IMG/VR virus record: IMGVR_UViG_3300019776_000165
Location: 29,562-93,561 of that record
From: a virus
Length of the DNA stretch: 64,000 bases
Reading direction: 5' to 3' (one strand)
In this document: in pieces, positions 1 through 64,000 of the stretch
How the letters are laid out: the number at the start of each line of letters is the position of its first letter
Position numbering within the stretch: the first letter of the stretch is position 1
The notes under the pieces: generated by a model
The model's database searches: none
Told to the model about the DNA's origin: nothing
Seen by the model: the letters and a program-made list of their open reading frames with translations, nothing else
Translations under genes and position numbers: made by a program

Positions 1-475
1 TAAACTCGCTTGGTGGCACATAGTAACGGTTCTCGAAGTACTCGCCAACCTCTGGGACCTCTAACATTGGCAGGTAACCAAAGATGCGGACCTCTGAGAA
101 GGTGGTGTCGTCGACAACTTCTGTGCCTACAAGGATTTTGCGGGCTTGGATGTCTTTTTCCCACACTGGGACACCGTCACGGGTGCGGCGTGAGCGCACT
201 TCAATGTCTGTGCCAACATCTGGCAGGTTTTTGCGGTGGTTGTGTTCACTATTGGGGTAGGTGATTTGACCTCCCCATACTTGGTGTAAGTATTTTGCTA
301 CAGCCCATTCTGTGACGGCGGCTCGGAGCGACGCTAGAAGGTCATGCTCTAAATACTTTTTGTTGTTACCAGCGTAGGATGGCTTGTCTATGGAGCCCCA
401 CTTGCCCATCCACCTGTGTTTGGCGGCGTCTACGCACTGATGTACTTCTTCTTTTGTTAAATGAACAGTTATCAT
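1..475 (-). CDS. Hypothetical protein, PD-(D/E)XK-like fold (runs off window; missed by ORF track)
   Basis: ATG at 475 with SD GGAGG. Open frame MITVHLTKEEVHQC...NLPDVGTDIEVRSRR... continues to the window edge. Confidence 0.75.
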   Translation of the reverse strand, partial: MITVHLTKEEVHQCVDAAKHRWMGKWGSIDKPSYAGNNKKYLEHDLLASLRAAVTEWAVAKYLHQVWGGQITYPNSEHNHRKNLPDVGTDIEVRSRRTRDGVPVWEKDIQARKILVGTEVVDDTTFSEVRIFGYLPMLEVPEVGEYFENRYYVPPSEF

Positions 476-505
476 TTAATCCTCCTCACTGTCCAGTCTA
501 GTGGT

Positions 506-580
506 GTGGGGGAGATTTTCCAAGACGGTGGGGGGATGTTTTCCAACAGCGAAACAAGCAATAATGGTGGGGCGTTTTAC
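506..580. repeat. Imperfect direct repeats GTGGGG(G)...TTTTCCAA in a divergent intergenic region
   Basis: GTGGGGGAGATTTTCCAA 506-523, GTGGGGGGATGTTTTCCAA 528-546, partial GTGGGGCGTTTTAC 567-580. Confidence 0.5.
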
Positions 581-638
581 GATTAAATTTAGGTTTCTAT
601 CTGTCACACTAATAGAAAGACTTTAAGGAGTTAATGTC

Positions 639-896
639 ATGGAGTTCAGCAACCAGCCAATCCACAAGTTGCGTAGAGGCGCAGTCTACTCGATTGCATC
701 CGCAACAGGTGCAGCCATGGGACTTGCAGCAGGCCACCAAATGGGGCTACCAGCAGACGCAGACTTTTGGCACCACGCCGTAGGAGACGCAGTACTAGCA
801 GCCAGCGTAGCAGCCCCCGCACTAACAGCGGGCATCCTACACGGCACCGCTAAACTACACGACGCCGTCAGCAAGCGCCAATTCAAGCGCCGCTAA
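639..896 (+). CDS. Small Ala-rich hypothetical protein
   Basis: SD AAGGAG; two hydrophobic Ala/Gly segments; ends VSKRQFKRR. Confidence 0.65.
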   Translation: MEFSNQPIHKLRRGAVYSIASATGAAMGLAAGHQMGLPADADFWHHAVGDAVLAASVAAPALTAGILHGTAKLHDAVSKRQFKRR

Positions 897-944
897 AAAA
901 AAGTTCAAGGGGCGTAAAAAAATTTCCCACGGTTGGAGCCTTCA

Positions 945-1238
945 ATGGATAGAAACGAAGAGTTTGTTCGTGGCCGTGGCTACAAACTGTCTGACATAAG
1001 TAAAGGCCAGAACAAGTTCACTCAGCCTTGTTTTGAGTGTGATAGACGTGTATACCGCAGCGAAGGGCACATTGTGAAGCCTGAGGGAACAGACAAGATT
1101 CAAACAGTCTGTGTGGGGTGCTCCAGCAAATGGTTGTCTAAGTTGTCTTTGAAAGATGACTTAGTTATGAAGAACCTCAAAGACCAGGCCTGGGCTGAGG
1201 ATTACGCAAAGAAGCAGGGCGACGATGGGCAGAAGTAA
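945..1238 (+). CDS. Zinc-ribbon hypothetical protein
   Basis: CFEC...CVGC; ATG 945 follows GGAG. Confidence 0.7.
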   Translation: MDRNEEFVRGRGYKLSDISKGQNKFTQPCFECDRRVYRSEGHIVKPEGTDKIQTVCVGCSSKWLSKLSLKDDLVMKNLKDQAWAEDYAKKQGDDGQK

Positions 1239-1554
1239 CGCAGACTTCCACGGTGTGGAGATTAGTATTAAAGGCCATGACGACCTGGAGTCTGCTCAAG
1301 AGCACGGTGGCCCTTGGACTATCGAAGCCCATAAGGGCAATAAGCGGGTAGGTTACCTAGAGGGCAAAGGCGAAGTAAAAGATGTGTGGGTACATCCAGA
1401 CCATAGACGTCAAGGTATTGCCTCTGCTATGTACCGTAAAGCCCGACAATTGGGCATGACTCACTCTACAATTAGAACTGACGAGGGTGAGGCTTGGGCA
1501 AAGAGCACAAATGATTATGAACCACGTTGGCTAAGGAGCACACGCAATGACTAG
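1225..1554 (+). CDS. GNAT-family acetyltransferase
   Basis: Acetyl-CoA motif A VWVHPDHRRQGIASAMY. Confidence 0.8.
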   Translation: MGRSNADFHGVEISIKGHDDLESAQEHGGPWTIEAHKGNKRVGYLEGKGEVKDVWVHPDHRRQGIASAMYRKARQLGMTHSTIRTDEGEAWAKSTNDYEPRWLRSTRND

Positions 1555-2014
1555 AAATAACATAGATTTTCACGAAGCCAGCGGTAACCGTGTTCTTCAG
1601 ACATTTCGCACCGTTCATCCTGAAGGTAAGAACTCTGTGTACACCCGTCTCCCAGACAACCGTTGGGAGCGAGAGAAGACCGCAACTGGCGAGACTCACG
1701 CTCAAGACCACACAGTGTTTGTGCACCCAGACTATAAAGCAGGAATTAGTTGGGCAAACATGGAGGGCGGCGCAACTTTACTTAAAGGCGGAAAGATTCA
1801 CCACGTTGCTGGGGTAAATGAGTCAGTTCCTAAGAACCACCCAGACAGGTTGAGGATTGAGCCAGTTCCTGCTTCACACATCTCTTCTGAACCTAGAGAG
1901 GGTTGGACACCTGTAGAGTGGAGCACGGAAAACCGTCAAGGACGATTCCTAAGTTCTAGGCATGTGGGTCACCCAGTAGCGCCTATACAACATGGCGACT
2001 TCGTATCTCGTTAA
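1547..2014 (+). CDS. Hypothetical protein
   Basis: SD AAGGAG; overlaps GNAT stop; N-terminus resembles that of the GNAT protein. Confidence 0.7.
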   Translation: MTRNNIDFHEASGNRVLQTFRTVHPEGKNSVYTRLPDNRWEREKTATGETHAQDHTVFVHPDYKAGISWANMEGGATLLKGGKIHHVAGVNESVPKNHPDRLRIEPVPASHISSEPREGWTPVEWSTENRQGRFLSSRHVGHPVAPIQHGDFVSR

Positions 2015-2016
2015 TC

Positions 2017-2145
2017 TGTTATACTGAAATTAGACATGCCAATCGGGTGTCTGTAAGAAATACTGTGCTACGGGCAGTGTAAAAACGGTAGTGTAACTAC
2101 TGTAAAAATGGTATCGTAGCACAGTTGTCGTCTAAGGAGACAACA
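2017..2145 (+). promoter_or_regulatory. Extended -10 promoter and structured hsp20 5' leader with SD-sequestering hairpin
   Basis: TGtTATACT 2017-2025; stems ACTGTGCTACG/CGTAGCACAGT and GTTGTC-g-TC-TAAG-GA-GACAAC. Confidence 0.55.
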
Positions 2146-2664
2146 ATGGATACAAACTACCACCCCACTGACCCTCATGAGAAGTACAAGAAAAGGTACC
2201 CTAACTCTATTGAGGTTGACACGTGGAAGACCCCTCCGCAGGTTCAGAAGACCCTAACTATTGCGGACCTATTTCCTCGTCTAGACCGCCTATCTATCGG
2301 CTGGTCCCCACTCCTTGACCAACTCAAGGAAGTAACTAACAACAAGCCCTCTTATCCTCCATACGACATTGTGTCGTTGAAGGATGACGTCAACCTGCTC
2401 AATGTGGCTGTTGCTGGTTTCACTAAGAAGGAACTCAAAGTATCCATTCAGGATTCCGTCCTAACCATTGAAGGTAAGCGGGCAATCAAGCAAACTGGTG
2501 AACTTCTTTACCAAGGCATTGCTGCTCGTGATTTCAAGTTAGAGTTGGCTGTCGCTGAGTACTGGGAAATTACTAATGCTCAGTTGGAGAATGGTATGCT
2601 TACCATTCAGTTCAACAAAGAACTTCCTGAAGAAAAGAAGCCAAAGGTTATTGACATCAAGTAA
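2146..2664 (+). CDS. hsp20: Small heat-shock protein (Hsp20/IbpA-like)
   Basis: SYPPYDI, AVAGF, YQGIAARDF, LENGMLTI, PKVIDIK. Likely start ATG 2146 after AAGGAG. Confidence 0.92.
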   Translation: MDTNYHPTDPHEKYKKRYPNSIEVDTWKTPPQVQKTLTIADLFPRLDRLSIGWSPLLDQLKEVTNNKPSYPPYDIVSLKDDVNLLNVAVAGFTKKELKVSIQDSVLTIEGKRAIKQTGELLYQGIAARDFKLELAVAEYWEITNAQLENGMLTIQFNKELPEEKKPKVIDIK

Positions 2665-2678
2665 AGATGTGATAATCT
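2651..2678 (+). promoter_or_regulatory. SigA-type promoter for the RNA operon
   Basis: TTGACA 2651-2656, 16-bp spacer, extended -10 TGa-TAATCT. Confidence 0.7.
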
Positions 2679-2685
2679 TTTTCTT

Positions 2686-2852
2686 ACTAAGGGTTAATCG
2701 CCTTAGTCGGAAAGTTGGCAACCGTAATAAGCCAAACGCTGTCCAGGCAGAGTGAACAATCTGGCGTGAGGAGTTCTACGAGAAAACTCGGAGTTAGTCA
2801 CTCGGCTTAGGGAACGACTCACGGGGCACCAGCCTGATTAGTTGGGTGCCCC
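2686..2852 (+). ncRNA. Unassigned structured RNA A
   Basis: Successive stems ACTAAGG/CCTTAGT, TTGGC/GCCAA, CCAG/CTGG, CGTGAG/CTCACG junction, GGGGCACC/GGTGCCCC; no credible ORF. Confidence 0.6.
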
Positions 2853-2856
2853 ACTT

Positions 2857-2929
2857 TGACCTATGGCGCAATTGGCAGCGCAAGGAACTGTTAATTCCGA
2901 GGTTCTTGGTTCGAGTCCAAGTAGGTCAG
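2857..2929 (+). tRNA. tRNA-Asn (GTT)
   Basis: Acceptor TGACCTA/TAGGTCA, anticodon arm GGAA-CTGTTAA-TTCC, T-loop GGTTCGAGTCC. Confidence 0.93.
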
Positions 2930-2945
2930 CAAACAGAATCTCGAC

Positions 2946-3113
2946 GGAGAGTCTGGAGCATGGCTGAACGAAGCCCCTTGTCTAGATGGGGTGAGAAAGG
3001 CACACGGTTGGGATTAGCGTCCCCGCTCTTAGCGGAGCACGGCTGTGGTAGGACTAAGGCGGTACTATAATGTGGTATCTAGACTTCTCCTTGGTGGTAA
3101 TAGACAACCCACC
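2946..3113 (+). ncRNA. Unassigned structured RNA B
   Basis: 12-bp closing helix 2946-2957/3078-3090; twin hairpins with identical TTAGCG loops; loop TTGTCTA complementary to loop TAGACAA. Confidence 0.68.
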
Positions 3114-3124
3114 TGCTCACCTTT

Positions 3125-3196
3125 GCCTCTATAGTTAAACGGCTATAACCACGCTCTTGTAAAGCGTAATTGAGGGTTCGATTCCTTCTAGGGGCT
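3125..3196 (+). tRNA. tRNA-Thr (TGT)
   Basis: Acceptor GCCTCTA/TAGGGGC, anticodon arm ACGCT-CTTGTAA-AGCGT, T-loop GGTTCGATTCC. Confidence 0.92.
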
Positions 3197-3212
3197 CGGA
3201 AAGGAGCACAAC

Positions 3213-3500
3213 ATGACTACCATGCAAAACTTAAAGCGTAAACTAGCCGCTTCAGAAAGTCGTTGGGAAGCAGTTCAACTTACTGCTGCTAATGCACAGC
3301 ATGAACTTGACTACGCTGTGGCAATCTTTGAGAAGCACAAAGAAGAGTTGTCTACTGAAGAGTTGCAATCGACTATGGCTCAGATTGACGAGCAGAAGAA
3401 TAAAATCAAAAACTATTTGTTGAATGGACGTCAGGTTTTCACTCAAGACAGCCTGCGTCTAAACGGCGCTATAAGCCGTTTGGAGGAGAAGAATGCCTAG
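3213..3500 (+). CDS. Coiled-coil hypothetical protein
   Basis: SD AAGGAG; helical heptad composition. Confidence 0.7.
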   Translation: MTTMQNLKRKLAASESRWEAVQLTAANAQHELDYAVAIFEKHKEELSTEELQSTMAQIDEQKNKIKNYLLNGRQVFTQDSLRLNGAISRLEEKNA

Positions 3501-3663
3501 TTACGCCTATCGATGCCCAAAGTGTCTTGACGTCCAGATTATAGCCCATTCCATGGCTGATACGCCCACTGTCCTGTGCGCTGCTTGCAGTGTAAGTCGT
3601 GTTAAAGTCCCTCAGACTGTTGGAGTTGCCTTCAAAGGTGGCGGCTGGGGCAAAGATAGTTAA
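3493..3663 (+). CDS. FmdB-family zinc-ribbon protein (56 aa, below ORF-track cutoff)
   Basis: MPSYAYRCPKC...LCAAC...FKGGGWG; SD GGAGGAG. Confidence 0.85.
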   Translation: MPSYAYRCPKCLDVQIIAHSMADTPTVLCAACSVSRVKVPQTVGVAFKGGGWGKDS

Positions 3664-3680
3664 TTTTTAGTTAGCAACTG

Positions 3681-3714
3681 GAGACCCTAGTACTTATGTG
3701 CTAGGGTTTTTCTT
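3681..3714 (+). terminator. Intrinsic terminator
   Basis: GACCCTAGTAC-TTAT-GTGCTAGGGTT plus T tract. Confidence 0.75.
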
Positions 3715-3785
3715 ACAACTGAATAGAGAGCAACACTTTAACAATAAACGACCAAGTACTCACGCAAGGAAAGGTAGGTCGCTAA

Positions 3786-4355
3786 ATGAAGAAGTTCATT
3801 GCAATTAGTGCCGTTGCACTAGTAATGACAGGCTGCGGTTCAACATCGGCTGCAGCACACGAAAGAACTAGTGCAGTAGTTCTCCAGCCACAGACCGTGG
3901 CTGTTTCTTTTCTGAACAACCTAGAGGCGAAGCAACAAAGTTTTCTTCGAACCATGGAACTTCAGCAGGGAAGCAACAAGATAGAGAAGGTAATCAATAA
4001 CCTAAAACCACACATCAACAAAACTTGGTATGTGTTTTCAGGGGCCAGCCCTAATGGTTGGGACTGTTCAGGTATGACAATGTGGGCTTACTCCCAAATT
4101 GGAATTAATCTTGAGCATCGAGCATCAAAACAGCAAAACGCTGGAATACAGGTGAAGTCTCCTAAGCGTGGAGACATCGTAGTATTCACCTATAAGGGAA
4201 GCAAGTCTGCTTATCACGTAGGCATTTACGTTTCCCCCGATAAAATGATTCATGCTGGTGGTGGAAGAGGCGAACACACAAGTGTCGTTTCCATCAGCAA
4301 GTTCGCTGGCAAATACAGCAAAGTCACTTATCGTAGACTTCTCGAATCTTTGTGA
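3786..4355 (+). CDS. NlpC/P60 peptidoglycan hydrolase with lipoprotein-like signal peptide
   Basis: GWDCSG, GDIV, HVGIY, MIHA; N-terminal hydrophobic stretch ending MTGC. Confidence 0.9.
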   Translation: MKKFIAISAVALVMTGCGSTSAAAHERTSAVVLQPQTVAVSFLNNLEAKQQSFLRTMELQQGSNKIEKVINNLKPHINKTWYVFSGASPNGWDCSGMTMWAYSQIGINLEHRASKQQNAGIQVKSPKRGDIVVFTYKGSKSAYHVGIYVSPDKMIHAGGGRGEHTSVVSISKFAGKYSKVTYRRLLESL

Positions 4356-4372
4356 TAAACTAATAAAGTAAA

Positions 4373-4415
4373 AACTCCCCCGCTGGCATTCGCTGGTGGG
4401 GGAGTTGTCTTTTTT
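4373..4415 (+). terminator. Intrinsic terminator
   Basis: AACTCCCCCGCTGGC/GCTGGTGGGGGAGTT followed by T run. Confidence 0.75.
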
Positions 4416-4432
4416 GTGTTAGGATTTCTGGC

Positions 4433-5125
4433 ATGGATATTCAATTTCGTTCAGATATGACCGTAGAACTAATCGACTCAATGGGAGGTGACTACAGTGT
4501 TGTTCGGAGTGCTCGTGTTAGTAGCGGTAGTGTTGCTAATGATTCATCTAGCGACGTGGGGCTAATCAACTACCTCATGCGTGACCGTCACGGCTCGCCA
4601 TTTGAGCACGCTGTGTTTACTTTCCGTATTGAAGCCCCACTATTTGTATTCAGGGAGTTTCAGCGTCATCGTATGGCTTCCTACAATGAGGAGTCTGGCC
4701 GTTACAAGGAACTAGAGCCTGTGTTCTATGTCCCAAATGGGGACCGTAACCTAATTCAGATTGGCAAACCTGGTGCTTACACATTTGAACCAGGAAGTGA
4801 ATACCAGCAAAAACTTACTATTGACTTACTTAAACAAACTGCTAGGGGAAGTTACAATGTGTACTTCAACTTGCTAGGTGCTGGGGTAGCCCGTGAAGTG
4901 TCCCGAATGGCATTGCCTCTAAACATCTACAGTTCAATGTATGTAACTATGAACGCTCGTTCTCTAATGAACTTCTTGTCGCTTCGCAGCGACGAGCAGG
5001 GAACTTATCCGTCGTTTCCACAGGCTGAGATTGCTTGGGTGGCTAGGGACATGGAACTTATATTCAGTGAGAAAATGCCTCACACTCACATGTCGTTTGT
5101 AAAGAATGGGCGAGTAGCCCCTTAG
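4433..5125 (+). CDS. thyX: Flavin-dependent thymidylate synthase
   Basis: HGSPFEH and RHRMASYNEESGRY signature; leaderless-type promoter TGtTAGGAT 7 nt before ATG. Confidence 0.95.
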   Translation: MDIQFRSDMTVELIDSMGGDYSVVRSARVSSGSVANDSSSDVGLINYLMRDRHGSPFEHAVFTFRIEAPLFVFREFQRHRMASYNEESGRYKELEPVFYVPNGDRNLIQIGKPGAYTFEPGSEYQQKLTIDLLKQTARGSYNVYFNLLGAGVAREVSRMALPLNIYSSMYVTMNARSLMNFLSLRSDEQGTYPSFPQAEIAWVARDMELIFSEKMPHTHMSFVKNGRVAP

Positions 5126-5199
5126 TGGCTCCCCGCCAAGGATTCGAACCTCGATAACCAGGACCAAAACCTGGGGTCTTGCCGTTAGACGAACGGGGA
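5126..5199 (-). tRNA. tRNA-Gln (TTG) with encoded CCA
   Basis: Reverse complement TCCCCGT...CCAGG-TTTTGGT-CCTGG...GGTTCGAATCC...GCGGGGAGCCA; own TGaTAGGCT promoter 5210-5218. Confidence 0.93.
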
Positions 5200-5279
5200 A
5201 TGTTTGGCCAGCCTATCACAGTTTATTTTGCGATACTAGATGCGTACACATGAACTAACTTTAAGGCAGAGACTGACAT

Positions 5280-5495
5280 ATGCTATCTAACGTTGAATTT
5301 GGGCGGGGAATGAGCCAAGGCTCTTCTACCGATTCAAAGCAATGGACAGACAATAACGCTGCCTACAGTCGCTCAGGTTCTGTGGCAGAAGACCCCCGCT
5401 ACGATGGGGCAAGTTCAGACAACATGAAGTTTGACGGAGATAAGAGCGGTTCTGGCAATAACCCCAACATTGGGAAGATTGGATGGGGCTCGTGA
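5280..5495 (+). CDS. Small Gly/Ser/Asn-rich hypothetical protein
   Basis: ORF coupled to the next gene by GTGA overlap. Confidence 0.6.
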   Translation: MLSNVEFGRGMSQGSSTDSKQWTDNNAAYSRSGSVAEDPRYDGASSDNMKFDGDKSGSGNNPNIGKIGWGS

Positions 5496-5803
5496 GTGCT
5501 CCTCTTTCAGGCCAGTTTAATCAGGACATCAATCAGGCTACGGGCTATTTTGGTGGCCCTCGTAGGCAGATAGCCCCTCGTGGAGTTATTGGCATTCCAC
5601 AAGACGGACCAGTCTACGCTGGGTCCGCAGGAATTTATTGGAACCAGATGCCCGCATTTATCGCAGGTATTTCTGACTACTCAGGACTAAGCACAGAGAC
5701 AGGCGTCCCTATGGGTACCCCCGATGTGCAGAACGAGGCAAAAGTTGGTGGAGGACCCGCACAAGCGGAAGTCCCTGACTACGGCGGTACAGCCGCTTAC
5801 TAA
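5492..5803 (+). CDS. Hypothetical protein
   Basis: GTG start overlapping the previous TGA. Confidence 0.6.
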   Translation: MSAPLSGQFNQDINQATGYFGGPRRQIAPRGVIGIPQDGPVYAGSAGIYWNQMPAFIAGISDYSGLSTETGVPMGTPDVQNEAKVGGGPAQAEVPDYGGTAAY

Positions 5804-5811
5804 GGAGAGAT

Positions 5812-6687
5812 TTGAAGACACTGCGGATAATCGCAGTACTAATCGTCGTAATATTCCTTGCATTTGCACCGCTACTAGCCGTAATACCAGCCCTTGCTAA
5901 TGAGACCGTAAACGGTTCTGCCTGGGAAAATGAAACCCTTTCATTGACAGCCCCCGAAGGCTATTACTTCAGCGGGGTTGAGTCGTCGTACTATGGCAAC
6001 CCTCATACTGACCAAGCCATTGGTTGCTCCGCAACTGACCCCGCTCCAGTCTTTGCTGCTTTTGTTGGAAAGACATCGGGAAGCATTGTGGCTAGTAATG
6101 GCGTATTTGGTGACCCATGCCCTGGAGTCTACAAGATTCTTACTGTGGCATTGTTTATTCAGCCTGTGGCAACTCCCACACCAACCCCTACTAGGCCAGT
6201 CAGGCCTCGACCTACTCACACCTCAACGTGGACTCCTAAGCCTACCGTGGAACCAAGTGCAACACCTACAGAAAGTGCAACACCTGAGCCTACGGTAACT
6301 CCTTCCCCAACCCCAAGTGCAACGGAGGAACCGACAGTTGAACCAACACCCACTCCCACTACACCTACGCAAGAGCCAACATCTACACTTACGCCGACCA
6401 AGAAACCTACTTCAATCCCAAGTCAGGCGTTCACCCCAACGCCAGTCACTCCAGAGCCGAGCAGTAGCCCCGAAGTTACTCCCGTAGAACCAACTCCGAC
6501 ACCAACTGTTGAGGCTCCAACAGAAGAAGTGCTGCCTATTTTGGCAGTGGCTGATGCTTTGAACAACATCGGTAAAGACATGTCCCCAGAAGTACGCAAA
6601 CGGGCTCAGAAAGAAGTAATCGCTGCCGTGATTGTCACACAGGTAGCCCAAACAGCAGTCGCAGCAGCGGCTAGAAGAAGGAAATAA
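5812..6687 (+). CDS. Secreted/anchored protein with SUEL-type lectin-like domain and Pro/Thr stalk
   Basis: Signal peptide; SNGVFGDPCPGVYKIL; long PT/EPT region; C-terminal hydrophobic helix plus RRRK. Confidence 0.75.
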   Translation: MKTLRIIAVLIVVIFLAFAPLLAVIPALANETVNGSAWENETLSLTAPEGYYFSGVESSYYGNPHTDQAIGCSATDPAPVFAAFVGKTSGSIVASNGVFGDPCPGVYKILTVALFIQPVATPTPTPTRPVRPRPTHTSTWTPKPTVEPSATPTESATPEPTVTPSPTPSATEEPTVEPTPTPTTPTQEPTSTLTPTKKPTSIPSQAFTPTPVTPEPSSSPEVTPVEPTPTPTVEAPTEEVLPILAVADALNNIGKDMSPEVRKRAQKEVIAAVIVTQVAQTAVAAAARRRK

Positions 6688-6848
6688 TGAAGATTCTAAA
6701 AGACCTGCTGGACCAGGCTTGGACACTACTAGGTATGTTCATTGCTTGGCTAGTCCTAGAAGGCTCTGCTCGCACAGTAGTTGGCTGGGGAATCCTGCTA
6801 ACTATTGGTGTATGGGTAGCAACGTTCCCACTAAGAAATAAGGAATAA
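6687..6848 (+). CDS. 53-aa two-TM membrane protein (missed by ORF track)
   Basis: MKILKDLLDQAWTLLGMFIAWLVLEGSARTVVGWGILLTIGVWVATFPLRNKE; TAATG overlap. Confidence 0.75.
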   Translation: MKILKDLLDQAWTLLGMFIAWLVLEGSARTVVGWGILLTIGVWVATFPLRNKE

Positions 6849-6850
6849 AT

Positions 6851-7399
6851 ATGGCAAAGGAAGTAGTAATCCGCAATTGGCGTATGCCTCTTGACGGCAA
6901 GTTCAAGTATGGCCCTCTGTTTGGCGTCAAGGACTCTTGGCACCCAAATGGTCACCGTGGCACCGACTACAACGGCTTTAAGGCTGGAGAGCCACTGCTT
7001 GCAGTTGCTGACGGCACTATTGCCCTAGTTAAGTTCAGCAAGGTTCTTGGCAACATTGTTGTACTTCAGGTTGGTGGCAAGTTCTTTGGTTACTGTCACA
7101 TGCAGAAGCCTTCGAAGTTGAAGGTAGGAGCCAAGGTCAAGTCTGGTGACGTAGTTGGTTACGCAGGAACAACTGGTTCTGCCTCAAGCGGTGTTCACCT
7201 TCATTTCACTCTTGGCGAGGATGTAAACGCAGTAATCGGCGGTAAGGTATACGACGCCGACGCCTTCCTCAAGAAGAAGATTGCCGAAGAAAAGGCACTC
7301 AAGAAGGAGACTGCTCTGCCAGTAGTTTCTGAGCCAGTAGCCCCGAAGGCAGTAGAACCAAAAAACACATGCCCACATTGCAACAAGGAGATTCAGTAA
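6851..7399 (+). CDS. M23 peptidase, probable endolysin
   Basis: HRGTD, YCHM, GTTGSASSGVHLHF. Confidence 0.88.
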   Translation: MAKEVVIRNWRMPLDGKFKYGPLFGVKDSWHPNGHRGTDYNGFKAGEPLLAVADGTIALVKFSKVLGNIVVLQVGGKFFGYCHMQKPSKLKVGAKVKSGDVVGYAGTTGSASSGVHLHFTLGEDVNAVIGGKVYDADAFLKKKIAEEKALKKETALPVVSEPVAPKAVEPKNTCPHCNKEIQ

Positions 7400-7743
7400 T
7401 GAAGAAACTAAAGAACCTACTACTACGCTCACTGGGCGTAATCCTATTTTCGTTTATTCCAGGTATGGCTGTTGGTGCTCCAACAGTTGGTTGGCTACTA
7501 GGTGGAATCACTGGTGTGCTAACTGTTTTCTCGTCCATTGTTATCTACTTTGGCGTACAATTGGCCTGGGACGCCCACATTTCAGATGAAGACATCGAAA
7601 AGGGTTTTCGTGCAGCCGTTGCAAAGCAGGCAAGCGAAAGCAAGGAAGTAGCCGAAGCCGTAAAGACTTCTGCTACTGATTCTGCAGACCTAGATGAATT
7701 TGGCGACCTATCCGACTTAGCAGACGACGACGAAGAAGTATAA
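7399..7743 (+). CDS. Putative holin
   Basis: Two or three TM segments, acidic tail, coupled to the endolysin. Confidence 0.65.
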   Translation: MKKLKNLLLRSLGVILFSFIPGMAVGAPTVGWLLGGITGVLTVFSSIVIYFGVQLAWDAHISDEDIEKGFRAAVAKQASESKEVAEAVKTSATDSADLDEFGDLSDLADDDEEV

Positions 7744-7932
7744 ATGATTGAAAGAAAGCCTCTGGCACCAAACAACCGTTCAGTATCTAAACTGAAGCAG
7801 GAGTTTGCTGTGTCAGAGGTTTTTCACATCAGGTACCCAAAGAATGGCGAGCGCCAGTCCGTGTTCAGTTACGCTAGGGCAGGTCGTCAAAATTCAGAGG
7901 GATTTGGTGGAGGACGCTTAATAGGTAAGTAG
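7744..7932 (+). CDS. Small hypothetical protein
   Basis: Abuts holin stop. Confidence 0.5.
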   Translation: MIERKPLAPNNRSVSKLKQEFAVSEVFHIRYPKNGERQSVFSYARAGRQNSEGFGGGRLIGK

Positions 7933-8074
7933 CCCACCCTGCAATGGTGGCAGTCCACCCAAACACCCTGAGATTGCGGGCAAGTTTATCTTTCGAGCCT
8001 TGGGCCAGCCAAGATAAAAACAACATAAAAAGAGTGCTGAGCACTAAAAACGCTGCTATTAAAGTTTTGAACAT
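7874..8074 (-). CDS. Small two-TM protein, probably leaderless
   Basis: TGgTATGCT -10 six nt before ATG 8074; MFKTLIAAFLVLSTLFMLFLSWL... Confidence 0.55.
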   Translation of the reverse strand: MFKTLIAAFLVLSTLFMLFLSWLAQGSKDKLARNLRVFGWTATIAGWATYLLSVLHQIPLNFDDLP

Positions 8075-8155
8075 GGCAAGAGCATACCATGCGAAACCTG
8101 CTATGTATACGAGACACTTGTATAAGTAAAGGCAAAGCACTATAAGGAGCCCTAC

Positions 8156-8539
8156 GTGGACTGGATGATTGTTCAAACGACTGCTGTGATTGTAAGCATA
8201 GTCGTTGGAGGTTTGACCATTCTAGGTTTCCTGTTGAGCGTTTGGCGCAAGATTAGTCTTTGGAGTCAAAACTGGGACCTCTTTATGGAGGATTGGCGTG
8301 GGGCAGAGGAGCGTGCTGGAAGAGACGCTGTGCCTGGTGTTATGGAGCGTCTAAACCGTATTGACGGAGAACTCAAGCACAATAGCGGTTCCAGTATGAA
8401 GGATGCGTTGAAGCGCATTGAAGCCAAAGTAGACCGCTTAGACGAGCGGATTGAAAAGGGCGATAAAAGGTTTAAAGACGGGGAACTGCGCTTTGAGGCT
8501 ATTGAACTTGAAGTGAAGAAGATAAAGGAAAAGAACTAA
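8156..8539 (+). CDS. Membrane-anchored coiled-coil protein
   Basis: SD AAGGAG, N-terminal TM, NSGSSMKD segment. Confidence 0.75.
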   Translation: MDWMIVQTTAVIVSIVVGGLTILGFLLSVWRKISLWSQNWDLFMEDWRGAEERAGRDAVPGVMERLNRIDGELKHNSGSSMKDALKRIEAKVDRLDERIEKGDKRFKDGELRFEAIELEVKKIKEKN

Positions 8540-9162
8540 TGCCAGGACGCAGTTATCTGCCCACTCAGGGCGTAAGCATGATGCAGTTCCAGCCCTACAA
8601 CCTAGGTAAAAAGGTTGGTGAGGGCATTAAGAAGGGCGTTACCCTAGGTGCCGAGTATGGCAAGGCTGTGTCCACTGAAAAGGCTGCTGCAGCCCGTAAG
8701 TTGGCTAAGCAGAAGATTGCTGAAAAGAAAGCACTTCCTACTAAAACTCAAATCTCCTTTGGCCCTACTCTTCCTGTTAGTCCTGGAAAAATGCCTGCTC
8801 CAGTTAACCGTGGTAAAGATGCAGGTAAGTTTGAATCCAACCCAGCCTATGGTAAGTGGAAGGGCGATGCCCGCAAGTTTAACTCTGGCATGTCTATGCA
8901 GCGTGTAGTTCAGGGCCACTCCGCTGACTTGGGAGATTCTGCTACAAAGATTCCTGGAAAGACTCCTCCTCCAAAACTAAGCAGGAGCAAAGCAAGTCAG
9001 ACTAAGGCTATGAACGAGGCTCAGCGTATTGAGGGCGTAAGAAACACCAACATTCAGGCAAACCAGCAGCGTCAGGCATTTCAACAGAAGTGGCACCACC
9101 GTTCTGGTGGGGCTGCTCCATCAGGCCTTGCATCGGATTCGGCCAGAATCCATCACCTATAG
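8539..9162 (+). CDS. Basic low-complexity hypothetical protein
   Basis: TAATG coupling; K/A/P rich. Confidence 0.7.
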   Translation: MPGRSYLPTQGVSMMQFQPYNLGKKVGEGIKKGVTLGAEYGKAVSTEKAAAARKLAKQKIAEKKALPTKTQISFGPTLPVSPGKMPAPVNRGKDAGKFESNPAYGKWKGDARKFNSGMSMQRVVQGHSADLGDSATKIPGKTPPPKLSRSKASQTKAMNEAQRIEGVRNTNIQANQQRQAFQQKWHHRSGGAAPSGLASDSARIHHL

Positions 9163-9223
9163 ATTTAGCATTACAAATCTGCCTTTTTAAGGCAGTCTGT
9201 TATTAAGGTTTAAGGAGTTAACC

Positions 9224-9475
9224 ATGGCGAAATGCGCTAACTGTGTATCGGAATCACTATACGTGTACCAAATTACTGCTGGCTACTCGATTGAGTACTG
9301 TCAGCGACACTTGCCTAAATCGCTTTACTCGCTGCGTAACAGTGGCGGCTTGTCAAAGCCAAAGGTGGAAGTTGCTGCCCCTGTGGTCGAGGCTCCTGTA
9401 AAGAAGGCTAAGAAGACCGTAGTAGAAGAGCCTGTAGTAGAGACCCCAGTGGTAGAGGACGATGCCACTAGTTAG
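9224..9475 (+). CDS. Zinc-finger hypothetical protein
   Basis: CANC...YCQRH; SD AAGGAG. Confidence 0.7.
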   Translation: MAKCANCVSESLYVYQITAGYSIEYCQRHLPKSLYSLRNSGGLSKPKVEVAAPVVEAPVKKAKKTVVEEPVVETPVVEDDATS

Positions 9476-9698
9476 AAAGTTTGCGGTTCAAGGTCACGCT
9501 GTACCTCATGGGTACACTAGGCCCCTAGGACCGTTTCCACCAGAGGTGCTGGCTCAGCCTAGGGTGGTTTATGAACATGAGCACCAGGACTCCTTACACG
9601 AAGCACTAGACGATGTCCGTATGTTCCGATGCAGGGATTGCGGAAACATCTTGTACGAAGATGAACTTATTATGCACGTGTGTGAGGAAGAAGAATAA
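9462..9698 (+). CDS. Zinc-finger hypothetical protein
   Basis: FRCRDC...HVC. Confidence 0.7.
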   Translation: MPLVRKFAVQGHAVPHGYTRPLGPFPPEVLAQPRVVYEHEHQDSLHEALDDVRMFRCRDCGNILYEDELIMHVCEEEE

Positions 9699-10099
9699 TG
9701 ACCAATCCAGTTGATGACCTAGGAAACGTACGTGTCGACTTTGCATGGGGTAACCTCCCTTTGCAGCCAGACGACCAGCGTGGCGAAGACATCCTAGACC
9801 CAGAACTAGACAACCACATCATTGCTACCTCTGGTTACCAGGGTTTCCCTGCGTTTATCACTGGTGGCGTATTTGATGACACTATCGCAAACGCCGTAGT
9901 TCCTAACCTAGTTGGGCTGAACCTTATTGGTGTAGGCAACGCCCTTACTGCTGCGGGCCTAGTTGGTAGCAACACCAACTCTAGTGTTGGCGCTACTGCT
10001 GAGAACAACGGCCTAGTGAAGAGCCAGGCGACTGCTGCTGGAACCACTGTAAACGTAGGCACCACTATTAACTACGTTACTTACCTGTACACAGCGTAA
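9698..10099 (+). CDS. PASTA-domain protein (paralog 1)
   Basis: VVPNLVGL...ALTAAGL...VKSQATAAGTTVNVGTTINY. Confidence 0.75.
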   Translation: MTNPVDDLGNVRVDFAWGNLPLQPDDQRGEDILDPELDNHIIATSGYQGFPAFITGGVFDDTIANAVVPNLVGLNLIGVGNALTAAGLVGSNTNSSVGATAENNGLVKSQATAAGTTVNVGTTINYVTYLYTA

Positions 10100-10154
10100 G
10101 AATTTCCCCAGTGCACGGGGATTAGCAACAAAACACTCTAGAGAAAGAAAAACT

Positions 10155-10787
10155 ATGACATACCCAACAGATGACGCAGGCAACGTACAGGTTGACTTCG
10201 TTTGGGGAAACTTTCCCCTACAACCAAACCAGGACCGTGGCCTAAACACCCTAGACTACAGCCTAGACAACCACGTAATCGCTGACATTGGCTGGTCTAA
10301 CTATCCTTCATTTATTCCTAACTACGCAGGTGACGAAGACGCTGACCTTGAGGTTGTAGTTCCAACCCTTCGTGGCCTTGCCAGAGTAGCCGCTCAGACA
10401 GCCCTTACAGACCTAGGCCTAGTACCTGATGTACAGTATTACCCAAACTTCGGTGAAATCACCAATGTTGTAAGTTCTGGTAAGACTATTACTATTACTA
10501 CATCTACTGCTTGGGGCGATGACCTTCGTCCTGGTGATGTGGTCAGCGTTTACTACAACGACGGAGACGCAATCAGCGGTACTTGGTCAAACGTTAAGTT
10601 GCTGACAATTGATGGCTACACCATTACCTTCAAGGTGGCAACAGCCCCATCGCCTGCCCTTGACTTTGCAACTACTAACAGTTACATGTTCAACAATGAC
10701 AACAACGTAGTTTACGCAGACCCTGTTGCGGGAACCATTGTCAACGCTGGTAGCACAGTAGTTCTATGGTGCATGAGTGGTGACTAA
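10155..10787 (+). CDS. PASTA-domain protein (paralog 2) with inserted beta domain
   Basis: Same N-terminal DDxGNVxVDFxWGNxPLQP; VVPTLRGL...ALTDLGL [insert] PVAGTIVNAGSTVVL. Confidence 0.72.
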   Translation: MTYPTDDAGNVQVDFVWGNFPLQPNQDRGLNTLDYSLDNHVIADIGWSNYPSFIPNYAGDEDADLEVVVPTLRGLARVAAQTALTDLGLVPDVQYYPNFGEITNVVSSGKTITITTSTAWGDDLRPGDVVSVYYNDGDAISGTWSNVKLLTIDGYTITFKVATAPSPALDFATTNSYMFNNDNNVVYADPVAGTIVNAGSTVVLWCMSGD

Positions 10788-10800
10788 TTAACCAAGTAAG

Positions 10801-10842
10801 TAAACCGTGCTGCCGATACACTGGTAGCACGGTTTATTTATT
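10801..10842 (+). terminator. Intrinsic terminator
   Basis: TAAACCGTGCTGCC/GGTAGCACGGTTTA plus T-rich tail. Confidence 0.75.
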
Positions 10843-10853
10843 TAAGGAGCAAA

Positions 10854-11690
10854 ATGGTAGACCCAATCATCCCTTCTGGAGGGAAGTACCCCTCGAAGGC
10901 TGAACTTCAACGTAAAAGTGACTTGGGCTTTATTTTTGAGGATGTCTACGGACTCTCCTACGACCGCCGTACTCGCACTGGTAAAACAGCGGGCGAAGTG
11001 TTTAACAGCGACGAAGCAGTCGCTACTGTGTGGGGCGACACTGAGTACCAAGGTGCAGGAGTATTTTACGCACCTGATAAGTATGGGTACGACACTAGAA
11101 CTGATGAAAACATCGGAGATAGGTCCACAGCGTTTGGTCCGCAATCTCTCGTAGATGTTCCGACATCTTCCACTAACTACTCTAGACCGAGAACGGTTGC
11201 TGCTGCTTGGAGTCCTAGTGAGAACGACCCTATGCTCGGCACCATGACCGTGGTGTTCCGTGATGGCACATTTTACAACTACTACAAGGTAACTCGTTCT
11301 GAGTGGATTGCGTTCCAGTCTTCGTACTCAAAGGGTCGACCATGGCTAAACCGACGCTCAACCAGCGGTAAGCCTGGAGCCCAGGCTGTAGATGGCTTGT
11401 TTATTGATAAAGAACGAGGGCCAGCAGACCCTGAGAGTGTCCCAGCCGCTATCCGTGAGCAGTTGTACCGTGTGGCTCGTACCCAGCAGATTGTGTCTAA
11501 TAGGTACATGCGCCCAGGTAAAAAGACTCACGACATGACTAGCGTATTTACAGGCGGCAAGTTGGGTGAAACTAAACGAGTTAAAGAGCCCCTTCAGCGG
11601 GCAGAGTACCGCAAACCTACCAGTACTCCTGGTAAAAACCCTCACAGACTTAATGGTACGAATCCTTATCACAAACGAAAAGCAAGTTAG
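10854..11690 (+). CDS. KTSC-domain protein
   Basis: MTVVFRDGTFYNYYKVTRSEWIAFQSSYSKGR. Confidence 0.7.
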   Translation: MVDPIIPSGGKYPSKAELQRKSDLGFIFEDVYGLSYDRRTRTGKTAGEVFNSDEAVATVWGDTEYQGAGVFYAPDKYGYDTRTDENIGDRSTAFGPQSLVDVPTSSTNYSRPRTVAAAWSPSENDPMLGTMTVVFRDGTFYNYYKVTRSEWIAFQSSYSKGRPWLNRRSTSGKPGAQAVDGLFIDKERGPADPESVPAAIREQLYRVARTQQIVSNRYMRPGKKTHDMTSVFTGGKLGETKRVKEPLQRAEYRKPTSTPGKNPHRLNGTNPYHKRKAS

Positions 11691-11693
11691 GCA

Positions 11694-12020
11694 ATGGCTA
11701 AGGTACACGACTACGGAAAACACAATCGGTTCTTTCAGTATTACAAGTTCTACCCAGCAAACTGGGGTTGGAAAATAGTAGTCAGGGGTTGGACTCAAGA
11801 GATTGAAGAGCCCTTTAGAACTGCTGAGCCACTTATAGTGAGACTTCCTTTTAAGAAGGCGTTAGTATTTGGGCAGTGGACTGGACAACTAGACGAGGAA
11901 CGAGCGCTCAGTAGAGCGGTTCAAGAACGGGTATTAAAAGATGAAGATTTTGACAAGGAAAAAGGGTGGACTCCAGCAGAGCAAGTTGGAGAAGAGGATT
12001 ACGAATATCTCTACACCTGA
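11694..12020 (+). CDS. Hypothetical protein
   Basis: ORF in operon context. Confidence 0.65.
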   Translation: MAKVHDYGKHNRFFQYYKFYPANWGWKIVVRGWTQEIEEPFRTAEPLIVRLPFKKALVFGQWTGQLDEERALSRAVQERVLKDEDFDKEKGWTPAEQVGEEDYEYLYT

Positions 12021-12177
12021 TTTGATTACGTGGGCTGAAAACGCCCTGTATGTCATTGGTAAAGAAGTAACCCATTCTGTTCGAAGCAGGGACAAGGCTC
12101 TCCTTGAAGAGGCCCTAATGGGCGCTGAGGCACTTACTGCCATTATCAAAGAACTTATGAAGAGGTCTGAGGTATGA
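11941..12177 (+). CDS. Small helical protein upstream of terminase
   Basis: ATGA-coupled to terminase. Confidence 0.6.
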   Translation: MKILTRKKGGLQQSKLEKRITNISTPDLITWAENALYVIGKEVTHSVRSRDKALLEEALMGAEALTAIIKELMKRSEV

Positions 12178-13760
12178 CAGACGATTTTGAAGACAAATTT
12201 GAAGAGATTACTCCTGAGTCTTATCAGGAAGACACCGAAGCCGACAGTGTCGATTTCGAAGAAGATGTTGTAGATGAACTAACCCAAGGGTTTGTTGACC
12301 GTCTTGTAGACAAAATCATGAAGTTCATGGTGGTGCTGGTTGGCCACGACTTGCACGTTTACCAGAAGCCTTTGGCTCGACGAATGATTGAGTCTGTCAT
12401 CCTTGGAGACGGTGAAACTCTTACTGCTTTGGCTGCACGTCAGTCAGGTAAGTCTGAGACAGTAGCCGACACAGTAGCCACGCTAATGGTCCTACTGCCT
12501 CGTCTAGCCACCATGTACCCTGACTTGCTGGGAAAGTTTAAGAATGGTTTGTGGGTGGGCTTGTTCGCCCCTACTGAGGGTCAGGCTGAAACTTTGTTTG
12601 GGCGTACGGTTACTCGCCTAACTTCTGAGCGGGCCCGTGAAGTTCTGGGCGACCCTGAGATTGACGACCAGGCTGCTCGTATCGGTGGTGTAACTCGTAT
12701 GATTCGCTTGAAAAACTCAGGCTCCACCATCACAATGATGACCGCTAACCCACGAGCCAAGATTGAATCTAAATCATTCCATCTTGTGGTTATTGACGAG
12801 TGTCAAGAAGCGGATGACTTCACCGTTAACAAGTCAATCTCCCCGATGATGGCGTACTATGCGGGAACTATGGTTAAGACTGGAACTCCTACAACCTCCA
12901 AGAACAACTTCTACAACTCTATCCAGTTGAATAAGCGTAGGCAGACTGGCTCTAAGTCCCGTCAAAACCATTTCCAGTGGGACTGGCGAGATGTCGCCAA
13001 GGTAAACATGGACTACAGCAAGTTCATTAAAAAAGAAATGATGCGTATTGGTGAGGACTCTGACGAGTTCCAGATGTCGTACAACTGTAAGTGGCTTCTT
13101 GAGCGAGGCATGTTTGTTTCCTCAAACCTTATGGATGAACTCGGAGACACTTCTCAAGAACTTGTGAAGATGTGGCACCAGACACCTGTGGTTGTGGGCA
13201 TTGACCCTGCCCGTAAGATGGACTCCACAGTTGTAACCGTTGTGTGGGTGGACTGGGATAGGCCAGACGAGTTTGGATACTTTGAGCACAGAGTACTTAA
13301 CTGGCTTGAACTACAAGGTGACGACTGGGAAGAACAGTACTACCAGATTGTGAACTTCCTTGCTAACTACGATGTCCTTGCTGTTGGAGTTGATGCTAAC
13401 GGTGTAGGAGATGCGGTTGCTCAGCGTCTTAAGATTCTCTTGCCACGCTCCGAGGTAGTTCCGCTAACCTCCAGTCAGACAGAGCAGTCAGGTCGTTTCC
13501 AGCACCTTCAGGGCTTGATTCAGCGACGAATGTTGGGCTACCCAGCACACGCTAAGACTCGTCGTCTACGTATCTGGAAGCGTTTCTACCAGCAAATGAC
13601 TGACGTCGAGATTAAGTACAAGGGTAAGAACTTCATTGTTGCTGCCCCAGACGAGGCTTACGCTCACGATGACTTTGTGGACTCTTTGGCTATTGCTTGC
13701 TCCATGACTAAAGACTTGGTAATGCCAACTGTAGAAGTTTCTTCTAACTCGTTTTTTTAG
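12174..13760 (+). CDS. terL: Terminase large subunit
   Basis: Walker A ARQSGKS, Walker B VVIDE, TGTP, nuclease GIDPA and HDDFVDS. Confidence 0.95.
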   Translation: MTDDFEDKFEEITPESYQEDTEADSVDFEEDVVDELTQGFVDRLVDKIMKFMVVLVGHDLHVYQKPLARRMIESVILGDGETLTALAARQSGKSETVADTVATLMVLLPRLATMYPDLLGKFKNGLWVGLFAPTEGQAETLFGRTVTRLTSERAREVLGDPEIDDQAARIGGVTRMIRLKNSGSTITMMTANPRAKIESKSFHLVVIDECQEADDFTVNKSISPMMAYYAGTMVKTGTPTTSKNNFYNSIQLNKRRQTGSKSRQNHFQWDWRDVAKVNMDYSKFIKKEMMRIGEDSDEFQMSYNCKWLLERGMFVSSNLMDELGDTSQELVKMWHQTPVVVGIDPARKMDSTVVTVVWVDWDRPDEFGYFEHRVLNWLELQGDDWEEQYYQIVNFLANYDVLAVGVDANGVGDAVAQRLKILLPRSEVVPLTSSQTEQSGRFQHLQGLIQRRMLGYPAHAKTRRLRIWKRFYQQMTDVEIKYKGKNFIVAAPDEAYAHDDFVDSLAIACSMTKDLVMPTVEVSSNSFF

Positions 13761-13839
13761 CAACATAAATTTGCTTTAAACAGTCAAACTATTTAATGGA
13801 AATACTGCAGTTTTCCATTCCCACATTTAAGGAGTACCC

Positions 13840-14235
13840 ATGGGTATCGGACCTACCCCTCAGTTCCCTGAGCGTTCGCCTCAGGTTTACGAGCGCAAAC
13901 TGGCTGGCAACGTTGAGCGTCGTGGCCCTCTTCGCTTCGAAGAAGGCGTCGCAACTGACACTGACGTTCCTACCGACTTTGAGACTGGTATCATGAACGG
14001 CTTTGCAGCCGCTCCTGGCCGTCCAAACCGTAACGCACCAGTATGGCAGAAGTCTGCTGCTGAGACCCTAAGTGAGCGTGCTCACGTAGGTTCGGCAGCC
14101 TGGATTGAGGCACCAACCTTCCTCGGTGAGTTTGCTCACGGCTCGTTTACTCAGGCCGCTGAACAAATCGTAGAGGTCAAGGCTGTATCGGGTGCTCGCA
14201 CCCAGCGCCTCAACCCAACCGTAGTCAACGACTAA
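13840..14235 (+). CDS. Head-region hypothetical protein
   Basis: SD AAGGAG; strongly biased codon usage. Confidence 0.75.
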   Translation: MGIGPTPQFPERSPQVYERKLAGNVERRGPLRFEEGVATDTDVPTDFETGIMNGFAAAPGRPNRNAPVWQKSAAETLSERAHVGSAAWIEAPTFLGEFAHGSFTQAAEQIVEVKAVSGARTQRLNPTVVND

Positions 14236-14241
14236 TAACGT

Positions 14242-14290
14242 TTAGCAACCTATCCCCATCCAGTTCTACTAGGGTGGGGATGGGTGCTAA
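14242..14290 (+). terminator. Long GC-rich hairpin (terminator or stabiliser)
   Basis: ACCTATCCCCATCC/GGGTGGGGATGGGT. Confidence 0.6.
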
Positions 14291-14304
14291 CGTGAGGAGT
14301 AGAC

Positions 14305-14571
14305 ATGGCACAGGTGCCACTAAACAAAAAACTTTATGACATGGTCGTCTTTCAGGCCAAGCGTAAGTATAAGACTTACCCAAACCCAGGTGCTAGTCAC
14401 TGGGTACACAAGCGTTATGTCGAACTAGGCGGACGCTTTGAGGATACTAGCGAAGACACAAAACGCAAGAAGGTTGCTCGCCAAGTCTTTCAGAACAAGT
14501 TGAAAGAAAAGATGGCGTCTAAAAACCACGACGCTCGTTTATCTAAGGACAAGAAGCACGGAGATAAGTAA
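14305..14571 (+). CDS. Basic hypothetical protein
   Basis: SD GAGGAG; YPNPGASHWV...YVELGG. Confidence 0.7.
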   Translation: MAQVPLNKKLYDMVVFQAKRKYKTYPNPGASHWVHKRYVELGGRFEDTSEDTKRKKVARQVFQNKLKEKMASKNHDARLSKDKKHGDK

Positions 14572-16298
14572 TGTCTTTCATGGACTTCTCCCCTCCTTCT
14601 TATAGGGCGGCATCAAGCGACTTAACAATCAGTATTTCCCCTTTGGGCCTGGTTGAACTTGCTGATGAAGAGTTTGAGGTTCACGGTCCTCGTCTAAACC
14701 GTTACTCGCTCAACTGGGCTATGTACCTTGGTCACCACTGGGGTTACCGCCGTGAGCAGGGCGAAATGCAAATCTCGATGAACTATTACCGTTCATTCAT
14801 TGACTACATTGCCCGTTTTACTTTTGGTAACGGAGTTCACTTCCGTTCCCCTAAAGCCACTGAGGCTATCATTCCTGACCGCCTTGAGCGAGTTTGGGAA
14901 GTAGACAACGACAAGCAACGCATCCTTTTGGAGATGGCACAACTTGGCGGCATCACTGGTGACTGCTTTGTTAAGGTTGCTTACGAAGAGGCTTGGGAAG
15001 ACACCATCGGCCGTTTCCACCCAGGACGTGTCCGTATTCTTCCTTTGAACTCTGCCTTTGCTTTCCCTGAGTTCCACCCTCACGACCGTACTCGTTTGCT
15101 TCGTTTCAAGCAAAAGTACCGCTTCTGGGGTACATCCCTAGAAGGAACTCGTCAGGTGTTCACTTACACCGAGATTCTTACTGACGACATTATCGAAGAG
15201 TACATCAACGATGAACTAATCGACAGCCGTCCAAACCCACTGGGTCAAATTCCAGTGGTACACATTCCTAACATCCCAGTATCGGGTTCTCCATGGGGAC
15301 TGTCGGACGCTCACGACATCATCAGCATTAACCGTTCTTACAACGAAATTGCTACTGACGTTGCTGACATCATTAACTACCACGCTGCCCCAGTAACAAT
15401 TATTACTGGTGCTAAGGCTTCTAACCTTGAAAAGGGTGCTAAGAAGGTTTGGGGTGGTCTACCAAAGGACGCTCAGGTATTCAACCTTGAGGGCGGTGCT
15501 GCTGGTCTAAATGGAGCAATGCAGTACATGGAGATGCTGAAGCGTTCCATGCACGAAATCATGAACGTACCAGAGACTGCTCTTGGTCAGGTTCAGCCAA
15601 TCTCTAACACCTCTGGTGTAGCCCTTTCAATTCAGTTCCAGCCTCTTATGAACCGTTGGAGCCAGAAGGTTTCCCAGTACGGTAAGGGTCTAGAGCGCAT
15701 CAACGAGTTGGTCATCCTTAACCTTGCGGTTAAAGAGCCAGAGACTCTGATTTACAACCCAGACACTGATGGTCCAATCAAGGAAGGTCAACTTACCCAA
15801 CTTGACCCTAATGACCCTCTTACCTACATTACGTTCACACACTTCCCTCCACCACTTCCTCTAGACAAGTTGGTGCTTCTCAACGAGTTGCAGCAGAAGA
15901 TGTCTATGGGACTTGAGTCCAAGGAAGGCGCTTTGCGTCAACTTGGCGAAGAGTTCCCAGAGGAGAAGTTGGAAGAGATTCGTTCAGAACTTATTAGCGA
16001 CGCTGAAGCCGAAGGTGCTCTCAACCTAGTTAAGGTCCAAATCCAAAAGCAGATTATGGACATGACTGGAATGATGGCTGGCCCTGACGGCAGTGCCACT
16101 CCTATGGACCCAATGATGATGGGTGACGGAGACATCCTTGGTGATGGCATTTTGGGTGACCCACAGCAGACCGCTAATGACCCAAACCTAAACACTAACC
16201 CAGTCGAACTGCAGGGTGAAGCCGAGATTAGGAACAACCTAGTCACAAAGGCTTATGGAACTAAACTCTCCCAGCGCAGTGCGATTGACAGGGATTAA
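14571..16298 (+). CDS. Portal protein (SPP1 gp6-like)
   Basis: Position, size, IPVVHIPN...GLSD, SGVAL motifs. Confidence 0.9.
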   Translation: MSFMDFSPPSYRAASSDLTISISPLGLVELADEEFEVHGPRLNRYSLNWAMYLGHHWGYRREQGEMQISMNYYRSFIDYIARFTFGNGVHFRSPKATEAIIPDRLERVWEVDNDKQRILLEMAQLGGITGDCFVKVAYEEAWEDTIGRFHPGRVRILPLNSAFAFPEFHPHDRTRLLRFKQKYRFWGTSLEGTRQVFTYTEILTDDIIEEYINDELIDSRPNPLGQIPVVHIPNIPVSGSPWGLSDAHDIISINRSYNEIATDVADIINYHAAPVTIITGAKASNLEKGAKKVWGGLPKDAQVFNLEGGAAGLNGAMQYMEMLKRSMHEIMNVPETALGQVQPISNTSGVALSIQFQPLMNRWSQKVSQYGKGLERINELVILNLAVKEPETLIYNPDTDGPIKEGQLTQLDPNDPLTYITFTHFPPPLPLDKLVLLNELQQKMSMGLESKEGALRQLGEEFPEEKLEEIRSELISDAEAEGALNLVKVQIQKQIMDMTGMMAGPDGSATPMDPMMMGDGDILGDGILGDPQQTANDPNLNTNPVELQGEAEIRNNLVTKAYGTKLSQRSAIDRD

Positions 16299-16430
16299 AA
16301 AATCTTTAGTTAGTAAAAGAGTTTAGGCACACAAGTACACCGTTTTAAGGTGAACTTATGTTGTAACAAGGTAAAGGTCATGTGGCATTAACTCGGAAAA
16401 CGACCAAGAGAACGAAAAGAGAAAACACTT

Positions 16431-17207
16431 ATGGGAAAAGATACCCCTGAAACTGCAGAAGATGCAGTAGTTACAGAAACCGCTCCAACTCCTTCTGAGG
16501 CTTTTGCTGACGAGGTTAACACTCAAGGTCAGTTTACTGCTGAGGACATTGCTAAGGCACGTGCTCAGGAGAAGGCCAAGGTGTACCCTCAGATTGAAAA
16601 GTTGCAAGAGGAACTTTCCGTCTTGAAGAAGGAACGTGAAGAGCAGGCCGCTCGTGAGGCAGAACTCAAGGAGCGTCGTGCAAAGCGTGAGGCTGAAAAG
16701 GCACTGGAGCAAAAGAAGCAAGAAGAAGCAGAACTTGAGGTTCGTGACCTACTTGCTAAAAAGGAACAAGAATGGGCTGCTCGACTTGAAAACGAGCGCC
16801 TTGAGCGGGAGAAGGCATTTGCCCTTCTTGAGCGTGAACGTGAGTTCCAGGAGTTGACCTCTTTTAGACAGCAACGCCTAGAGCAAGAGCGTGAAAACAT
16901 CATCCCTGAATTGATTGATTTGATTTCGGGAAACACCAAGGAAGAAATTGAGCAGAGCATCCTTGGGTTGAAAGAACGTTCTGCAAAAATCTTCGAGTCT
17001 GTTGCACAAGCAAGTCAGCAGACTCGCAAGGAGATGGTTGGTTCTCGTGTAACGATGCCAGCCTCTGGACCCCTCGACAACGATTCGGAACAAAGTTCGT
17101 ACTCTCCTAATGACATCTCCAAGATGTCGCTGGCGGATTATGCGAAGAACCGTGCCAAATTGCTTGGCACAGCAAGCAACAACAGAGGTCAGGGTCTCTT
17201 CGGATAA
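16431..17207 (+). CDS. Capsid scaffolding protein
   Basis: E/K/R coiled coil immediately before capsid gene. Confidence 0.8.
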   Translation: MGKDTPETAEDAVVTETAPTPSEAFADEVNTQGQFTAEDIAKARAQEKAKVYPQIEKLQEELSVLKKEREEQAAREAELKERRAKREAEKALEQKKQEEAELEVRDLLAKKEQEWAARLENERLEREKAFALLEREREFQELTSFRQQRLEQERENIIPELIDLISGNTKEEIEQSILGLKERSAKIFESVAQASQQTRKEMVGSRVTMPASGPLDNDSEQSSYSPNDISKMSLADYAKNRAKLLGTASNNRGQGLFG

Positions 17208-17243
17208 CCCCAACAATAAACAATCCTGAAAGGAAAAACCTAA

Positions 17244-18356
17244 ATGGCATCTGCTATTACAGGTTCGGGCCAACTCGCTTCGGCCCCAACAGCGTACAGT
17301 GGCTCAAACAGCCAACTGTCGCAGGCAATTCAAACAATCTGGTCGAAGGAAATCCTATTCCAGGCCATGCCAATTCTACGCTTCGAGCAGTTCGCTGTTA
17401 AGAAGACTGAACTTGGTGTTGCACCTGGTCTCCGTGTTAACTTCCTACGTTACAAGAACTTCGCAGTGGACCCAACTCCACTTACCGAAGGTGTACGTAT
17501 GACCACCAACGCACTGACCGCAGAGCAGATTGCTATTACCGTTGCTGAGCACGGCTACGCAGTTGCAGTTTCCGAACTGCTTCTGAACGCTTCGTTCGAC
17601 GACATCATGGCTTCGGCTTCCCGCCTTCTAGGTCGCCACATGGCACAGTACCTAGACGTTCAGGCTCGTGACACCCTTTCGGCTGCTACTTCGGCTGTAT
17701 TCGGTTACGACCGTTCGGGCATCACTGGCGGTGCTTTCACCAACTACGACGAGGGTACTGCTGCAACTTCGCTGGCTGGCGTTACTGCTGACCACAAGTT
17801 GACCACTGGTGCTATCAAGGATGCCGCTCTTACCCTTGCTGGTAAGAACATCCCTCGTATCGGTGAGACCTACGTTCAGTTCATCCACCCTAAGCAGTCT
17901 CGTGACCTTCGCTCGAACCCAGAGTTCATCGAAGTTACCAAGTACGCTGCTCCAGGTAACTTCATGCTAGGTGAGATTGGTCGTCTATACGACGTCGTCT
18001 TCATCGAGACCACTCAGGTCAAGAAGTTGGCTCAGGGTACCGTAGTTGACTACAGCGGTGCTATCGGCGCTCTCACTGACCAGACCAGCGTTCCTGTAAA
18101 GGCTAACACTGGCCCAGGTCTTGGTGGTAACCCAGAGAACCCAGGCGCAACTGCTCCTACTGGTACTCTAACCGCTGATGTCTACGAGTCGATTATGATT
18201 GGTGACAACGCATTCGGTCACGCTATCTCGCTTCCAGTTGAACTCCGTGACGGTGGTGTTCTTGACTTCGGTCGTGAGCACGCTCTTGCATGGTACGCCA
18301 TCTGGGGTCTTGGTATCATTACCGACCAGGCTATTACTAAGGTTTACACCGCTTAA
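17244..18356 (+). CDS. Major capsid protein (N4-gp56 type)
   Basis: LTEGV, EHGYAV, IHPKQ, GEIGRL, DFGRE..AWY. Confidence 0.92.
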   Translation: MASAITGSGQLASAPTAYSGSNSQLSQAIQTIWSKEILFQAMPILRFEQFAVKKTELGVAPGLRVNFLRYKNFAVDPTPLTEGVRMTTNALTAEQIAITVAEHGYAVAVSELLLNASFDDIMASASRLLGRHMAQYLDVQARDTLSAATSAVFGYDRSGITGGAFTNYDEGTAATSLAGVTADHKLTTGAIKDAALTLAGKNIPRIGETYVQFIHPKQSRDLRSNPEFIEVTKYAAPGNFMLGEIGRLYDVVFIETTQVKKLAQGTVVDYSGAIGALTDQTSVPVKANTGPGLGGNPENPGATAPTGTLTADVYESIMIGDNAFGHAISLPVELRDGGVLDFGREHALAWYAIWGLGIITDQAITKVYTA

Positions 18357-18375
18357 TAGCAAACAACTCGCTGAA

Positions 18376-18403
18376 GGTGGGGGCTCCGTAAGGGGCCCCC
18401 ATC
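18376..18403 (+). terminator. GNRA-capped hairpin after capsid gene
   Basis: GGTGGGGGCTCC-GTAA-GGGGCCCCCATC, no U tract. Confidence 0.6.
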
Positions 18404-18440
18404 CAAGGCAAACAAATAAACAAACAGGAAGACAATTATC

Positions 18441-18809
18441 GTGGCAAATAAACCAACTAGTCCTCAGGACGCAACAGGCCGTGCAGCAGAAGAGGCTGCC
18501 AAGCGCAACGCCGCTGAACTTGACAAGCGACGTGAAGAAATCTCTATCAGCCGTCAGGCTGAGGCTATCAGCCTAGAGAACGACGTATTCGACCCTAAGA
18601 AGCCTGACGAGCCTCTACTTATTGACGAGGTTGAAGAGGTCGGAGTTTCCGTAAACAATGACAAGGTAGTTATTCGTACTATCTCTGACATTGAGGATAT
18701 GACTTTCGGCGTGGGCAATAACTACACCTTTAAGGCTGGAGTTAAGTACTCAGTCCCACGTGAACTGGCTAACTATCTTGCTCAACTAGGGTACACCTGG
18801 AAGCAGTAA
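18441..18809 (+). CDS. Head-associated hypothetical protein
   Basis: Follows capsid gene. Confidence 0.7.
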   Translation: MANKPTSPQDATGRAAEEAAKRNAAELDKRREEISISRQAEAISLENDVFDPKKPDEPLLIDEVEEVGVSVNNDKVVIRTISDIEDMTFGVGNNYTFKAGVKYSVPRELANYLAQLGYTWKQ

Positions 18810-18823
18810 TAGCCCTTTAGACT

Positions 18824-18871
18824 GTCCCCCTTGCTGGTACTCCCGCCCTCCTCCCAGCAGGGGGGACTTTT
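18824..18871 (+). terminator. Terminator with long C-rich loop
   Basis: GTCCCCCTTGCTGG/CCAGCAGGGGGGAC plus TTTT. Confidence 0.7.
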
Positions 18872-18936
18872 CACGTTTGGGCTGTATTTATCCCCTAAAT
18901 CGGGGAACATAGAACCATAAAGATTTTGGAGGATTC

Positions 18937-19995
18937 GTGGCAACGATTTCAAGCCTCATTAGTAGGGTACGCCTAGAACTTGGCGACCTCGGTAAGACTT
19001 TCGTCGAACAGTTCGTTGCAGACGGGTCTACCAACCGTTTTAAACTCCAACACGCTCCTCTAGAGGGAACTAGCCTCATTGTGTACCTAAACGGAGTTGA
19101 CGTCTCCGACACCTGCTCCGTAGAAGAATCTACAGGAATTCTAGTTCTAACAGACGTACCTGCAGATGGTGACGAACTTACTATTAGCGGAACTTACTAC
19201 CGCTACTTTACTAACGCTGAACTTACTACACTGGTTACGGATGCTGTAGGACAGCACTCGGCAGGTCACTTAGATGAAATTGGCCGCAAGATAACTCCAG
19301 AGAACCTCCCAGTCATTGAAGAGTATCCTGTTGCAATTTACGCCGTAACTTTGGCTCTGTACACTCTTGCTACAGACTCCGCTTTTGACATTGACATTCA
19401 AGCCCCAGACGGTGTGAGCATCCCACGTTCGGAGCGTTACCGCCAACTTATGGACATGGTAACTGCTCGTCAAACACAGTACCGTGACCTTTGTGTGCAA
19501 CTCGGTCTTGGTATGTACAAGATTGATGTGTTTACGCTCCGTAGAATCTCCAAGGCTACTGGACGTTACGTCCCTGTTTACAAGCCACAAGAAGTAGATG
19601 ACCGCTCTTACCCACAGCGAGTACACGACCAGTTGCCTTCGTATGGAAGCAAGGAATCTCCTTGGCCTACAGATGGTGGAGAACTTACCGCTTACCAAGG
19701 CCGTGCTTACGAGGGCACAGTCACTTTCACTGGTGACTTTACTGGCAAGTCGTTTGTGGCTTACCTGCTCAACCAGCGTGGCAGCGTACTAGTAGTTCAA
19801 AACTTTGAGTTGTCAGTAACTACTGAGGATGACCTAAACTACATCGCTACTATCTCTTTGGTTGCAGACAAGACTATACGCTTGGCTGAACGCACCTACT
19901 GGTCCATTCAGTCTGTAGACGATGTTACTTCTGAGAAGATTGAAATTAAGGGCGGCAACTTCTTTACCCAACGAGTTAGTACGGTGGTTCTATAA
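18937..19995 (+). CDS. Head-tail adaptor/neck protein
   Basis: Position; N-terminal [10 protein letters not shown] adaptor-like helix. Confidence 0.65.
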
Positions 19996-20546
19996 TGCCT
20001 TTGTATCCAGAAATTGACACAGAACTTCTTCCAGGAGTCCCAGGACAGAGAGGACCAACAGGTGCCCAAGGTATCCAAGGTGTACAAGGTAGTACAGGGC
20101 CAACTGGTCCGACTGGACCTCAGGGAAGTATTGGCTTGTCAGGGCCAACTGGACCTACTGGAGCAACTGGACCAACAGGCCCTACGGGACCTACAGGACC
20201 AGTCGGACCAGTAACTCCTGCTTCTCAAATAACTGGTTCGTATGGTGACTGGGGAACGTTTATTGCTGCTCACCCTACAGGTAACCCTGGAGACATTTAC
20301 ATTGTTGGCGGGATTATGTACTCGTGGACAGTAATAAGCCCAGACGTAACTGACTGGGTTCAAATTGGTCCTGCTCAACTTTGGACTACTTATTCGGGGG
20401 ACCCTTCAAACACGTTTGTACTACAATCAGTAACTGATGCCCCCACAATAAGCACCCCAAATGTAGGGTGGCTATCTGTAACAAACGGGTCATTAATTTA
20501 CAGTTTTGGCAGTTGGTCTACCGTTTTAGCAACACCGCCAGCGTAA
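19995..20546 (+). CDS. Collagen-like fibre protein
   Basis: GPT/GXX repeats. Confidence 0.8.
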
Positions 20547-20562
20547 TACTAACAGGAGCATA

Positions 20563-20868
20563 ATGTCATTAAACTTTCCCTCTTCACCTACGGTGGGGCA
20601 GGTTTACTCTTACGGGGATAAATCATGGGTATGGAACGGTAAAGGCTGGGAAGCGTCAGCAAGTTCTAGCCCAGCGTTTGCTTACACCGCAACAATCTCC
20701 ACGCCTTCAGATACATGGAACATTACACATAACCTTAACTTCTACCCCAACATAATGATACAAGACAACTTTGACACTATTTTGGAGTGTGAAGTTACCT
20801 ACAATAGTCTTAACGACGTTACCTTAACTTTCTCAGCGCCTTCTCAAGGTAAAGCGCACTTCTCCTAA
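20563..20868 (+). CDS. Fibre adaptor protein
   Basis: N-terminal FPSSPTVG..YSYGDKSWVWNGKGW, then WNITHNL domain. Confidence 0.7.
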   Translation: MSLNFPSSPTVGQVYSYGDKSWVWNGKGWEASASSSPAFAYTATISTPSDTWNITHNLNFYPNIMIQDNFDTILECEVTYNSLNDVTLTFSAPSQGKAHFS

Positions 20869-20878
20869 GGAATTCTAA

Positions 20879-22867
20879 ATGGCACGTTCATTTTTGACAA
20901 ACATCTCAATGAATCAGAACCAGATTACTGGTCTGAGACTTGAGAACGCATCGAGCGTACCTGGTACCGCTGGTGCCACTGGTCAAATTATCTTTGTCAA
21001 CAATGGTTCGACCATTACTGACACTTACGTGTACACTGGTGCTGCCTGGACTAAGTTAACTCGTTCAGGAACTATTACTAACTCTGACCTTTCTGGCACC
21101 GCAGGCATCACCAATGCTAACCTAGCAAACTCTGCTGTAACCATTGGTACTACCTCAATTTCTCTTGGTGCATCGTCTACCACTTTAGCGGGTATGACCA
21201 CCATTAACGCCCACACAGTGCCGACTGGTACTGCCAGCACCTACCTGCTTGCAAGCAACATCGGTGGTTCGGTTCAGGCTTGGGATGCTGACCTTGACGC
21301 CATCGCTGCACTGGCTGGAACTTCTGGCTTCCTGAAAAAGACTGCGGCAAATACTTGGTCGCTAGACACTAACACTTACCTGACATCGTCTACTGGTGTT
21401 ACTACTTTCTCTGGTGGTACTACTGGACTTACTCCTTCGTCTGCTACTTCTGGTGCCATTACCCTTGCGGGAACACTAGCCGTTGCTAACGGTGGTACAG
21501 GTGTTACTACATCAACAGGTACTGGTAGCGTTGTTCTTTCGGCAAGCCCAACGTTCACTGGTAACGTAACCGTTCCTACTCCTACAAATGGAACTGACGC
21601 CGCTAACAAGGCCTATGTTGATGCTGCTGTTGTGGGTATCGACTGGAAGCCATCAGTACGTGTAGCCACCACTACTGCTGGAACTCTGGCTTCATCGTTT
21701 GCTAACGGCTCAAGCGTTGATGGTGTAACTCTTGCTACTGGTGACCGAATCCTTATTAAGGACCAGGCCACTGGTTCTGAAAACGGTATCTATACTGTTA
21801 ACGCTTCGGGTGCCCCTACTCGTGCCACTGATGCAGATACATCAGCCGAAGTTACCTCAGGCCTCGCAGTATTTGTTGAAGAAGGTACCACAAACGCCGA
21901 CAGCGGTTGGGTGCTCACAACAAACTCCCCTATTACTTTGGGAACCACTGCGCTGGTCTTTACTCAGTTTACTGGTCTTGGACAAATAACTGCAGGTGCT
22001 GGTCTTACTAAGACTGGTAACACTATCGATGTTGTTACCGCCGATGCCGCTCGCATTACCGTTAACGCAAACTCTATTGACATTTCTGCCACATACGTTG
22101 GTCAAACATCTATTACAACTCTGGGCACTATTGCCTCTGGTACTTGGAACGCCTCAACTATTACCGTTCCATACGGAGGAACTGGAGCAACAACTCTAAC
22201 CTCTAACGGTGTTCTTCTTGGTAACGGTACTTCTGCAATCAGTGCTACAACTGCTGGAACTGCTGACCAGGTTCTACGCATTCCTGGTGCAGGTGGTGCT
22301 CCAGCCTTTGGTGCAATTGACCTCACAAAGTCTGCAGCAGTAACTGGTGCCCTAACCGTAACTAACGGTGGTACTGGCGCAGCATCATTCTCTAACAACA
22401 ACAGCCTGTTGCTTACTGGCGCTTCTGGTACAGCCGCCCTGACCAGCATTGCTAATGGTACTTCGGGTTATGTTCTAACCTCAAATGGCGCTGGTGTTGC
22501 ACCTACTTGGCAGGCTTCTCAGTCGTCTAAGTACACTGCTACTAACCCTACTGCCACTGGTACCTACTACTACCTATCCAGCGGTGTAGTTTACTGGATT
22601 ATCCAGCAGTCTACTCACGGCCTATCAGCAACTAACCAAGCCCTCAATGTCTCTCTTTACGCAATCAACTCAGACGGCTCTGGAAACACTAAGACGGGTG
22701 CCAACACTTTGGTAGACGTAGACTCCATTGTGGTTAACCAAACTTTGAGCACTACTAACGCCGTTGCTAATGGTGTAGCATTGGCTAGTGGTGACATCGT
22801 CCTTAACTGGAACGCTGCTGCCCTACCAACAACTGCAAGCACCTATCGAGTCGTAATTACAGGATAA
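20879..22867 (+). CDS. Long Ser/Thr/Gly-rich tail fibre
   Basis: DAANKAYVD, VRVATT, GDRILIKDQ..ENGIY, GGTG repeats. Confidence 0.8.
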   Translation: MARSFLTNISMNQNQITGLRLENASSVPGTAGATGQIIFVNNGSTITDTYVYTGAAWTKLTRSGTITNSDLSGTAGITNANLANSAVTIGTTSISLGASSTTLAGMTTINAHTVPTGTASTYLLASNIGGSVQAWDADLDAIAALAGTSGFLKKTAANTWSLDTNTYLTSSTGVTTFSGGTTGLTPSSATSGAITLAGTLAVANGGTGVTTSTGTGSVVLSASPTFTGNVTVPTPTNGTDAANKAYVDAAVVGIDWKPSVRVATTTAGTLASSFANGSSVDGVTLATGDRILIKDQATGSENGIYTVNASGAPTRATDADTSAEVTSGLAVFVEEGTTNADSGWVLTTNSPITLGTTALVFTQFTGLGQITAGAGLTKTGNTIDVVTADAARITVNANSIDISATYVGQTSITTLGTIASGTWNASTITVPYGGTGATTLTSNGVLLGNGTSAISATTAGTADQVLRIPGAGGAPAFGAIDLTKSAAVTGALTVTNGGTGAASFSNNNSLLLTGASGTAALTSIANGTSGYVLTSNGAGVAPTWQASQSSKYTATNPTATGTYYYLSSGVVYWIIQQSTHGLSATNQALNVSLYAINSDGSGNTKTGANTLVDVDSIVVNQTLSTTNAVANGVALASGDIVLNWNAAALPTTASTYRVVITG

Positions 22868-22870
22868 TAA

Positions 22871-24541
22871 ATGGCTAGAGCATTCTTAGGGGATGTTAAC
22901 CTAACTAACCAGTTGCTCTTAAATGGTTCTGCAGGAACTTCTGGTCAAGTATTAACAAGCGGTGGCCCAAGTGGTGACCCTATTTGGTCTACCATTTCTA
23001 GTGGCAGTGGTTCGTTCTACGTGACTGGTCCTACAGCCCCTTCAGGTGCTGCCAGTGGCGACCATTGGTTGGACACCGAAACTGGCGTTCTGTTCATCTA
23101 TTTTAATGATGGAAACTCAAATCAGTGGGTAGACACGTCCCAGTCTGGATACATTGGTCCAACAGGACCCACAGGACCTACAGGTTCGGTGGCGTTAAAC
23201 GCTCTAACAATAAAATCAGATTCAGGAACTACCGAAGGCACTGACCTTTACACCTTTACTGGAGCAAGCGCTAAAAGCATAAACTTAGTTTCTGGCACAG
23301 CAATAAGCATTGCAGAAACTTCAGGTACTCTAACTTTTAATAACTCTGGTGTTACAGCGCTTTCGGGAACTACTGACCAGATTACTGTTTCGGGCTCAAC
23401 TGGTTCAGTTACCTTATCCTTGCCTTCAGCAGTTACTATCTCTGGTGCAATGACTGCTGGGTCATTTGTTACGTCTGGCGGAACTTCTACCCAATTCCTC
23501 AAAGCAGATGGTTCTGTGGACTCTTCCACTTATTTGACTTCATCGACTGGTGTTACAACAGTTAATGGCTCTTCTGGCGCTATTACTAACGTCTTAACCT
23601 CTTCTGCTACAGGTGTACAGACATTCCTTACTACCCCTTCTAGTGCCAACTTAGTGGCTATGGTTACAGACGAAACTGGTACTGGTAACCTAATGTTTAG
23701 TATCAACCCGACGCTAAGCCAAGTATCTACATCGGTTGAAGGCGGGCAGTTAAACTGGGCTCCTTCTAATGAGGTGGGTTCTACCACTTGGTTTATTGAT
23801 AGTTGGTGGAACGGAACTTCGACGCAGTTGCGTGTAGGAAATGGCTCTACAGTCATCGCCTCATTTGACCCTGCTGGTACTTTATCTGTCCCTACTGGCT
23901 CCATCTTGCCAATGGCAGGCACCACAACAGAGGCTCCAATTGACTTTGCTCCTGGAACAAACCTAACTACACCCACCCAAGGGGCCATGGAGTTTGACGG
24001 TAACACGTTATTTATTACTGGGGACACCACTAACGGCTCAAAAAGGCAGATTGTTCCTGCAGTACAGTACTACTACTTGGCTACTGGTGCGTCTGCTATT
24101 GCCGCTAACACCAGTTTTTTTCCGACTGCTCGACCTGCAATGCTTTCGGGACACATGTACCATTTTAAGTACTTCTTGCACTTTACTAAGAACACTGCAG
24201 GTACAGTAACTTTCCAGTTAAAGAACTCAGCAGCAGCAAACTTCACGTACATAAACGCCAGGGCAACAATCATTCCATCTGTAGGTGTTCTTGCTGCAGT
24301 AGGTAACATGATTAACGTCTATGCTGCTGGAGCAGCGACTGCAACATTTACAGCGTCTCAGTCACTTACTGCTGCTAACCATTTAGCGATTGTGGAAGGG
24401 TATTGTGTGCCAGCGGCTAACACACGTTTGGACATTGCACCTTCAGCATATGGTGCGGGTACAATCACTACTCTGGTAAGTTCTAACTACATAATTACTG
24501 ACCTTGGAACGTCAACAGCGACCCAAGGTAACTTCGGTTAA
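22871..24541 (+). CDS. Tail fibre with branching module
   Basis: GDHWLDTETG..YFNDGNSNQWV plus short collagen. Confidence 0.78.
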   Translation: MARAFLGDVNLTNQLLLNGSAGTSGQVLTSGGPSGDPIWSTISSGSGSFYVTGPTAPSGAASGDHWLDTETGVLFIYFNDGNSNQWVDTSQSGYIGPTGPTGPTGSVALNALTIKSDSGTTEGTDLYTFTGASAKSINLVSGTAISIAETSGTLTFNNSGVTALSGTTDQITVSGSTGSVTLSLPSAVTISGAMTAGSFVTSGGTSTQFLKADGSVDSSTYLTSSTGVTTVNGSSGAITNVLTSSATGVQTFLTTPSSANLVAMVTDETGTGNLMFSINPTLSQVSTSVEGGQLNWAPSNEVGSTTWFIDSWWNGTSTQLRVGNGSTVIASFDPAGTLSVPTGSILPMAGTTTEAPIDFAPGTNLTTPTQGAMEFDGNTLFITGDTTNGSKRQIVPAVQYYYLATGASAIAANTSFFPTARPAMLSGHMYHFKYFLHFTKNTAGTVTFQLKNSAAANFTYINARATIIPSVGVLAAVGNMINVYAAGAATATFTASQSLTAANHLAIVEGYCVPAANTRLDIAPSAYGAGTITTLVSSNYIITDLGTSTATQGNFG

Positions 24542-24555
24542 AGGTATAATGAACT

Positions 24556-24705
24556 ATGGCTATTGACTTTCCTGGCTCTCCTACAGTCGGAACTACTTAC
24601 ACGTATGGTGGTAGGTCCTGGACTTGGAACGGCCAGGCTTGGGTTGCTACTCCTAGCACTGCTGGTGGAGCAGATTTAAATTCATTTCTATTGATGGGAG
24701 CCTAA
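24556..24705 (+). CDS. 49-aa bipartite adaptor peptide (missed by ORF track)
   Basis: MAIDFPGSPTVGTTYTYGGRSWTWNGQAWVATPSTAGGADLNSFLLMGA; TATAAT 5 nt upstream. Confidence 0.78.
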   Translation: MAIDFPGSPTVGTTYTYGGRSWTWNGQAWVATPSTAGGADLNSFLLMGA

Positions 24706-24706
24706 C

Positions 24707-25039
24707 TTGGCTACAACATATAAGGTATTGGGGCAGTCAGCCCCTTCGAGCACATCTAACGCCACACTATACACGGTGCCTGCGTCTACTTCGGCTGTGC
24801 TCAGCACTATCAGTGTTACTAACACCACTACTTCAGCGGCTACTTACCGCATTTTTATTCGTGTAGCGGGAGCAACTGCGGCTGCCTCGAACGCCTTTGC
24901 GTACGATGTTACCGCAGACCCTAACTCAACTACGGCATTTACTGTGGGCGTTACTTTGGCTACCACAGACGTCATCAGTGTTCAAACTGGAACAGCAAAC
25001 GCTTTGACGTTCCAAGCATTTGGAAGCGAGATTGTTTAA
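24707..25039 (+). CDS. Small beta-rich fibre adaptor
   Basis: MATTYKVLGQSAP...LYTVP...FGSEI. Confidence 0.72.
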   Translation: MATTYKVLGQSAPSSTSNATLYTVPASTSAVLSTISVTNTTTSAATYRIFIRVAGATAAASNAFAYDVTADPNSTTAFTVGVTLATTDVISVQTGTANALTFQAFGSEIV

Positions 25040-25965
25040 TGGCTATTACTCAACTACCAGCGGGCGTAAAACTTCGTAGAACAATTACCTCAACTGGTGC
25101 TGTAGATACTGCTGGAATGCCAGGAGTGGTATTTGCTGTGGTTGTTGGTGGTGGGGGCGCTGGTGGCAGCACGTCTACCTCCAACGGTGGCGGTGGAGGT
25201 GGCGGCGCAGGCGCTGTAGTTAGCGCTTGGGTGCCTGCCACCAACTATGCCACTATTGGTGCTGGAGGGACTGGTGTAGCATACTCCTCAGGTGGTGCTG
25301 GTACTGGTGTTGGTAACACAGGTGGAACAACTATTTATTCGAATCTTTACGCTTACGGAGGCACAGGCGGGGGAAGAAGTGCCACTACACCTAGCAGTGG
25401 TAACTACGGTAGTGGTGGCGGTGGCGAGGCTGGACAATCAGCCTCGGCGTCAACAAACGCCGCAACCATTTCAAACTTTATGTACTCTTTTGGCGGAGCA
25501 GGTGGCCTTGGTGGAGGCTATTCGGGCACAGTGACTTACGCTGGAACTGTTGGTGGTGCTGGACAGTCTGGTGGTGGCGGAGGAGGAAGTTGGTATAACA
25601 ACGTAAACGGAACCGCTTCTGCCACTGCTGGTGGTGCTGGAACGTTCGCTGGCGGCGGGGGTGGTGGTGTATCTTCAAACGTGGCTACTGCAACAATCCT
25701 CACTTCTGGTGCTGGTGGAGCAGGAGTTTTTGCGGGAGGAACTGCAGCAACCTCTACCTCCACTTCTACTGTTAAGTTTCTTTCAGGAGGTGGCGGAGGC
25801 GGGCTACTAGCCGCAGGAAGTAACGGAAGCATCTCCACCACAAGCGCTGACGTTGTTGGTGGTGCGGGTGGTTCTGGAGGAGGAGGCGGTGGCGGTGGCT
25901 ACACCCCCACTACTGGTGTTGTTGGTGGTGCTGGAGGGTCTGGCGCTGTTCTATTGTATTGGTGA
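25039..25965 (+). CDS. Glycine-rich adhesin-like protein
   Basis: Repeated GGGGG tracts; ends GGSGAVLLYW. Confidence 0.75.
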   Translation: MAITQLPAGVKLRRTITSTGAVDTAGMPGVVFAVVVGGGGAGGSTSTSNGGGGGGGAGAVVSAWVPATNYATIGAGGTGVAYSSGGAGTGVGNTGGTTIYSNLYAYGGTGGGRSATTPSSGNYGSGGGGEAGQSASASTNAATISNFMYSFGGAGGLGGGYSGTVTYAGTVGGAGQSGGGGGGSWYNNVNGTASATAGGAGTFAGGGGGGVSSNVATATILTSGAGGAGVFAGGTAATSTSTSTVKFLSGGGGGGLLAAGSNGSISTTSADVVGGAGGSGGGGGGGGYTPTTGVVGGAGGSGAVLLYW

Positions 25966-25967
25966 TA

Positions 25968-26156
25968 ATGATGAAAAGGTTTGCAGTTATTGGTGGCTCA
26001 ATAGTCACTAACGTAGTCATGGGCGAAAGCCTAGAAGAAGTCTCTGCTGTTGTTGGCCCATGTATAGAACTAACAGAGGAGACACTTTTCGTAGGAATAA
26101 ACTGGGCTTGGGATGGAACAACGTTCACTCCCCCACAAGACTTACCTGCCGTGTAG
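25968..26156 (+). CDS. Small fibre-associated protein/chaperone
   Basis: FAVI...VTNVV...WDGTTFTPP following Gly-rich gene. Confidence 0.6.
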   Translation: MMKRFAVIGGSIVTNVVMGESLEEVSAVVGPCIELTEETLFVGINWAWDGTTFTPPQDLPAV

Positions 26157-26189
26157 GTAAGAACTAAAAATACCCGACAAGGTAATAAG

Positions 26190-26219
26190 GTTAAAGGGTC
26201 AGGAAACTGGCCCTTTAAC
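26190..26219. terminator. GNRA hairpin before glycosyltransferase
   Basis: GTTAAAGGGTCAG-GAAA-CTGGCCCTTTAAC. Confidence 0.6.
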
Positions 26220-26234
26220 TATTTGGAGAAGAAG

Positions 26235-27281
26235 TTGAAAATAGCAGTAGTAACAATCGCTAAAAATGAAGAACAGTTTGTAGACCGCTGGTACGACTCC
26301 TGTAAAGAAGCAGATTACATTTTTGTGTTAGACACTGGTTCTACAGACGGTACTGTGGAAAAACTGTTCAAAGCAAACATTCACTACGCTATAGCCTCAG
26401 TTAATCCGTGGAGGTTTGATGATGCTAGGAACGCTGCTTTAGCGGTACTCCCAGACGACATTGACTATGTAATCAACTTGGACATGGATGAAATCCTTAT
26501 GCCTGGTTGGCGTCAAGCCTTGGAGGCTGTTCCTGAAGAAGTTACACGACCACGCTACAAGTACACGTGGTCTTGGACTAAAGACGGTAAGCCTGGCCTC
26601 CAATACAACGGAGATAAAATCCATAAGCGCCACGGGTACCGTTGGAAACACCCAGTACACGAAGTGATAGTTCCTGACCGCATTGAAGAAGTACAGGGCT
26701 GGGTGAACTTGGAGATTCACCACCATCCTGATAATTCCAAGAGTAGGTCACAGTACCTACCCCTGCTTGAACTTGCAGTACAGGAAGACCCTACGGATGA
26801 CCGCAATACTTATTACCTTGCTAGGGAGTACTTCTTTAACTCAATGCGAGATAAAGCAGCAGAGACATTTAAAACACATCTAAGCCTTCCCAAGGCTGTG
26901 TGGACTCCTGAGAGAGCGGCTTCTATGCGGTATCTAGCAAAGTGTGAACTAAACCTTTCAGAAGAATGGCTACAGAAAGCCATAAAAGAAGCGCCAGGTA
27001 GGCGTGAACCTTTAGTCGAACTGGGCTTGTATTACTACGAGAAACAAGATTGGCCTCGTTGTATGGAGTACGCTTTTGCGGCTGTGAGCATCAGCGAGAA
27101 GCCTTTGGACTATCTTTGCGAAGAGTTTGCTTGGGGAAGTATCCCTTGGGACTTGTGTGCTTTGGCCGCTTACCACCTTGGCTCTAAAGAAGAAGCAGTT
27201 TTGTACGGAACTAAAGCCCTAGAACTAGACCCAGATAATGAGAGGTTAGCCAGAAATCTGGAGTTCTATAAGGGAAAATAA
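26235..27281 (+). CDS. GT2 glycosyltransferase with TPR repeats
   Basis: IAKNEE, LDTGSTDGT, FDDARN, LDMDE, PVHE, TPR helices; likely TTG start 26235 after GGAG. Confidence 0.9.
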   Translation: MKIAVVTIAKNEEQFVDRWYDSCKEADYIFVLDTGSTDGTVEKLFKANIHYAIASVNPWRFDDARNAALAVLPDDIDYVINLDMDEILMPGWRQALEAVPEEVTRPRYKYTWSWTKDGKPGLQYNGDKIHKRHGYRWKHPVHEVIVPDRIEEVQGWVNLEIHHHPDNSKSRSQYLPLLELAVQEDPTDDRNTYYLAREYFFNSMRDKAAETFKTHLSLPKAVWTPERAASMRYLAKCELNLSEEWLQKAIKEAPGRREPLVELGLYYYEKQDWPRCMEYAFAAVSISEKPLDYLCEEFAWGSIPWDLCALAAYHLGSKEEAVLYGTKALELDPDNERLARNLEFYKGK

Positions 27282-27303
27282 TATGTAAGCACGGAGGTTT
27301 GTT

Positions 27304-28461
27304 TTGCCAGGTTATCTAAAAGTCAGCGGTTCTCAGAAGACCGTTGCTTCGCCATACATTAAGGTGGGCGGCACCTGGAAGAAAGCAGCGGCTGGTTACG
27401 TCAAGGTTTCTGGTGCTTGGAAACAATGGTACGCCTCTAGCGTAGTAGACGACTTTAACAGGGCTAACGCTTCTACTCTTGGCACTGCTAGTGACGGGTT
27501 CACCACGTGGACTACTACTAGAGGAGCATGGGGAATTGCCAGTAACGTGGCGTCTTCGTCTACTACTGCTTCCTCTTACGCCTTAGCCACAGTGCCCTCT
27601 CCTACACTCTCCGCTAACTACACTGTAAGTGTGGACGTTCCCGCTAATGCTGGTCCTGGCGTTGCTTTCTGGGTAACTGACGCTAACAACTGGTGGGGCG
27701 CTACCACAAACATTACTAGCACTACTTCTTATTCTTGCCCCAGCGGAGGAACCTACAACTCTTCTACGGGAAACTGTGACGTTTCTTCGTCTTATACAGC
27801 CACAATGAGTTACACCAAAATGAGTAGCGCATACGACTGTGGCTACACCACTGTAGGTGCTACCTCGACTAACCCTGTGGTGTCTGCGTTTACCCCTTGC
27901 CCCAATGCAGGGTGTAACTCTGGTAACGGATATTACTGCTCTGGAACTACCTGCTACGACAGCACTCCAGTCTACTCTTGCCCTAGTGGGTACACTCTAA
28001 GCGGAACCACTTGTTACAAGTACACAAGTTGTTGTGCGGGCGCTTACTACTCCTCAGACCCTGGCGGTCTTGGTAGAGGCGCTGGTTGTTACGCACAAAC
28101 TTACACTTGCCCTAGCGGAGGTACACTTAACGTCGGTGACCTACGCTGCTACAGCACTACTTCTTACACTGCCACTTCAACTACCACCACAACTTACTCA
28201 GTTAAGGTCATTCAGGCTGTGGCTAACGTCATTAGCACTAAAGCCACATACTCAAGCACTGGCCGTATCGCCAGCCTTAAAGTAAACACCAGCGGAAACA
28301 ACGTTACTGTCAGTACTTACCTGAGCGCAGGTCTAGGTGGAACCGCTACCACTAACATGTACACCGCAACAAGTCCCACAACTACCTCAGTAGCAGGAAT
28401 AGTAAAGGGAGTGTCTACTAGTAGCCAGGGCAGTACTTTGGATAACTTTTCGGTAAAATAA
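27304..28461 (+). CDS. Cys-rich adhesin/receptor-binding protein
   Basis: Three N-terminal YxKVxG(xWK) repeats; YSCPSG...C repeats. Confidence 0.7.
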   Translation: MPGYLKVSGSQKTVASPYIKVGGTWKKAAAGYVKVSGAWKQWYASSVVDDFNRANASTLGTASDGFTTWTTTRGAWGIASNVASSSTTASSYALATVPSPTLSANYTVSVDVPANAGPGVAFWVTDANNWWGATTNITSTTSYSCPSGGTYNSSTGNCDVSSSYTATMSYTKMSSAYDCGYTTVGATSTNPVVSAFTPCPNAGCNSGNGYYCSGTTCYDSTPVYSCPSGYTLSGTTCYKYTSCCAGAYYSSDPGGLGRGAGCYAQTYTCPSGGTLNVGDLRCYSTTSYTATSTTTTTYSVKVIQAVANVISTKATYSSTGRIASLKVNTSGNNVTVSTYLSAGLGGTATTNMYTATSPTTTSVAGIVKGVSTSSQGSTLDNFSVK

Positions 28462-28469
28462 GGAGCATT

Positions 28470-28628
28470 ATGGAGCAAGAAAAAGAAACAGACCCAAAGA
28501 AACGATACGACATCTGCAAAAACTGTGAAAAGTTCTTTAACCCTACACGTCAGTGCCGTGAGTGCATGTGCTTCATGAACGTCAAAGTTAAACTACACGA
28601 GGCTACTTGCCCACTAGGAAAATGGTAA
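28470..28628 (+). CDS. 52-aa Cys-rich protein (missed by ORF track)
   Basis: RYDICKNC...QCRECMCFM..K...ATCPLGKW; SD AAGGAG. Confidence 0.8.
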   Translation: MEQEKETDPKKRYDICKNCEKFFNPTRQCRECMCFMNVKVKLHEATCPLGKW

Positions 28629-28631
28629 TAA

Positions 28632-28940
28632 ATGGAGTATAAGTTCATCGCAACAGTACACGGCCCCGCAGTTCTTGGAGAAAATGAGGTGTTGTTCTTC
28701 AACCAGTTTCAACCTTTGTTGGACTATTACGAAGAAGACCCTGAGTTTTTAATTAAAGCCAAGTTGTTTATTGCAGATAGTCTTCGAACTAATGCAACTA
28801 TATTGGCTGATAGTTTGACTGTGCCTCAGGTAGGGTCAGATTTGGTTGGACCTATACACGGAGCAATGAGTGCCCTAAATGCTATTTCTCAATTTGAGCA
28901 CCATTTTTTACCGTCAATTTTTCCGCATCTAAGGAAGTAA
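28632..28940 (+). CDS. Hypothetical protein
   Basis: ORF in operon. Confidence 0.55.
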   Translation: MEYKFIATVHGPAVLGENEVLFFNQFQPLLDYYEEDPEFLIKAKLFIADSLRTNATILADSLTVPQVGSDLVGPIHGAMSALNAISQFEHHFLPSIFPHLRK

Positions 28941-28943
28941 ACT

Positions 28944-29555
28944 ATGCGAGGCACCAACGCCGACCTGGGTCGTTTTGACCTAGACTACGAATCCAAGTCC
29001 ATTTATGAGGGCATTGGTGAGGAACTTGGCGCAACCGTTGGTGTCAAAGTTAACTGGTTTCGTTGGCAAGACTATTACCTAGAAGATAACTACCGTGACA
29101 TCGTGGACGATGTGTACGACGTTTCTAGTTCTACTCCAGGTAAAGGTCGACGTTGGATGCTTCCATTTGACATGCCTGTAATCATGGCTCAATGGATTCG
29201 TGGTACCAACGTAATGAACGAACGTGGTTTCTACGTTTCCGATACTCTCCGTCTAGTAATGAATGTCGGAGATGTACAGCGTATGCTTCCAGACCTTCTG
29301 CTTAACAGCAACGCACATATTAAAGACCGAGTCATTTATCGTGGACAGGTCTTTGTTCCTACCCGTGTGCTTCCTCGTGGCTCCTTTGGTTACCGCTGGG
29401 CGGTAGTAACTATTGACTGCAACCAGGTCAACTCTGAAGAACTTGTGAATGACCCGCAGTTCCAGAAGTATGCTTTGCCTTCAAAGCGTGACCCTAGAAA
29501 CGACACTAACGGCTATGGCCTAAATGGTTATGGCGAAACCCCTTATGGAGATTAA
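28944..29555 (+). CDS. Probable head-closure/neck protein
   Basis: Position, beta-rich, DRVIYRGQVF. Confidence 0.55.
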   Translation: MRGTNADLGRFDLDYESKSIYEGIGEELGATVGVKVNWFRWQDYYLEDNYRDIVDDVYDVSSSTPGKGRRWMLPFDMPVIMAQWIRGTNVMNERGFYVSDTLRLVMNVGDVQRMLPDLLLNSNAHIKDRVIYRGQVFVPTRVLPRGSFGYRWAVVTIDCNQVNSEELVNDPQFQKYALPSKRDPRNDTNGYGLNGYGETPYGD

Positions 29556-30182
29556 ATGACAATGCCAACTCTGCCTGCTAAGGGCGATAACAACTGGGAC
29601 GTTCCTCTAAACAACGTTCTTACATATTTGGACGAACGAATTAGTTCTGAACTAGTTGGCCCAACTGGCCCTGCAGGGGCTACTGGCCCTACTGGTGCTG
29701 ACAGCACAGTGCCTGGTCCAACAGGCTCCACTGGTCCTGCGGGAGCAACTGGGCCCACTGGTCCAGCGTGGTCTATTCCAGCCCCTGTGTCATTCAACCC
29801 TAACCTTACTGCTACTGGGCTGGTTATTAGCGCTGGTGGTCAAACTGGCCAGTATATTCAACTGGGTAAATTGGTTTCTTTCTGGATTACCATTGACTGC
29901 TCTTACATCACCAACTTTGGTACTGGACAGTGGATGTTTGACTTCCCAGTTACCCCTCTGCCAAGTACTATTCCGCACTTTGAGGGTGGGGCATACGATA
30001 CCTCTACTCATGCCGTTCTTCGTGGGGACACTACTTTGGGCGGAACTAAAATTGACGTTCACTACGTCAAAGCCGCTGGTCCTAACAGCGCTATTCAAGA
30101 AGCAACGTTCACTTCATTGGCACCATTAACGCTAGACACTAACGCTAAGGTGTACATGAACGGCACATACTTGGCGGCATAA
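29556..30182 (+). CDS. Collagen-containing fibre
   Basis: GPT repeats; WDVPLN N-terminus; YIQLGKLV head domain. Confidence 0.75.
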   Translation: MTMPTLPAKGDNNWDVPLNNVLTYLDERISSELVGPTGPAGATGPTGADSTVPGPTGSTGPAGATGPTGPAWSIPAPVSFNPNLTATGLVISAGGQTGQYIQLGKLVSFWITIDCSYITNFGTGQWMFDFPVTPLPSTIPHFEGGAYDTSTHAVLRGDTTLGGTKIDVHYVKAAGPNSAIQEATFTSLAPLTLDTNAKVYMNGTYLAA

Positions 30183-30310
30183 TGCCTTTTAAGTCACTAG
30201 CCCAAATGCGACTCATGTACGCTAAGTACCCTGAGATGGCTAAAGAATGGGCATCTAAAACAACTAACATTAAGTCACTGCCACAAAAGGTGAAGAAAAA
30301 TGACAAGTAA
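30182..30310 (+). CDS. 42-aa basic protein
   Basis: MPFKSLAQMRLMYAKYPEMAKEW...; TAATG overlap. Confidence 0.7.
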   Translation: MPFKSLAQMRLMYAKYPEMAKEWASKTTNIKSLPQKVKKNDK

Positions 30311-30473
30311 ACCTGTCTGGGACAAAAAGAATCCTAAGAAGAAACACAAGGACCTTACTGGTAAGCAAGAGTCTGCGGCCAAAGCACGTGCTAAAGCAGC
30401 GGGTCGCCCTTACCCAAACCTAGTTGACAACATGGCTGTGGCAAAGAAAGCGAAGAAAAATGGCAGCAAGTAA
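30300..30473 (+). CDS. 57-aa basic protein
   Basis: MTSKPVWDKKNP...AKARAKAAGRPYPNLVDNM. Confidence 0.7.
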   Translation: MTSKPVWDKKNPKKKHKDLTGKQESAAKARAKAAGRPYPNLVDNMAVAKKAKKNGSK

Positions 30474-30747
30474 AGACCCACGCCTTGCTCGTGCAGGCGT
30501 ATCAGGGTACAACCAACCAAAGCGAACACCAGACCACCCAACCAAGTCCCACATTGTTGTGGCTAAAGAGGGTGACCAGGTTAAGACCATTCGTTTTGGT
30601 CAGCAGGGTGTTTCAGGTTCTCCTAAGAAAAAGGGTGAGTCGGAGGCATACCGTGAGCGCCGTGAGTCGTTCCAGGCTCGTCACGCTAAGAACATTGCCA
30701 AGGGCAAGATGTCTGCCGCCTATTGGGCCAATAAGGTGAAGTGGTAA
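30460..30747 (+). CDS. Basic small protein
   Basis: KTIRFGQQG...SFQARH...SAAYWANKVKW. Confidence 0.75.
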   Translation: MAASKDPRLARAGVSGYNQPKRTPDHPTKSHIVVAKEGDQVKTIRFGQQGVSGSPKKKGESEAYRERRESFQARHAKNIAKGKMSAAYWANKVKW

Positions 30748-31058
30748 TGAGTAAGAAAGTACCTGTAGGGACTAAGAAGAAGTTTGGTCCGTACAAAGGC
30801 TCTGAGGATAAGGGTGGCCGTCCCCTGTATGTCTATAAGACTAAGCAGGCTGACGGAACTTGGAAGACTACCTCTAAGAATAAGGCTCGTGCAGATTACG
30901 AGGCTAAGAACGGTAAACTTCCTAAGAACGTTGACGTTGACCACAAGGATAACAACCACAACAACGACAACGCTAAGAATTTGCGCCCACTAGCGCACGG
31001 CAAGAACACAGCAAAAGAAAACAAGCGACGTGCAGGTAAAAAGGAGAACGAGAAGTGA
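30747..31058 (+). CDS. HNH-motif protein
   Basis: DVDHKDNNHNNDNAKNLRPL...N. Confidence 0.75.
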   Translation: MSKKVPVGTKKKFGPYKGSEDKGGRPLYVYKTKQADGTWKTTSKNKARADYEAKNGKLPKNVDVDHKDNNHNNDNAKNLRPLAHGKNTAKENKRRAGKKENEK

Positions 31059-31249
31059 AGTGGCCAACTCGTTTAAAACCAGCACCAGTACCATTTCCTA
31101 ACGGAGGAGGCATACAAGCCATGGCAACAAAGACTACTAAGATTAAAAATCTTGAGCACCAGAAAATTGACCTTGAGGCTCAGATTGCTCATGCTAAAGT
31201 AGACCAGAAACACAAACCAAAACCAGCCACCAAGAAAGCAGGCAAATAA
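31055..31249 (+). CDS. Small basic protein
   Basis: GTGA overlap; alternative start near 31121 after GGAGG. Confidence 0.55.
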   Translation: MKWPTRLKPAPVPFPNGGGIQAMATKTTKIKNLEHQKIDLEAQIAHAKVDQKHKPKPATKKAGK

Positions 31250-31302
31250 TGTGCAACGGAAACTGCACCTGCGGTAAGGACAAGGAGCCAACTAATGGCT
31301 AA
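31249..31302 (+). CDS. 17-aa Cys peptide MCNGNCTCGKDKEPTNG
   Basis: TAATG-coupled to upstream gene. Confidence 0.45.
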   Translation: MCNGNCTCGKDKEPTNG

Positions 31303-31360
31303 GTGTTCATGCGGCAAATGCGCTCAGTGTAAAGCAAAAATGAAGAAGGGCAAGAAGTAA
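31295..31360 (+). CDS. 21-aa Cys/Lys peptide MAKCSCGKCAQCKAKMKKGKK
   Basis: SD AAGGAG; stop overlaps next ATG (TAATG). Confidence 0.6.
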   Translation: MAKCSCGKCAQCKAKMKKGKK

Positions 31361-31644
31361 TGGCGGGAAAACCAGCATTCCTAAAGGGTAAGTACACCGA
31401 GGAAAAAGACAAGAAGAAGGACGCCAAGATGACTAAGGGCTTGAGCCCTAAGGAGAAGGCGGAGTTCGAGAAGAAGGACAAGGCTCACGGCGAGAAGAAG
31501 AAGCCGAAGACCATGGCCGAGGACAAGAAGATTGATGCCAAGATTATCAAGGGCATTAAGAAGCATTCTGCTCATGAGAAGCGTGAGGGTAAAGCAGGCG
31601 AGAAGCGTGAAGACGCTCATGAGAAAAAGACAGGAAAGAAGTAA
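31360..31644 (+). CDS. Lys/Glu-rich small protein
   Basis: Coupled at both ends. Confidence 0.7.
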   Translation: MAGKPAFLKGKYTEEKDKKKDAKMTKGLSPKEKAEFEKKDKAHGEKKKPKTMAEDKKIDAKIIKGIKKHSAHEKREGKAGEKREDAHEKKTGKK

Positions 31645-32000
31645 TGGCTGCACAACCAAAGAAGGTAACTAGTACACCTACTAGCCGAAGAATCGGCAAG
31701 GTTCTGGCCAGCGGAACTTACCCTGCTGGTAGCCCTCAGGCAGGGAAAAAGATTGGTCCAGTAGGAAAAGTAATGGGAAAGTTGGCTGCTAAAGCCTCTG
31801 TTTCTATTGCTAACGAGACTGCTAAGACCACCCGAAAGTCCCAAGCCGACCAGGCTGCTAAGAAGCAGGCTCGCAGTGCTGCGTACCCTAAGGGCACTGG
31901 AACTTCTCGCCTTAGCGAGCCTCCTCTAACTAAGGCTAAGGACTACACCAAAGCCCTAAAGAAGAATGGCGGCAACCCGCTTCCTCCTAAGGGAAGATAA
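31644..32000 (+). CDS. Lys/Ala/Pro-rich basic protein
   Basis: TAATG coupling; H1-like composition. Confidence 0.65.
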   Translation: MAAQPKKVTSTPTSRRIGKVLASGTYPAGSPQAGKKIGPVGKVMGKLAAKASVSIANETAKTTRKSQADQAAKKQARSAAYPKGTGTSRLSEPPLTKAKDYTKALKKNGGNPLPPKGR

Positions 32001-32020
32001 GTCCAAGGCAAACAAAGTTT

Positions 32021-32047
32021 AACCCCCAGCAATGGGGGTTTTTCTTT
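32021..32047 (+). terminator. Intrinsic terminator
   Basis: AACCCCCA-GCAA-TGGGGGTT plus T tract. Confidence 0.8.
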
Positions 32048-32120
32048 ATCCTTAAAGCGTAGATATTCGTGCGAATACTACCTACTTTTGTAGCCTTGCG
32101 CCTTTTAAAGGATTCTGCTG

Positions 32121-32327
32121 ATGTCGAATGCAAACTGGAAGCCCTGGTGGGAACAAGTTGCATCCTATCGAAATGGTAACGACCAAAGAGAGTTTCTCCG
32201 TGGTGTGTTCCAAGGGATGACAACCAACCGACCAGCCCAAGCAACCTATGTTAAGGGCTTGATTGAAGGCTACAAAAACAGGAAGTTCGTACAGCCAGAA
32301 TCGTTTAAAGGCAAGCAAGGCAAGTGA
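32121..32327 (+). CDS. Hypothetical protein
   Basis: SD-like AAGGA; GTGA-coupled to next gene. Confidence 0.6.
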   Translation: MSNANWKPWWEQVASYRNGNDQREFLRGVFQGMTTNRPAQATYVKGLIEGYKNRKFVQPESFKGKQGK

Positions 32328-32635
32328 AACACTCCATCAACGCAGCACATAAGGCAGCGCACTCTACCGCCGAGTTTATGACTGGCGAGTTGCGTAGGTC
32401 TGCGCTTGAGCACGGCTGGCACCCTGACGTGGTAGCCAACATGCACGTCAACTATGATGGGGAAGAGTTCAAGGTACACGTCCACCCTGAGTACCGTGAC
32501 CGTGCTTTTGTGCACGAGTTTGGCGACGAAAACAACCGCCCTACCGCTGTAATCCGCAAGTATGACAATGACGGGTTCAACTACAGCCAAGTTTTCCACA
32601 TGCACCTCTCTAAGCACCTAGGAGGCATCCTGTGA
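32324..32635 (+). CDS. Neck/tail completion-like protein
   Basis: Position; HEFG...RP motif. Confidence 0.55.
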   Translation: MKHSINAAHKAAHSTAEFMTGELRRSALEHGWHPDVVANMHVNYDGEEFKVHVHPEYRDRAFVHEFGDENNRPTAVIRKYDNDGFNYSQVFHMHLSKHLGGIL

Positions 32636-33321
32636 CGTTCCTAATCTCTGAAGACAAGGCTTTGCGTGAGAAGTTGCAAGGCATGGTTGTTTACGACCAG
32701 AGGTCAATCAACGATGACGCTCCCCGTCAGGTAGCGGTATTCTTTGGTCAACCAGACCAGGAAATCCGTAATCAGTCATACCCCTATGTCACTATCGACA
32801 TGATTGGTGTACAGCGTGACCCTAGCCGTGAAATGCGTTTTGATGCTTCAATTCCTGACTATCTGCAACCACTAAACCCATCCTCTGAGGTTGAGAAGTT
32901 TGTGGCGTTTGAACTAGTCCCTGTAAACATTGACTACCAAATCACAACTTATGCACGTCAGCCACGGCACGACCGTGAAATCATCGCCCAACTATTGGGT
33001 AGCAAACTTCCTCTACGTTTTGGAGCCCTTGACGTAGTGGACGACACTAGTACGGTAGGAACCACTACTACCAACATAGTGACCACACGTCGCCTCGACG
33101 TAATGGACGTATCAAAGAGAGACACGACTGAGCAAGCAAAACGTTTGTTCATGAACGTCATCACTGTTCGTGTTTCTAGCGAACTCTCATTTGGTGCACT
33201 ACAAAACCTCTACCAAGTACTCGAAGTACACATCGATAACCCGACAGCGCAAAATGCAGGTGGCCGTAATGGCGAACCATATTTCATTGGTGTTGGTCCG
33301 AGCATTATTACTGGCAACTAA
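32632..33321 (+). CDS. Tail terminator/completion protein
   Basis: Precedes sheath; YPYVTI, PVNIDYQI. Confidence 0.65.
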   Translation: MTFLISEDKALREKLQGMVVYDQRSINDDAPRQVAVFFGQPDQEIRNQSYPYVTIDMIGVQRDPSREMRFDASIPDYLQPLNPSSEVEKFVAFELVPVNIDYQITTYARQPRHDREIIAQLLGSKLPLRFGALDVVDDTSTVGTTTTNIVTTRRLDVMDVSKRDTTEQAKRLFMNVITVRVSSELSFGALQNLYQVLEVHIDNPTAQNAGGRNGEPYFIGVGPSIITGN

Positions 33322-33360
33322 ACGTACCCCACTGAAAAATAACCTAGTTAGGAGAAACCC

Positions 33361-34881
33361 ATGACCTATGGTCGTCCTGGCGTTTATATCAATGAGCGCC
33401 TTCTACCCGCTCCTATCGCTGCAACTGGTACGGCTAACGCTGCTGGTGCTGCGGTTGGAGAATTCTCGCAGGGACCAACTGACGTTACTCTCGTCACTTC
33501 TTGGTATGACTTTGTCAAGAAGTTTGGCGGCTACAACGCCCAGTACCCTGCAACCTTTGGTGTAAGCCTGTTCTTCCAGAACGGCGGAAGCGAACTGTAT
33601 GTACAGCGCATCCTTCACACCACCGATGAAACCAGCGCCAACAACGCCGACTGGGCCAAGATTGACATTGTCGATGCAGCCGCTGCTGTTGTAGGCGTTG
33701 CAAAGGCTAAGGACCTTGGAGAAGACGGAAACAACCTTCGAGTTAAGGTGACCGCCTCTACCCGTGCAGACGAAGGAAGCCTTTCGTTCCGAAACCTGAC
33801 CGTGTACAAGGAAGTTGCAAATGGAGACCTCAGCATTGTTGAGCAGTTTAACAACGTTGTTTTCTCGGACTCGACCTCTAACGACTTTGCAGCCACTGTA
33901 GTCAACCTAAACTCGGAGTACATTACCCTGACTATCAGCGACACTACAAAGACTCCTGTTCTTGACACCTTCTTCTACTTGGCTGGTGGCTCTAACGGTA
34001 TCGCTGCAACTTCAGCAGACTACACCGCTAACATCGACGCATTCACCGCTTTGGACCGTCCACTAGTCATTTTTGCCCCTGAGGTAATCACCCGACTAGA
34101 TGACGAAGCGGCTGGACAAGACGTACAAAACGCTCTGATTGACTGGGCAACTCTGAACAACAGTTTTGCTGTTGTGGACACCCCAGCAAACCAGGTTGTT
34201 GTTGCAGCCCTAGCCACCAGTGCAGGCTTCTCAAAGTCTAGCCACGGTGCTGCTTACTACCCAAACATCTACATTAGCGACCCAGTAGGACGAAGCAGTT
34301 CTTCGCTCCGCAAGGTTGGTCCTGCAGGTGCAATTGCTGGCCTGTACATTCAGACCGACAAGACCGTTGGCCCATTCAAGGCTCCTGCTGGTCTATACGC
34401 ATCGGTACGTGGCGCAGTTGCTCTAGAGCGTTCGCTAACCGCCGCTGAGTTGGACGCTGTAAACACTGATGCCGCACCTCTAAACGCACTCCGTAACCTT
34501 CCAGGTGCTGGAGTAGTTTCAATGGGTGCTCGCACTCTGCTACAGGACGGTACTGCAAACAAGTACGTTAACATGCGCCGTTCTCTTATCTACATCAAGA
34601 AGAACCTTGAGACTCTGTCGCAGTTCGCACTATTCGAGAACAACGACGAGCGCCTATGGGCACGTCTTCGCACTGTTCTTGGTGGCTTCTTGAACGACTA
34701 CCGTAACCAGGGTGGCCTGCGTGGAGACACTCCAGCCGCAGCCTTCTACGTAAAGGTAGATGAAGAGAACAACACCGTGAACACCATTGCTCTCGGTGAG
34801 TGCCACATCGAAATCGGTGTTGCTCTGCAATACCCAACCGAGTTCGTTGTAATCAACCTCAGCCAAAAGACTGCAGTCTAA
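33361..34881 (+). CDS. Contractile tail sheath protein
   Basis: RPGVYINE, FFQNGG, KAPAG, GARTL, YVNMRR, FENNDERLW, PTEFV. Confidence 0.95.
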   Translation: MTYGRPGVYINERLLPAPIAATGTANAAGAAVGEFSQGPTDVTLVTSWYDFVKKFGGYNAQYPATFGVSLFFQNGGSELYVQRILHTTDETSANNADWAKIDIVDAAAAVVGVAKAKDLGEDGNNLRVKVTASTRADEGSLSFRNLTVYKEVANGDLSIVEQFNNVVFSDSTSNDFAATVVNLNSEYITLTISDTTKTPVLDTFFYLAGGSNGIAATSADYTANIDAFTALDRPLVIFAPEVITRLDDEAAGQDVQNALIDWATLNNSFAVVDTPANQVVVAALATSAGFSKSSHGAAYYPNIYISDPVGRSSSSLRKVGPAGAIAGLYIQTDKTVGPFKAPAGLYASVRGAVALERSLTAAELDAVNTDAAPLNALRNLPGAGVVSMGARTLLQDGTANKYVNMRRSLIYIKKNLETLSQFALFENNDERLWARLRTVLGGFLNDYRNQGGLRGDTPAAAFYVKVDEENNTVNTIALGECHIEIGVALQYPTEFVVINLSQKTAV

Positions 34882-34893
34882 GGAGAATAGCAC

Positions 34894-35508
34894 ATGGCTA
34901 CAATCATCAATAACCGCTCTACTCTAGAGACCGACCCAATCCGTAACTTCCGATTCCTAGTGACTTTCAAGCCACTAGGTAACGGCGGTTCATGGCTAAA
35001 GGGTGCTCCTAGCAAGGTAGTTGTTGGCTTCACATCGGTTTCGGGCCTGTCGGTAACCACTGACAGCATCCCTTACCGTGAAGGTGGCTACAACACCACT
35101 GTTCACCAGATTCCTGGCCAGACAACCTTCGCCCCAATCACTCTTCAGCGTGGTGTTGTACTTGGTACCTCACAGCACTGGGACTGGATGCGTAAGTTGT
35201 TTGCAACCGTTCAGGGTGGAGGAACTGCTGGTCAGGCTGAGAACTTCCGTGCCGACATCGAGATTGAGGTGCTATCACACCCAATCCCAGGTTCAGGTGG
35301 CTCAAATAACCAGTTGACTTCAGCCAACTACAAGGACCACGTAGCAATGCGTTTCCAGGTTTACAACGCCTGGCCAACTAGCGTTGCCTACTCGGACCTA
35401 AACGCAGGTGACAACGCTATCTTCGTTGAGCAAATTACTCTGGTTCACGAGGGCTTTGACACCAACTGGGCTCCAGACCTGAAGACCAGCGCACCTAAAT
35501 TCGACTAA
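34894..35508 (+). CDS. Tail tube protein (T4 gp19-like)
   Basis: DPIRNFRF, YREGG, PITLQRG, NAWP, LVHEG. Confidence 0.93.
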   Translation: MATIINNRSTLETDPIRNFRFLVTFKPLGNGGSWLKGAPSKVVVGFTSVSGLSVTTDSIPYREGGYNTTVHQIPGQTTFAPITLQRGVVLGTSQHWDWMRKLFATVQGGGTAGQAENFRADIEIEVLSHPIPGSGGSNNQLTSANYKDHVAMRFQVYNAWPTSVAYSDLNAGDNAIFVEQITLVHEGFDTNWAPDLKTSAPKFD

Positions 35509-35534
35509 TTTCAACTAACTAAAAGGAAAACAAT

Positions 35535-36350
35535 ATGGAAACTCAGACAGTCTCAGCAGCAGCCAATCCCGCACTTACTAACCGACTTGTGGAGCAGGCC
35601 ACTGCAGAACCAGTACAACAAGTACAACCAGCCGAAATCACAGACCCTAGCGACACCTTGGTGACTCTCCCTGGAGGCTACATTACCGATGATGGGGAAG
35701 TCATCAAGGTTGTCGAGGTCCGTGAACTAACTGGTGCAGACGAAGAAGTAATCGCTAAGTCTTCTACCCTTGGTAGGGCATTTAATGTGATTATCAATCG
35801 TGCTACCGAAAAAGTAGGAAGCCTAAAGGCTACGGAAGCAATGCTAGACAAAATGTTTGCGGGTGACCGTGACGCTGTGATGGTAGGAATCTATCGTGCA
35901 ACTTTTGGGCCTACTGCTGAAATCCCTACACTTTGTTTGCCTTGTGGCAAGTACCACCCCGTACAAGTAGACCTCACAAAAGATTTAAAGACTACTACTC
36001 TTGCAAACCCGCTTGAGAACCGCCAGTTTACCGTTAAAGGTAAGGGACACGAGTACACTGTGACTCTTCCAACTGGAGTAGTCCAAAAAGAAATCTACAA
36101 CAATCCTGACAAATCTGATGCAGAACTTACGACTCTTCTGTTGGAGAATGTCGTAACGGAGATTGATGGAACACCAGTTTTTAGCAAGACTCAAGTCAAA
36201 AACATCGGAATTTCAGACCGACGCTTGCTTGGGAAAGAACTTGCAGAACGTACCTTTGGCCCACAATTTGACGGAATCACTGTAGCCTGCCCAGACTGCG
36301 GTGAGGATATGGAGGTTCCGATTAGCCTCGGAGCCTTGTTTCGGTTCTAA
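35535..36350 (+). CDS. Tail/baseplate assembly chaperone (T4 gp26-like)
   Basis: VRELTGADEE, two CxxC, between tube and tape measure. Confidence 0.75.
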   Translation: METQTVSAAANPALTNRLVEQATAEPVQQVQPAEITDPSDTLVTLPGGYITDDGEVIKVVEVRELTGADEEVIAKSSTLGRAFNVIINRATEKVGSLKATEAMLDKMFAGDRDAVMVGIYRATFGPTAEIPTLCLPCGKYHPVQVDLTKDLKTTTLANPLENRQFTVKGKGHEYTVTLPTGVVQKEIYNNPDKSDAELTTLLLENVVTEIDGTPVFSKTQVKNIGISDRRLLGKELAERTFGPQFDGITVACPDCGEDMEVPISLGALFRF

Positions 36351-36513
36351 TCTCGCTAGTTACAAAAACTTAATGTCCCAATGGGCAGCCTTAATTAAAA
36401 GTTATCCAGGCTGGTCGTTACAGGAGGTTAAGGATTTAAGCCCAAGAGAACGCCTCAACTGGTTAGAAATAATCAGGGAATCTAAAGGAATAGCAAGGAA
36501 ACAGAATGGCTGA
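36339..36513 (+). CDS. Second chaperone segment; +1 frameshift extension or ATG 36373 start
   Basis: GWSLQEVKDLSPRERLNWL in +1 frame; no SD before ATG. Confidence 0.6.
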
Positions 36514-39034
36514 TACCTTTGACCCATCTTTAAAGTCCGCTATTAAAGACCTACGCACAGTTGTAGGTCTTCTAAAAGACACGACTAAAGCCATTAAAGA
36601 CATGTCTAGTGCCACTAATGGCATGGTTAAAGCGGCTAGAGGAAATAAGGGAAGTCTAGGCAAGGGCTCTCAGGGCATGATGGATAATGCCCTTGCTTCT
36701 TTTTCTGGGTTTAATAACGCAAAAGAGTTCAACACTGTAAGAAATTTTCTTACTCCTGCTTTAGGAAAGTTTAGTGGGGTAGGAGCCGCCGCTATTGGTA
36801 ACGCCCCTAAAATTCTTGGTGGCTTGAACCAAATGATGCCAGACTTCAACGCTACTGTTGACCGTGCTACTGGCTACTACAACGCTGTAATGGCTCAGGG
36901 CAACCGTTATGGAAGAGCCTCGTTTGAGAGTTCTGTGCTAAAAGGACTTGGGGGACAACTCACCAGCACTGGTTCGGACGCAAGAGTTGCTGAAATTATG
37001 TCGGGGTCTGGAGTTGCCTTCAGTAACTCTAAGAGTAGTTTCTTCCAGACTACTCTTCGTGGTGTTGGAAACATGGCTAAGTATTTCAACATGTCAAACG
37101 AGTCAGCCGCCTCTGCAATGACCTCCCTTAGCGGCGGTGCAAGTTCCGCAATGCTTATGCGTAATTTTGGAGTTATGACCAGTGACACAAGCGGTAAGCA
37201 GTTAAGTACTGGTCAAATTATTAATCAAATTTCTAGCCGACTTACTGCTGGTCGTGGAAAGTTTACTGAGAAAGATGTCATGGACTCTTTCTACAAAGGT
37301 AACTTGGGTGCAAGTTTGCAGGCTTCTGGCCTGTCACAAGACCAGCAACAAATGGTAGTGCAATCTCTTTTGGCTCAAGCAAAGGGAAAGACTTTTGACC
37401 CAAGTAGCGACAAGGCTATGGAGGGGGCCTTCAGTAGTGGTAAGAATAAGAACCCCACAGACTTCCAAAGGGGTATCTACGGGGCTCAAAGCGAAGCAAT
37501 GGGTAAGGGCGAGAGTTCATACCTTGCGGGCGCTGAGGCGGCTGGTAAGGCCGTTGAGGTACTAACTAAAGCAGGTGGAGAACTAGCCAAAGCATTTGGT
37601 GGGTTGACTGCTGCCACAACTGTTTTGACTGGCTCTATGGCTGGTGCTGGAGCGCTATCAGTGCTTAGCGGTCTTGGTGGAATTGCGGCCACTGGGCTTA
37701 TGACTGCAGGAAAGATTCCAGGACTTGGAGGACTTGGCACATTACTAAGCGGGGGAGGAGCAGCAACTGCTGGAGGGCTAGGCGCAACTGCAGCCACAGC
37801 CGCAGTAGTGGCCGCTCCTGTGGCGGGCACAGTTATGAGCGCACAATATGTAGGTGACAGACAAACACAGTACAACTATGCGACTGGTAGTTCCTCGGAC
37901 GTGTCTAACATCTATAATCCTTTTCTTTCAGGAAAACAAAGACAAGACACAAATAACTTCATAACTGAAAATTTGGGGTCCACGGACTTTGATAAAGGGT
38001 TATTTGGTGCCCAAGGCCCTTTGTTTGGTAAGAATGGACTTTTTCACATTGGTGGGGGAAAAACTACCACTGTAGGAGTTGGTGGCGGAGACACAAGCGC
38101 TGCAGCGGTATCTTCTGGAACAGGAGCCAATGGGGCAGGAACAGGAAAGCCATTCCGACTAAGCAAGCCCATTAGAAGTGGCGAAAAACCTACTGCTGTT
38201 TTTAACCAGAAAAAGTACCAAGGAAAAGTAATTTGGCCAGATGGTCACAATGGAATTGACTACCCTGTGGGTGTTGGTTCCGCAGTCTTGGCTTCCGCAG
38301 ACGGCACTGTTGCAGCCGTAAGCAAAAACGAAAACCAAGAGTTGGGTGTCCACATTATTATTAAACACCCAAGTAGCCCTGGTGGAAAAATGCACACTCT
38401 TTATGCCCACCTTAGCGGAACAAACGTAAGTGCTGGTGACTCCGTAACTGCAGGTGCAATGATTGGTCTGTCTGGAAAAACTGGTACCAAAATTACAGGT
38501 GCCCACCTCCACTTTGCGTTAATGACTAGCGCAAGTTCTGCTGATTCAATTAACCCTGCACCTTACATGGATGGCATTCCTGCAGCAGACCCTGGAGACA
38601 GTGGTATTACCCCTGCTGGAGGAACTGCTTCGGCAGACGCATCTGCTTCAACTACCACTAGTGGTGGAACAACAACCACTACTCCAAGTGCGGCAGCCAC
38701 TAGCGACGCCGTAATGGTTGACTCGTCTGGAGTTAAGGCTCAATCAAACACCATTTCAAGCCAGATTAATAACGGGGCTAACATGAGCGGAGGCCAGACC
38801 TCTTCAGGAACAGGTGTGGGTGGCGGTGACACCGCAGGAATTGTTTCTGCTACGGGCAGTGGAGCAGCGATGGCCAGCATGTCAGGAACTGCCGCTAAAC
38901 GAGGGAATGGGAACAACGTAACAATTAACTTGACTATTGCTCAGGCCAATGATGACGAGGCTAGACGATTTGCAAAGAAAGTGAAGCAACTTCTTGAAGA
39001 AGATGGTCGACGTGAACTTATGGGAAGAAGGTAA
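36506..39034 (+). CDS. Tape measure protein with C-terminal M23 peptidase
   Basis: Ala/Gly helical body; HNGID, YAHL, GAHLHF. Confidence 0.85.
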   Translation: MADTFDPSLKSAIKDLRTVVGLLKDTTKAIKDMSSATNGMVKAARGNKGSLGKGSQGMMDNALASFSGFNNAKEFNTVRNFLTPALGKFSGVGAAAIGNAPKILGGLNQMMPDFNATVDRATGYYNAVMAQGNRYGRASFESSVLKGLGGQLTSTGSDARVAEIMSGSGVAFSNSKSSFFQTTLRGVGNMAKYFNMSNESAASAMTSLSGGASSAMLMRNFGVMTSDTSGKQLSTGQIINQISSRLTAGRGKFTEKDVMDSFYKGNLGASLQASGLSQDQQQMVVQSLLAQAKGKTFDPSSDKAMEGAFSSGKNKNPTDFQRGIYGAQSEAMGKGESSYLAGAEAAGKAVEVLTKAGGELAKAFGGLTAATTVLTGSMAGAGALSVLSGLGGIAATGLMTAGKIPGLGGLGTLLSGGGAATAGGLGATAATAAVVAAPVAGTVMSAQYVGDRQTQYNYATGSSSDVSNIYNPFLSGKQRQDTNNFITENLGSTDFDKGLFGAQGPLFGKNGLFHIGGGKTTTVGVGGGDTSAAAVSSGTGANGAGTGKPFRLSKPIRSGEKPTAVFNQKKYQGKVIWPDGHNGIDYPVGVGSAVLASADGTVAAVSKNENQELGVHIIIKHPSSPGGKMHTLYAHLSGTNVSAGDSVTAGAMIGLSGKTGTKITGAHLHFALMTSASSADSINPAPYMDGIPAADPGDSGITPAGGTASADASASTTTSGGTTTTTPSAAATSDAVMVDSSGVKAQSNTISSQINNGANMSGGQTSSGTGVGGGDTAGIVSATGSGAAMASMSGTAAKRGNGNNVTINLTIAQANDDEARRFAKKVKQLLEEDGRRELMGRR

Positions 39035-39038
39035 GTAA

Positions 39039-40361
39039 ATGACTGACCCAGTATTGCCTTACAGTGGCGGAAATAGTTACCTAGCAAACTCTACTTGGAT
39101 TCCATACTCCCGTACTTACGAGGATGTTATGGCTGACCGTAAAAAGGCAGAAGCGCAAGCCGCTGAAATTCAAAAAAGAATTAACAATGCTTTAGCCACA
39201 AAAGCGGGTGTGGAGCAGTTTATTTCTGATTTAAACAAACAATTAAGTGAAACCGACCCTGGTGATACGGTGCTTATTGCTCAACTGAAGCAAGACATAA
39301 AAGACCAAAAAGTAAAAAGAGATGCGTTATCTAAAGAGATTAAAGTTCTACAAGAAGATGTTGCTTACATACGCAAAACTGGCGTAGTTCAACTTGGATG
39401 GAGAGCAAGCGCTCAAAAACGCATAGGCTCTCCTCTTGCTGAAGTGCTAAATAAAACCGATAAGACTGCGGTGAAAGTAAACGTAGGTAGCGTAAAAGAC
39501 GCTTACTTTAACGATAAAGCAGCGTTTATTAAAGAAGTTTCTCCCTCTATTCAGAACACTCCTAAATACGTCTCTGACGCAGCAAACCTTTGGGCTGGCG
39601 GAGTGGCCAACAAAGGAATGATTCAAAACTGGTCTCCACCAACTTTTGTTGGAAATGATACCTCAGTTAAAAACGCTGCTCCTGCAGGAACTCTAGCCTT
39701 ACTTAAAAACAGGCACGCTTTTCAATTCCAGTACAACCCAACATACATAGACATGTCTTATCAAGGAATGTTGATGACTGACCCAATGTATGAGGCCTCT
39801 GGAGCAGACAAGTTCAACTTGGCTGGAGCAGGTGTGAGCCAAAGCACAATTGCATTTCAAGTAATGATTAATCGTGTCTATGACATGAAGTATTACCGCA
39901 GCACTGCTTACGGAGGAAGGCTAAAAGAGGGTGTGGGAGACATCTACCCAATTATGCCGAGCATTGAAGACCAGGCAGCAATCTACAAAAAGGGAACAAT
40001 GTACGACCTTGAGTACTTGTTCAGAACTTTGCTTGGCTACACCATGCCTAGCCAGTTGAGAAACGAGTACACCGCTGACATGGGTTTTATTGGCGCTATG
40101 CCCGTCGAACTACATCTCGGTCAGGGAATGAGGTACCTCATAACGGTGAACAGCATCAACGTTAACCACGTTTTGTTTAACGAGCGAATGGTGCCTTTGT
40201 TTACCACCGTAGACATTCAGTGCAACCGACTTCCTGACTACGCTGCTCTTAGAAAAGAACTAGTACCTAAAGCGCCTAAGGCCGCCACCACGGACGGAAC
40301 TGCTGCGGCACCTACCCCGACCCCAAGCCCAGGCCCAAGCCCGACTCCCACAACTCCGTAA
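39039..40361 (+). CDS. Tube initiator/baseplate protein
   Basis: FQFQYNP motif, after tape measure. Confidence 0.6.
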   Translation: MTDPVLPYSGGNSYLANSTWIPYSRTYEDVMADRKKAEAQAAEIQKRINNALATKAGVEQFISDLNKQLSETDPGDTVLIAQLKQDIKDQKVKRDALSKEIKVLQEDVAYIRKTGVVQLGWRASAQKRIGSPLAEVLNKTDKTAVKVNVGSVKDAYFNDKAAFIKEVSPSIQNTPKYVSDAANLWAGGVANKGMIQNWSPPTFVGNDTSVKNAAPAGTLALLKNRHAFQFQYNPTYIDMSYQGMLMTDPMYEASGADKFNLAGAGVSQSTIAFQVMINRVYDMKYYRSTAYGGRLKEGVGDIYPIMPSIEDQAAIYKKGTMYDLEYLFRTLLGYTMPSQLRNEYTADMGFIGAMPVELHLGQGMRYLITVNSINVNHVLFNERMVPLFTTVDIQCNRLPDYAALRKELVPKAPKAATTDGTAAAPTPTPSPGPSPTPTTP

Positions 40362-40372
40362 AGGATATATCA

Positions 40373-40648
40373 ATGATTTTTACTGACAGTAGGTATGCAA
40401 ACGGAACACTTTTTAAAGCCCACGACTCTAGAAAAAACAGTTACTCTTTAACAGTTTTTCGCCAGTACCCTTACGCATTGTCTGAGTTCTCGCATTACAC
40501 ATGGGTAGAACGAGACCGATTGGACATTATTGCGGAAGAATTTTTGGGGAGTGCAGACCTTTGGTGGAGCATTATGGACTTTAACCCAGAAATCATTGAC
40601 CCATTTAGTATTCCAGTGGGAACTGTAATCAGGATTCCTAATGGCTAA
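40373..40648 (+). CDS. LysM-like baseplate protein (gp53/gpX-like)
   Basis: DRLDIIA...WWSIMDFNP...GTVIRIP. Confidence 0.8.
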   Translation: MIFTDSRYANGTLFKAHDSRKNSYSLTVFRQYPYALSEFSHYTWVERDRLDIIAEEFLGSADLWWSIMDFNPEIIDPFSIPVGTVIRIPNG

Positions 40649-41936
40649 TCAAACGTTAAAGTTTCGCAGAGGTACTAGTTACAGGCTATCTTTTCCTACA
40701 CTCCCATCGTTTAAAGCAGTGCCAAAGTACGTGGATGTTTACCAAAATATGTACGAACACGACATTGTTGTGGCGCAGTTTCCTAAGCCAAGTGACTCGT
40801 GGTTTAAAACATTAAAGACTGGAGTTCCAGTAAGTTTTGTTTGGAAACAAGGCAGGTTTTCAAGGACATTTTTAGGCTACGTTTACGCTATCTCTAAAAA
40901 AGATATTGCTGGTCAAAAACTTAAAGTTATGGAAGTCACTTTTATTGGCTCTTCTTTTAGACTTAAGGCTAAAAGTGCACAAGTTTTTAAAAATAAAACC
41001 ATACCTGAAGTTGCTCAGTGGATTGCTAAAAAACACAAACTAAAGTTTGTTGGTGACAATGACTCTAGGCGTTTTCCACATCTGTCTATTTCTGGTCAGT
41101 CTTATTGGGAATGGCTACATGTAAACGCACAAAGAATCGGTTTTGCTATGTATGTAGACGGAACCACTTTAGTGTTTAAAGCCATAGACAAACTTATTGA
41201 CCAAACAGCAAACAATGCCGCCACGTTCTCTATGTTTGGTAGCGTAATTGGTATGGGAGGGCAACTACTTGACCGTACGTTAGACAGCCTCAATGTAACT
41301 AACGGCGATTACGTGGAGACTTCAGAAGCAACACGTACCACCAAAGTAGTTGGAGGAGTGGACCCAATAACTAGCGCAGTGGTTTCTTCTTCAGTAGCAC
41401 CAAACACTGTTGGAACTAACCTGAGGATGGATTCATCTTCAGTTTTGTTTACCGAGCCACAAGTAGACCGTGTAGTAAACAGCGCCTCTTCCGCATTTGA
41501 TTCAGCAAAAGGCGCTGCTCAACTTGCTCGTTTTAGCCTGCCCGCCACTGCAGTTGGCCAAGGTGACCCTAGAGTACGACCATTTTTGCCTGTGCTAATT
41601 AACGGCACTGGAGAAGTTACCGATGGGTATTGGGTGGTAAAAAAAGTCCACCACATCCTGCACCGTGGTGGAGAATATCAAGTTGAAATGGAACTAGCAA
41701 CGGATGGTGTTGGAGAAAACGCCTACAGCCCATTTAGAGCGGGTGAACGGGCAATGCCTGGAGTTGTCAACACAACCGACTCTCTACTTGATAAAATTGA
41801 CCCAACGGTCAACTCTTCTTCGGGCTCGGCATTGTCGGGGCAACTAGTCCCGTATGTAGAAACTGACCAAGGATTCGGTAGAAACCCCATTTATTGGGAA
41901 GTTTCTTACGGCGGTAAGAACGGATGTTGCCCATAA
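40641..41936 (+). CDS. Baseplate hub (gpD/gp27-like)
   Basis: GDPRVRP..V.I.G...GYWVVKKVHH. Confidence 0.78.
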   Translation: MANQTLKFRRGTSYRLSFPTLPSFKAVPKYVDVYQNMYEHDIVVAQFPKPSDSWFKTLKTGVPVSFVWKQGRFSRTFLGYVYAISKKDIAGQKLKVMEVTFIGSSFRLKAKSAQVFKNKTIPEVAQWIAKKHKLKFVGDNDSRRFPHLSISGQSYWEWLHVNAQRIGFAMYVDGTTLVFKAIDKLIDQTANNAATFSMFGSVIGMGGQLLDRTLDSLNVTNGDYVETSEATRTTKVVGGVDPITSAVVSSSVAPNTVGTNLRMDSSSVLFTEPQVDRVVNSASSAFDSAKGAAQLARFSLPATAVGQGDPRVRPFLPVLINGTGEVTDGYWVVKKVHHILHRGGEYQVEMELATDGVGENAYSPFRAGERAMPGVVNTTDSLLDKIDPTVNSSSGSALSGQLVPYVETDQGFGRNPIYWEVSYGGKNGCCP

Positions 41937-42343
41937 TGCCAGGCATTGAAACAGCAATTACGTTGCCCTTCTCTATTGACAGCACGGGTAATGTAGCAAA
42001 CACTTACGACCAAACTAAAATTTGGGCCGATAGGGTCCGTTCAGTAGTGGGCACTTTAAAAACTGAAAGAATCATGGACGCCACATTTGGTACCAGAATC
42101 CCAACTACTGTTTTTGAAGACTTTAGTTCGGTGCAAGAGTCTGTTTCTCGTGAGATAGCCGACTCATTTGCAACTTTTTTGCCTCAGTTGACTTTAGATG
42201 GGGTTGTAGTCGTTACCGATGAAGAGACCAACTCCATAGTTGCAGACATAACTTACTCTTTGCCTAACAAAAAAACATCTATTATTTCTGTGGGAATTGC
42301 ATCGCTCTCTGGAAACAACATCATAAATGAGGTATCGCTATGA
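41936..42343 (+). CDS. Baseplate wedge gp25-like
   Basis: TLKTERIMDATFG. Confidence 0.8.
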   Translation: MPGIETAITLPFSIDSTGNVANTYDQTKIWADRVRSVVGTLKTERIMDATFGTRIPTTVFEDFSSVQESVSREIADSFATFLPQLTLDGVVVVTDEETNSIVADITYSLPNKKTSIISVGIASLSGNNIINEVSL

Positions 42344-44214
42344 CCGCTCCTGTAAACAAGACGCCAATCTCAGTTGACTACACCAGTCGTGATTTTTACT
42401 CTTTGCGTAATGACCTGATTGCTAGAGTGCAAGACAGGTTAAGAGACGACAAAGGAAACCCGATTTGGACGGGGGAAGACCCAGCAGACTTTGGTGTTGC
42501 TCTTATTGAGGCATTTGCGTATATGGGGGACGTGGTCAACTACTACATTGACCGAATTGCTAACGAAGCAAACATCTCTACCGCTACCCAACGTCAAAGT
42601 ATCTTAAACATTGCTAAAACTTACGGCTACTTCCCTACTGGATACCGAGCAGCAACAGTAGATGTGCAGTTTACTAACTTAGGGCTTGACACAATTACCA
42701 TCCCTGCTGGAACTCAAATCTATGCAGATGTCTCAGTAGCAGACACTATGCAGCAAGTCATTTACACCACACAAAGTGACTTGACTTTGCTAACAACTGA
42801 GTCGGGGACTATCACCTGCCTGCAGTACGAGGACATCTCGCAACGAACAGAAAACCAGTACCTAGATAAGGCTGGGGAGCGTGTTGGACCGTCAAACGGG
42901 CAACCTGAACAACAGTACACCTTGTCTGAGAATCAAGTTGTAGATAACTCCGTTAAAGTGTTTGTTAAAAATGGCGATGTCTACGAGGAGTGGAAGCATG
43001 TCACCCACTTAGTAGATTATGGGCCAAGTGACCTTGTGTTCACAACTACGACAGACGCTAATAACTTTGTGTGCGTAACTTTTGGTGACGGAGTGTCTGG
43101 TTACATTCCTCCTAAAGATTCTGAAATTCGTATTGTCTACTTTGTTGGCGGAGGAACTATCGGAAACGTAGCCATGGAAACTCCGTTTCAAATACTTAAG
43201 TTCCCTGTAGGAGTTTCTGAAGCGGAAAGTAATGCGCTGCTGGCGGCTATCGACACGGCTAACATTAAGAATCCTTATGCGTCAGCAATGGGTGGCGCTG
43301 AGCCTGAAGATAACGCTACTATCCGTCAAAACGCTCCAAAATTGCTTACCTCATTTAACCGAGCCATTACGCTTAAAGATTACGCTAATCTTGCTTTGGC
43401 AGTGGCATCTGTGGGAAAAGCAAACTCTCAATCAGACCTTTGGAGTTCTGTAAACCTATACATTGCTCCTCAAACCTCTAATGACCCATACCCTGGGTAC
43501 TCTACTACGGATTTAGATACAGACCCGTTATCGGAGGCTTTGCTTACACCTGGCTGGTTAACCTCTAAACAAGATGTGATTGATTACTTTGCTGATAAAA
43601 CTCAAATAGGTGTTTCTGTAACAGTTTTGCCGCCTAATTACACTCGCATTACTTTGAGCCTGCAATACACCGCAATTCCTGGTTATTCTGAAGAAAAAGT
43701 AACTGCCAACATTAAGGCCGCTTTATTCTCTACTTATTCGTACGCTAACTTGTCATTTGCAAACGTAATAACCCCAGAAGAAATTGAGGCTAACCTTAGG
43801 TTTGTAGACGGAGTTCTGAGCGTTCGAGTCATTTCGTTTAACCGCTTGGGCTCTACTGGACGAGTAACTTTAGTTGGAGAAGCAGACGAGATTTTTACGT
43901 TTGAAAATGCCAATGTTTCAGTCACAATGCTTTCTTCAGTTGCTTCTTTGAGCAATATTGCAAGCGGTGCTGGAACGATTACCCCTGCGTTCTCTAGTAC
44001 GTTCTATAACTACAACTTCACCACTTCTACTAGCACAACCACCTTGACGATTACTTCAGCCTCTGGAGGAACTATCTACGCAGATGGCGCTGAGCAAACT
44101 TCAGGAAGCCCATTTACGGTCAGCACTCCTACTGGAACAACTACTGTTCCAGTCATTGTGACTGCCGCTGATGGAATTGCTAAGAAGACGTACACGGTGA
44201 CCTTCACCCACTAA
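42340..44214 (+). CDS. Baseplate wedge J/gp6-like with C-terminal Ig-like domain
   Basis: [19 protein letters not shown]; VTAADG..KTYTV. Confidence 0.88.
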
Positions 44215-45074
44215 TGAACAACAACTACTCTAGCCCTAATCGATACTACGGAGTTTATCGTGGTGTCGTGGTTGATAGCGCAGACCCTACTGGCGCTGGG
44301 CGGCTTAGAGTTAAAGTTCCTCAAATTCTAGGTAGTCAAACTACTGAGTGGATTTGGCCAAAAGAAACTAGCGCTCTACGCACTTCTTCCCCAGTTAATG
44401 GACAAGGTGTGTGGGTTCAGTTTGAAGGAGGCGACCCTGCGTACCCTGTTTGGATTGGTACTTTTGGTAAGCATAAAACAGCAGATAAGTACATCTACGT
44501 TTCACCGCTACCTAGCAGTACCTCTTTAAGTGGTATCTCTGACTACATTAAGACTAAAACGTTTAAAGACGGCTCAACCGATGTAGACCTAACCTCCTCC
44601 CTAGTGGCAATGGCTCAAGGAATTGCTACAGGAAGCGGCGTTGCAGGACCAACAGGGCCTATTGGCCCTACAGGGTCAACTGGACCTACTGGAGCCACAG
44701 GTGCTACAGGGGCCACTGGTGCAACTGGTGCTGTCGGCCCTACTGGAGCAACGGGTGCAGTGGGGCCTACGGGCCCAACTGGTACTAGTGGACTTGATGG
44801 GGCGACTGGAGCAACTGGACCTACTGGAGCCTTGGGCCCTACAGGTCCAACTGGTGCTGATGGAGTTTACGCCTATACGTTCAGCCCTACTGCTCCTACA
44901 TCCCCTGTTCAAGGAGAGAGATGGAGAGACTCCGACACTGGAATCGAGTACACATGGTTCAGTGATGGGGACTCAGGGCAGTGGGTGGAAACCGCTCAAA
45001 ATGGTATTTATGGACCTACTGGGCCAGCAGGAACAGTTGGCCTAGAGGCCTTGTTCCTAATGATGGGCGCTTAA
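44214..45074 (+). CDS. Baseplate spike OB-fold (gp5/gpV) fused to collagen and docking modules
   Basis: YRGVVVD..DP...[23 protein letters not shown]; GAT/GPT repeats; FLMMGA end. Confidence 0.85.
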
Positions 45075-45134
45075 GTTCAGGCAGTTTTACGCTTCTAAAC
45101 AAGCGAAAATAGAAGTTGACATTTAGGAGATGTT

Positions 45135-45938
45135 ATGACCTACTACCCTGGTGCGGCAATCCAGTTTGACTATAAAGTAAACTTTACTGACACAGTAGTT
45201 GCTGAAGACGTCAACCTTGCTTACGACGAGATTATTGCTATTGGAAACACTATCGGCACATCTCCTTTGGTTAGTGACGCTTGGGGAGGTGGAAGTTTTT
45301 CATCTGCGATTACTTCTTGGCCAAGCCTCAAAGCAAGAATTCAAAACATTGAGAACGGCGTTTACTCTGCATTAAGTACTGGGGTTAGCGCTTCTGGCGG
45401 AACAGTAATTACTACTACAAACAACAGCGTTATTAGCCTTAGCATTAAAGGTAAAAACGGCCAGACTGCAGATTTGTTCAATGTCCAACCTTACTCGTCT
45501 ACTGATGGGTTTAAGGTAGATAAGGATGGAATTCCTTATTACAACAGTAAGATTCTGGCCACTATTAACGGCACGGAAAATCTTTCAAATAAAACACTTT
45601 TGTCGTCCATTATTGACGGTGCCAACAACACAATCAGCAACATTGCCGCCACTTCGGTGGTCGTTACTACTGGTACTAACATTAAACAGTACGTTGATGT
45701 TAAGCCTAACGTAACTTATTCAGTTAGTTCGTCAGCCCCTTCCAGCCCTAAAACTGGTGACCTTTGGGTAAAGAGTGACACAGACATCACCTCATTTGAC
45801 CCAACAGCGTTCATCAGCGCAAGCAGCCCGTCGGTCGCATACAACAGTTACGGTTACCGTCGAGTTATTGGCTCTACTTCTGCCCCCACATCTGGAGATG
45901 GAGCAGATGGCGACATTTGGCTTCAGTACATCGCTTAG
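45135..45938 (+). CDS. Fibre/adaptor protein
   Basis: SAPSSPKTGDLWV; C-terminal GDGADGDIWLQY. Confidence 0.7.
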   Translation: MTYYPGAAIQFDYKVNFTDTVVAEDVNLAYDEIIAIGNTIGTSPLVSDAWGGGSFSSAITSWPSLKARIQNIENGVYSALSTGVSASGGTVITTTNNSVISLSIKGKNGQTADLFNVQPYSSTDGFKVDKDGIPYYNSKILATINGTENLSNKTLLSSIIDGANNTISNIAATSVVVTTGTNIKQYVDVKPNVTYSVSSSAPSSPKTGDLWVKSDTDITSFDPTAFISASSPSVAYNSYGYRRVIGSTSAPTSGDGADGDIWLQYIA

Positions 45939-45946
45939 GAGATTAA

Positions 45947-46258
45947 ATGGCTAAACAAGCATACGTATATGATGGAACTGACTGGCAGGCACTTGGTCTG
46001 CAGGTTCCTTCAGCACCTTACTCACAAAAGTATGGTAGCGAGTCTGTAACGGCCAGTGCAAGCCCTACTAGCAAGTCCGTGACATTTGCTGTGGGCTCGT
46101 TTACCGCAACTCCTAAAGTATTCCTACAAGTAACCTCTGACGTGGACGCACGTATTGTTGTCAGTACAGTTACCTCCAGTGGTTTTACCGCAAAAATCTA
46201 TGGGCCCACTTCAGGGACAGTCACGTTTGATTGGTACGCAGTTCAGCCTACTGCTTAA
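45947..46258 (+). CDS. H-type-lectin-like fibre tip
   Basis: VTF..FTATPKV...VTSSGF...FDWYA. Confidence 0.65.
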   Translation: MAKQAYVYDGTDWQALGLQVPSAPYSQKYGSESVTASASPTSKSVTFAVGSFTATPKVFLQVTSDVDARIVVSTVTSSGFTAKIYGPTSGTVTFDWYAVQPTA

Positions 46259-46268
46259 GGAATAGTTA

Positions 46269-48311
46269 ATGTCTAAGTACGCTAACTTCCCCTATAGCGG
46301 GGCTAAGTATGGTGATGTACCAAAGATTCCACAATCTGCCGAGCCTATGTACTCGGTGGCAACTGCCTACAGTATTTCTCCTGAAACTGAAACTGTCGTA
46401 AGAGTTACTTGGCAGGAGCCTTCAAACAAAGGCGTGGAATGGGTGGGGCTTCGCCTAGTGCGTAACCAAAACTCTTACCCAGAAACCCCAGAAGACGGGG
46501 TTACTATTTGGAGTTGGAACTACATAGTGGGAGGCACGGCAGAACAAAACCGTGTAATTACGGCCCTTGATGATGGCCGTGAGTTTACTGACATACCTAT
46601 TTCTCACAATAGGTACGCATACTACACAATGTGGTTACAAAAGACTGATGGGTCTTGGGTTGAAGCAGGAAACACTTTTACTGTCGTACCTAGTCCTCAC
46701 GGAGTGGTAACTGCTCAAGACGGCACACTTTTAACTACTCACGATAAAGTTATGGACTACCTTCCTCGTGTGTACACTTCCGCATCTCAAAGCCCTATTG
46801 ATGAAGTAGACAAGACCTCTGTTCTGTACAACTTCTTGAGTGGATTTTCGTTTACCTTTGACGAGATTCTTACTCTTGCCGATTTGCTTATCCCAGATGC
46901 TTCTGGAAAAAATATTAACCCCAACATCACTCCTGCAGTTGCTCAAAATTTAGGCATTGAAAATGTTGGACAAATGGCCACTAGAAGCCAGAAACGTTTG
47001 ATTCGTGAAGCCATATACACGTACTCTCGTAAAGGAACCCCTTTAAGCCTAGGGACATTATCGGAAAGTGTAACTAACTTTTCTCCGACACTTTCTTACA
47101 GCCCTAACTTAATGTTGTCTGTTCAAGACAGCACTTTCTACAAAGGTGCAGGAAACTGGTCAGCAATTGGTGGGTGCACCATTTCAGCGGTTGAGACTGA
47201 AATGCCAAAGTCTACTTCCACTGCTATTGACACTAACTGGACTGGAAAAGCAGTAGTTTCTTCGGCAGGAGCCACTATTCAAAATGGAACTATTTCTCCT
47301 AAAACTCGTGCAGTACCTGTTACTGCTGAATCTGACTATGTGATTAGTTTTGAAATTAAATCGGAGAATGCTTCGACTGATGTGGATGTGTCCATACTTT
47401 GGTACGACTTTCAAGGGAACTACGTATCTGAAAGTACTCCTACTAACATTTTAGTGTCTGATGTTTGGGATAAAAAAGAAGCAACAGTTACAGCACCAGT
47501 AACTGCTAAATGGGCGGGAATTAAAGTCAAGTTTAACTCCGCTGATGTTTTCTTTGTGGACCGATTCCAGTTTGAACTGGGCACAACTGCAGGAGCATTT
47601 AAAGAGGCTCGTGGAGTAGGTGTGTCTCTTCGACCTACTAAAATTAACTACATTAATAACCCGTCATTTGAGAATGGAGTTACTGGCTGGACTATCACTG
47701 ATATGACTCCTACAGCAACTCTTCCAGACACTACTCTTCCAAATGTTCCTAGTGGAACTAAAATGTTTGAGGCAGTTGGAGACACTACTACTTGTTCCAT
47801 AGCAGTGGCTACTTTTGATAGTGTACTTAGTTTGAACGACGGATTTTACACGTTTTCTTTTTACGCTAAATCGTCTGCCTCAGTAGCAGCCTCAATAAAC
47901 TTTTCAGTATCTGATGGTGCTGAAGTTACTTCAGTAAGTTCTGCAATAACTTTAACTGCAGACTGGGCAAGGTATAGCGTTACCTTAAACTTGCAAAACC
48001 CTCTTATTGACCCGACTGCTATGAGTTTTGATGCCAGCCTTGATGGGAACTTTAATGGGCTAACTATCCACATGGATGCCGCTCAGATTGAAGAGGGTTA
48101 CCTCCCTAGTGACTATTTTGATGGTGATTTGCCCACCACTTCTGGTTGCACATGGTACAACTTGGCCAATGACTCTGAGTCGGTCTATTATCCTAACTGG
48201 ACTACAAAAGCGCCATTGTTAGCCCTTGAGTTGCAAAACAACATCCCTTCAAACACTCCTTGGGAAATTAATCTTTATGGTTTGCCCTCTGAGAAGGGCA
48301 TTACCCCATAA
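46269..48311 (+). CDS. Baseplate wedge/tail protein (gpI-like) with carbohydrate-binding-like domains
   Basis: YLPRVY, YSRKGT, NPSFENG, AAQIEEG..YFDG. Confidence 0.7.
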   Translation: MSKYANFPYSGAKYGDVPKIPQSAEPMYSVATAYSISPETETVVRVTWQEPSNKGVEWVGLRLVRNQNSYPETPEDGVTIWSWNYIVGGTAEQNRVITALDDGREFTDIPISHNRYAYYTMWLQKTDGSWVEAGNTFTVVPSPHGVVTAQDGTLLTTHDKVMDYLPRVYTSASQSPIDEVDKTSVLYNFLSGFSFTFDEILTLADLLIPDASGKNINPNITPAVAQNLGIENVGQMATRSQKRLIREAIYTYSRKGTPLSLGTLSESVTNFSPTLSYSPNLMLSVQDSTFYKGAGNWSAIGGCTISAVETEMPKSTSTAIDTNWTGKAVVSSAGATIQNGTISPKTRAVPVTAESDYVISFEIKSENASTDVDVSILWYDFQGNYVSESTPTNILVSDVWDKKEATVTAPVTAKWAGIKVKFNSADVFFVDRFQFELGTTAGAFKEARGVGVSLRPTKINYINNPSFENGVTGWTITDMTPTATLPDTTLPNVPSGTKMFEAVGDTTTCSIAVATFDSVLSLNDGFYTFSFYAKSSASVAASINFSVSDGAEVTSVSSAITLTADWARYSVTLNLQNPLIDPTAMSFDASLDGNFNGLTIHMDAAQIEEGYLPSDYFDGDLPTTSGCTWYNLANDSESVYYPNWTTKAPLLALELQNNIPSNTPWEINLYGLPSEKGITP

Positions 48312-48320
48312 GATATCCTT

Positions 48321-48590
48321 ATGGATACTTTTGGACTAATACTTGTTGCTGGTTTTTCTCTCGCTTACGTTGTCGAGTTGTCAGGTGCCCTCTTGCGCCC
48401 TTTCAGAAGCGACAAAATTTTTAAGCACATCATCACTCCCCCGTTGGCTTTTGTGGCCTGTTTGTACCTTGATTTTACGGGGTTCACTTTAATTGTTGCG
48501 GCGTTGGCTGCTTCTTTTGTCTCTACCTCTTTACGAGTGCTTTTGGATGCTGTAACATCTAAGCCTGTCGTGATTCCACGACGTATGTAA
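48321..48590 (+). CDS. Small membrane protein, probably leaderless
   Basis: Three hydrophobic segments; TAAGAT six nt before ATG. Confidence 0.65.
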   Translation: MDTFGLILVAGFSLAYVVELSGALLRPFRSDKIFKHIITPPLAFVACLYLDFTGFTLIVAALAASFVSTSLRVLLDAVTSKPVVIPRRM

Positions 48591-48599
48591 GGAGGGAAT

Positions 48600-49580
48600 G
48601 TGGGGCATTCTGAAGAGTTGCGACTGTTGTCGTTGACTCCTGCTGAGTTACGCCTGCTTTTGGCGCTTCGTCATCTTCAAAACCGTTGGCATGAGGTCAA
48701 TGCGTCTATGGATGAATTAACTACTTTGACTGGGTATAGTCGCACTACTTTGTGGCGTGCTCATGCTGGGTTGGAGGCTGCTGGCTTCATTGAGGCTACC
48801 CGCACTAAACGAAATTTTGGCTTCTACGCTAAGAACCGTTATGTGCTTAAATCTGGTTCCGTGGATGAAACATCCCTTGTTTCTGCATGTTCCACGGATG
48901 AAACATCAACAGACAATATAGATATACAGATAATTACTACTACTTCTACTTTTAGTAATAAATCAATAGAAGCAATAAACACTTCGTGTTTATTGGGTGC
49001 CGCAGGCACCGAGGAGGGAAAGAAGGAAAACATGGTTAATCGTTGGTCGGAAGATGACGACAACGTTGGTGGGTTTGGTTTGCTGGAGGGCGAGGTTCCC
49101 TCGACTCAGAAGCAGAAGCCTATGAGCAAGCGTGACCCAAAGACTAGGCACATGCGTCCTCAGGATGAATGGACTGCTGCGGATGTGGCTTCAGAGTTTT
49201 CGTTCAGGGTGTACTCAAAGATTCGTGGTATCCCTGGGTTGGTGAACACGGCTTCTCTTCGTGGGGCTTTGGCTGGTAACCGTTCTAAGTTTGGGATTAC
49301 TGCGGTTATCGAGATGGAGGTCATGGAGCGGTTCTTTGCGGACGAACGTAACTTGAACACAATCCGCAAGTTTCCTACCAGTGCCGTGGGTATGTTCTTG
49401 CGGGCTATCACCACGAACGTTCAGCAGGTTGTGGAAGATTTGGGCATGGAAGACGCACCTGTTGTTGACGAAACTCCTGTGGCAAGTTATGTTTATGCTT
49501 CAGACGGTAAAGCGTTTGACAACTCCATGCCAGGACGTAAGTCTTTGGAGCGTTATGAAGAGAAACTAGGAAGGGCATAA
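48600..49580 (+). CDS. Replication initiator (N-terminal wHTH)
   Basis: SMDELTTLTGYSRTTLWRA..LEAAGFI; upstream of loader and DnaB. Confidence 0.75.
   Translation: MGHSEELRLLSLTPAELRLLLALRHLQNRWHEVNASMDELTTLTGYSRTTLWRAHAGLEAAGFIEATRTKRNFGFYAKNRYVLKSGSVDETSLVSACSTDETSTDNIDIQIITTTSTFSNKSIEAINTSCLLGAAGTEEGKKENMVNRWSEDDDNVGGFGLLEGEVPSTQKQKPMSKRDPKTRHMRPQDEWTAADVASEFSFRVYSKIRGIPGLVNTASLRGALAGNRSKFGITAVIEMEVMERFFADERNLNTIRKFPTSAVGMFLRAITTNVQQVVEDLGMEDAPVVDETPVASYVYASDGKAFDNSMPGRKSLERYEEKLGRA
48856..48995. repeat. Putative origin: iteron pair, AT-rich tract, hairpin
   Basis: GTTCCGTGGATGAAACATC 48856 and GTTCCACGGATGAAACATC 48889; CAATAAACAC-TTC-GTGTTTATTG 48973-48995. Confidence 0.65.
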
Positions 49581-50308
49581 TGTACGACATCGCAAGGCTA
49601 CCCTCGCTCAAGAGGTATTGGCTGTTCCGCAACAGCAACATTCCACGCAGGTTCTTGGGGCTAGAGCCAGCCGACATTGAGAAGAAGATGGGCTCGTTCC
49701 CATCTCAAATCAACGACTGGCTGGAAGAGGTCATGGACGGTCAGGTCATCAAGAAGATTGGCGGTCTAGGAACCACTGGTGTTGGCCTGTTGTTTGACGG
49801 TGCACCTGGGCTAGGTAAGACCACCCACGCCGTAACCTCAGCCATGGAACTGGTCAAGCGACTACCCGACGGTGACGCTGAGATGGCTAAGATTCTTGGC
49901 TACAGCACCGATGACTTTGGTCGCTACGCCCACAACTTGCGCCCAATCTACTACATGACTTTCCCAGAGTTCTTGTCTCGCAAGAAGGCTTTGATTGACG
50001 CAGACCCTGAGACTAAGCGTGACCTGTACCTTGAGATGGAAGGCTTCCACGGCCGTGCCAAGGACGACTCGTTGAACGTTCGCATCCTTGTGCTAGACGA
50101 CTTGGGCAAGGAGTACGGCTCAAAGTATGACGACACTTCGTTTGACGAGGTTCTTCGCTCACGCTACGACAAGGCTCTACCCACTATCATCACTACCAAC
50201 GTACGCCGTGAGAACTGGGCTAAGCAGTATGGGGAGGCTATGGGAAGTTTTGCTTTCGAAGCGTTCCACCGAGTTGCTATCCTAGGTAAGGACCTACGCA
50301 AAGAATGA
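49580..50308 (+). CDS. DnaC/IstB-like helicase loader ATPase
   Basis: GAPGLGKT, LVLDDLGKE, RY...PTIITTN. Confidence 0.88.
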   Translation: MYDIARLPSLKRYWLFRNSNIPRRFLGLEPADIEKKMGSFPSQINDWLEEVMDGQVIKKIGGLGTTGVGLLFDGAPGLGKTTHAVTSAMELVKRLPDGDAEMAKILGYSTDDFGRYAHNLRPIYYMTFPEFLSRKKALIDADPETKRDLYLEMEGFHGRAKDDSLNVRILVLDDLGKEYGSKYDDTSFDEVLRSRYDKALPTIITTNVRRENWAKQYGEAMGSFAFEAFHRVAILGKDLRKE

Positions 50309-50616
50309 AAGGCAAGTCAATGGAAATCGAGTGGCGCACAATCCAACTTTTTATTAACGAAGAAGGAGTAGTCGATGAAGTGTCTCTAGACACTGACAAC
50401 ACCGACAAAATGCGTTGCACTTGCCAGCAGTTTAAGCGGGCAGCACGTTGCAAGCACACCAAGTTTATGCGTGAAAAGATTGAGCAGACTGACGGAGTAA
50501 TCTCCTTGTTCATTCCAAACCACATGAGCGATGCAGAAGCCAACGAGGCTCTTGGAGACGTGCACGCTTTCCGTGACTTGATTCTTAAGTACGGGAAAAT
50601 TGAGTACTTGCAATGA
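50305..50616 (+). CDS. SWIM zinc-finger protein
   Basis: RCTC..F.....CKH. Confidence 0.8.
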   Translation: MKGKSMEIEWRTIQLFINEEGVVDEVSLDTDNTDKMRCTCQQFKRAARCKHTKFMREKIEQTDGVISLFIPNHMSDAEANEALGDVHAFRDLILKYGKIEYLQ

Positions 50617-51029
50617 TTAACGGAGACATCTCCAACGCAACTTCTCCACGAATAATCGTGGTGATAGATGCAGTGGTTGAGTCCGCAGTTGAAGAGACTA
50701 GGCGGTTGCTAAAGACAACTGTCGGCAGAACAAAGATAAAACTAAAAAACAGAGAACTATCGCAACTTTGGAACGTTTCGTTTAAGTACGGTCTTTCAGT
50801 AGAACTGGCTGCTTTTGAAAACGAAGTTTGGTCTCAAGAGGACTTAGACAAAATGATGGAGCGGCTTGACTCTCGTGGAGGCAATCCGTTTAACTACACG
50901 GAACTCTACGCAGACATAGACGATTTCATTTCAGAGTTGCCCTATCGCACCAACTTGAAAGGTGTGGTAGATTTACGAGAACGAGTTATGCGTTATGGTT
51001 CATGGGGTATTGAACTAGACAACCTGTAA
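50613..51029 (+). CDS. Hypothetical protein
   Basis: ATGA coupling. Confidence 0.7.
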   Translation: MINGDISNATSPRIIVVIDAVVESAVEETRRLLKTTVGRTKIKLKNRELSQLWNVSFKYGLSVELAAFENEVWSQEDLDKMMERLDSRGGNPFNYTELYADIDDFISELPYRTNLKGVVDLRERVMRYGSWGIELDNL

Positions 51030-51048
51030 CTTTATTAGGAGAAGGAAA

Positions 51049-52293
51049 ATGGCATTAGATAACGAGCATCGGTTACTCAGCAAAGTTGTACGTGACCGTG
51101 TAATCATTCCTGTTATTGAGCAGGGAATCAAAGACGACTGGTTTGTAGATGACGACCTTCGTGCAGTGTGGAAGTTTGTGCGTGAGCACTACTCCAACTA
51201 CCGTGTAGTCCCTACCGTTGAAACCGTTATGGACAACTTCCCTAACTTGAAGTTGTACAACGTTGAAGAATCTATCGACTACTTGATTGACACCATGGTC
51301 AAGTTCCGTAGGAACATGCTGACCAGAAACGGTCTTCAAGATGTAATGCTCCGTATGAGCGCCAACGACCACGAGGCTGCTCTCAACGAAATGAGCAAGG
51401 TCGTATCGATAGTCAACGCTCAAGGCGTGGTCGGCACTACCCACTTGGACTTGACCACAGACCCAGACGCTCGTTATGACGAGTACGAAAACATCCAGAA
51501 CCACAAACTCTTAGGAATCCCTACAGGGTTTGAGCAGATTGATGAAGCGACCGCTGGTCTGCAGGGCGGACAGTTGATTACTGTTATTGCCCCACCAAAA
51601 ACTGGTAAGTCGCAGATTGCTTTGCGTATCGCCAACAACGTGCACAAGGCTGGTTACGTCCCTCTGTTCCAGTCGTTCGAGATGAACAACCACGAGCAGG
51701 CCCAGCGTTCAGACGCTATGCGTGCCCACATCTCCTCCACTCGACTTCGCCGTGGCGCTCTTAGCACTGCCGAAGAAGTTCGCTACACCAAGATGCTGGG
51801 AGAGATGAAAACCGAGAAGCCATTCCACCTTGTGGACGCAGTTAACGGTCTAACCATTGACTCGCTGGTTGCTAAGTGTGAGCAGTTGACCCCAGACATT
51901 CTGTTTGTTGACGGTGTGTACCTAATGCTTGACCAGGTCACTGGTGAGGCTAACACCCCACAGGCTTTGACCAACATCACTCGTGGGTTGAAGCGTGTTG
52001 CCCAGAAGTTGAACATCCCCGTAATCATCACCACTCAGACCCTGCTGTGGAAGATGAAAGGCGGTAAGGTTTCGGCTGACTCTATCGGTTACTCCTCCTC
52101 GTTCTTCCAAGACTCAGACGTAATCCTTGGTCTAGAGCCAGTAGAAGACAACGACTTAGTTCGTCTGCTAAAGATTGTTCAGTCACGAAACTGCCCACCG
52201 TCTACTACCTCCATTACTTGGAACTGGGACACTGGTTGTTTCCACGACGAGAACAGCCCCTGCAAGTACTGTGGAACTGGTGCGTACCTATGA
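51049..52293 (+). CDS. dnaB: Replicative helicase
   Basis: IPTGF, APPKTGKS, SFEM, FVDG, QDSD. Confidence 0.92.
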   Translation: MALDNEHRLLSKVVRDRVIIPVIEQGIKDDWFVDDDLRAVWKFVREHYSNYRVVPTVETVMDNFPNLKLYNVEESIDYLIDTMVKFRRNMLTRNGLQDVMLRMSANDHEAALNEMSKVVSIVNAQGVVGTTHLDLTTDPDARYDEYENIQNHKLLGIPTGFEQIDEATAGLQGGQLITVIAPPKTGKSQIALRIANNVHKAGYVPLFQSFEMNNHEQAQRSDAMRAHISSTRLRRGALSTAEEVRYTKMLGEMKTEKPFHLVDAVNGLTIDSLVAKCEQLTPDILFVDGVYLMLDQVTGEANTPQALTNITRGLKRVAQKLNIPVIITTQTLLWKMKGGKVSADSIGYSSSFFQDSDVILGLEPVEDNDLVRLLKIVQSRNCPPSTTSITWNWDTGCFHDENSPCKYCGTGAYL

Positions 52294-53297
52294 GAAAGTT
52301 TGACATCAGCGCAGTCCTAGACGCACTAGGCCTGCAATACGATGTCAGGAACTTCGAGGCTAACGCCTTGTGCCCTGGACACATCAAGACGGTAGGTCAC
52401 CCAGACCACTCCCCGTCATGGTGGATTAACATGGAGACTGGTGTACACATCTGCTTCTCCTGCGGTTACAAAGGCAACCTGCTTCAGTTAGTCTGTGACA
52501 TCAAAGACTTCCACACCACTGCGTGGGGCAAAGACCTAGGTTACGACTACGACGCTGCAAAGAACTGGGTCGACAGCATCTCTGAGTTTGATGCTGACCA
52601 AATGTTTGACTATCTAAAGAACTTGCCCTCGTACTTGTACAGCGCCCACCAAGTGCTGGAGATGTCTGAGGCCAGACTTGCCGTGTTCGACCCACCACCA
52701 GCAGAGGCTCTAGCAAAACGAAACATAACACCAGAGGCTGCGGAGACTTACGGAGTTTTGTGGGACACTAAAAAGCAAACTTGGATTCTTCCCCTCCGTG
52801 AGCCTCACTTTAATAAACTTATGGGGTGGCAAGAAAAAGGGACTGTAGACCGCACGTTCTTTAACCGACCAGCAGGACTGCAAAAGTCCAAGACATTGTT
52901 TGGAGTAGAAAATCAAACTGAAGGCACTGTTATCGTTGTTGAGTCTCCTCTTGATTGTTTACGCATTGCGTCTGCTGGCATTAGCGGTGCAGTTGCAGTC
53001 TGCGGTTCGTCAATCTCGGAAGACCAAATAAAACTACTCAGGTACTCCAACACAGTAGTGGCTGCGTTTGACAACCCAAATCTAGACCAGTCTGGTAAAA
53101 AGGCTAGTAAGGAAATGTTGAAGTTAGCCCGTAAGTACGGGATTAACTTGTTTTTCTTTAACTACGGAAGTAGCGGGAAGAAAGACCCTGGCGACATGAC
53201 CGACGACGAAATTCGTTGGGGTGTGGAAAACGCACGCTCTGCACTATATGGAGAACTAGCCTATGTTCAAGGGGACGCTGAAACCGTACCAGGTTGA
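52290..53297 (+). CDS. dnaG: DNA primase (Zn finger plus TOPRIM)
   Basis: CPGH...CFSC; VVESPLD; FDN; KDPGD. Confidence 0.9.
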   Translation: MRKFDISAVLDALGLQYDVRNFEANALCPGHIKTVGHPDHSPSWWINMETGVHICFSCGYKGNLLQLVCDIKDFHTTAWGKDLGYDYDAAKNWVDSISEFDADQMFDYLKNLPSYLYSAHQVLEMSEARLAVFDPPPAEALAKRNITPEAAETYGVLWDTKKQTWILPLREPHFNKLMGWQEKGTVDRTFFNRPAGLQKSKTLFGVENQTEGTVIVVESPLDCLRIASAGISGAVAVCGSSISEDQIKLLRYSNTVVAAFDNPNLDQSGKKASKEMLKLARKYGINLFFFNYGSSGKKDPGDMTDDEIRWGVENARSALYGELAYVQGDAETVPG

Positions 53298-54831
53298 GGC
53301 CGTCGAAAAGATGGTTGAGCAAAAGCACATTCTCGTAGCCTACGAGATGGGCTTGGGTAAGACCCCAATGACCATCGCTGCCATTGAAGAACTAAGGTCA
53401 CAAGGAAAAATGACTAGAACTGTTTTGGTTCTGTGTCTCGCATCCCTTAAGTATCAGTGGAAAAAAGAAATAGAGAAGTTCAGCGACTCCTCCGTCATAG
53501 TTGTTGACGGTACTCCAAAACAACGTGCAGAACAATACGGAAAACTAGAGAGCAACGATTACGTTGTGATGAACTACGAACAGGTAGTAAATGACTGGGA
53601 AACTCTTAAGGCTTTTAGTTTTGACGCTATCGTTTGCGACGAAGCAACCGCCATTAAAGGCTTTCGAGCCAAGCGAGCCAAAAAGGTTAAAGAGTTAGCC
53701 AAGAAGATACCTGTCAGGTTTGCTCTCACTGGTACGCCAATTGAGAATGGGCGACCAGAAGAAATCTACTCCATCATGCAATTCGTCGACCCAAAAGTCT
53801 TGGGCAGATTTGATTTGTTCGACAAAACATTCATTGTTCGAAATCACTTTGGCGGAGTCCAGCACTACCGCAATCTGCCCACCCTTTACGGTGTTCTTAA
53901 AGAACACTCTGTTCGCAAGTCACAAAAAGATGAAGATGTTAAGCCGTACCTACCAGACGCAATCTATCGTGAACCTTTGATTGTCAAGTTAGATAGCGCC
54001 AGCCAGAAACTGTACGACCACATTGCCAAAGACTTGCACTCTTTGCTAATCGAGGCCAGAGAATCATTCGGTAACGGATTCAACGTGGCTGCTCACTACG
54101 GGCAAACGTTTGACCCCAATGACCCTGCCAATCAAATGCGGGGAGAAATCATGTCCCGCATCTCTGCCCTGAGAATGCTGTGCTCTTCTTCCAACGTGCT
54201 GGTGTCTAGTTACACGCACTTCGATAACCACGACGGCAAAGGCAGTGCTTACGTTCACTCCCTAGGAAATCTAATCCATGGGATTACAAAAACACCAAAA
54301 CTAGATGCCGCTATCCGCTACCTAGAGGACCACTTGGAGATTGATGACACATACAAGGCTGTTGTATTCACGTCATATCTGGATTCTGTTGCAGAGATTG
54401 TCGACCGACTCAACGCTAAAGGTTACGGAGCAGTCGCCTACACAGGCGAAATGAACGCACTCAAAAAAGAAGATGTGAAAGTTAAGTTTCAATCTCGACC
54501 ACACATTCGTGTGCTGGTAAGTTCCGACGCTGGCGGCTACGGCGTTGACCTGCCTCAAGCAAACCTTCTTCTTAACTATGACCAGCCTTGGTCAGCGGGC
54601 CTTGCCGTTCAACGCAACGGCCGAATCATCCGCACATCTAGCGAATGGCACGCTGTAACCATTCAAGATATTTTGGTCAAAGGCTCTATTGAACAACGAC
54701 AGCACGATATGCTTAAGCAAAAGATTGCAGTAGCAGACGCCGTGCTAGATGGTCAAGGAATTAATTCTGCTGGCGGTGTTGACTTAACTGTAGGAAGTCT
54801 CATAAACTTTATTGCAGACACACTTATCTAA
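53263..54831 (+). CDS. SNF2-family helicase
   Basis: LKPYQ, MGLGKT, CDEA, LTGTP, GGYGVDL, QRNGRIIR. Confidence 0.92.
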   Translation: MFKGTLKPYQVEAVEKMVEQKHILVAYEMGLGKTPMTIAAIEELRSQGKMTRTVLVLCLASLKYQWKKEIEKFSDSSVIVVDGTPKQRAEQYGKLESNDYVVMNYEQVVNDWETLKAFSFDAIVCDEATAIKGFRAKRAKKVKELAKKIPVRFALTGTPIENGRPEEIYSIMQFVDPKVLGRFDLFDKTFIVRNHFGGVQHYRNLPTLYGVLKEHSVRKSQKDEDVKPYLPDAIYREPLIVKLDSASQKLYDHIAKDLHSLLIEARESFGNGFNVAAHYGQTFDPNDPANQMRGEIMSRISALRMLCSSSNVLVSSYTHFDNHDGKGSAYVHSLGNLIHGITKTPKLDAAIRYLEDHLEIDDTYKAVVFTSYLDSVAEIVDRLNAKGYGAVAYTGEMNALKKEDVKVKFQSRPHIRVLVSSDAGGYGVDLPQANLLLNYDQPWSAGLAVQRNGRIIRTSSEWHAVTIQDILVKGSIEQRQHDMLKQKIAVADAVLDGQGINSAGGVDLTVGSLINFIADTLI

Positions 54832-54839
54832 GGGGCAAC

Positions 54840-55283
54840 ATGGTAAACATCATTCCAGAGGACGGAAAGCGTTTTTCCGACCCAAATGACATTCAGTCTC
54901 AAATCCGTGAATACATTAAGGCTAAGTCCAGCGCAGACTTCTTTGAGGAGAAGTGCGCTTCGCTTCGCAATAACATTTTCCAGTACATTGAGGAAAACGG
55001 AGAAGAAGACTCCAACGGAAGCATCTCACTCCGACTAGACTCACCAATCGATGGTGTGTCTGGCCTTCAGAAGAACCGCCGAGCCAGTCGCAAGATTGAC
55101 GAACTAAAAGCGGAGCAAATCATTGAGGCAGCAGGTATCGCTGACGAAGTGTACGAACTAAAGCGTGTAGTTAACGAGGCTGCTCTACTTGCCGCTCACT
55201 ATGAGGGCAAGATTACTGAGGAAGAACTTGACGAGATGTTTCCTGTAAAGGTAGTCTGGGCACTACGCACGGTTAAGAAGTAA
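54840..55283 (+). CDS. Hypothetical protein
   Basis: ORF in replication operon. Confidence 0.7.
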   Translation: MVNIIPEDGKRFSDPNDIQSQIREYIKAKSSADFFEEKCASLRNNIFQYIEENGEEDSNGSISLRLDSPIDGVSGLQKNRRASRKIDELKAEQIIEAAGIADEVYELKRVVNEAALLAAHYEGKITEEELDEMFPVKVVWALRTVKK

Positions 55284-55285
55284 CT

Positions 55286-55771
55286 ATGGCTGGCCTGCGT
55301 AGCGATGACGAGATTTTCAAAGCCTTTGAAGGTCTTGACAAAGTTCCAGGGTCTATACGGCCACGACGTGAAGTTAGCGAACTTGCTAAGAAGCGTCAAG
55401 CAAAGTCTCTCGGAGAGTCTAATGGGTGGGATTCAAACCCCATCATAAAGACTCTTCGAGGTAAAGAGGTGGAGATGTTCACTATCAGTTCTCTGGCGCA
55501 AGCCTTGGAGAAGGAAGTAGTGACTATCCGCCTCTGGGAGAAGAAGGGGTACATCCCTAACGCTCCTTTCCGTCTACGGTCTAAGAACCTCAACGGTAAG
55601 AAAGTCAATGGCAACCGTGCTTACACACGGGAACTTATTGAAATAACTATCGAAGAGTTCTCCAGTCGTGGACTTCTAGGCTCCGCTCGTGTAGAGTGGA
55701 GTAAGTACGGAGACTTAACTGAGGCACTAGTTGTCCGATGGAAAGAATCCGTACAATCTAACACCCAATAA
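55286..55771 (+). CDS. MerR-like HTH DNA-binding protein
   Basis: FTISSLAQAL...TIRLWEKKGYIP...RAYT. Confidence 0.75.
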   Translation: MAGLRSDDEIFKAFEGLDKVPGSIRPRREVSELAKKRQAKSLGESNGWDSNPIIKTLRGKEVEMFTISSLAQALEKEVVTIRLWEKKGYIPNAPFRLRSKNLNGKKVNGNRAYTRELIEITIEEFSSRGLLGSARVEWSKYGDLTEALVVRWKESVQSNTQ

Positions 55772-55811
55772 ACCTAGTAAGCCTAATAAGCCGAATCAAC
55801 AAAGAGAGAAT

Positions 55812-56477
55812 ATGGTTAATTCACCATCGGTCAACGCCTCGAACTACTTCGAGGACGAAGACGAGACAGTTCCAGCCAAGCACGGCACCACTGTGCAGTC
55901 AGGCTGGGAAGCAGCACAGGCCCTTCTTAAGCCTAAGAAGAGCGGCACTAACTATGCCCCCGACTTCAAGATTACTGAGCAGCCACAGTTGCTTCGTTTC
56001 CTTGAGGATGCACCGTTTAAGTCCTACGAGCAGCACTGGATTAACCGTAGCGAAGGCAAGCGTTCGTTTGTTTGCCTTGGTTCGGAATGCCCGCTATGCA
56101 CCATCGCTGGTGACCGTCCAGCCGCTCGATTCGCTTTCAATGTGATTGTTCTTACTGACGAAGAGCCAGTGACCAAGGTCCTGACCGCTTCGACCCCAGT
56201 AATGCGCCTTCTCATTGCCGCTCACGAAGACCCACGCCGTGGTCCACTGAGCAAGTACTTCTGGGCAATTGCTCGCCAGGGTCAGGGTCTGAACACTACG
56301 TACAGCCTCGACCGTGTCAAGGCAGTTGACCTAGCAGAAGAGTGGAACCTAGACGTTGAGGTTGTTGAGGACGCTATTTCCTCCGCAACTTTGTACGACG
56401 ACAGCGCAGTTTACACAAGCCCCCGTGAGGAACTGCTTACGCTTGCTCGTCAACTAGTTACAGCACCGTCTATCTAG
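55812..56477 (+). CDS. Single-stranded DNA-binding protein (gp32-like)
   Basis: LRFL, QHW, C....CPLC zinc site, FNV, R.GQG..TTY. Confidence 0.78.
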   Translation: MVNSPSVNASNYFEDEDETVPAKHGTTVQSGWEAAQALLKPKKSGTNYAPDFKITEQPQLLRFLEDAPFKSYEQHWINRSEGKRSFVCLGSECPLCTIAGDRPAARFAFNVIVLTDEEPVTKVLTASTPVMRLLIAAHEDPRRGPLSKYFWAIARQGQGLNTTYSLDRVKAVDLAEEWNLDVEVVEDAISSATLYDDSAVYTSPREELLTLARQLVTAPSI

Positions 56478-56491
56478 TACCACTAACTAGC

Positions 56492-56528
56492 AAGGGGTGG
56501 GACGACTCCCTTCTCCGTCCCACCCCTT
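56492..56528 (+). terminator. 13-bp hairpin with C-rich loop
   Basis: AAGGGGTGGGACG/CGTCCCACCCCTT. Confidence 0.65.
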
Positions 56529-56548
56529 CCTTAACTTACGGGGCACGT

Positions 56549-58564
56549 ATGAACATCATTCTTTCCAAAGAACAACTCGACGAGTTTGTGTCTTTTTATT
56601 CCAACGTAAAGGCCTTTGCCTTTGACGTTGAGACCATTGGCGAAAACCGCCTATACCCAGTAATCAACGATGTTTGCTGGATTTCTTTTGCTACCGAGGG
56701 CCGTGTGGATGTAATCCCAATGGGCCACCCTAACGGTAGTTTTGAAGGCTACAACAAGCCTCTACTTCTTCCTGGCCAACGTCGCTTGGCTGAGGGCAAA
56801 GAAATCACTGAAGCCCACTACTCAAAAGACCAACGTAAATGGACACCACTATTTGGTGAACCACCTGTGCAGTTGACTCGTGCCGAAGTCTTTCGTGCCC
56901 TCAAGCCGATTATGTTTGGCCCAGCACTAAAGGTCGCACACAACGCTAAGTTCGACCTCAAGTCAGTTGCTAAGTACTACGGCGGTAACGGTGTAAAGTA
57001 CCGTGTACCTACTGGCCCTTACTTCGACACTCTTACGGCTGCTTTTATCATCAACAACTTGAACAAGTTTGACTTGGGACTAAAAGCCTGTGTCGCACGA
57101 GAACTACGCATTGAAATTGAGAAAGGCGTTGGAGACAACATTGCCGAGCACTCTTTTGAGGATGTGGCAAAGTACTCTGGCATTGACTCAGAGGTAACGT
57201 GGAAACTTTACAAGGCTTTGGCCCCTCGAATCGAGGGTAATCTCAAGAAGGTTTGGCGTCTAGAGATGGATGTGCTTGCTGCCCTTTGCGACATGGAACT
57301 AACTGGTGCGTACATTGACACCGACATGCTTGAGTCTTTGGCAGAGCAAATCAGCAACGATAAGGAACTTGCTAAGGCAAAGGCTTTCCGTGCTGCTGGC
57401 AAAGCATTCAACATTAACTCTGTGCAAGAGAAGCAAAGGCTTCTATTTACCCCAGACGAGGGCAACAAGCCTAGGGTAAAGCCAGACCCTAAATACAAAC
57501 TTGCTTTGACTCCTAACGGTCAGAAGGCTGTTAAGAACAAGGAGAAGTTGAACGAGACTCACTTCTCAGTAAGTGCTGACGCCCTTGAGCCTCACCGTGG
57601 TAAAGACCCACTAGTTGACGCAATCTTGGAGTACCAAGACCTGAACAAACTTATGACCACGTATGTAACTCCTTACACAGGCGGCATGGTGGAGCGTGAG
57701 ACCAACGGCAAGAAGAAGTTGGTTGAAAAGAAGAGCCTGCTTATCAACGGTCGTGCTCACACCAACTTCAAGGCTCACGGTGCGGAAACTGGTCGGTTCA
57801 GTTCGTCAGAACCAAACCTCCAAAACATTCCATCATCAGGAGACTACGGAAAACTTATTCGTAACCTATTCGTTGCTCCTCCAGGTTACAAACTTGTGGT
57901 GGCTGACTACTCCCAGATTGAGCCTCGTGTAATCGCTTCGCTATCCAACGAGCCAGTGCTAATCGACAACTACCTTTCTGGTGGAGACATCTACACCACT
58001 ATCGGTGACACCATGGGCGTAGACCGTAAGGCAGGTAAAGTTTTGGTGTTGGCCATCTCGTATGGTGTTGGCCCAGACAAGATTGCGTCATCTATCGGCT
58101 GTACTGTAGAAGAAGCAAAGACTCTACTAAACAACTTTGAGAAGAAGTTTCAGGCTATCCCCAAATACAAGGGCAAGGTAATCCGCCTCGCTAAGCAAGT
58201 TGGGAAGATTCCGTACGTAGAGACTTTGTTTGGACGTCGCCGTTACATTCCAGAACTAAACGCTACTGGCTACGCCGAACTAGGTAGAGCAGAGCGTCAG
58301 GCGTTCAACACTATGATTCAGGGCTCTGCCGCTGACATTATGAAACTTGCTTTGGTTCGTGCTCACTCGTGCTTTAAAGACGAGCCAGACATCAACGTAA
58401 TCCTTACAGTTCACGACGAACTTGTGACTATTACCCCAGAAGACCGTGCAGAAGAAACTGCCGAAGCAATTCGTGCCTCTATGGAAGGCGTGAAGATAAA
58501 GGAGATTATTGTGCCCTTGATTGCGGACGTAAAGATTGTGGACAAGTGGGGCGAGGCCAAGTGA
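56549..58564 (+). CDS. polA: Family A DNA polymerase with 3'-5' exonuclease
   Basis: FDVET, HNAKFD, TGRFSS, DYSQIEPR, RKAGK...YG, QGSAAD, VHDE. Confidence 0.96.
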   Translation: MNIILSKEQLDEFVSFYSNVKAFAFDVETIGENRLYPVINDVCWISFATEGRVDVIPMGHPNGSFEGYNKPLLLPGQRRLAEGKEITEAHYSKDQRKWTPLFGEPPVQLTRAEVFRALKPIMFGPALKVAHNAKFDLKSVAKYYGGNGVKYRVPTGPYFDTLTAAFIINNLNKFDLGLKACVARELRIEIEKGVGDNIAEHSFEDVAKYSGIDSEVTWKLYKALAPRIEGNLKKVWRLEMDVLAALCDMELTGAYIDTDMLESLAEQISNDKELAKAKAFRAAGKAFNINSVQEKQRLLFTPDEGNKPRVKPDPKYKLALTPNGQKAVKNKEKLNETHFSVSADALEPHRGKDPLVDAILEYQDLNKLMTTYVTPYTGGMVERETNGKKKLVEKKSLLINGRAHTNFKAHGAETGRFSSSEPNLQNIPSSGDYGKLIRNLFVAPPGYKLVVADYSQIEPRVIASLSNEPVLIDNYLSGGDIYTTIGDTMGVDRKAGKVLVLAISYGVGPDKIASSIGCTVEEAKTLLNNFEKKFQAIPKYKGKVIRLAKQVGKIPYVETLFGRRRYIPELNATGYAELGRAERQAFNTMIQGSAADIMKLALVRAHSCFKDEPDINVILTVHDELVTITPEDRAEETAEAIRASMEGVKIKEIIVPLIADVKIVDKWGEAK

Positions 58565-58995
58565 TGTTTAAGAAGAAGACTCCTAAGATTGCTCAAATCA
58601 ACTCTTTGGCTGACGTTAAGAGCCGTATCCGAGAGTTCTTTATGGACACCCAAAGTTCTGACGCCGACGAGATGGCGTTGCAGATGGGCTGTGTTCCACT
58701 CAGTGATGAACTGATGGAGAAAGAAGAGGAAGAGAGCGACAAGCGCATTGAGCGTGTTGCGTATCTCTTGCCGTTGTTGTTCAGTTTTGCTCACTTGTAT
58801 TCTCAGGGAATGGTCATGGAGACCACTAGCAATGTTAAAGACCCTGAGATGACTCCTGAGGTAAAGGCTGCGCTTATCGAACTAGAAAAGCAAGTACGGC
58901 AGGTGTTGGAGGATAACATCTCCAACGTTCTTGTCGGAGCAGTATCTCAACTAGTAGACTTAGAACTACTCAACGTACCGAAAGGAAGACGATGA
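58564..58995 (+). CDS. Hypothetical protein
   Basis: TGATG coupling. Confidence 0.7.
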   Translation: MFKKKTPKIAQINSLADVKSRIREFFMDTQSSDADEMALQMGCVPLSDELMEKEEEESDKRIERVAYLLPLLFSFAHLYSQGMVMETTSNVKDPEMTPEVKAALIELEKQVRQVLEDNISNVLVGAVSQLVDLELLNVPKGRR

Positions 58996-59369
58996 ATAAC
59001 GCTGACTGGTGGGCAAAAAAGTTAAACACCCCACAGCAAGTTCAACAAGGCAGACCTGACCCAACACCCCCTATGCCTCCATCACAGCGCCCTATGGCTC
59101 CGATGCCTTCCTTTCAGAACCCCAATCAGGCGGAACGTGCTCAGAGTGCTAAGCAGACTGCTACGTGTCCTGACTGCGGGTCGACTAACTACATGGCAAT
59201 TCAGAATGCGGCTCCACGCTGTTTCGACTGCGGGTATCCCGTGGAGCAGTCGGGGTCACGTTTCGGTAACCTCGCTGGTGCACACGTTGAGGGCTCCGCA
59301 AAGGCTGCCACAGGCAACGCCACTCAGAACAACTGGAACCCTCAAGGCATCATCGGAAGAATCGAATAA
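58992..59369 (+). CDS. Zinc-ribbon protein
   Basis: CPDCGS...RCFDCGYP. Confidence 0.75.
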   Translation: MNNADWWAKKLNTPQQVQQGRPDPTPPMPPSQRPMAPMPSFQNPNQAERAQSAKQTATCPDCGSTNYMAIQNAAPRCFDCGYPVEQSGSRFGNLAGAHVEGSAKAATGNATQNNWNPQGIIGRIE

Positions 59370-59812
59370 TGAACAAGAAGCCATTTAGCAAATCCCATTA
59401 CGACGAAGATGATTCGGCTAAGTATCAAGTCATTCAGTACTTTCGTAATGACGGATACGATGCTCAAGTAAACCCTGAGAAGTTCGGCATTGATGTCTTG
59501 GCCCACAAAGACGGAACCCACCTAAAGATTGAAGTGGAGGTAAAGCACAACTGGAAGGGCGACACGTTCCAGTACGATACTCTCCATTACTCAGACCGCA
59601 AACGCAAGTTCCTAGACACTCCAGAAAACACTTTCTTCATAACTCTGAACCATGACAGGACTCGTGCCCTAATGGTCCCAGGCCATGTGCTTGCCACCGC
59701 TCCAACAATCACCAAAGACACAATCTACACTCGTGGCGAGCAGTTCATTGAAGTAAAGACTGCGGACTGTAGCCTAATAGAAATGCCTCCGCTAGAGCCA
59801 ACCGATGTCTAG
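59369..59812 (+). CDS. PD-(D/E)XK-like nuclease
   Basis: GIDV...IEVEVK. Confidence 0.65.
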   Translation: MNKKPFSKSHYDEDDSAKYQVIQYFRNDGYDAQVNPEKFGIDVLAHKDGTHLKIEVEVKHNWKGDTFQYDTLHYSDRKRKFLDTPENTFFITLNHDRTRALMVPGHVLATAPTITKDTIYTRGEQFIEVKTADCSLIEMPPLEPTDV

Positions 59813-60188
59813 ATTATCCGACTTTGACTTAGACCTTTCTTTCGGTCAAGAAGGAGAGAACTTTGTCAAAGAACTTCTTACTGGTGGGTACACGGTCGAA
59901 GTAAAGCGAGACCGAAAGTGGAAAGACACAGGCAATGTGTACGTAGAGACTGAGTGTTTCTACAACAAAACCAACACCTGGGGACCCTCAGGAATAAACG
60001 TTACAAAAGCAGACTACTGGGCATTCGTTCTAGAAGACGGCACTTTCTTTATTCCTACAGCCGCTATAAAATATGCTGTAGAAGAGTTAGGGCGTTACAC
60101 CGAGTGCAACATCCCGCCAAACCCTAGCAAAGGTATTTTGCTGACACTAAACGATTTCGCAAAAGCGTTAAAGGAGTACAAAAACTAA
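59805..60188 (+). CDS. PD-(D/E)XK-like nuclease
   Basis: GE...VEVKRD...TGNVYVE...SGI..TKADYW. Confidence 0.65.
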   Translation: MSRLSDFDLDLSFGQEGENFVKELLTGGYTVEVKRDRKWKDTGNVYVETECFYNKTNTWGPSGINVTKADYWAFVLEDGTFFIPTAAIKYAVEELGRYTECNIPPNPSKGILLTLNDFAKALKEYKN

Positions 60189-61241
60189 ATGGCTATCAAT
60201 GCTGACGCACGAAAGATTATGGCGGCTATCAACAAGAAACTTGGTGATGGAGTTGTAGTTGTAGGAGAGGATATTCGCAGTGACCTTATCAAGCGTTTTA
60301 CTACTGGTTCAACTACTTTTGATTACGTTCTGGGTGGCGGTTTTCCTGCTAACCAGTGGAACGAACTTATCGGGGAGCCGTCGCACGGTAAGACAGCGAT
60401 TGCTCTCAAGACCATTGCCGCCAACCAAGCCGTAAACCCAGAGTTCACTGCGGTGTGGGTTGCTGCTGAGCAGTGGGTCCCAGAGTATGCCGAGATGTGT
60501 GGCGTAGATACGAGTAGGGTTATTGTTATCGAGACCAACATTATGGAGGAAGCGTATGACGCAGTTCTGGCTTTTGCTGATTCGAAATCAGTCGACGCTA
60601 TTGTTATTGACTCTCTTCCTGCCCTAGTTCCAGGACCTGAGAACGAGAAGAACATGGACGAAATGACCGTTGGTCGTGGAGCCCTAATCACAAACAAGTT
60701 CTTCCGCAAAGCAGGGGCTGCCATGAAGCGTAGCCTAACCGAGTCTGAGCGCCCTATCTTGGGCATCGTCATCAACCAATACCGCATGAAGATTGGAGTG
60801 ATGCACGGAGACCCCCGCACCACTCCTGGTGGCGAGGGCAAGAACTACGCTTTCTTTACACGCTCTGAGGTTAAGCGTGATGAATGGATTGAGGCTGGCA
60901 CTGGAGTCAACAAGACTCGTGTAGGTCAGCGCATCAAGATTCGTGTGCTAAAGAATAAGACTGCACCCCCACAGCGTATTGCGTACATTGACTACTACTT
61001 CTCAGAGCACAGCATCTACGAAGCAGGTGACTACGACTTCGCTAAGGAAGTTGCCGCCATGGTAATTGTCAAGGAAATCGTAGAGCGCAAGGGTGGCTGG
61101 ATTTACTACGGCGAGCGCAAGTGGCAAGGTCAAGAGGCTCTTGTGAATTCTATCCGTGAAGAGGTAGACTTCTATGAAGAACTTCGACAGAAGGTTCTTT
61201 CAACACCTGATAATTTTGGAGGGCAATCAGAAAATGAGTAA
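60189..61241 (+). CDS. recA: RecA/UvsX recombinase
   Basis: LGGGFP, GEPSHGKT, VIDS, INQYR, TPGG, KNK. Confidence 0.93.
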   Translation: MAINADARKIMAAINKKLGDGVVVVGEDIRSDLIKRFTTGSTTFDYVLGGGFPANQWNELIGEPSHGKTAIALKTIAANQAVNPEFTAVWVAAEQWVPEYAEMCGVDTSRVIVIETNIMEEAYDAVLAFADSKSVDAIVIDSLPALVPGPENEKNMDEMTVGRGALITNKFFRKAGAAMKRSLTESERPILGIVINQYRMKIGVMHGDPRTTPGGEGKNYAFFTRSEVKRDEWIEAGTGVNKTRVGQRIKIRVLKNKTAPPQRIAYIDYYFSEHSIYEAGDYDFAKEVAAMVIVKEIVERKGGWIYYGERKWQGQEALVNSIREEVDFYEELRQKVLSTPDNFGGQSENE

Positions 61242-61482
61242 ACAAGAATTCTTCATTGAAGATGAAGAGTGGGCAAAAGACCTAGAGTTCGAGTACGAGC
61301 AGTACATGGGTAGGCTTGCCTACTCTATTGACGCTGATGACACTGAGGAAATCATTGAGTCATTGTCAGGCGAACCTTACTGCGGATGCAGTACTTGCGA
61401 CGTTCGTGAGCAGTTGTTCTTCTTAGTACCACGCATCATCAAAGCATACAAAGAAGGGCAGGTAGTTCTAAATGAAGACTAA
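61234..61482 (+). CDS. Small Cys-containing protein
   Basis: PYCGCSTC..RE. Confidence 0.7.
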   Translation: MSKQEFFIEDEEWAKDLEFEYEQYMGRLAYSIDADDTEEIIESLSGEPYCGCSTCDVREQLFFLVPRIIKAYKEGQVVLNED

Positions 61483-61663
61483 CGAAGAACTCCTAGAAGA
61501 GTTTGTTGAGCACCAGCGTCAAGAACTCCGTAAGGAAGGCGCAGATGAACTTCGTGCCAGCATTGTTGCTGAGTTAGAGCACCGCATTCGTGGGTCTTGG
61601 ACACAGCAGGAAAAAGTTACACTAATGACTGCAAAGTTAATTGTAGAGGCAGCAAACATCTAG
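61472..61663 (+). CDS. Hypothetical protein
   Basis: Overlap coupling. Confidence 0.6.
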   Translation: MKTNEELLEEFVEHQRQELRKEGADELRASIVAELEHRIRGSWTQQEKVTLMTAKLIVEAANI

Positions 61664-61983
61664 TGAAGTCAGAAGGTCAGAAGGAATCCCAGAAGCATGA
61701 AAAGCGAATCGCAAAAGCCATTGGAGGGCAAACCACGGCCGCTTCTGGGGCCTTCTGGAGTCGAAAAGGCGATGTCAGGAACGAATCCCTTCTCGTGGAG
61801 CATAAGTGGACGGGGAAAAAGTCCAAGACCATTCAGTCTGCTGAACTTAAAAAAATAGTTAATGAAGCCATCATGGACGGCAGACTGCCTGTTTTTGGAA
61901 TCCATCTAGACGGAGAAGACTACGTCATCCTTATGGAGACAGACTTCTTAGAAATGTGGAACAAATTAAATGAATCTCGCTGA
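61663..61983 (+). CDS. Holliday junction resolvase-like nuclease
   Basis: HEK..A...ASGA..KGDV...VEHK. Confidence 0.75.
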   Translation: MKSEGQKESQKHEKRIAKAIGGQTTAASGAFWSRKGDVRNESLLVEHKWTGKKSKTIQSAELKKIVNEAIMDGRLPVFGIHLDGEDYVILMETDFLEMWNKLNESR

Positions 61984-62338
61984 CCTAATCTGGGGGAATA
62001 ACCATGAAGACCTTTCGTGGTTAGACGAAGGCGCATGTATTCGTGTAAAAGACCCAGACATATTCTTTCCACCTAGAGACAAGAAACTTTACCGTGTAAT
62101 CTCTGCTGAGGCTAAAAAGTATTGTTTCGGAGATGACGAAAGGCCAGCCTGCCCAGTACGGACACAGTGCTTGTTGTACGCCATCAATTTCGATGAAGGC
62201 AAGGGCGAACAGCACGGTATTTGGGGCGGAATGTCACACCGTGAGCGTAACGCTCTTGTGCGAAAGTGGCAAAAGCAGTATAAAAGTAGTATGACTCTCC
62301 CTGAATACATTGAGAGTTTAGAGAAGAGGGACAAATGA
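61970..62338 (+). CDS. whiB: WhiB-family transcription factor
   Basis: C...PDIFF...AKKYC...CPVR..C...GIWGG...ER. Confidence 0.92.
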   Translation: MNLADLIWGNNHEDLSWLDEGACIRVKDPDIFFPPRDKKLYRVISAEAKKYCFGDDERPACPVRTQCLLYAINFDEGKGEQHGIWGGMSHRERNALVRKWQKQYKSSMTLPEYIESLEKRDK

Positions 62339-63183
62339 CAGCACAAACATCCGACTTGAAGCGGTTCTTAGACGCTAAAAAGTACAACACTCGCCTACTA
62401 GGCGATGTAGAGCGTTACCTGATTGGCAGGCCACCAGGAGACCGTAGCACCACTGTTCTGCACCCGTCAGAGATTATCAAGCGTGACTGGTGTAAGCGTG
62501 CCTCATACTTCCTGCTGAAGGGCCACCCGAAGAAGCAGCCAAACCCTACTCTAAAGATGCAGGTCATCTTTGACGAAGGTCACGCCATTCACGCTAAGTG
62601 GCAGGCATGGTTCCAAGGCATGGGCATCCTTCACGGTAAGTTCAAGTGCGATGTCTGCGACAAGATTACTTGGGGAACTTCCCCTGAACTTTGCGAGCAC
62701 TGTGGCTCAAAGAAGTTAGTTTACGATGAAGTCACTCTCGTGGACAAAGCCCTTCGCATTGCTGGCCACACTGACGGCTGGATTAAGAAGAAGGACGGGG
62801 AAGAGATGTTGATTGAGATTAAGTCAATCGGCCCAGGAACTCTTCGTGGAGAAGTGCCAGAACTAATGACTCAGGCTGGCGGAGACTTTATGAAAGCATG
62901 GGGCATGGTCAAGCGACCTTTCGCCCCACACATCCTTCAGGGACAGATTTACCTAGAACTCATGAAGCGCATGGGCAACCCAGTAGACGAGATTGTTTTC
63001 ATCTACGAACTAAAGGCTGACCAGTCGTACAAAGAGTTCAGCGTTAAGGCTGACCCAGAACTAATCCAGCACGTATTCGAAGGCGCTCAGTTCGTTGTTG
63101 ACGCCGTTGAGGCTGGAGTAGCACCAAAGTGTAACAACGTTCCAGACGGCACCTGCTCGCAGTGTGCCCCATACCAGGAGTAG
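62335..63183 (+). CDS. Cas4-like PD-(D/E)XK exonuclease
   Basis: HPSE..C.R, GHTDG, EIKS, Q..Y, C-terminal Cys cluster. Confidence 0.8.
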   Translation: MTAQTSDLKRFLDAKKYNTRLLGDVERYLIGRPPGDRSTTVLHPSEIIKRDWCKRASYFLLKGHPKKQPNPTLKMQVIFDEGHAIHAKWQAWFQGMGILHGKFKCDVCDKITWGTSPELCEHCGSKKLVYDEVTLVDKALRIAGHTDGWIKKKDGEEMLIEIKSIGPGTLRGEVPELMTQAGGDFMKAWGMVKRPFAPHILQGQIYLELMKRMGNPVDEIVFIYELKADQSYKEFSVKADPELIQHVFEGAQFVVDAVEAGVAPKCNNVPDGTCSQCAPYQE

Positions 63184-63184
63184 C

Positions 63185-63643
63185 ATGGACGCCATTGACC
63201 GTTTTAAAGGCTGGGGACTTACCTTCACAAAGCCTTCATCAGAACAAGTAACCCTGCCTCAGGACATTACTGACATTAACTCCGAGGCTCTAGGTGAGTT
63301 GTTCACCAAACTTACTGCTTGGACAGACTACATTGCTTCTCAGTTGGCCATGGCACAACTAGAAGAGCGTGCTGCTTTGAAGCGTAAAGAGTTTAAGGAG
63401 AACACCATGCTGGTGTCTCGTATGGGCGCTCAAGTAAAAGGCGAACGAATCACCGCTATCAAAGCAGAAGTCTCTATCAACCCAGAAGTAGTTTCTTTGG
63501 AGAATGACTATGAGGAGAAGTACGCTTATCGTAAGTTGGTGGAGATGCTCCTTAACAACCATGAACGTGACCTGCAATTGGTTAGCCGTGAGATTACTCG
63601 TCGTTCTAATGACCAGAGGTCTGTAAGAAAAGAGTATTTCTAA
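63185..63643 (+). CDS. Helical protein (UvsY-like recombination mediator?)
   Basis: Coiled coil ending SREITRR; context only. Confidence 0.5.
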   Translation: MDAIDRFKGWGLTFTKPSSEQVTLPQDITDINSEALGELFTKLTAWTDYIASQLAMAQLEERAALKRKEFKENTMLVSRMGAQVKGERITAIKAEVSINPEVVSLENDYEEKYAYRKLVEMLLNNHERDLQLVSREITRRSNDQRSVRKEYF

Positions 63644-63644
63644 A

Positions 63645-63716
63645 ATGTTTGAAACATTAGTTTTGATTGCACTTGGAGTGCTGGGTGCGCTAATCGTTAT
63701 GACGGTGCTACGCTAA
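63645..63716 (+). CDS. 23-aa single-TM peptide
   Basis: MFETLVLIALGVLGALIVMTVLR; TAATG overlap with next gene. Confidence 0.5.
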   Translation: MFETLVLIALGVLGALIVMTVLR

Positions 63717-63925
63717 TGGCTATCCAAGTAGACATTGAAGACCTAGACAACGACGCTTACTTTCGTGGGCTTGACGCTGGTAAGCAACTTGCTACTGAAC
63801 GCATTATCAAACTGCTAGAACAGCAATACGATAATTGCGATGAAAATGGTAAGTGCATTTACCTAAAGCACATGCCTGAATGTTGCAACTGTGACCTTAT
63901 TGCTCTTATCAAAGGAGAGGAGTAA
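63716..63925 (+). CDS. Hypothetical protein
   Basis: ERIIKLLE...IALIKGE. Confidence 0.65.
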   Translation: MAIQVDIEDLDNDAYFRGLDAGKQLATERIIKLLEQQYDNCDENGKCIYLKHMPECCNCDLIALIKGEE

Positions 63926-64000
63926 ATGAACAATATACCTGTAACTACTATTCACATAACAAATACTGAATCCAAAATCGAACTACTCAAAGAGTGGGAA

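Follow-up and report, generated by a model that had tools for sequence, protein, structure and literature searches.

We consider it probable that positions 2651–3197 of the window, by which we mean the whole 64,000-nucleotide stretch of viral DNA analysed here, constitute a cassette of RNA genes in which two tRNAs bound two further structured RNAs, RNA A and RNA B. Both would be released by tRNA processing, RNA B as a free-standing manA RNA and RNA A as the product of a separate family. RNA B is a manA RNA of a divergent subtype. RNA A falls into a family of its own, uncatalogued and with two members found, which is a credible, if thinly supported, candidate for a new family on the sequence comparisons presented below. 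The original prediction for this region, that of two unrecognised structured RNAs, was therefore half right, and only half of the claimed novelty stands: RNA A still matches no known family, and RNA B is a catalogued RNA in an unusual position.

Genome setting and layout of the cassette

The window corresponds to bases 29562–93561 of a 93.5-kb IMG/VR virus record which is rated 98% complete. The virus is a myovirus, encoding a tail sheath, a baseplate J protein, an SPP1-type portal and a T4-type terminase; its nearest isolate, as judged by the terminase, is Streptomyces phage BRock, at only 50% identity. Only three tRNA genes are present in the whole genome. The features of the cassette and its immediate neighbours are as follows:

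2125..2664, plus strand: hsp20/ibpA-type small heat-shock gene (Pfam HSP20); its last codons include the -35 element of the cassette promoter
2651..2678, plus strand: promoter-like site read from the sequence, with -35 TTGACA at 2651–2656, 16 nt, TGn, and -10 TAATCT at 2673–2678
2686..2856, plus strand: RNA A, a non-coding RNA of 171 nt from an uncatalogued family (no Rfam match, predicted fold, homologue in contig L247)
2857..2930, plus strand: tRNA-Asn (GUU) (ARAGORN; Rfam tRNA 61.7 bits)
2937..3123, plus strand: RNA B, a manA RNA (RF01745) of a divergent subtype without P7 (cmscan; the whole spacer is 2931–3124)
3125..3197, plus strand: tRNA-Thr (UGU) (ARAGORN; Rfam tRNA 59.9 bits)
3201–3206, plus strand: ribosome-binding site AAGGAG, preceding the 95-aa ORF
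3213–3500, plus strand: 95-aa ORF of no assigned function (ORF list), on the same strand as the cassette

The order of promoter, RNA A, tRNA-Asn, RNA B and tRNA-Thr, as given in the original prediction, is borne out by the sequence, by ARAGORN and by the Rfam tRNA scores. The elements are separated by gaps of only 0–6 nt. The last hairpin of RNA A stops at 2852 and is followed by a 4-nt tail and then by tRNA-Asn, while RNA B starts 6 nt past tRNA-Asn and ends 1 nt short of tRNA-Thr. CCA is encoded by neither the tRNA-Asn nor the tRNA-Thr gene. The ORF list agrees with the earlier statement that there is no credible open reading frame here, since 2665–3212 contains none longer than 39 amino acids except a 74-aa GTG frame which spans tRNA-Asn. 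Two small frames within RNA A were considered and rejected, one of 31 aa opening with TTG and one of 39 aa on the minus strand; the start context is credible in neither.

Upstream of the cassette, the hsp20 product matches Pfam HSP20 with an E-value of 1.7e-14 and has 256 homologues at E<1e-30, many of them encoded on contigs of 90–98 kb. Downstream, the product of the 95-aa ORF has no Pfam match and six homologues showing 51–72% identity. No terminator-like site was located between 2000 and 3885, and hence there is none between the cassette and the 95-aa ORF.

The predicted transcription start lies at approximately 2685–2686, and the first helix of RNA A opens 8 nt past the -10 element. The promoter had been described as near-consensus. 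The elements TTGACA-16-TGn-TAATCT are indeed present and their position is conserved, but the description is overstated: the -10 TAATCT agrees with the consensus at only three of six positions, which is why the site was not called by a consensus scan. Among 38 loci of the same Hsp20 clade, 24 possess TTGACA followed after 16–18 nt by TAnnnT, and in these 24 TTGACA falls within the last hsp20 codons and TAnnnT just past the stop codon. Clade loci with a different hsp20 ending have no such -35 element but instead a GC-rich hairpin with a T run, that is, an intrinsic terminator. From this we infer that the cassette is transcribed from a clade-conserved promoter overlapping the end of hsp20.

RNA B is a divergent manA RNA

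Analysis of the spacer between the two tRNAs with cmscan revealed a match at 2937–3123 to the Rfam manA RNA (RF01745), with a score of 61.5 bits against a gathering score of 55.2 and an E-value of 3e-13; RNA B can thus no longer be counted among unrecognised RNAs. The match is full-length (model positions 1–192 of 192), and the alignment retains P1, the long-range closing helix, P3, the P4 junction, P8, P9 and the 3' tail with few non-standard pairs. In the closing helix the pairing is preserved through changed (compensatory) bases. The P7 positions are deleted in the cmscan alignment and the P5 loop departs from the consensus, for which reasons we file RNA B as a divergent manA subtype. The pair of loops which makes the canonical manA kissing contact is not conserved either, and the score is to be compared with the approximately 100 bits reported for a cyanophage copy. 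In sequence comparisons RNA B gave a z of 13.7 with the manA copy of locus L052, described below, versus 3.8 with a canonical manA.

The minimum free energy (MFE) of RNA B is close to that of shuffled sequences (z -0.7); its predicted structure rests on the family model and not on folding energy. A blastn search of RNA B against isolated phages returned only tRNA and chance words. Matches of 20 nt in four loci (L044 and L059, also L057 and L063) were set aside, those in L044 and L059 proving on inspection to be coding sequence, as did a 19-nt match in phage ACG-2014g.

Weinberg et al. (2010, PMC2864571) introduced manA as a riboswitch candidate found in marine phages and listed ibpA chaperone genes among its neighbours; RNA B likewise adjoins an hsp20 gene. 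manA RNAs have since been reported to form decamers and a 60-subunit cage in vitro via intermolecular kissing loops (cryo-EM preprint, July 2026, 10.64898/2026.07.01.735769). Such oligomers would explain the long loop complements of RNA B, which are seen here in the sequence alone: the P3 loop (2978–2987) is complementary to 3077–3084 over 8 Watson-Crick bp, and also to the P9 loop (3101–3107) over 7. Since these complements are not clearly preserved in the L052 copy, we leave them as an observation. The loop–loop complementarity first noticed in both spacers is thus present in RNA B, while in RNA A it is at chance level when taken alone, though conserved in the homologue of that RNA.

Other loci show how manA may be embedded in phage genomes. 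In L052, a member of the Hsp20 clade, a manA copy (48.4 bits, E-value 2.4e-9) occurs in the order hsp20, promoter, phage tmRNA, manA, intrinsic terminator. It begins within a few bases of the 3' end of the tmRNA, which scores 121 bits with Rfam and to which ARAGORN assigns the tag ATQNAYALAA. We also surveyed 120 IMG/VR loci drawn by a consensus pattern, approximately 116 of which are true manA. A same-strand tRNA lies within 600 nt of manA in only four of the 120 pattern-matched loci. In L186, a consensus sigma-70 promoter directly precedes P1 and tRNA-Asn starts 9 nt past manA; in L235, manA begins about 5 nt after the end of tRNA-Thr. The remaining surveyed loci have manA between ORFs. The tRNA-boxed arrangement is real, yet a minority among manA loci, and RNA B stands apart from the canonical copies in lying between two tRNAs and in a myovirus which is not cyanophage-like. 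The comparison supports the view that manA may behave as a module, the ends of which are found at a transcription start, at the end of a tRNA or tmRNA, or at a terminator.

These arrangements bear on a different reading of the cassette, according to which RNA B is a cis-acting, riboswitch-type regulator of the 95-aa ORF and RNA A an unrelated leader. manA is treated as a candidate cis-regulatory element both in Rfam and by Weinberg et al. (2010, PMC2864571), who name ibpA among its neighbours, and at canonical loci the median distance from the core to the start of the next ORF on the same strand is 84 nt. RNA B itself sits upstream of the 95-aa ORF with no terminator between them. There is, however, a complete tRNA-Thr between manA and the ribosome-binding site, so that RNase P would sever the two, and this makes control in cis hard to fit to the window. 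Furthermore, an intrinsic terminator comes straight after manA in L052 and a tRNA follows it in L186, and hsp20 lies upstream of manA here, not downstream. We regard cis regulation of the 95-aa ORF as quite improbable. Most likely, RNA B would act as a free-standing RNA which associates via loop–loop contacts, rather than as a switch for the next gene.

RNA A and its homologue in a second viral contig

A cmscan search against Rfam had been proposed for both spacers, a confident match being taken to argue against their novelty. RNA B gave such a match, to manA; RNA A, submitted as a 195-nt query, matched no family even at E<=10. Several particular identities were also considered for RNA A and rejected. 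It is not a second copy of manA (no manA match at E<=10; z 0.2, -0.2 and -0.7 against three manA RNAs), nor a tRNA, tmRNA or tRNA-like element (ARAGORN found nothing in 2680–2856, and there was no match to clan CL00001 at E<=10). Yfr1 and the other Rfam families gave matches at chance level only, that to Yfr1 scoring 11.7 bits on the opposite strand. Blastn against isolated phages returned only tRNA and chance words. Exact 17–19-mers of RNA A gave one chance match in coding sequence and then none among viral contigs, and four matches among genome contigs, which equals the chance expectation, the likeness being confined to the word itself.

RNA A is predicted to fold into five modules. H1 (2686–2707) has a loop (2693–2700) containing UAAUC, and is followed by H2 (2715–2735) and H3 (2743–2764). 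H4 (2766–2822) is multi-branched and includes a hairpin at 2791–2803 with the loop UAGUC. H5 (2823–2852) bears the loop CUGAUUA (2834–2840) and leads into the tail at 2853–2856. Helix probabilities are at least 0.9 for H1, H2, the closing stem of H4, and H5. The MFE is -63.3 kcal/mol, with a z of -3.1 versus dinucleotide shuffles; compared with all 177-nt windows of the genome after correction for GC, it lies only about 2 sd out (an estimate from a fit). Extensive base-pairing, which had been ascribed to both spacers, thus finds some energetic backing in RNA A, while in RNA B it comes from the family model. The H1 and H5 loops of RNA A can form 5 Watson-Crick bp and a G-U pair, which by itself is at chance level. 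The whole-RNA duplexes A–B, A–A and B–B had energies no better than those of shuffles and were uninformative.

Using homologues of the 95-aa ORF as anchors, we located four further viral loci, including L247, an IMG/VR contig from a related phage. A covariance model built from the single RNA A sequence and run with filters off matched L247 at 4655–4790 (21.4 bits, E-value ~1e-6), the match ending precisely at the first base of tRNA-Trp. The full spacer at 4624–4790 is 167 nt long and starts at the base after tRNA-Asn; aligned over its whole length with RNA A it gave a z of 5.7, and none of 1000 shuffles scored as high. The two RNAs share the five-module layout, UAAUC in the loop of the 5' hairpin, an identical hairpin with the loop UAGUC (H4b), a UUAG junction, and a 4-nt tail ahead of the tRNA. 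They also share the 3' hairpin, which has the identical loop CUGAUUA and a 3'-side bulge on a stem that is largely different.

In the alignment of the two RNAs produced by the model, 96% of the cells are paired and 15 pairs are changed on both sides, seven of them in H5, versus 34–43% pairing and 1–3 such pairs in slid controls, these counts being taken from an alignment fitted to the structure of the model and from two members only. The helices were not recovered by RNAalifold from a plain MAFFT alignment, since differences in loop length shift the register there. The 5' half aligns poorly and the middle hairpins ambiguously. The complementarity between the 5' and 3' loops is retained in L247 and there comprises 6 Watson-Crick bp, compared with 5 and a G-U pair in RNA A.

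The L247 spacer differs from RNA A in its middle hairpins and in beginning at the 3' end of a tRNA, whereas RNA A begins at the promoter. In addition, its modular fold lies 1.8 kcal/mol above its MFE structure, which pairs both ends over a longer stretch, so that in the L247 copy a long-range 5'–3' alternative is predicted to be slightly more stable. As with RNA A, an Rfam search at E<=10 drew no match for the L247 spacers, and blastn against isolated phages gave only tRNA and chance words. This spacer is the sole homologue of RNA A found, with no further member among the 257 loci searched. Spacer 2 of L247 was rejected as a third member (7 bits, sequence z 1.8) and is at best a distant relative. 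Model matches in L250 (4451–4567) and L256 (4607–4778) lie within or overlap ORFs, and those in L248 and L249 overlap tRNAs. RNA A is missing from the 47 closest Hsp20-clade loci (by blastn and by the covariance model with default filters, 22 of them also with filters off) and from 116 canonical manA loci. Conservation of RNA A in related phages therefore amounts to one homologue with compensatory changes, but does not extend to its closest relatives by Hsp20.

In the Hsp20-clade relatives this slot is occupied by a leader hairpin and then a mosaic of RNA genes, comprising a conserved 80-nt tRNA-like element, tRNA-Trp, tRNA-Asn, tRNA-Thr, tmRNA or manA. This suggests another explanation, namely that RNA A is a mere transcribed leader or spacer, made up of a 5' stabilising hairpin and filler and degraded after cleavage by RNase P, and that its likeness to L247 reflects recent descent or module transfer. 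It would fit the absence of RNA A from 47 close clade loci, where the leader hairpin and other RNA genes take its place, as well as the single homologue, the energy signal of about 2 sd against the genome background and the poorly aligned 5' half. What it does not fit are the 15 two-sided changes that preserve pairing next to invariant loops, and the ends of the unit, which are identical relative to the tRNAs in two different contexts. Moreover, everything else in the slot among relatives is an RNA gene, be it a tRNA, a tmRNA, the tRNA-like element or manA. We consider a leader or spacer without further role unlikely, though it is to be kept in mind.

On the basis of the L247 homologue, with its identical loops, compensatory pairs, same tail and loop complementarity, we propose RNA A as a candidate new family. 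Its marks would be the UAAUC 5' loop, a branched centre with the invariant UAGUC hairpin, the complementary CUGAUUA 3' loop, and the 4-nt tail at the tRNA. It may be speculated that the conserved complementarity of the end loops serves as an intramolecular clasp or permits head-to-tail self-association.

Proposed release by tRNA processing and its implications

In the mechanism that we propose for the cassette, transcription from the promoter overlapping hsp20 would run through RNA A, tRNA-Asn, RNA B and tRNA-Thr into the next ORF. RNase P of the host would cut the 5' end of each tRNA, and the tRNA 3'-end machinery (endonuclease and CCA addition) the 3' end of each; CCA addition is invoked because no CCA is encoded. 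The expected products are two tRNAs and two discrete folded RNAs.

We infer this release of RNA A and RNA B from the anatomy of the cassette and from a precedent in phage T4, whose tRNA cluster has rnaD and rnaC, two annotated small stable RNAs, immediately behind tRNA-Arg. These RNAs (species 1 and 2), of 119 and 139 nt and with no assigned role, follow the same logic of tRNA-flanked extra RNAs. They are, however, the last genes of the T4 cluster and not interleaved with tRNAs, as RNA A and RNA B are. There is no sequence likeness between rnaC or rnaD and RNA A, RNA B or the L247 spacer (z -0.7 to 0.4), and a two-member RNA A model found no match in the T4 tRNA region. Comparative anatomy and the T4 example thus lend support to the idea of an RNA-only cassette with tRNAs bounding two discrete folded RNAs, except that RNA B is not novel.

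GOLLD and ROOL are structured phage RNAs which often lie beside tRNA genes, and both are far longer than the 170–190-nt RNA A and RNA B. They had been mentioned for comparison in the original prediction; neither RNA A nor RNA B matches their Rfam models, whether the threshold is the gathering score or E<=10.

The spacers might also be read as processing or anti-termination signals, the hairpins of which would direct RNase P or RNase E, or shield the polycistronic tRNA precursor, and would serve no purpose once it is cut. RNA A and L247 spacers 1 and 2 do place a strong hairpin 3–4 nt before the 5' end of a tRNA. The family of RNA B, on the other hand, mostly occurs without tRNAs and has a complex, assembly-competent structure. 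No boxA-like element was seen by eye in RNA A, and most tRNA junctions in the relatives are without such a spacer. We attach hardly any probability to a purely signalling role, and retain the reading of a cassette that would yield discrete RNAs.

Since 2010 manA has counted as an orphan riboswitch candidate, and RNA-only cages built by it are reported in a 2026 preprint (10.64898/2026.07.01.735769). Where manA is boxed by tRNAs, as in the window, or by a tmRNA and a terminator, as in L052, regulation of a gene is not easy, which argues for a free RNA, the ends of which would be set by tRNA processing, at least in these phages. The P5 loop of RNA B carries a GAUUAG motif, as does RNA A. It is conceivable, but rather doubtful, that RNA A and its L247 homologue represent a new class of phage RNA, released from tRNA precursors and, like manA, using complementary loops, here the UAAUC–GAUUA end loops, to clasp or chain, and that it may co-assemble with manA. 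If this were true, self-assembling RNAs would have a general expression platform in phage tRNA arrays. Should RNA-seq confirm both species, phage tRNA clusters would become a place to seek further stand-alone structured RNAs, and RNA A and RNA B would form a matched pair for tests of assembly in vitro.

RNA genes downstream of hsp20 in related phages

An RNA cassette was found in L052, a locus of a related 95.7-kb phage, where the features directly 3' of hsp20 were called with Rfam and ARAGORN. In several other members of the Hsp20 clade this position holds a conserved element about 80 nt long, and several relatives have a pair of tiny ORFs beyond the RNA cassette.

RNA cassettes and associated ORFs in clade relatives
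L052:2673-3170, tmRNA, manA RNA and intrinsic terminator, directly 3' of hsp20
L053:2590-2675, conserved element of about 80 nt in the slot after hsp20, also present in L055, L064, L066, L069, L072, L078 and L079
L048:2600-2890, L078:2728-3030 and L053:2749-2900, two tiny ORFs 3' of the RNA cassette, recognised by eye in the sequence of the RNAs

The L052 tmRNA is complete (Rfam, 121 bits; tag ATQNAYALAA) and lies immediately 3' of hsp20, being followed at once by the manA RNA and then by the intrinsic terminator. No protein gene is present downstream, and the tmRNA-manA unit is an RNA-only operon. In the element of about 80 nt, a 7-bp stem resembles an acceptor stem and a T-arm is present, but the middle of the element is aberrant; it was not called by ARAGORN, nor did it match the Rfam tRNA model at E<=0.01. 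Possibly this is a tRNA-like RNA not yet catalogued. As judged by eye, the first tiny ORF specifies a peptide of about 35 amino acids rich in lysine and arginine, and the second appears to contain paired cysteines.

Promoters were located in front of two canonical manA RNAs, recovered from IMG/VR by consensus pattern.

Consensus sigma-70 promoters before manA (coordinates of reoriented copies)
L186:3709-3745
L209:3203-3240

Both comprise TTGACA, a 17-nt spacer and TATAAT or TATAAA. Since the promoter ends about 8 nt 5' of P1, manA would begin at the first bases of the transcript.

tRNA genes and folded spacers

tRNA genes and strongly folding stretches
Window 5126-5199, minus strand, tRNA-Gln(UUG), the third tRNA gene of the window
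Window 25081-25320 (plus), 55291-55590 (plus), 31831-32100 (minus) and 10681-10920 (plus), strongest-folding stretches (GC-corrected folding, 177-nt windows)
L249:3138-3226, minus strand, tRNA with four-base anticodon (ARAGORN)
L249:2930-3012, minus strand, short tmRNA-model match (Rfam)
L247/L250 contig, 186-nt array spacer upstream of tRNA-Gly, MFE -69
L247/L250 contig, array spacer of about 700 nt after the 186-nt spacer, upstream of a tRNA-Sec-like match and tRNA-Ser

The tRNA-Gln gene, on the strand opposite to the cassette, abuts the end of thyX (4433-5125). The strongest-folding 177-nt windows of the region reached 3.3 to 4.6 sd after GC correction, taken irrespective of coding context. 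In L249, a 91-kb phage with terminal repeats, the tRNA with the four-base anticodon (cagg) adjoins the tmRNA-model match.

The viral contig that includes both L247 and L250 contains further long, ORF-poor and strongly folding spacers in its tRNA array (L247:4863-5279 and L250:6089-6931), with zero Rfam matches. In the clade relative L072, a 280-nt ORF-free spacer (2899-3178; MFE -92 kcal/mol) runs from tRNA-Trp to tRNA-Asn and had no Rfam match at E<=0.01.

Sequence motifs in RNA A, its homologue and manA RNAs

RNA A (window 2686-2856) contains four copies of UUAG (window-wide frequency, 0.002 per nt; p 0.001 by comparison with shuffles): one in the H1 stem, one in the loop of H4b, one at a junction and one in the loop of H5. 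The L247 homologue retains two of these copies. RNA B, the divergent manA RNA, has UUAG in two neighbouring hairpin loops. In addition, the RNA A homologue carries in its H1 hairpin (L247:4628-4639) a 12-mer, GGTCTAATCAAC, that recurs without change in the manA RNA of L052, in the P5 region (within 2963-3140). This sequence identity hints at an exchange of loop modules or at a shared partner.

What the first reader, a model, noticed from the sequence alone, without database searches (positions are those of the whole stretch)
2946..3113. RNA B: 7-bp kissing loops and twin UUAGCG hairpins
Seen: closing helix GGAGA-GTCTGGA (2946-2957)/TCTAGAC-T-TCTCC (3078-3090). Hairpin GCCCC/GGGGT carries loop TTGTCTAGAT (2978-2987). 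Hairpin GGTGG/CCACC carries TAGACAA (3101-3107), the exact complement of TTGTCTA. A junction CACGGTT/GGCTGTG holds GGGA-TTAGCG-TCCC and GCTC-TTAGCG-GAGC, with different stems but identical loops. The loop GTCTAGA could alternatively pair with TCTAGAC at 3078. Inference: an intramolecular pseudoknot, or hand-in-hand multimerisation as in phi29 pRNA. The duplicated loops suggest a dimeric protein-binding site or decoy.
Basis: partly seen in the sequence, partly recalled or inferred. Interest (0 to 1): 0.8.

Follow-up and report, generated by a model that had tools for sequence, protein, structure and literature searches.

The report
manA-type phage RNA between two tRNAs
The flagged stretch is a real folded RNA, but it is a variant of the known phage 'manA' RNA, which a 2026 preprint reports to join with copies of itself through loop-to-loop pairing; this variant sits between tRNA genes and has rewired loops.

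Summary
Window 2930-3124 (+) is a divergent member of the Rfam manA family (RF01745: 61.5 bits, cut-off 55.2, full-length match). It lies exactly between tRNA-Asn and tRNA-Thr in a 94-kb myovirus.

I collected 54 distinct relatives from viral and metagenome contigs. They form a subtype with a three-way junction carrying two UUAGCG hexaloops, instead of the canonical four-way junction. Of 63 loci with enough flank, 51 have a same-strand tRNA ending at the RNA's 5' end. Canonical cyanophage manA shows this in 1 of 114.

Its "closing helix" is not supported.

The 7-nt loop-loop match (2978-2984 with 3101-3107) is real and kept in this clade. Family-wide it is a weaker 3-5 bp contact, and it overlaps the first pairing.

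A 2026 cryo-EM preprint shows that manA RNAs form RNA-only rings and cages through intermolecular kissing loops. Multimerisation is therefore plausible here but untested.

The scan met this same twin-TTAGCG variant before on another genome. It is a new variant of a known kind, and its function is unknown.

The parts
2857..2930 (+). tRNA-Asn (GUU). Its 3' end defines the 5' end of the RNA.
   Evidence: ARAGORN; Rfam tRNA 61.7 bits.
2930..3124 (+). manA-type RNA of the twin-UUAGCG, tRNA-array subtype. These are the predicted mature ends, left by tRNA 3' processing upstream and RNase P downstream.
   Evidence: Rfam RF01745 at 2937-3123: 61.5 bits, cut-off 55.2, model 1-192. Own model R1 at 2928-3123: 192.6 bits. 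The ends are inferred from the tRNA abutment.
2935..2954 (+). 5' hairpin (P1 in the preprint's numbering): 8 pairs with a GACG loop, preceded by the conserved leader CAAAC (2930-2934).
   Evidence: All 8 pairs show changes on both sides (helix 1). The same GACG hairpin occurs in canonical manA.
2956..2960 (+). 5' strand of the true closing helix (P2). It pairs with 3114-3118.
   Evidence: 100% paired, 4 of 5 pairs compensatory (helix 2).
2973..2992 (+). Hairpin P3b with the 10-nt loop L3 (2978-2987). L3 is a two-part bridge: 2980-2987 pairs with 3077-3084, and 2978-2984 is complementary to 3101-3107.
   Evidence: Stem: helix 4. Loop pairings.
3003..3047 (+). Three-way junction. Helix P4 is 3003-3009/3041-3047. 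It holds two hairpins, 3010-3023 and 3025-3038, each with a UUAGCG loop (3014-3019 and 3029-3034).
   Evidence: Stems covary (helices 6-8). The loops are invariant in members found without requiring them. Rfam's third hairpin is deleted in the alignment.
3050..3091 (+). P8 domain. Outer helix 3050-3053/3088-3091; inner hairpin 3062-3065/3075-3078; strand 3077-3084 pairs with L3.
   Evidence: Outer helix: 91% paired, 3 of 4 pairs compensatory (helix 9). Pseudoknot partner.
3093..3113 (+). Terminal hairpin P9 (GGUGG/CCACC) with the 11-nt loop L9 (3098-3108), which contains TAGACAA (3101-3107).
   Evidence: Invariant stem (helix 10). Loop complementarity to L3.
3114..3118 (+). 3' strand of the closing helix P2.
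   Evidence: helix 2.
3125..3197 (+). tRNA-Thr (UGU). Its 5' end (the RNase P site) defines the 3' end of the RNA.
   Evidence: ARAGORN; Rfam tRNA 59.9 bits.

Best explanation
The element is a roughly 195-nt non-coding RNA of the manA family (Rfam RF01745), in a previously undescribed subtype.

Shown here:
- It keeps the family core: a 5' GACG hairpin, the closing helix, the CUGAA-type internal loop around hairpin P3, the P8 domain and the GGUGG-UAA...CCACC terminal hairpin.
- The canonical four-way junction is replaced by a three-way junction with two UUAGCG hexaloops.
- The P3 loop is enlarged to 10 nt. Its 3' part pairs with the strand just after the inner P8 hairpin. Its 5' part is complementary to the terminal loop.

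Inferred:
- It is co-transcribed with the phage tRNA array and cut out as a free RNA by the tRNA-processing enzymes: tRNA 3' maturation upstream and RNase P downstream. It does not act as a leader switch.
- By analogy with solved family members, at least one of the covarying loop pairings joins neighbouring copies, so the RNA builds a ring or cage of its own copies.

Its role in infection is unknown.
For: Family:
- The Rfam match is above the cut-off and full length.
- 8 of 14 relatives tested also pass the cut-off.

Structure:
- 52 pairs, 88% paired, 40 pairs with changes on both sides, 0 of 500 shuffles as good.
- Pseudoknot L3/3077-3084: 86.7% paired, covariation 0.508 against 0.191 shuffled, and at most 0.12 when slid.
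- L3/terminal loop: 77.6% paired, with a weak excess over controls.
- In divergent members the two contacts are adjacent and do not overlap: UGGUU/AACCA with GUAGA/UCUAC in L321, and GGCU/AGCC with GACAGU/ACUGUC in L325.

Free-standing RNA:
- 51 of 63 loci have a same-strand tRNA, of nine different amino-acid identities, ending at the RNA's 5' end.
- 21 of 63 have a tRNA starting 0-1 nt after the 3' end.
- Canonical manA shows 1 of 114 upstream and 5 of 114 downstream.
- There is no room for an expression platform, and no terminator lies between 2665 and 3197.

Self-assembly:
- The preprint 10.64898/2026.07.01.735769 shows intermolecular L5-L7', L3-L8' and L8-L9' kissing loops in manA pentamers.
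- Canonical relatives in my set covary at L8/L9 (CUGU/ACAG against AUGU/ACAU). Covariation in this family can therefore reflect contacts between copies.
Against:
- The subtype lacks the L5-L7' kiss, the one interface common to all four-way-junction manA RNAs in the preprint. Its ability to assemble therefore cannot be assumed.
- The preprint is in vitro, not peer reviewed, and used no UUAGCG-type construct.
- Sequence cannot tell pairing within a molecule from pairing between molecules.
- About a fifth of loci have no tRNA next to the RNA.
- The L3/terminal-loop pairing is absent or only about 3 bp in L264, L355 and L267/L347.
- At the haplotype level its outer pairs do no better than chance (my count).
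Confidence: 0.6

Rival explanations
1. A monomeric, doubly pseudoknotted RNA. Both L3 pairings form within one molecule and make a compact fold. The exposed twin UUAGCG loops bind a protein (perhaps a dimer) or a small ligand. The RNA acts in trans after excision from the tRNA transcript.
For: In divergent members the two pairings are adjacent and could coexist in one 10-14 nt loop. The invariant hexaloops on covarying stems look like a recognition surface. The common L5-L7' assembly interface is missing.
Against: No partner is known. Neighbouring genes shared among relatives give no RNA-binding candidate. All five manA RNAs examined in the preprint formed oligomers.
Confidence: 0.25
2. A conformational switch. 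In the window's clade the terminal loop (pairs with L3 positions 1-7) and the P8 strand (positions 3-10) compete for the same five bases, so the RNA alternates between two states. One example would be a closed monomer and an assembly-competent form.
For: The overlap 2980-2984 is shown directly by the sequence. Both partners are conserved in the clade. The predicted duplex energies are -9.0 and -6.0 kcal/mol.
Against: The overlap is not conserved. Other clades have adjacent, non-overlapping contacts or lack the terminal-loop contact. The outer terminal-loop pairs show no more pairing than chance at the haplotype level.
Confidence: 0.1
3. A cis-acting riboswitch or leader that controls downstream genes. 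This is the original 2010 proposal for manA.
For: Rfam files manA as Cis-reg. Weinberg et al. 2010 (PMC2864571) found most copies upstream of genes. The fold is complex.
Against: Here a tRNA starts 1 nt after the RNA. The upstream tRNA abuts it in 81% of relatives. There is no terminator or sequestered ribosome site. No ligand has been reported since 2010.
Confidence: 0.04

Closest known systems
manA RNA motif (Rfam RF01745; Weinberg et al. 2010, PMC2864571), canonical T4-like cyanophage type
   Same: Full-length match to the covariance model above the cut-off. Shared features are the 5' GACG hairpin, the closing helix, the CUGAA-type internal loop, the P8 domain, the terminal GGU-AA...CC hairpin and the 3' tail.
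   Different: - A three-way junction with two UUAGCG loops replaces the four-way junction with GUGGUG, GNRA-type and ACCA loops.
- The P3 loop is 10 nt and pseudoknotted, against 4-6 nt in the canonical type.
- It is embedded between tRNAs (81% against about 1%).
- It is found in myovirus-like contigs of roughly 30-135 kb, not in T4-like cyanophages.
manA RNA-only assemblies (Ren et al. 2026 preprint, 10.64898/2026.07.01.735769)
   Same: Same family. The loops used there for contacts between copies (L3, L8, L9) lie in the same region that carries the covarying complementarities here.
   Different: The interfaces seen there are L5-L7', L3-L8', L8-L9' and L6-P6'. Here L5-L7' cannot form. L3 is complementary to the strand 3' of P8b and to L9, a combination the preprint does not report. 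No UUAGCG-type RNA was studied, and assembly of this subtype is untested.
ROOL and GOLLD RNAs (Kretsch et al. 2025, PMC12286853)
   Same: Phage-borne structured RNAs that often lie near tRNA islands. They have no known function and form RNA-only cages through kissing loops that were first read as tertiary covariation.
   Different: They are unrelated in sequence and fold and much larger (about 600-800 nt). No Rfam match to either occurs in the window.
phi29 prohead RNA (pRNA)
   Different: There is no Rfam pRNA match. The phage has a tail sheath, a baseplate and a large terminase, so it is not phi29-like. The fold and the genomic site also differ.

Membership tests
manA RNA (RF01745) | Score at or above Rfam's gathering threshold over the whole model | tested here: met
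   61.5 bits against 55.2, model positions 1-192, E = 3e-13. Confirmed on the whole genome record.
manA RNA (RF01745) | Conserved core helices (P1 hairpin, P2 closing helix, P3, P4, P8, P9) supported by covariation | tested here: met
   88% of cells paired, 40 of 52 pairs with changes on both sides, 0 of 500 shuffles as good.
manA RNA (RF01745) | Four-way junction P4-P5-P6-P7 with GUGGUG (L5) and ACCA (L7) loops, present in most members according to the preprint's Fig. S13 legend | tested here: not met
   The Rfam alignment deletes about 20 model positions there. Two hairpins with UUAGCG loops stand in their place. The preprint notes that at least one accepted member (6FAB) also lacks the four-way junction.
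manA RNA (RF01745) | Position in the 5' untranslated region of a protein gene (the basis of the Cis-reg label) | tested here: not met
   It lies between tRNA-Asn and tRNA-Thr with gaps of 0-1 nt. The same holds in most relatives.
manA RNA-only oligomers (2026 preprint) | Forms discrete homo-oligomers through intermolecular kissing loops | not testable with these tools
   Only complementarity and covariation can be shown. No tool here folds RNA complexes.
phi29 pRNA (RF00044) | Match to the family model, and a phi29-like podovirus packaging context | tested here: not met
   No match even at E <= 1. Myovirus structural genes are present.
Riboswitch (generic) | An aptamer followed by an expression platform (terminator or ribosome-site sequestering helix) before a regulated gene | tested here: not met
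   tRNA-Thr starts 1 nt after the RNA. There is no terminator-like site between 2665 and 3197.

The most novel reading that the evidence does not exclude
In this subtype the ring-forming interface of manA RNAs has been rewired. A 10-nt L3 'bridge' pairs at once with the terminal loop and with the P8 strand of neighbouring copies, and the twin UUAGCG loops replace the L5-L7' kiss with a new kind of contact. tRNA-processing enzymes release the unit, so that phage tRNA arrays produce self-assembling RNA rings or cages during infection. The overlapping complementarities in the window's clade would gate assembly.
Probability: 0.2. Interest if true: 0.7.

Novelty: new variant of a known kind. Interest (0 to 1): 0.38.

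Why it matters
manA has been listed since 2010 as a possible riboswitch, and no ligand has been found. This subtype is wedged between tRNA genes with no room for a regulatory platform, which argues that manA-type RNAs are free-standing products.

It also offers natural sequence variants for testing which loop contacts build the RNA-only rings and cages reported in 2026. The 8-bp L3/P8 pairing covaries strongly, and the junction lacks the common L5-L7' interface, so the subtype should show how such assemblies evolve.

The gain is incremental. The family, its presence near tRNAs and its self-assembly are already described, and the scan has met this variant before on another genome.

Tried and rejected
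no better than shuffles.
- **Single-sequence folding:** it gave a different and non-significant structure (z = -0.74).
- **Close relatives by Hsp20 (L001-L005):** they have tRNAs but no manA within 2.5 kb.
- **BLAST of the RNA against GenBank phages and PLSDB plasmids:** only the tRNAs matched, or nothing did.
- **Two pattern scans of 185,579 prokaryote species genomes:** 0 and 35 hits. The 35 is about the number expected by chance, and my model rejected all of them. No prophage copies were found.
- **Recurrent neighbouring proteins:** ribonucleotide reductase small chain, M23 peptidase, a PA14-domain protein, DUF7455 and unnamed families. This is shared synteny of related phages and gives no RNA partner.
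- **Terminators after canonical manA:** 17 of 102 against 6 of 116 in the control, so this does not decide the question.
- **Weinberg 2010 'pseudoknot?':** the stored Stockholm file is cut before the structure lines, so I could not read which pairs it names. From the preprint it is most likely the L5/L7 GUGGU/ACCA pairing.
- **Partners for the UUAGCG loops:** I looked by eye for a conserved partner (CUAA in the P8 loops, GCU in the CUGAA region) and none is conserved across clades.
- **phi29 pRNA, ROOL and GOLLD membership:** no model matches.

Full report
**Identity**

Rfam places a full-length manA RNA (RF01745) at window 2937-3123 on the + strand. It scores 61.5 bits against a gathering score of 55.2, and a search of the whole 93.5-kb virus record confirmed it.

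The RNA fills the gap between tRNA-Asn(GUU) at 2857-2930 and tRNA-Thr(UGU) at 3125-3197. It lies downstream of an Hsp20-like ORF (2125-2664).

The phage has a large terminase, portal, major head protein, tail sheath and baseplate. Its terminase is about 50% identical to that of Streptomyces phage BRock. It is therefore a myovirus of unknown host and not a T4-like cyanophage.

**Relatives**

A loose pattern scan of IMG/VR returned mostly canonical cyanophage manA RNAs.

A pattern built on the window's 5' and 3' motifs did not require the hexaloops. Every true hit it returned carried two UUAGCG hairpin loops.

Further scans of viral and metagenome contigs, followed by a covariance model built from the first alignment, gave 67 matches. 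Of these, 54 are distinct, scoring 104-205 bits.

Rfam's own model passes its cut-off in 8 of 14 relatives tested.

None was found in GenBank phages or plasmids, or in 185,579 species genomes.

**Structure**

Its loop is called L3 or the P2 loop elsewhere in this report.

On the 25-sequence alignment the following helices are 88% paired. Forty of 52 pairs show changes on both sides, and no shuffle of 500 did as well.

| Element (preprint numbering) | Window coordinates |
|---|---|
| 5' hairpin P1, GACG loop | 2935-2954 |
| Closing helix P2 | 2956-2960 / 3114-3118 |
| Two-pair step P3a | 2963-2964 / 3000-3001 |
| Hairpin P3b, loop L3 = 2978-2987 | 2973-2992 |
| Junction helix P4 | 3003-3009 / 3041-3047 |
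| UUAGCG hairpin 1 | 3010-3023 |
| UUAGCG hairpin 2 | 3025-3038 |
| P8 outer helix | 3050-3053 / 3088-3091 |
| Invariant terminal hairpin P9 | 3093-3113 |

**The two long-range pairings**

*L3 with the P8 strand.* L3 positions 3-10 (2980-2987) pair with 3077-3084, the strand just 3' of the inner P8 hairpin.
- 86.7% of cells are paired.
- The covariation score is 0.508 against 0.191 shuffled, and at most 0.12 when slid.
- Partner sequences change together across clades: GUCUAGAU/AUCUAGAC, GCCAGCAA/UUGCUGGC, GGGAGCAA/UUGUUCCC, GUUUAGGU/ACCUAAAC and GUUAGCG/CGCUAAC.

- It is exact here and kept in the window's clade.
- Family-wide only UUG/CAA is constant.
- Pair 4 reads U-A 31, U-G 9, C-G 3 and G-C 2.
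- Pairs 6 and 7 fail in 20 of 53 sequences.
- The excess over controls is small.

Divergent members lend the terminal-loop contact some support. L321 has UGGUU/AACCA next to GUAGA/UCUAC, and L325 has GGCU/AGCC next to GACAGU/ACUGUC. In both, the two contacts sit side by side without overlap.

I read L3 as a two-part bridge whose 5' part contacts the terminal loop and whose 3' part contacts the P8 strand. In the window's clade the two complementarities overlap at 2980-2984, so they cannot both form in full. The predicted duplex energies are -9.0 and -6.0 kcal/mol.

**Context**

Of 63 loci with enough flank, 51 have a same-strand tRNA ending exactly where the RNA begins. These tRNAs are Gly, Trp, Thr, Glu, Asp, Asn, Met, Val or Ser.

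A tRNA starts 0-1 nt after the RNA's 3' end in 21 loci, and within 100 nt in 38. Among 114 canonical cyanophage manA loci the figures are 1 upstream and 5 downstream.

No terminator or promoter match lies between the hsp20 stop codon and tRNA-Thr.

From this I infer that the RNA is cut from a tRNA-array transcript by tRNA 3' processing and RNase P. It would then be a free product rather than a leader switch. I could not get read data to test this.

**What is known**

- Weinberg et al. 2010 described manA as a riboswitch candidate with a doubtful pseudoknot.
- A 2024 paper notes that the motif is sometimes adjacent to tRNAs.
- Earlier notes of this scan led me to a 2026 preprint, which I then read.

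The preprint reports that manA RNAs under 200 nt form RNA-only pentamer-based decamers, octamers and a 60-mer cage in vitro. The contacts are intermolecular:
- L5-L7' in all four-way-junction types.
- L3-L8' in Photobacterium types, or L8-L9' in cyanophage types.
- A GNRA-helix contact.

My canonical set shows matching L8/L9 covariation (CUGU/ACAG against AUGU/ACAU). Covariation in this family can therefore report contacts between copies.

The window's subtype cannot make L5-L7'. It uses L3 with the P8 3' strand and with L9, a combination the preprint does not report, and no UUAGCG-type RNA was studied there.

**Verdict**

- The subtype is a new variant: twin UUAGCG loops, a bridging L3 loop and tRNA embedding.
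- The scan met the same variant before on another genome.
- The function remains unknown.

Noticed in passing
No Rfam family matches it even at E <= 1.
   Followed up: partly
L244:12312-12480, L177:10963-11132, L278:5165-5331, L272:1484-1653: A third conserved element of about 170 nt fills the gap after tRNA-Asp in several related phages. It is not similar to manA or to RNA A, and no Rfam family matches it. These tRNA arrays carry several unnamed structured RNAs.
   Followed up: partly
L261:5900-6158 and L157:6175-6257: tmRNA or tmRNA-like genes lie in or near the same phage RNA gene clusters (ARAGORN; Rfam). L261's sits within a tRNA array; L157's lies about 190 nt downstream of the manA-type RNA with only one weak tRNA nearby.
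   Followed up: no
L264:11865-12057 (-): In this divergent member the L3 loop itself contains UUAGCG, and its P8-strand partner reads CGCUAAC. That strand is therefore complementary to all three UUAGCG loops of the molecule.
   Followed up: no
L025-L144 (canonical manA loci): The inner P8 loop and the terminal loop change together (CUGU with ACAG, AUGU with ACAU). This matches the intermolecular L8-L9' kiss in the 2026 preprint. The P3 loops there are only 4-6 nt and show no comparable pairing.
   Followed up: partly
L145 and about 35 further near-identical contigs (group G1): A very uniform, widely sampled branch of the subtype, with many contigs from one large metagenome. It scores below Rfam's cut-off for manA. 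It has spacing 7 between the UUAGCG loops and the pairings AUUGC/GCAAU and GCAUGU/ACAUGC. It sits after tRNA-Ser.
   Followed up: partly
window 5126-5199 (-): A tRNA-Gln (UUG) lies on the opposite strand, away from the + strand tRNA and RNA cluster.
   Followed up: no
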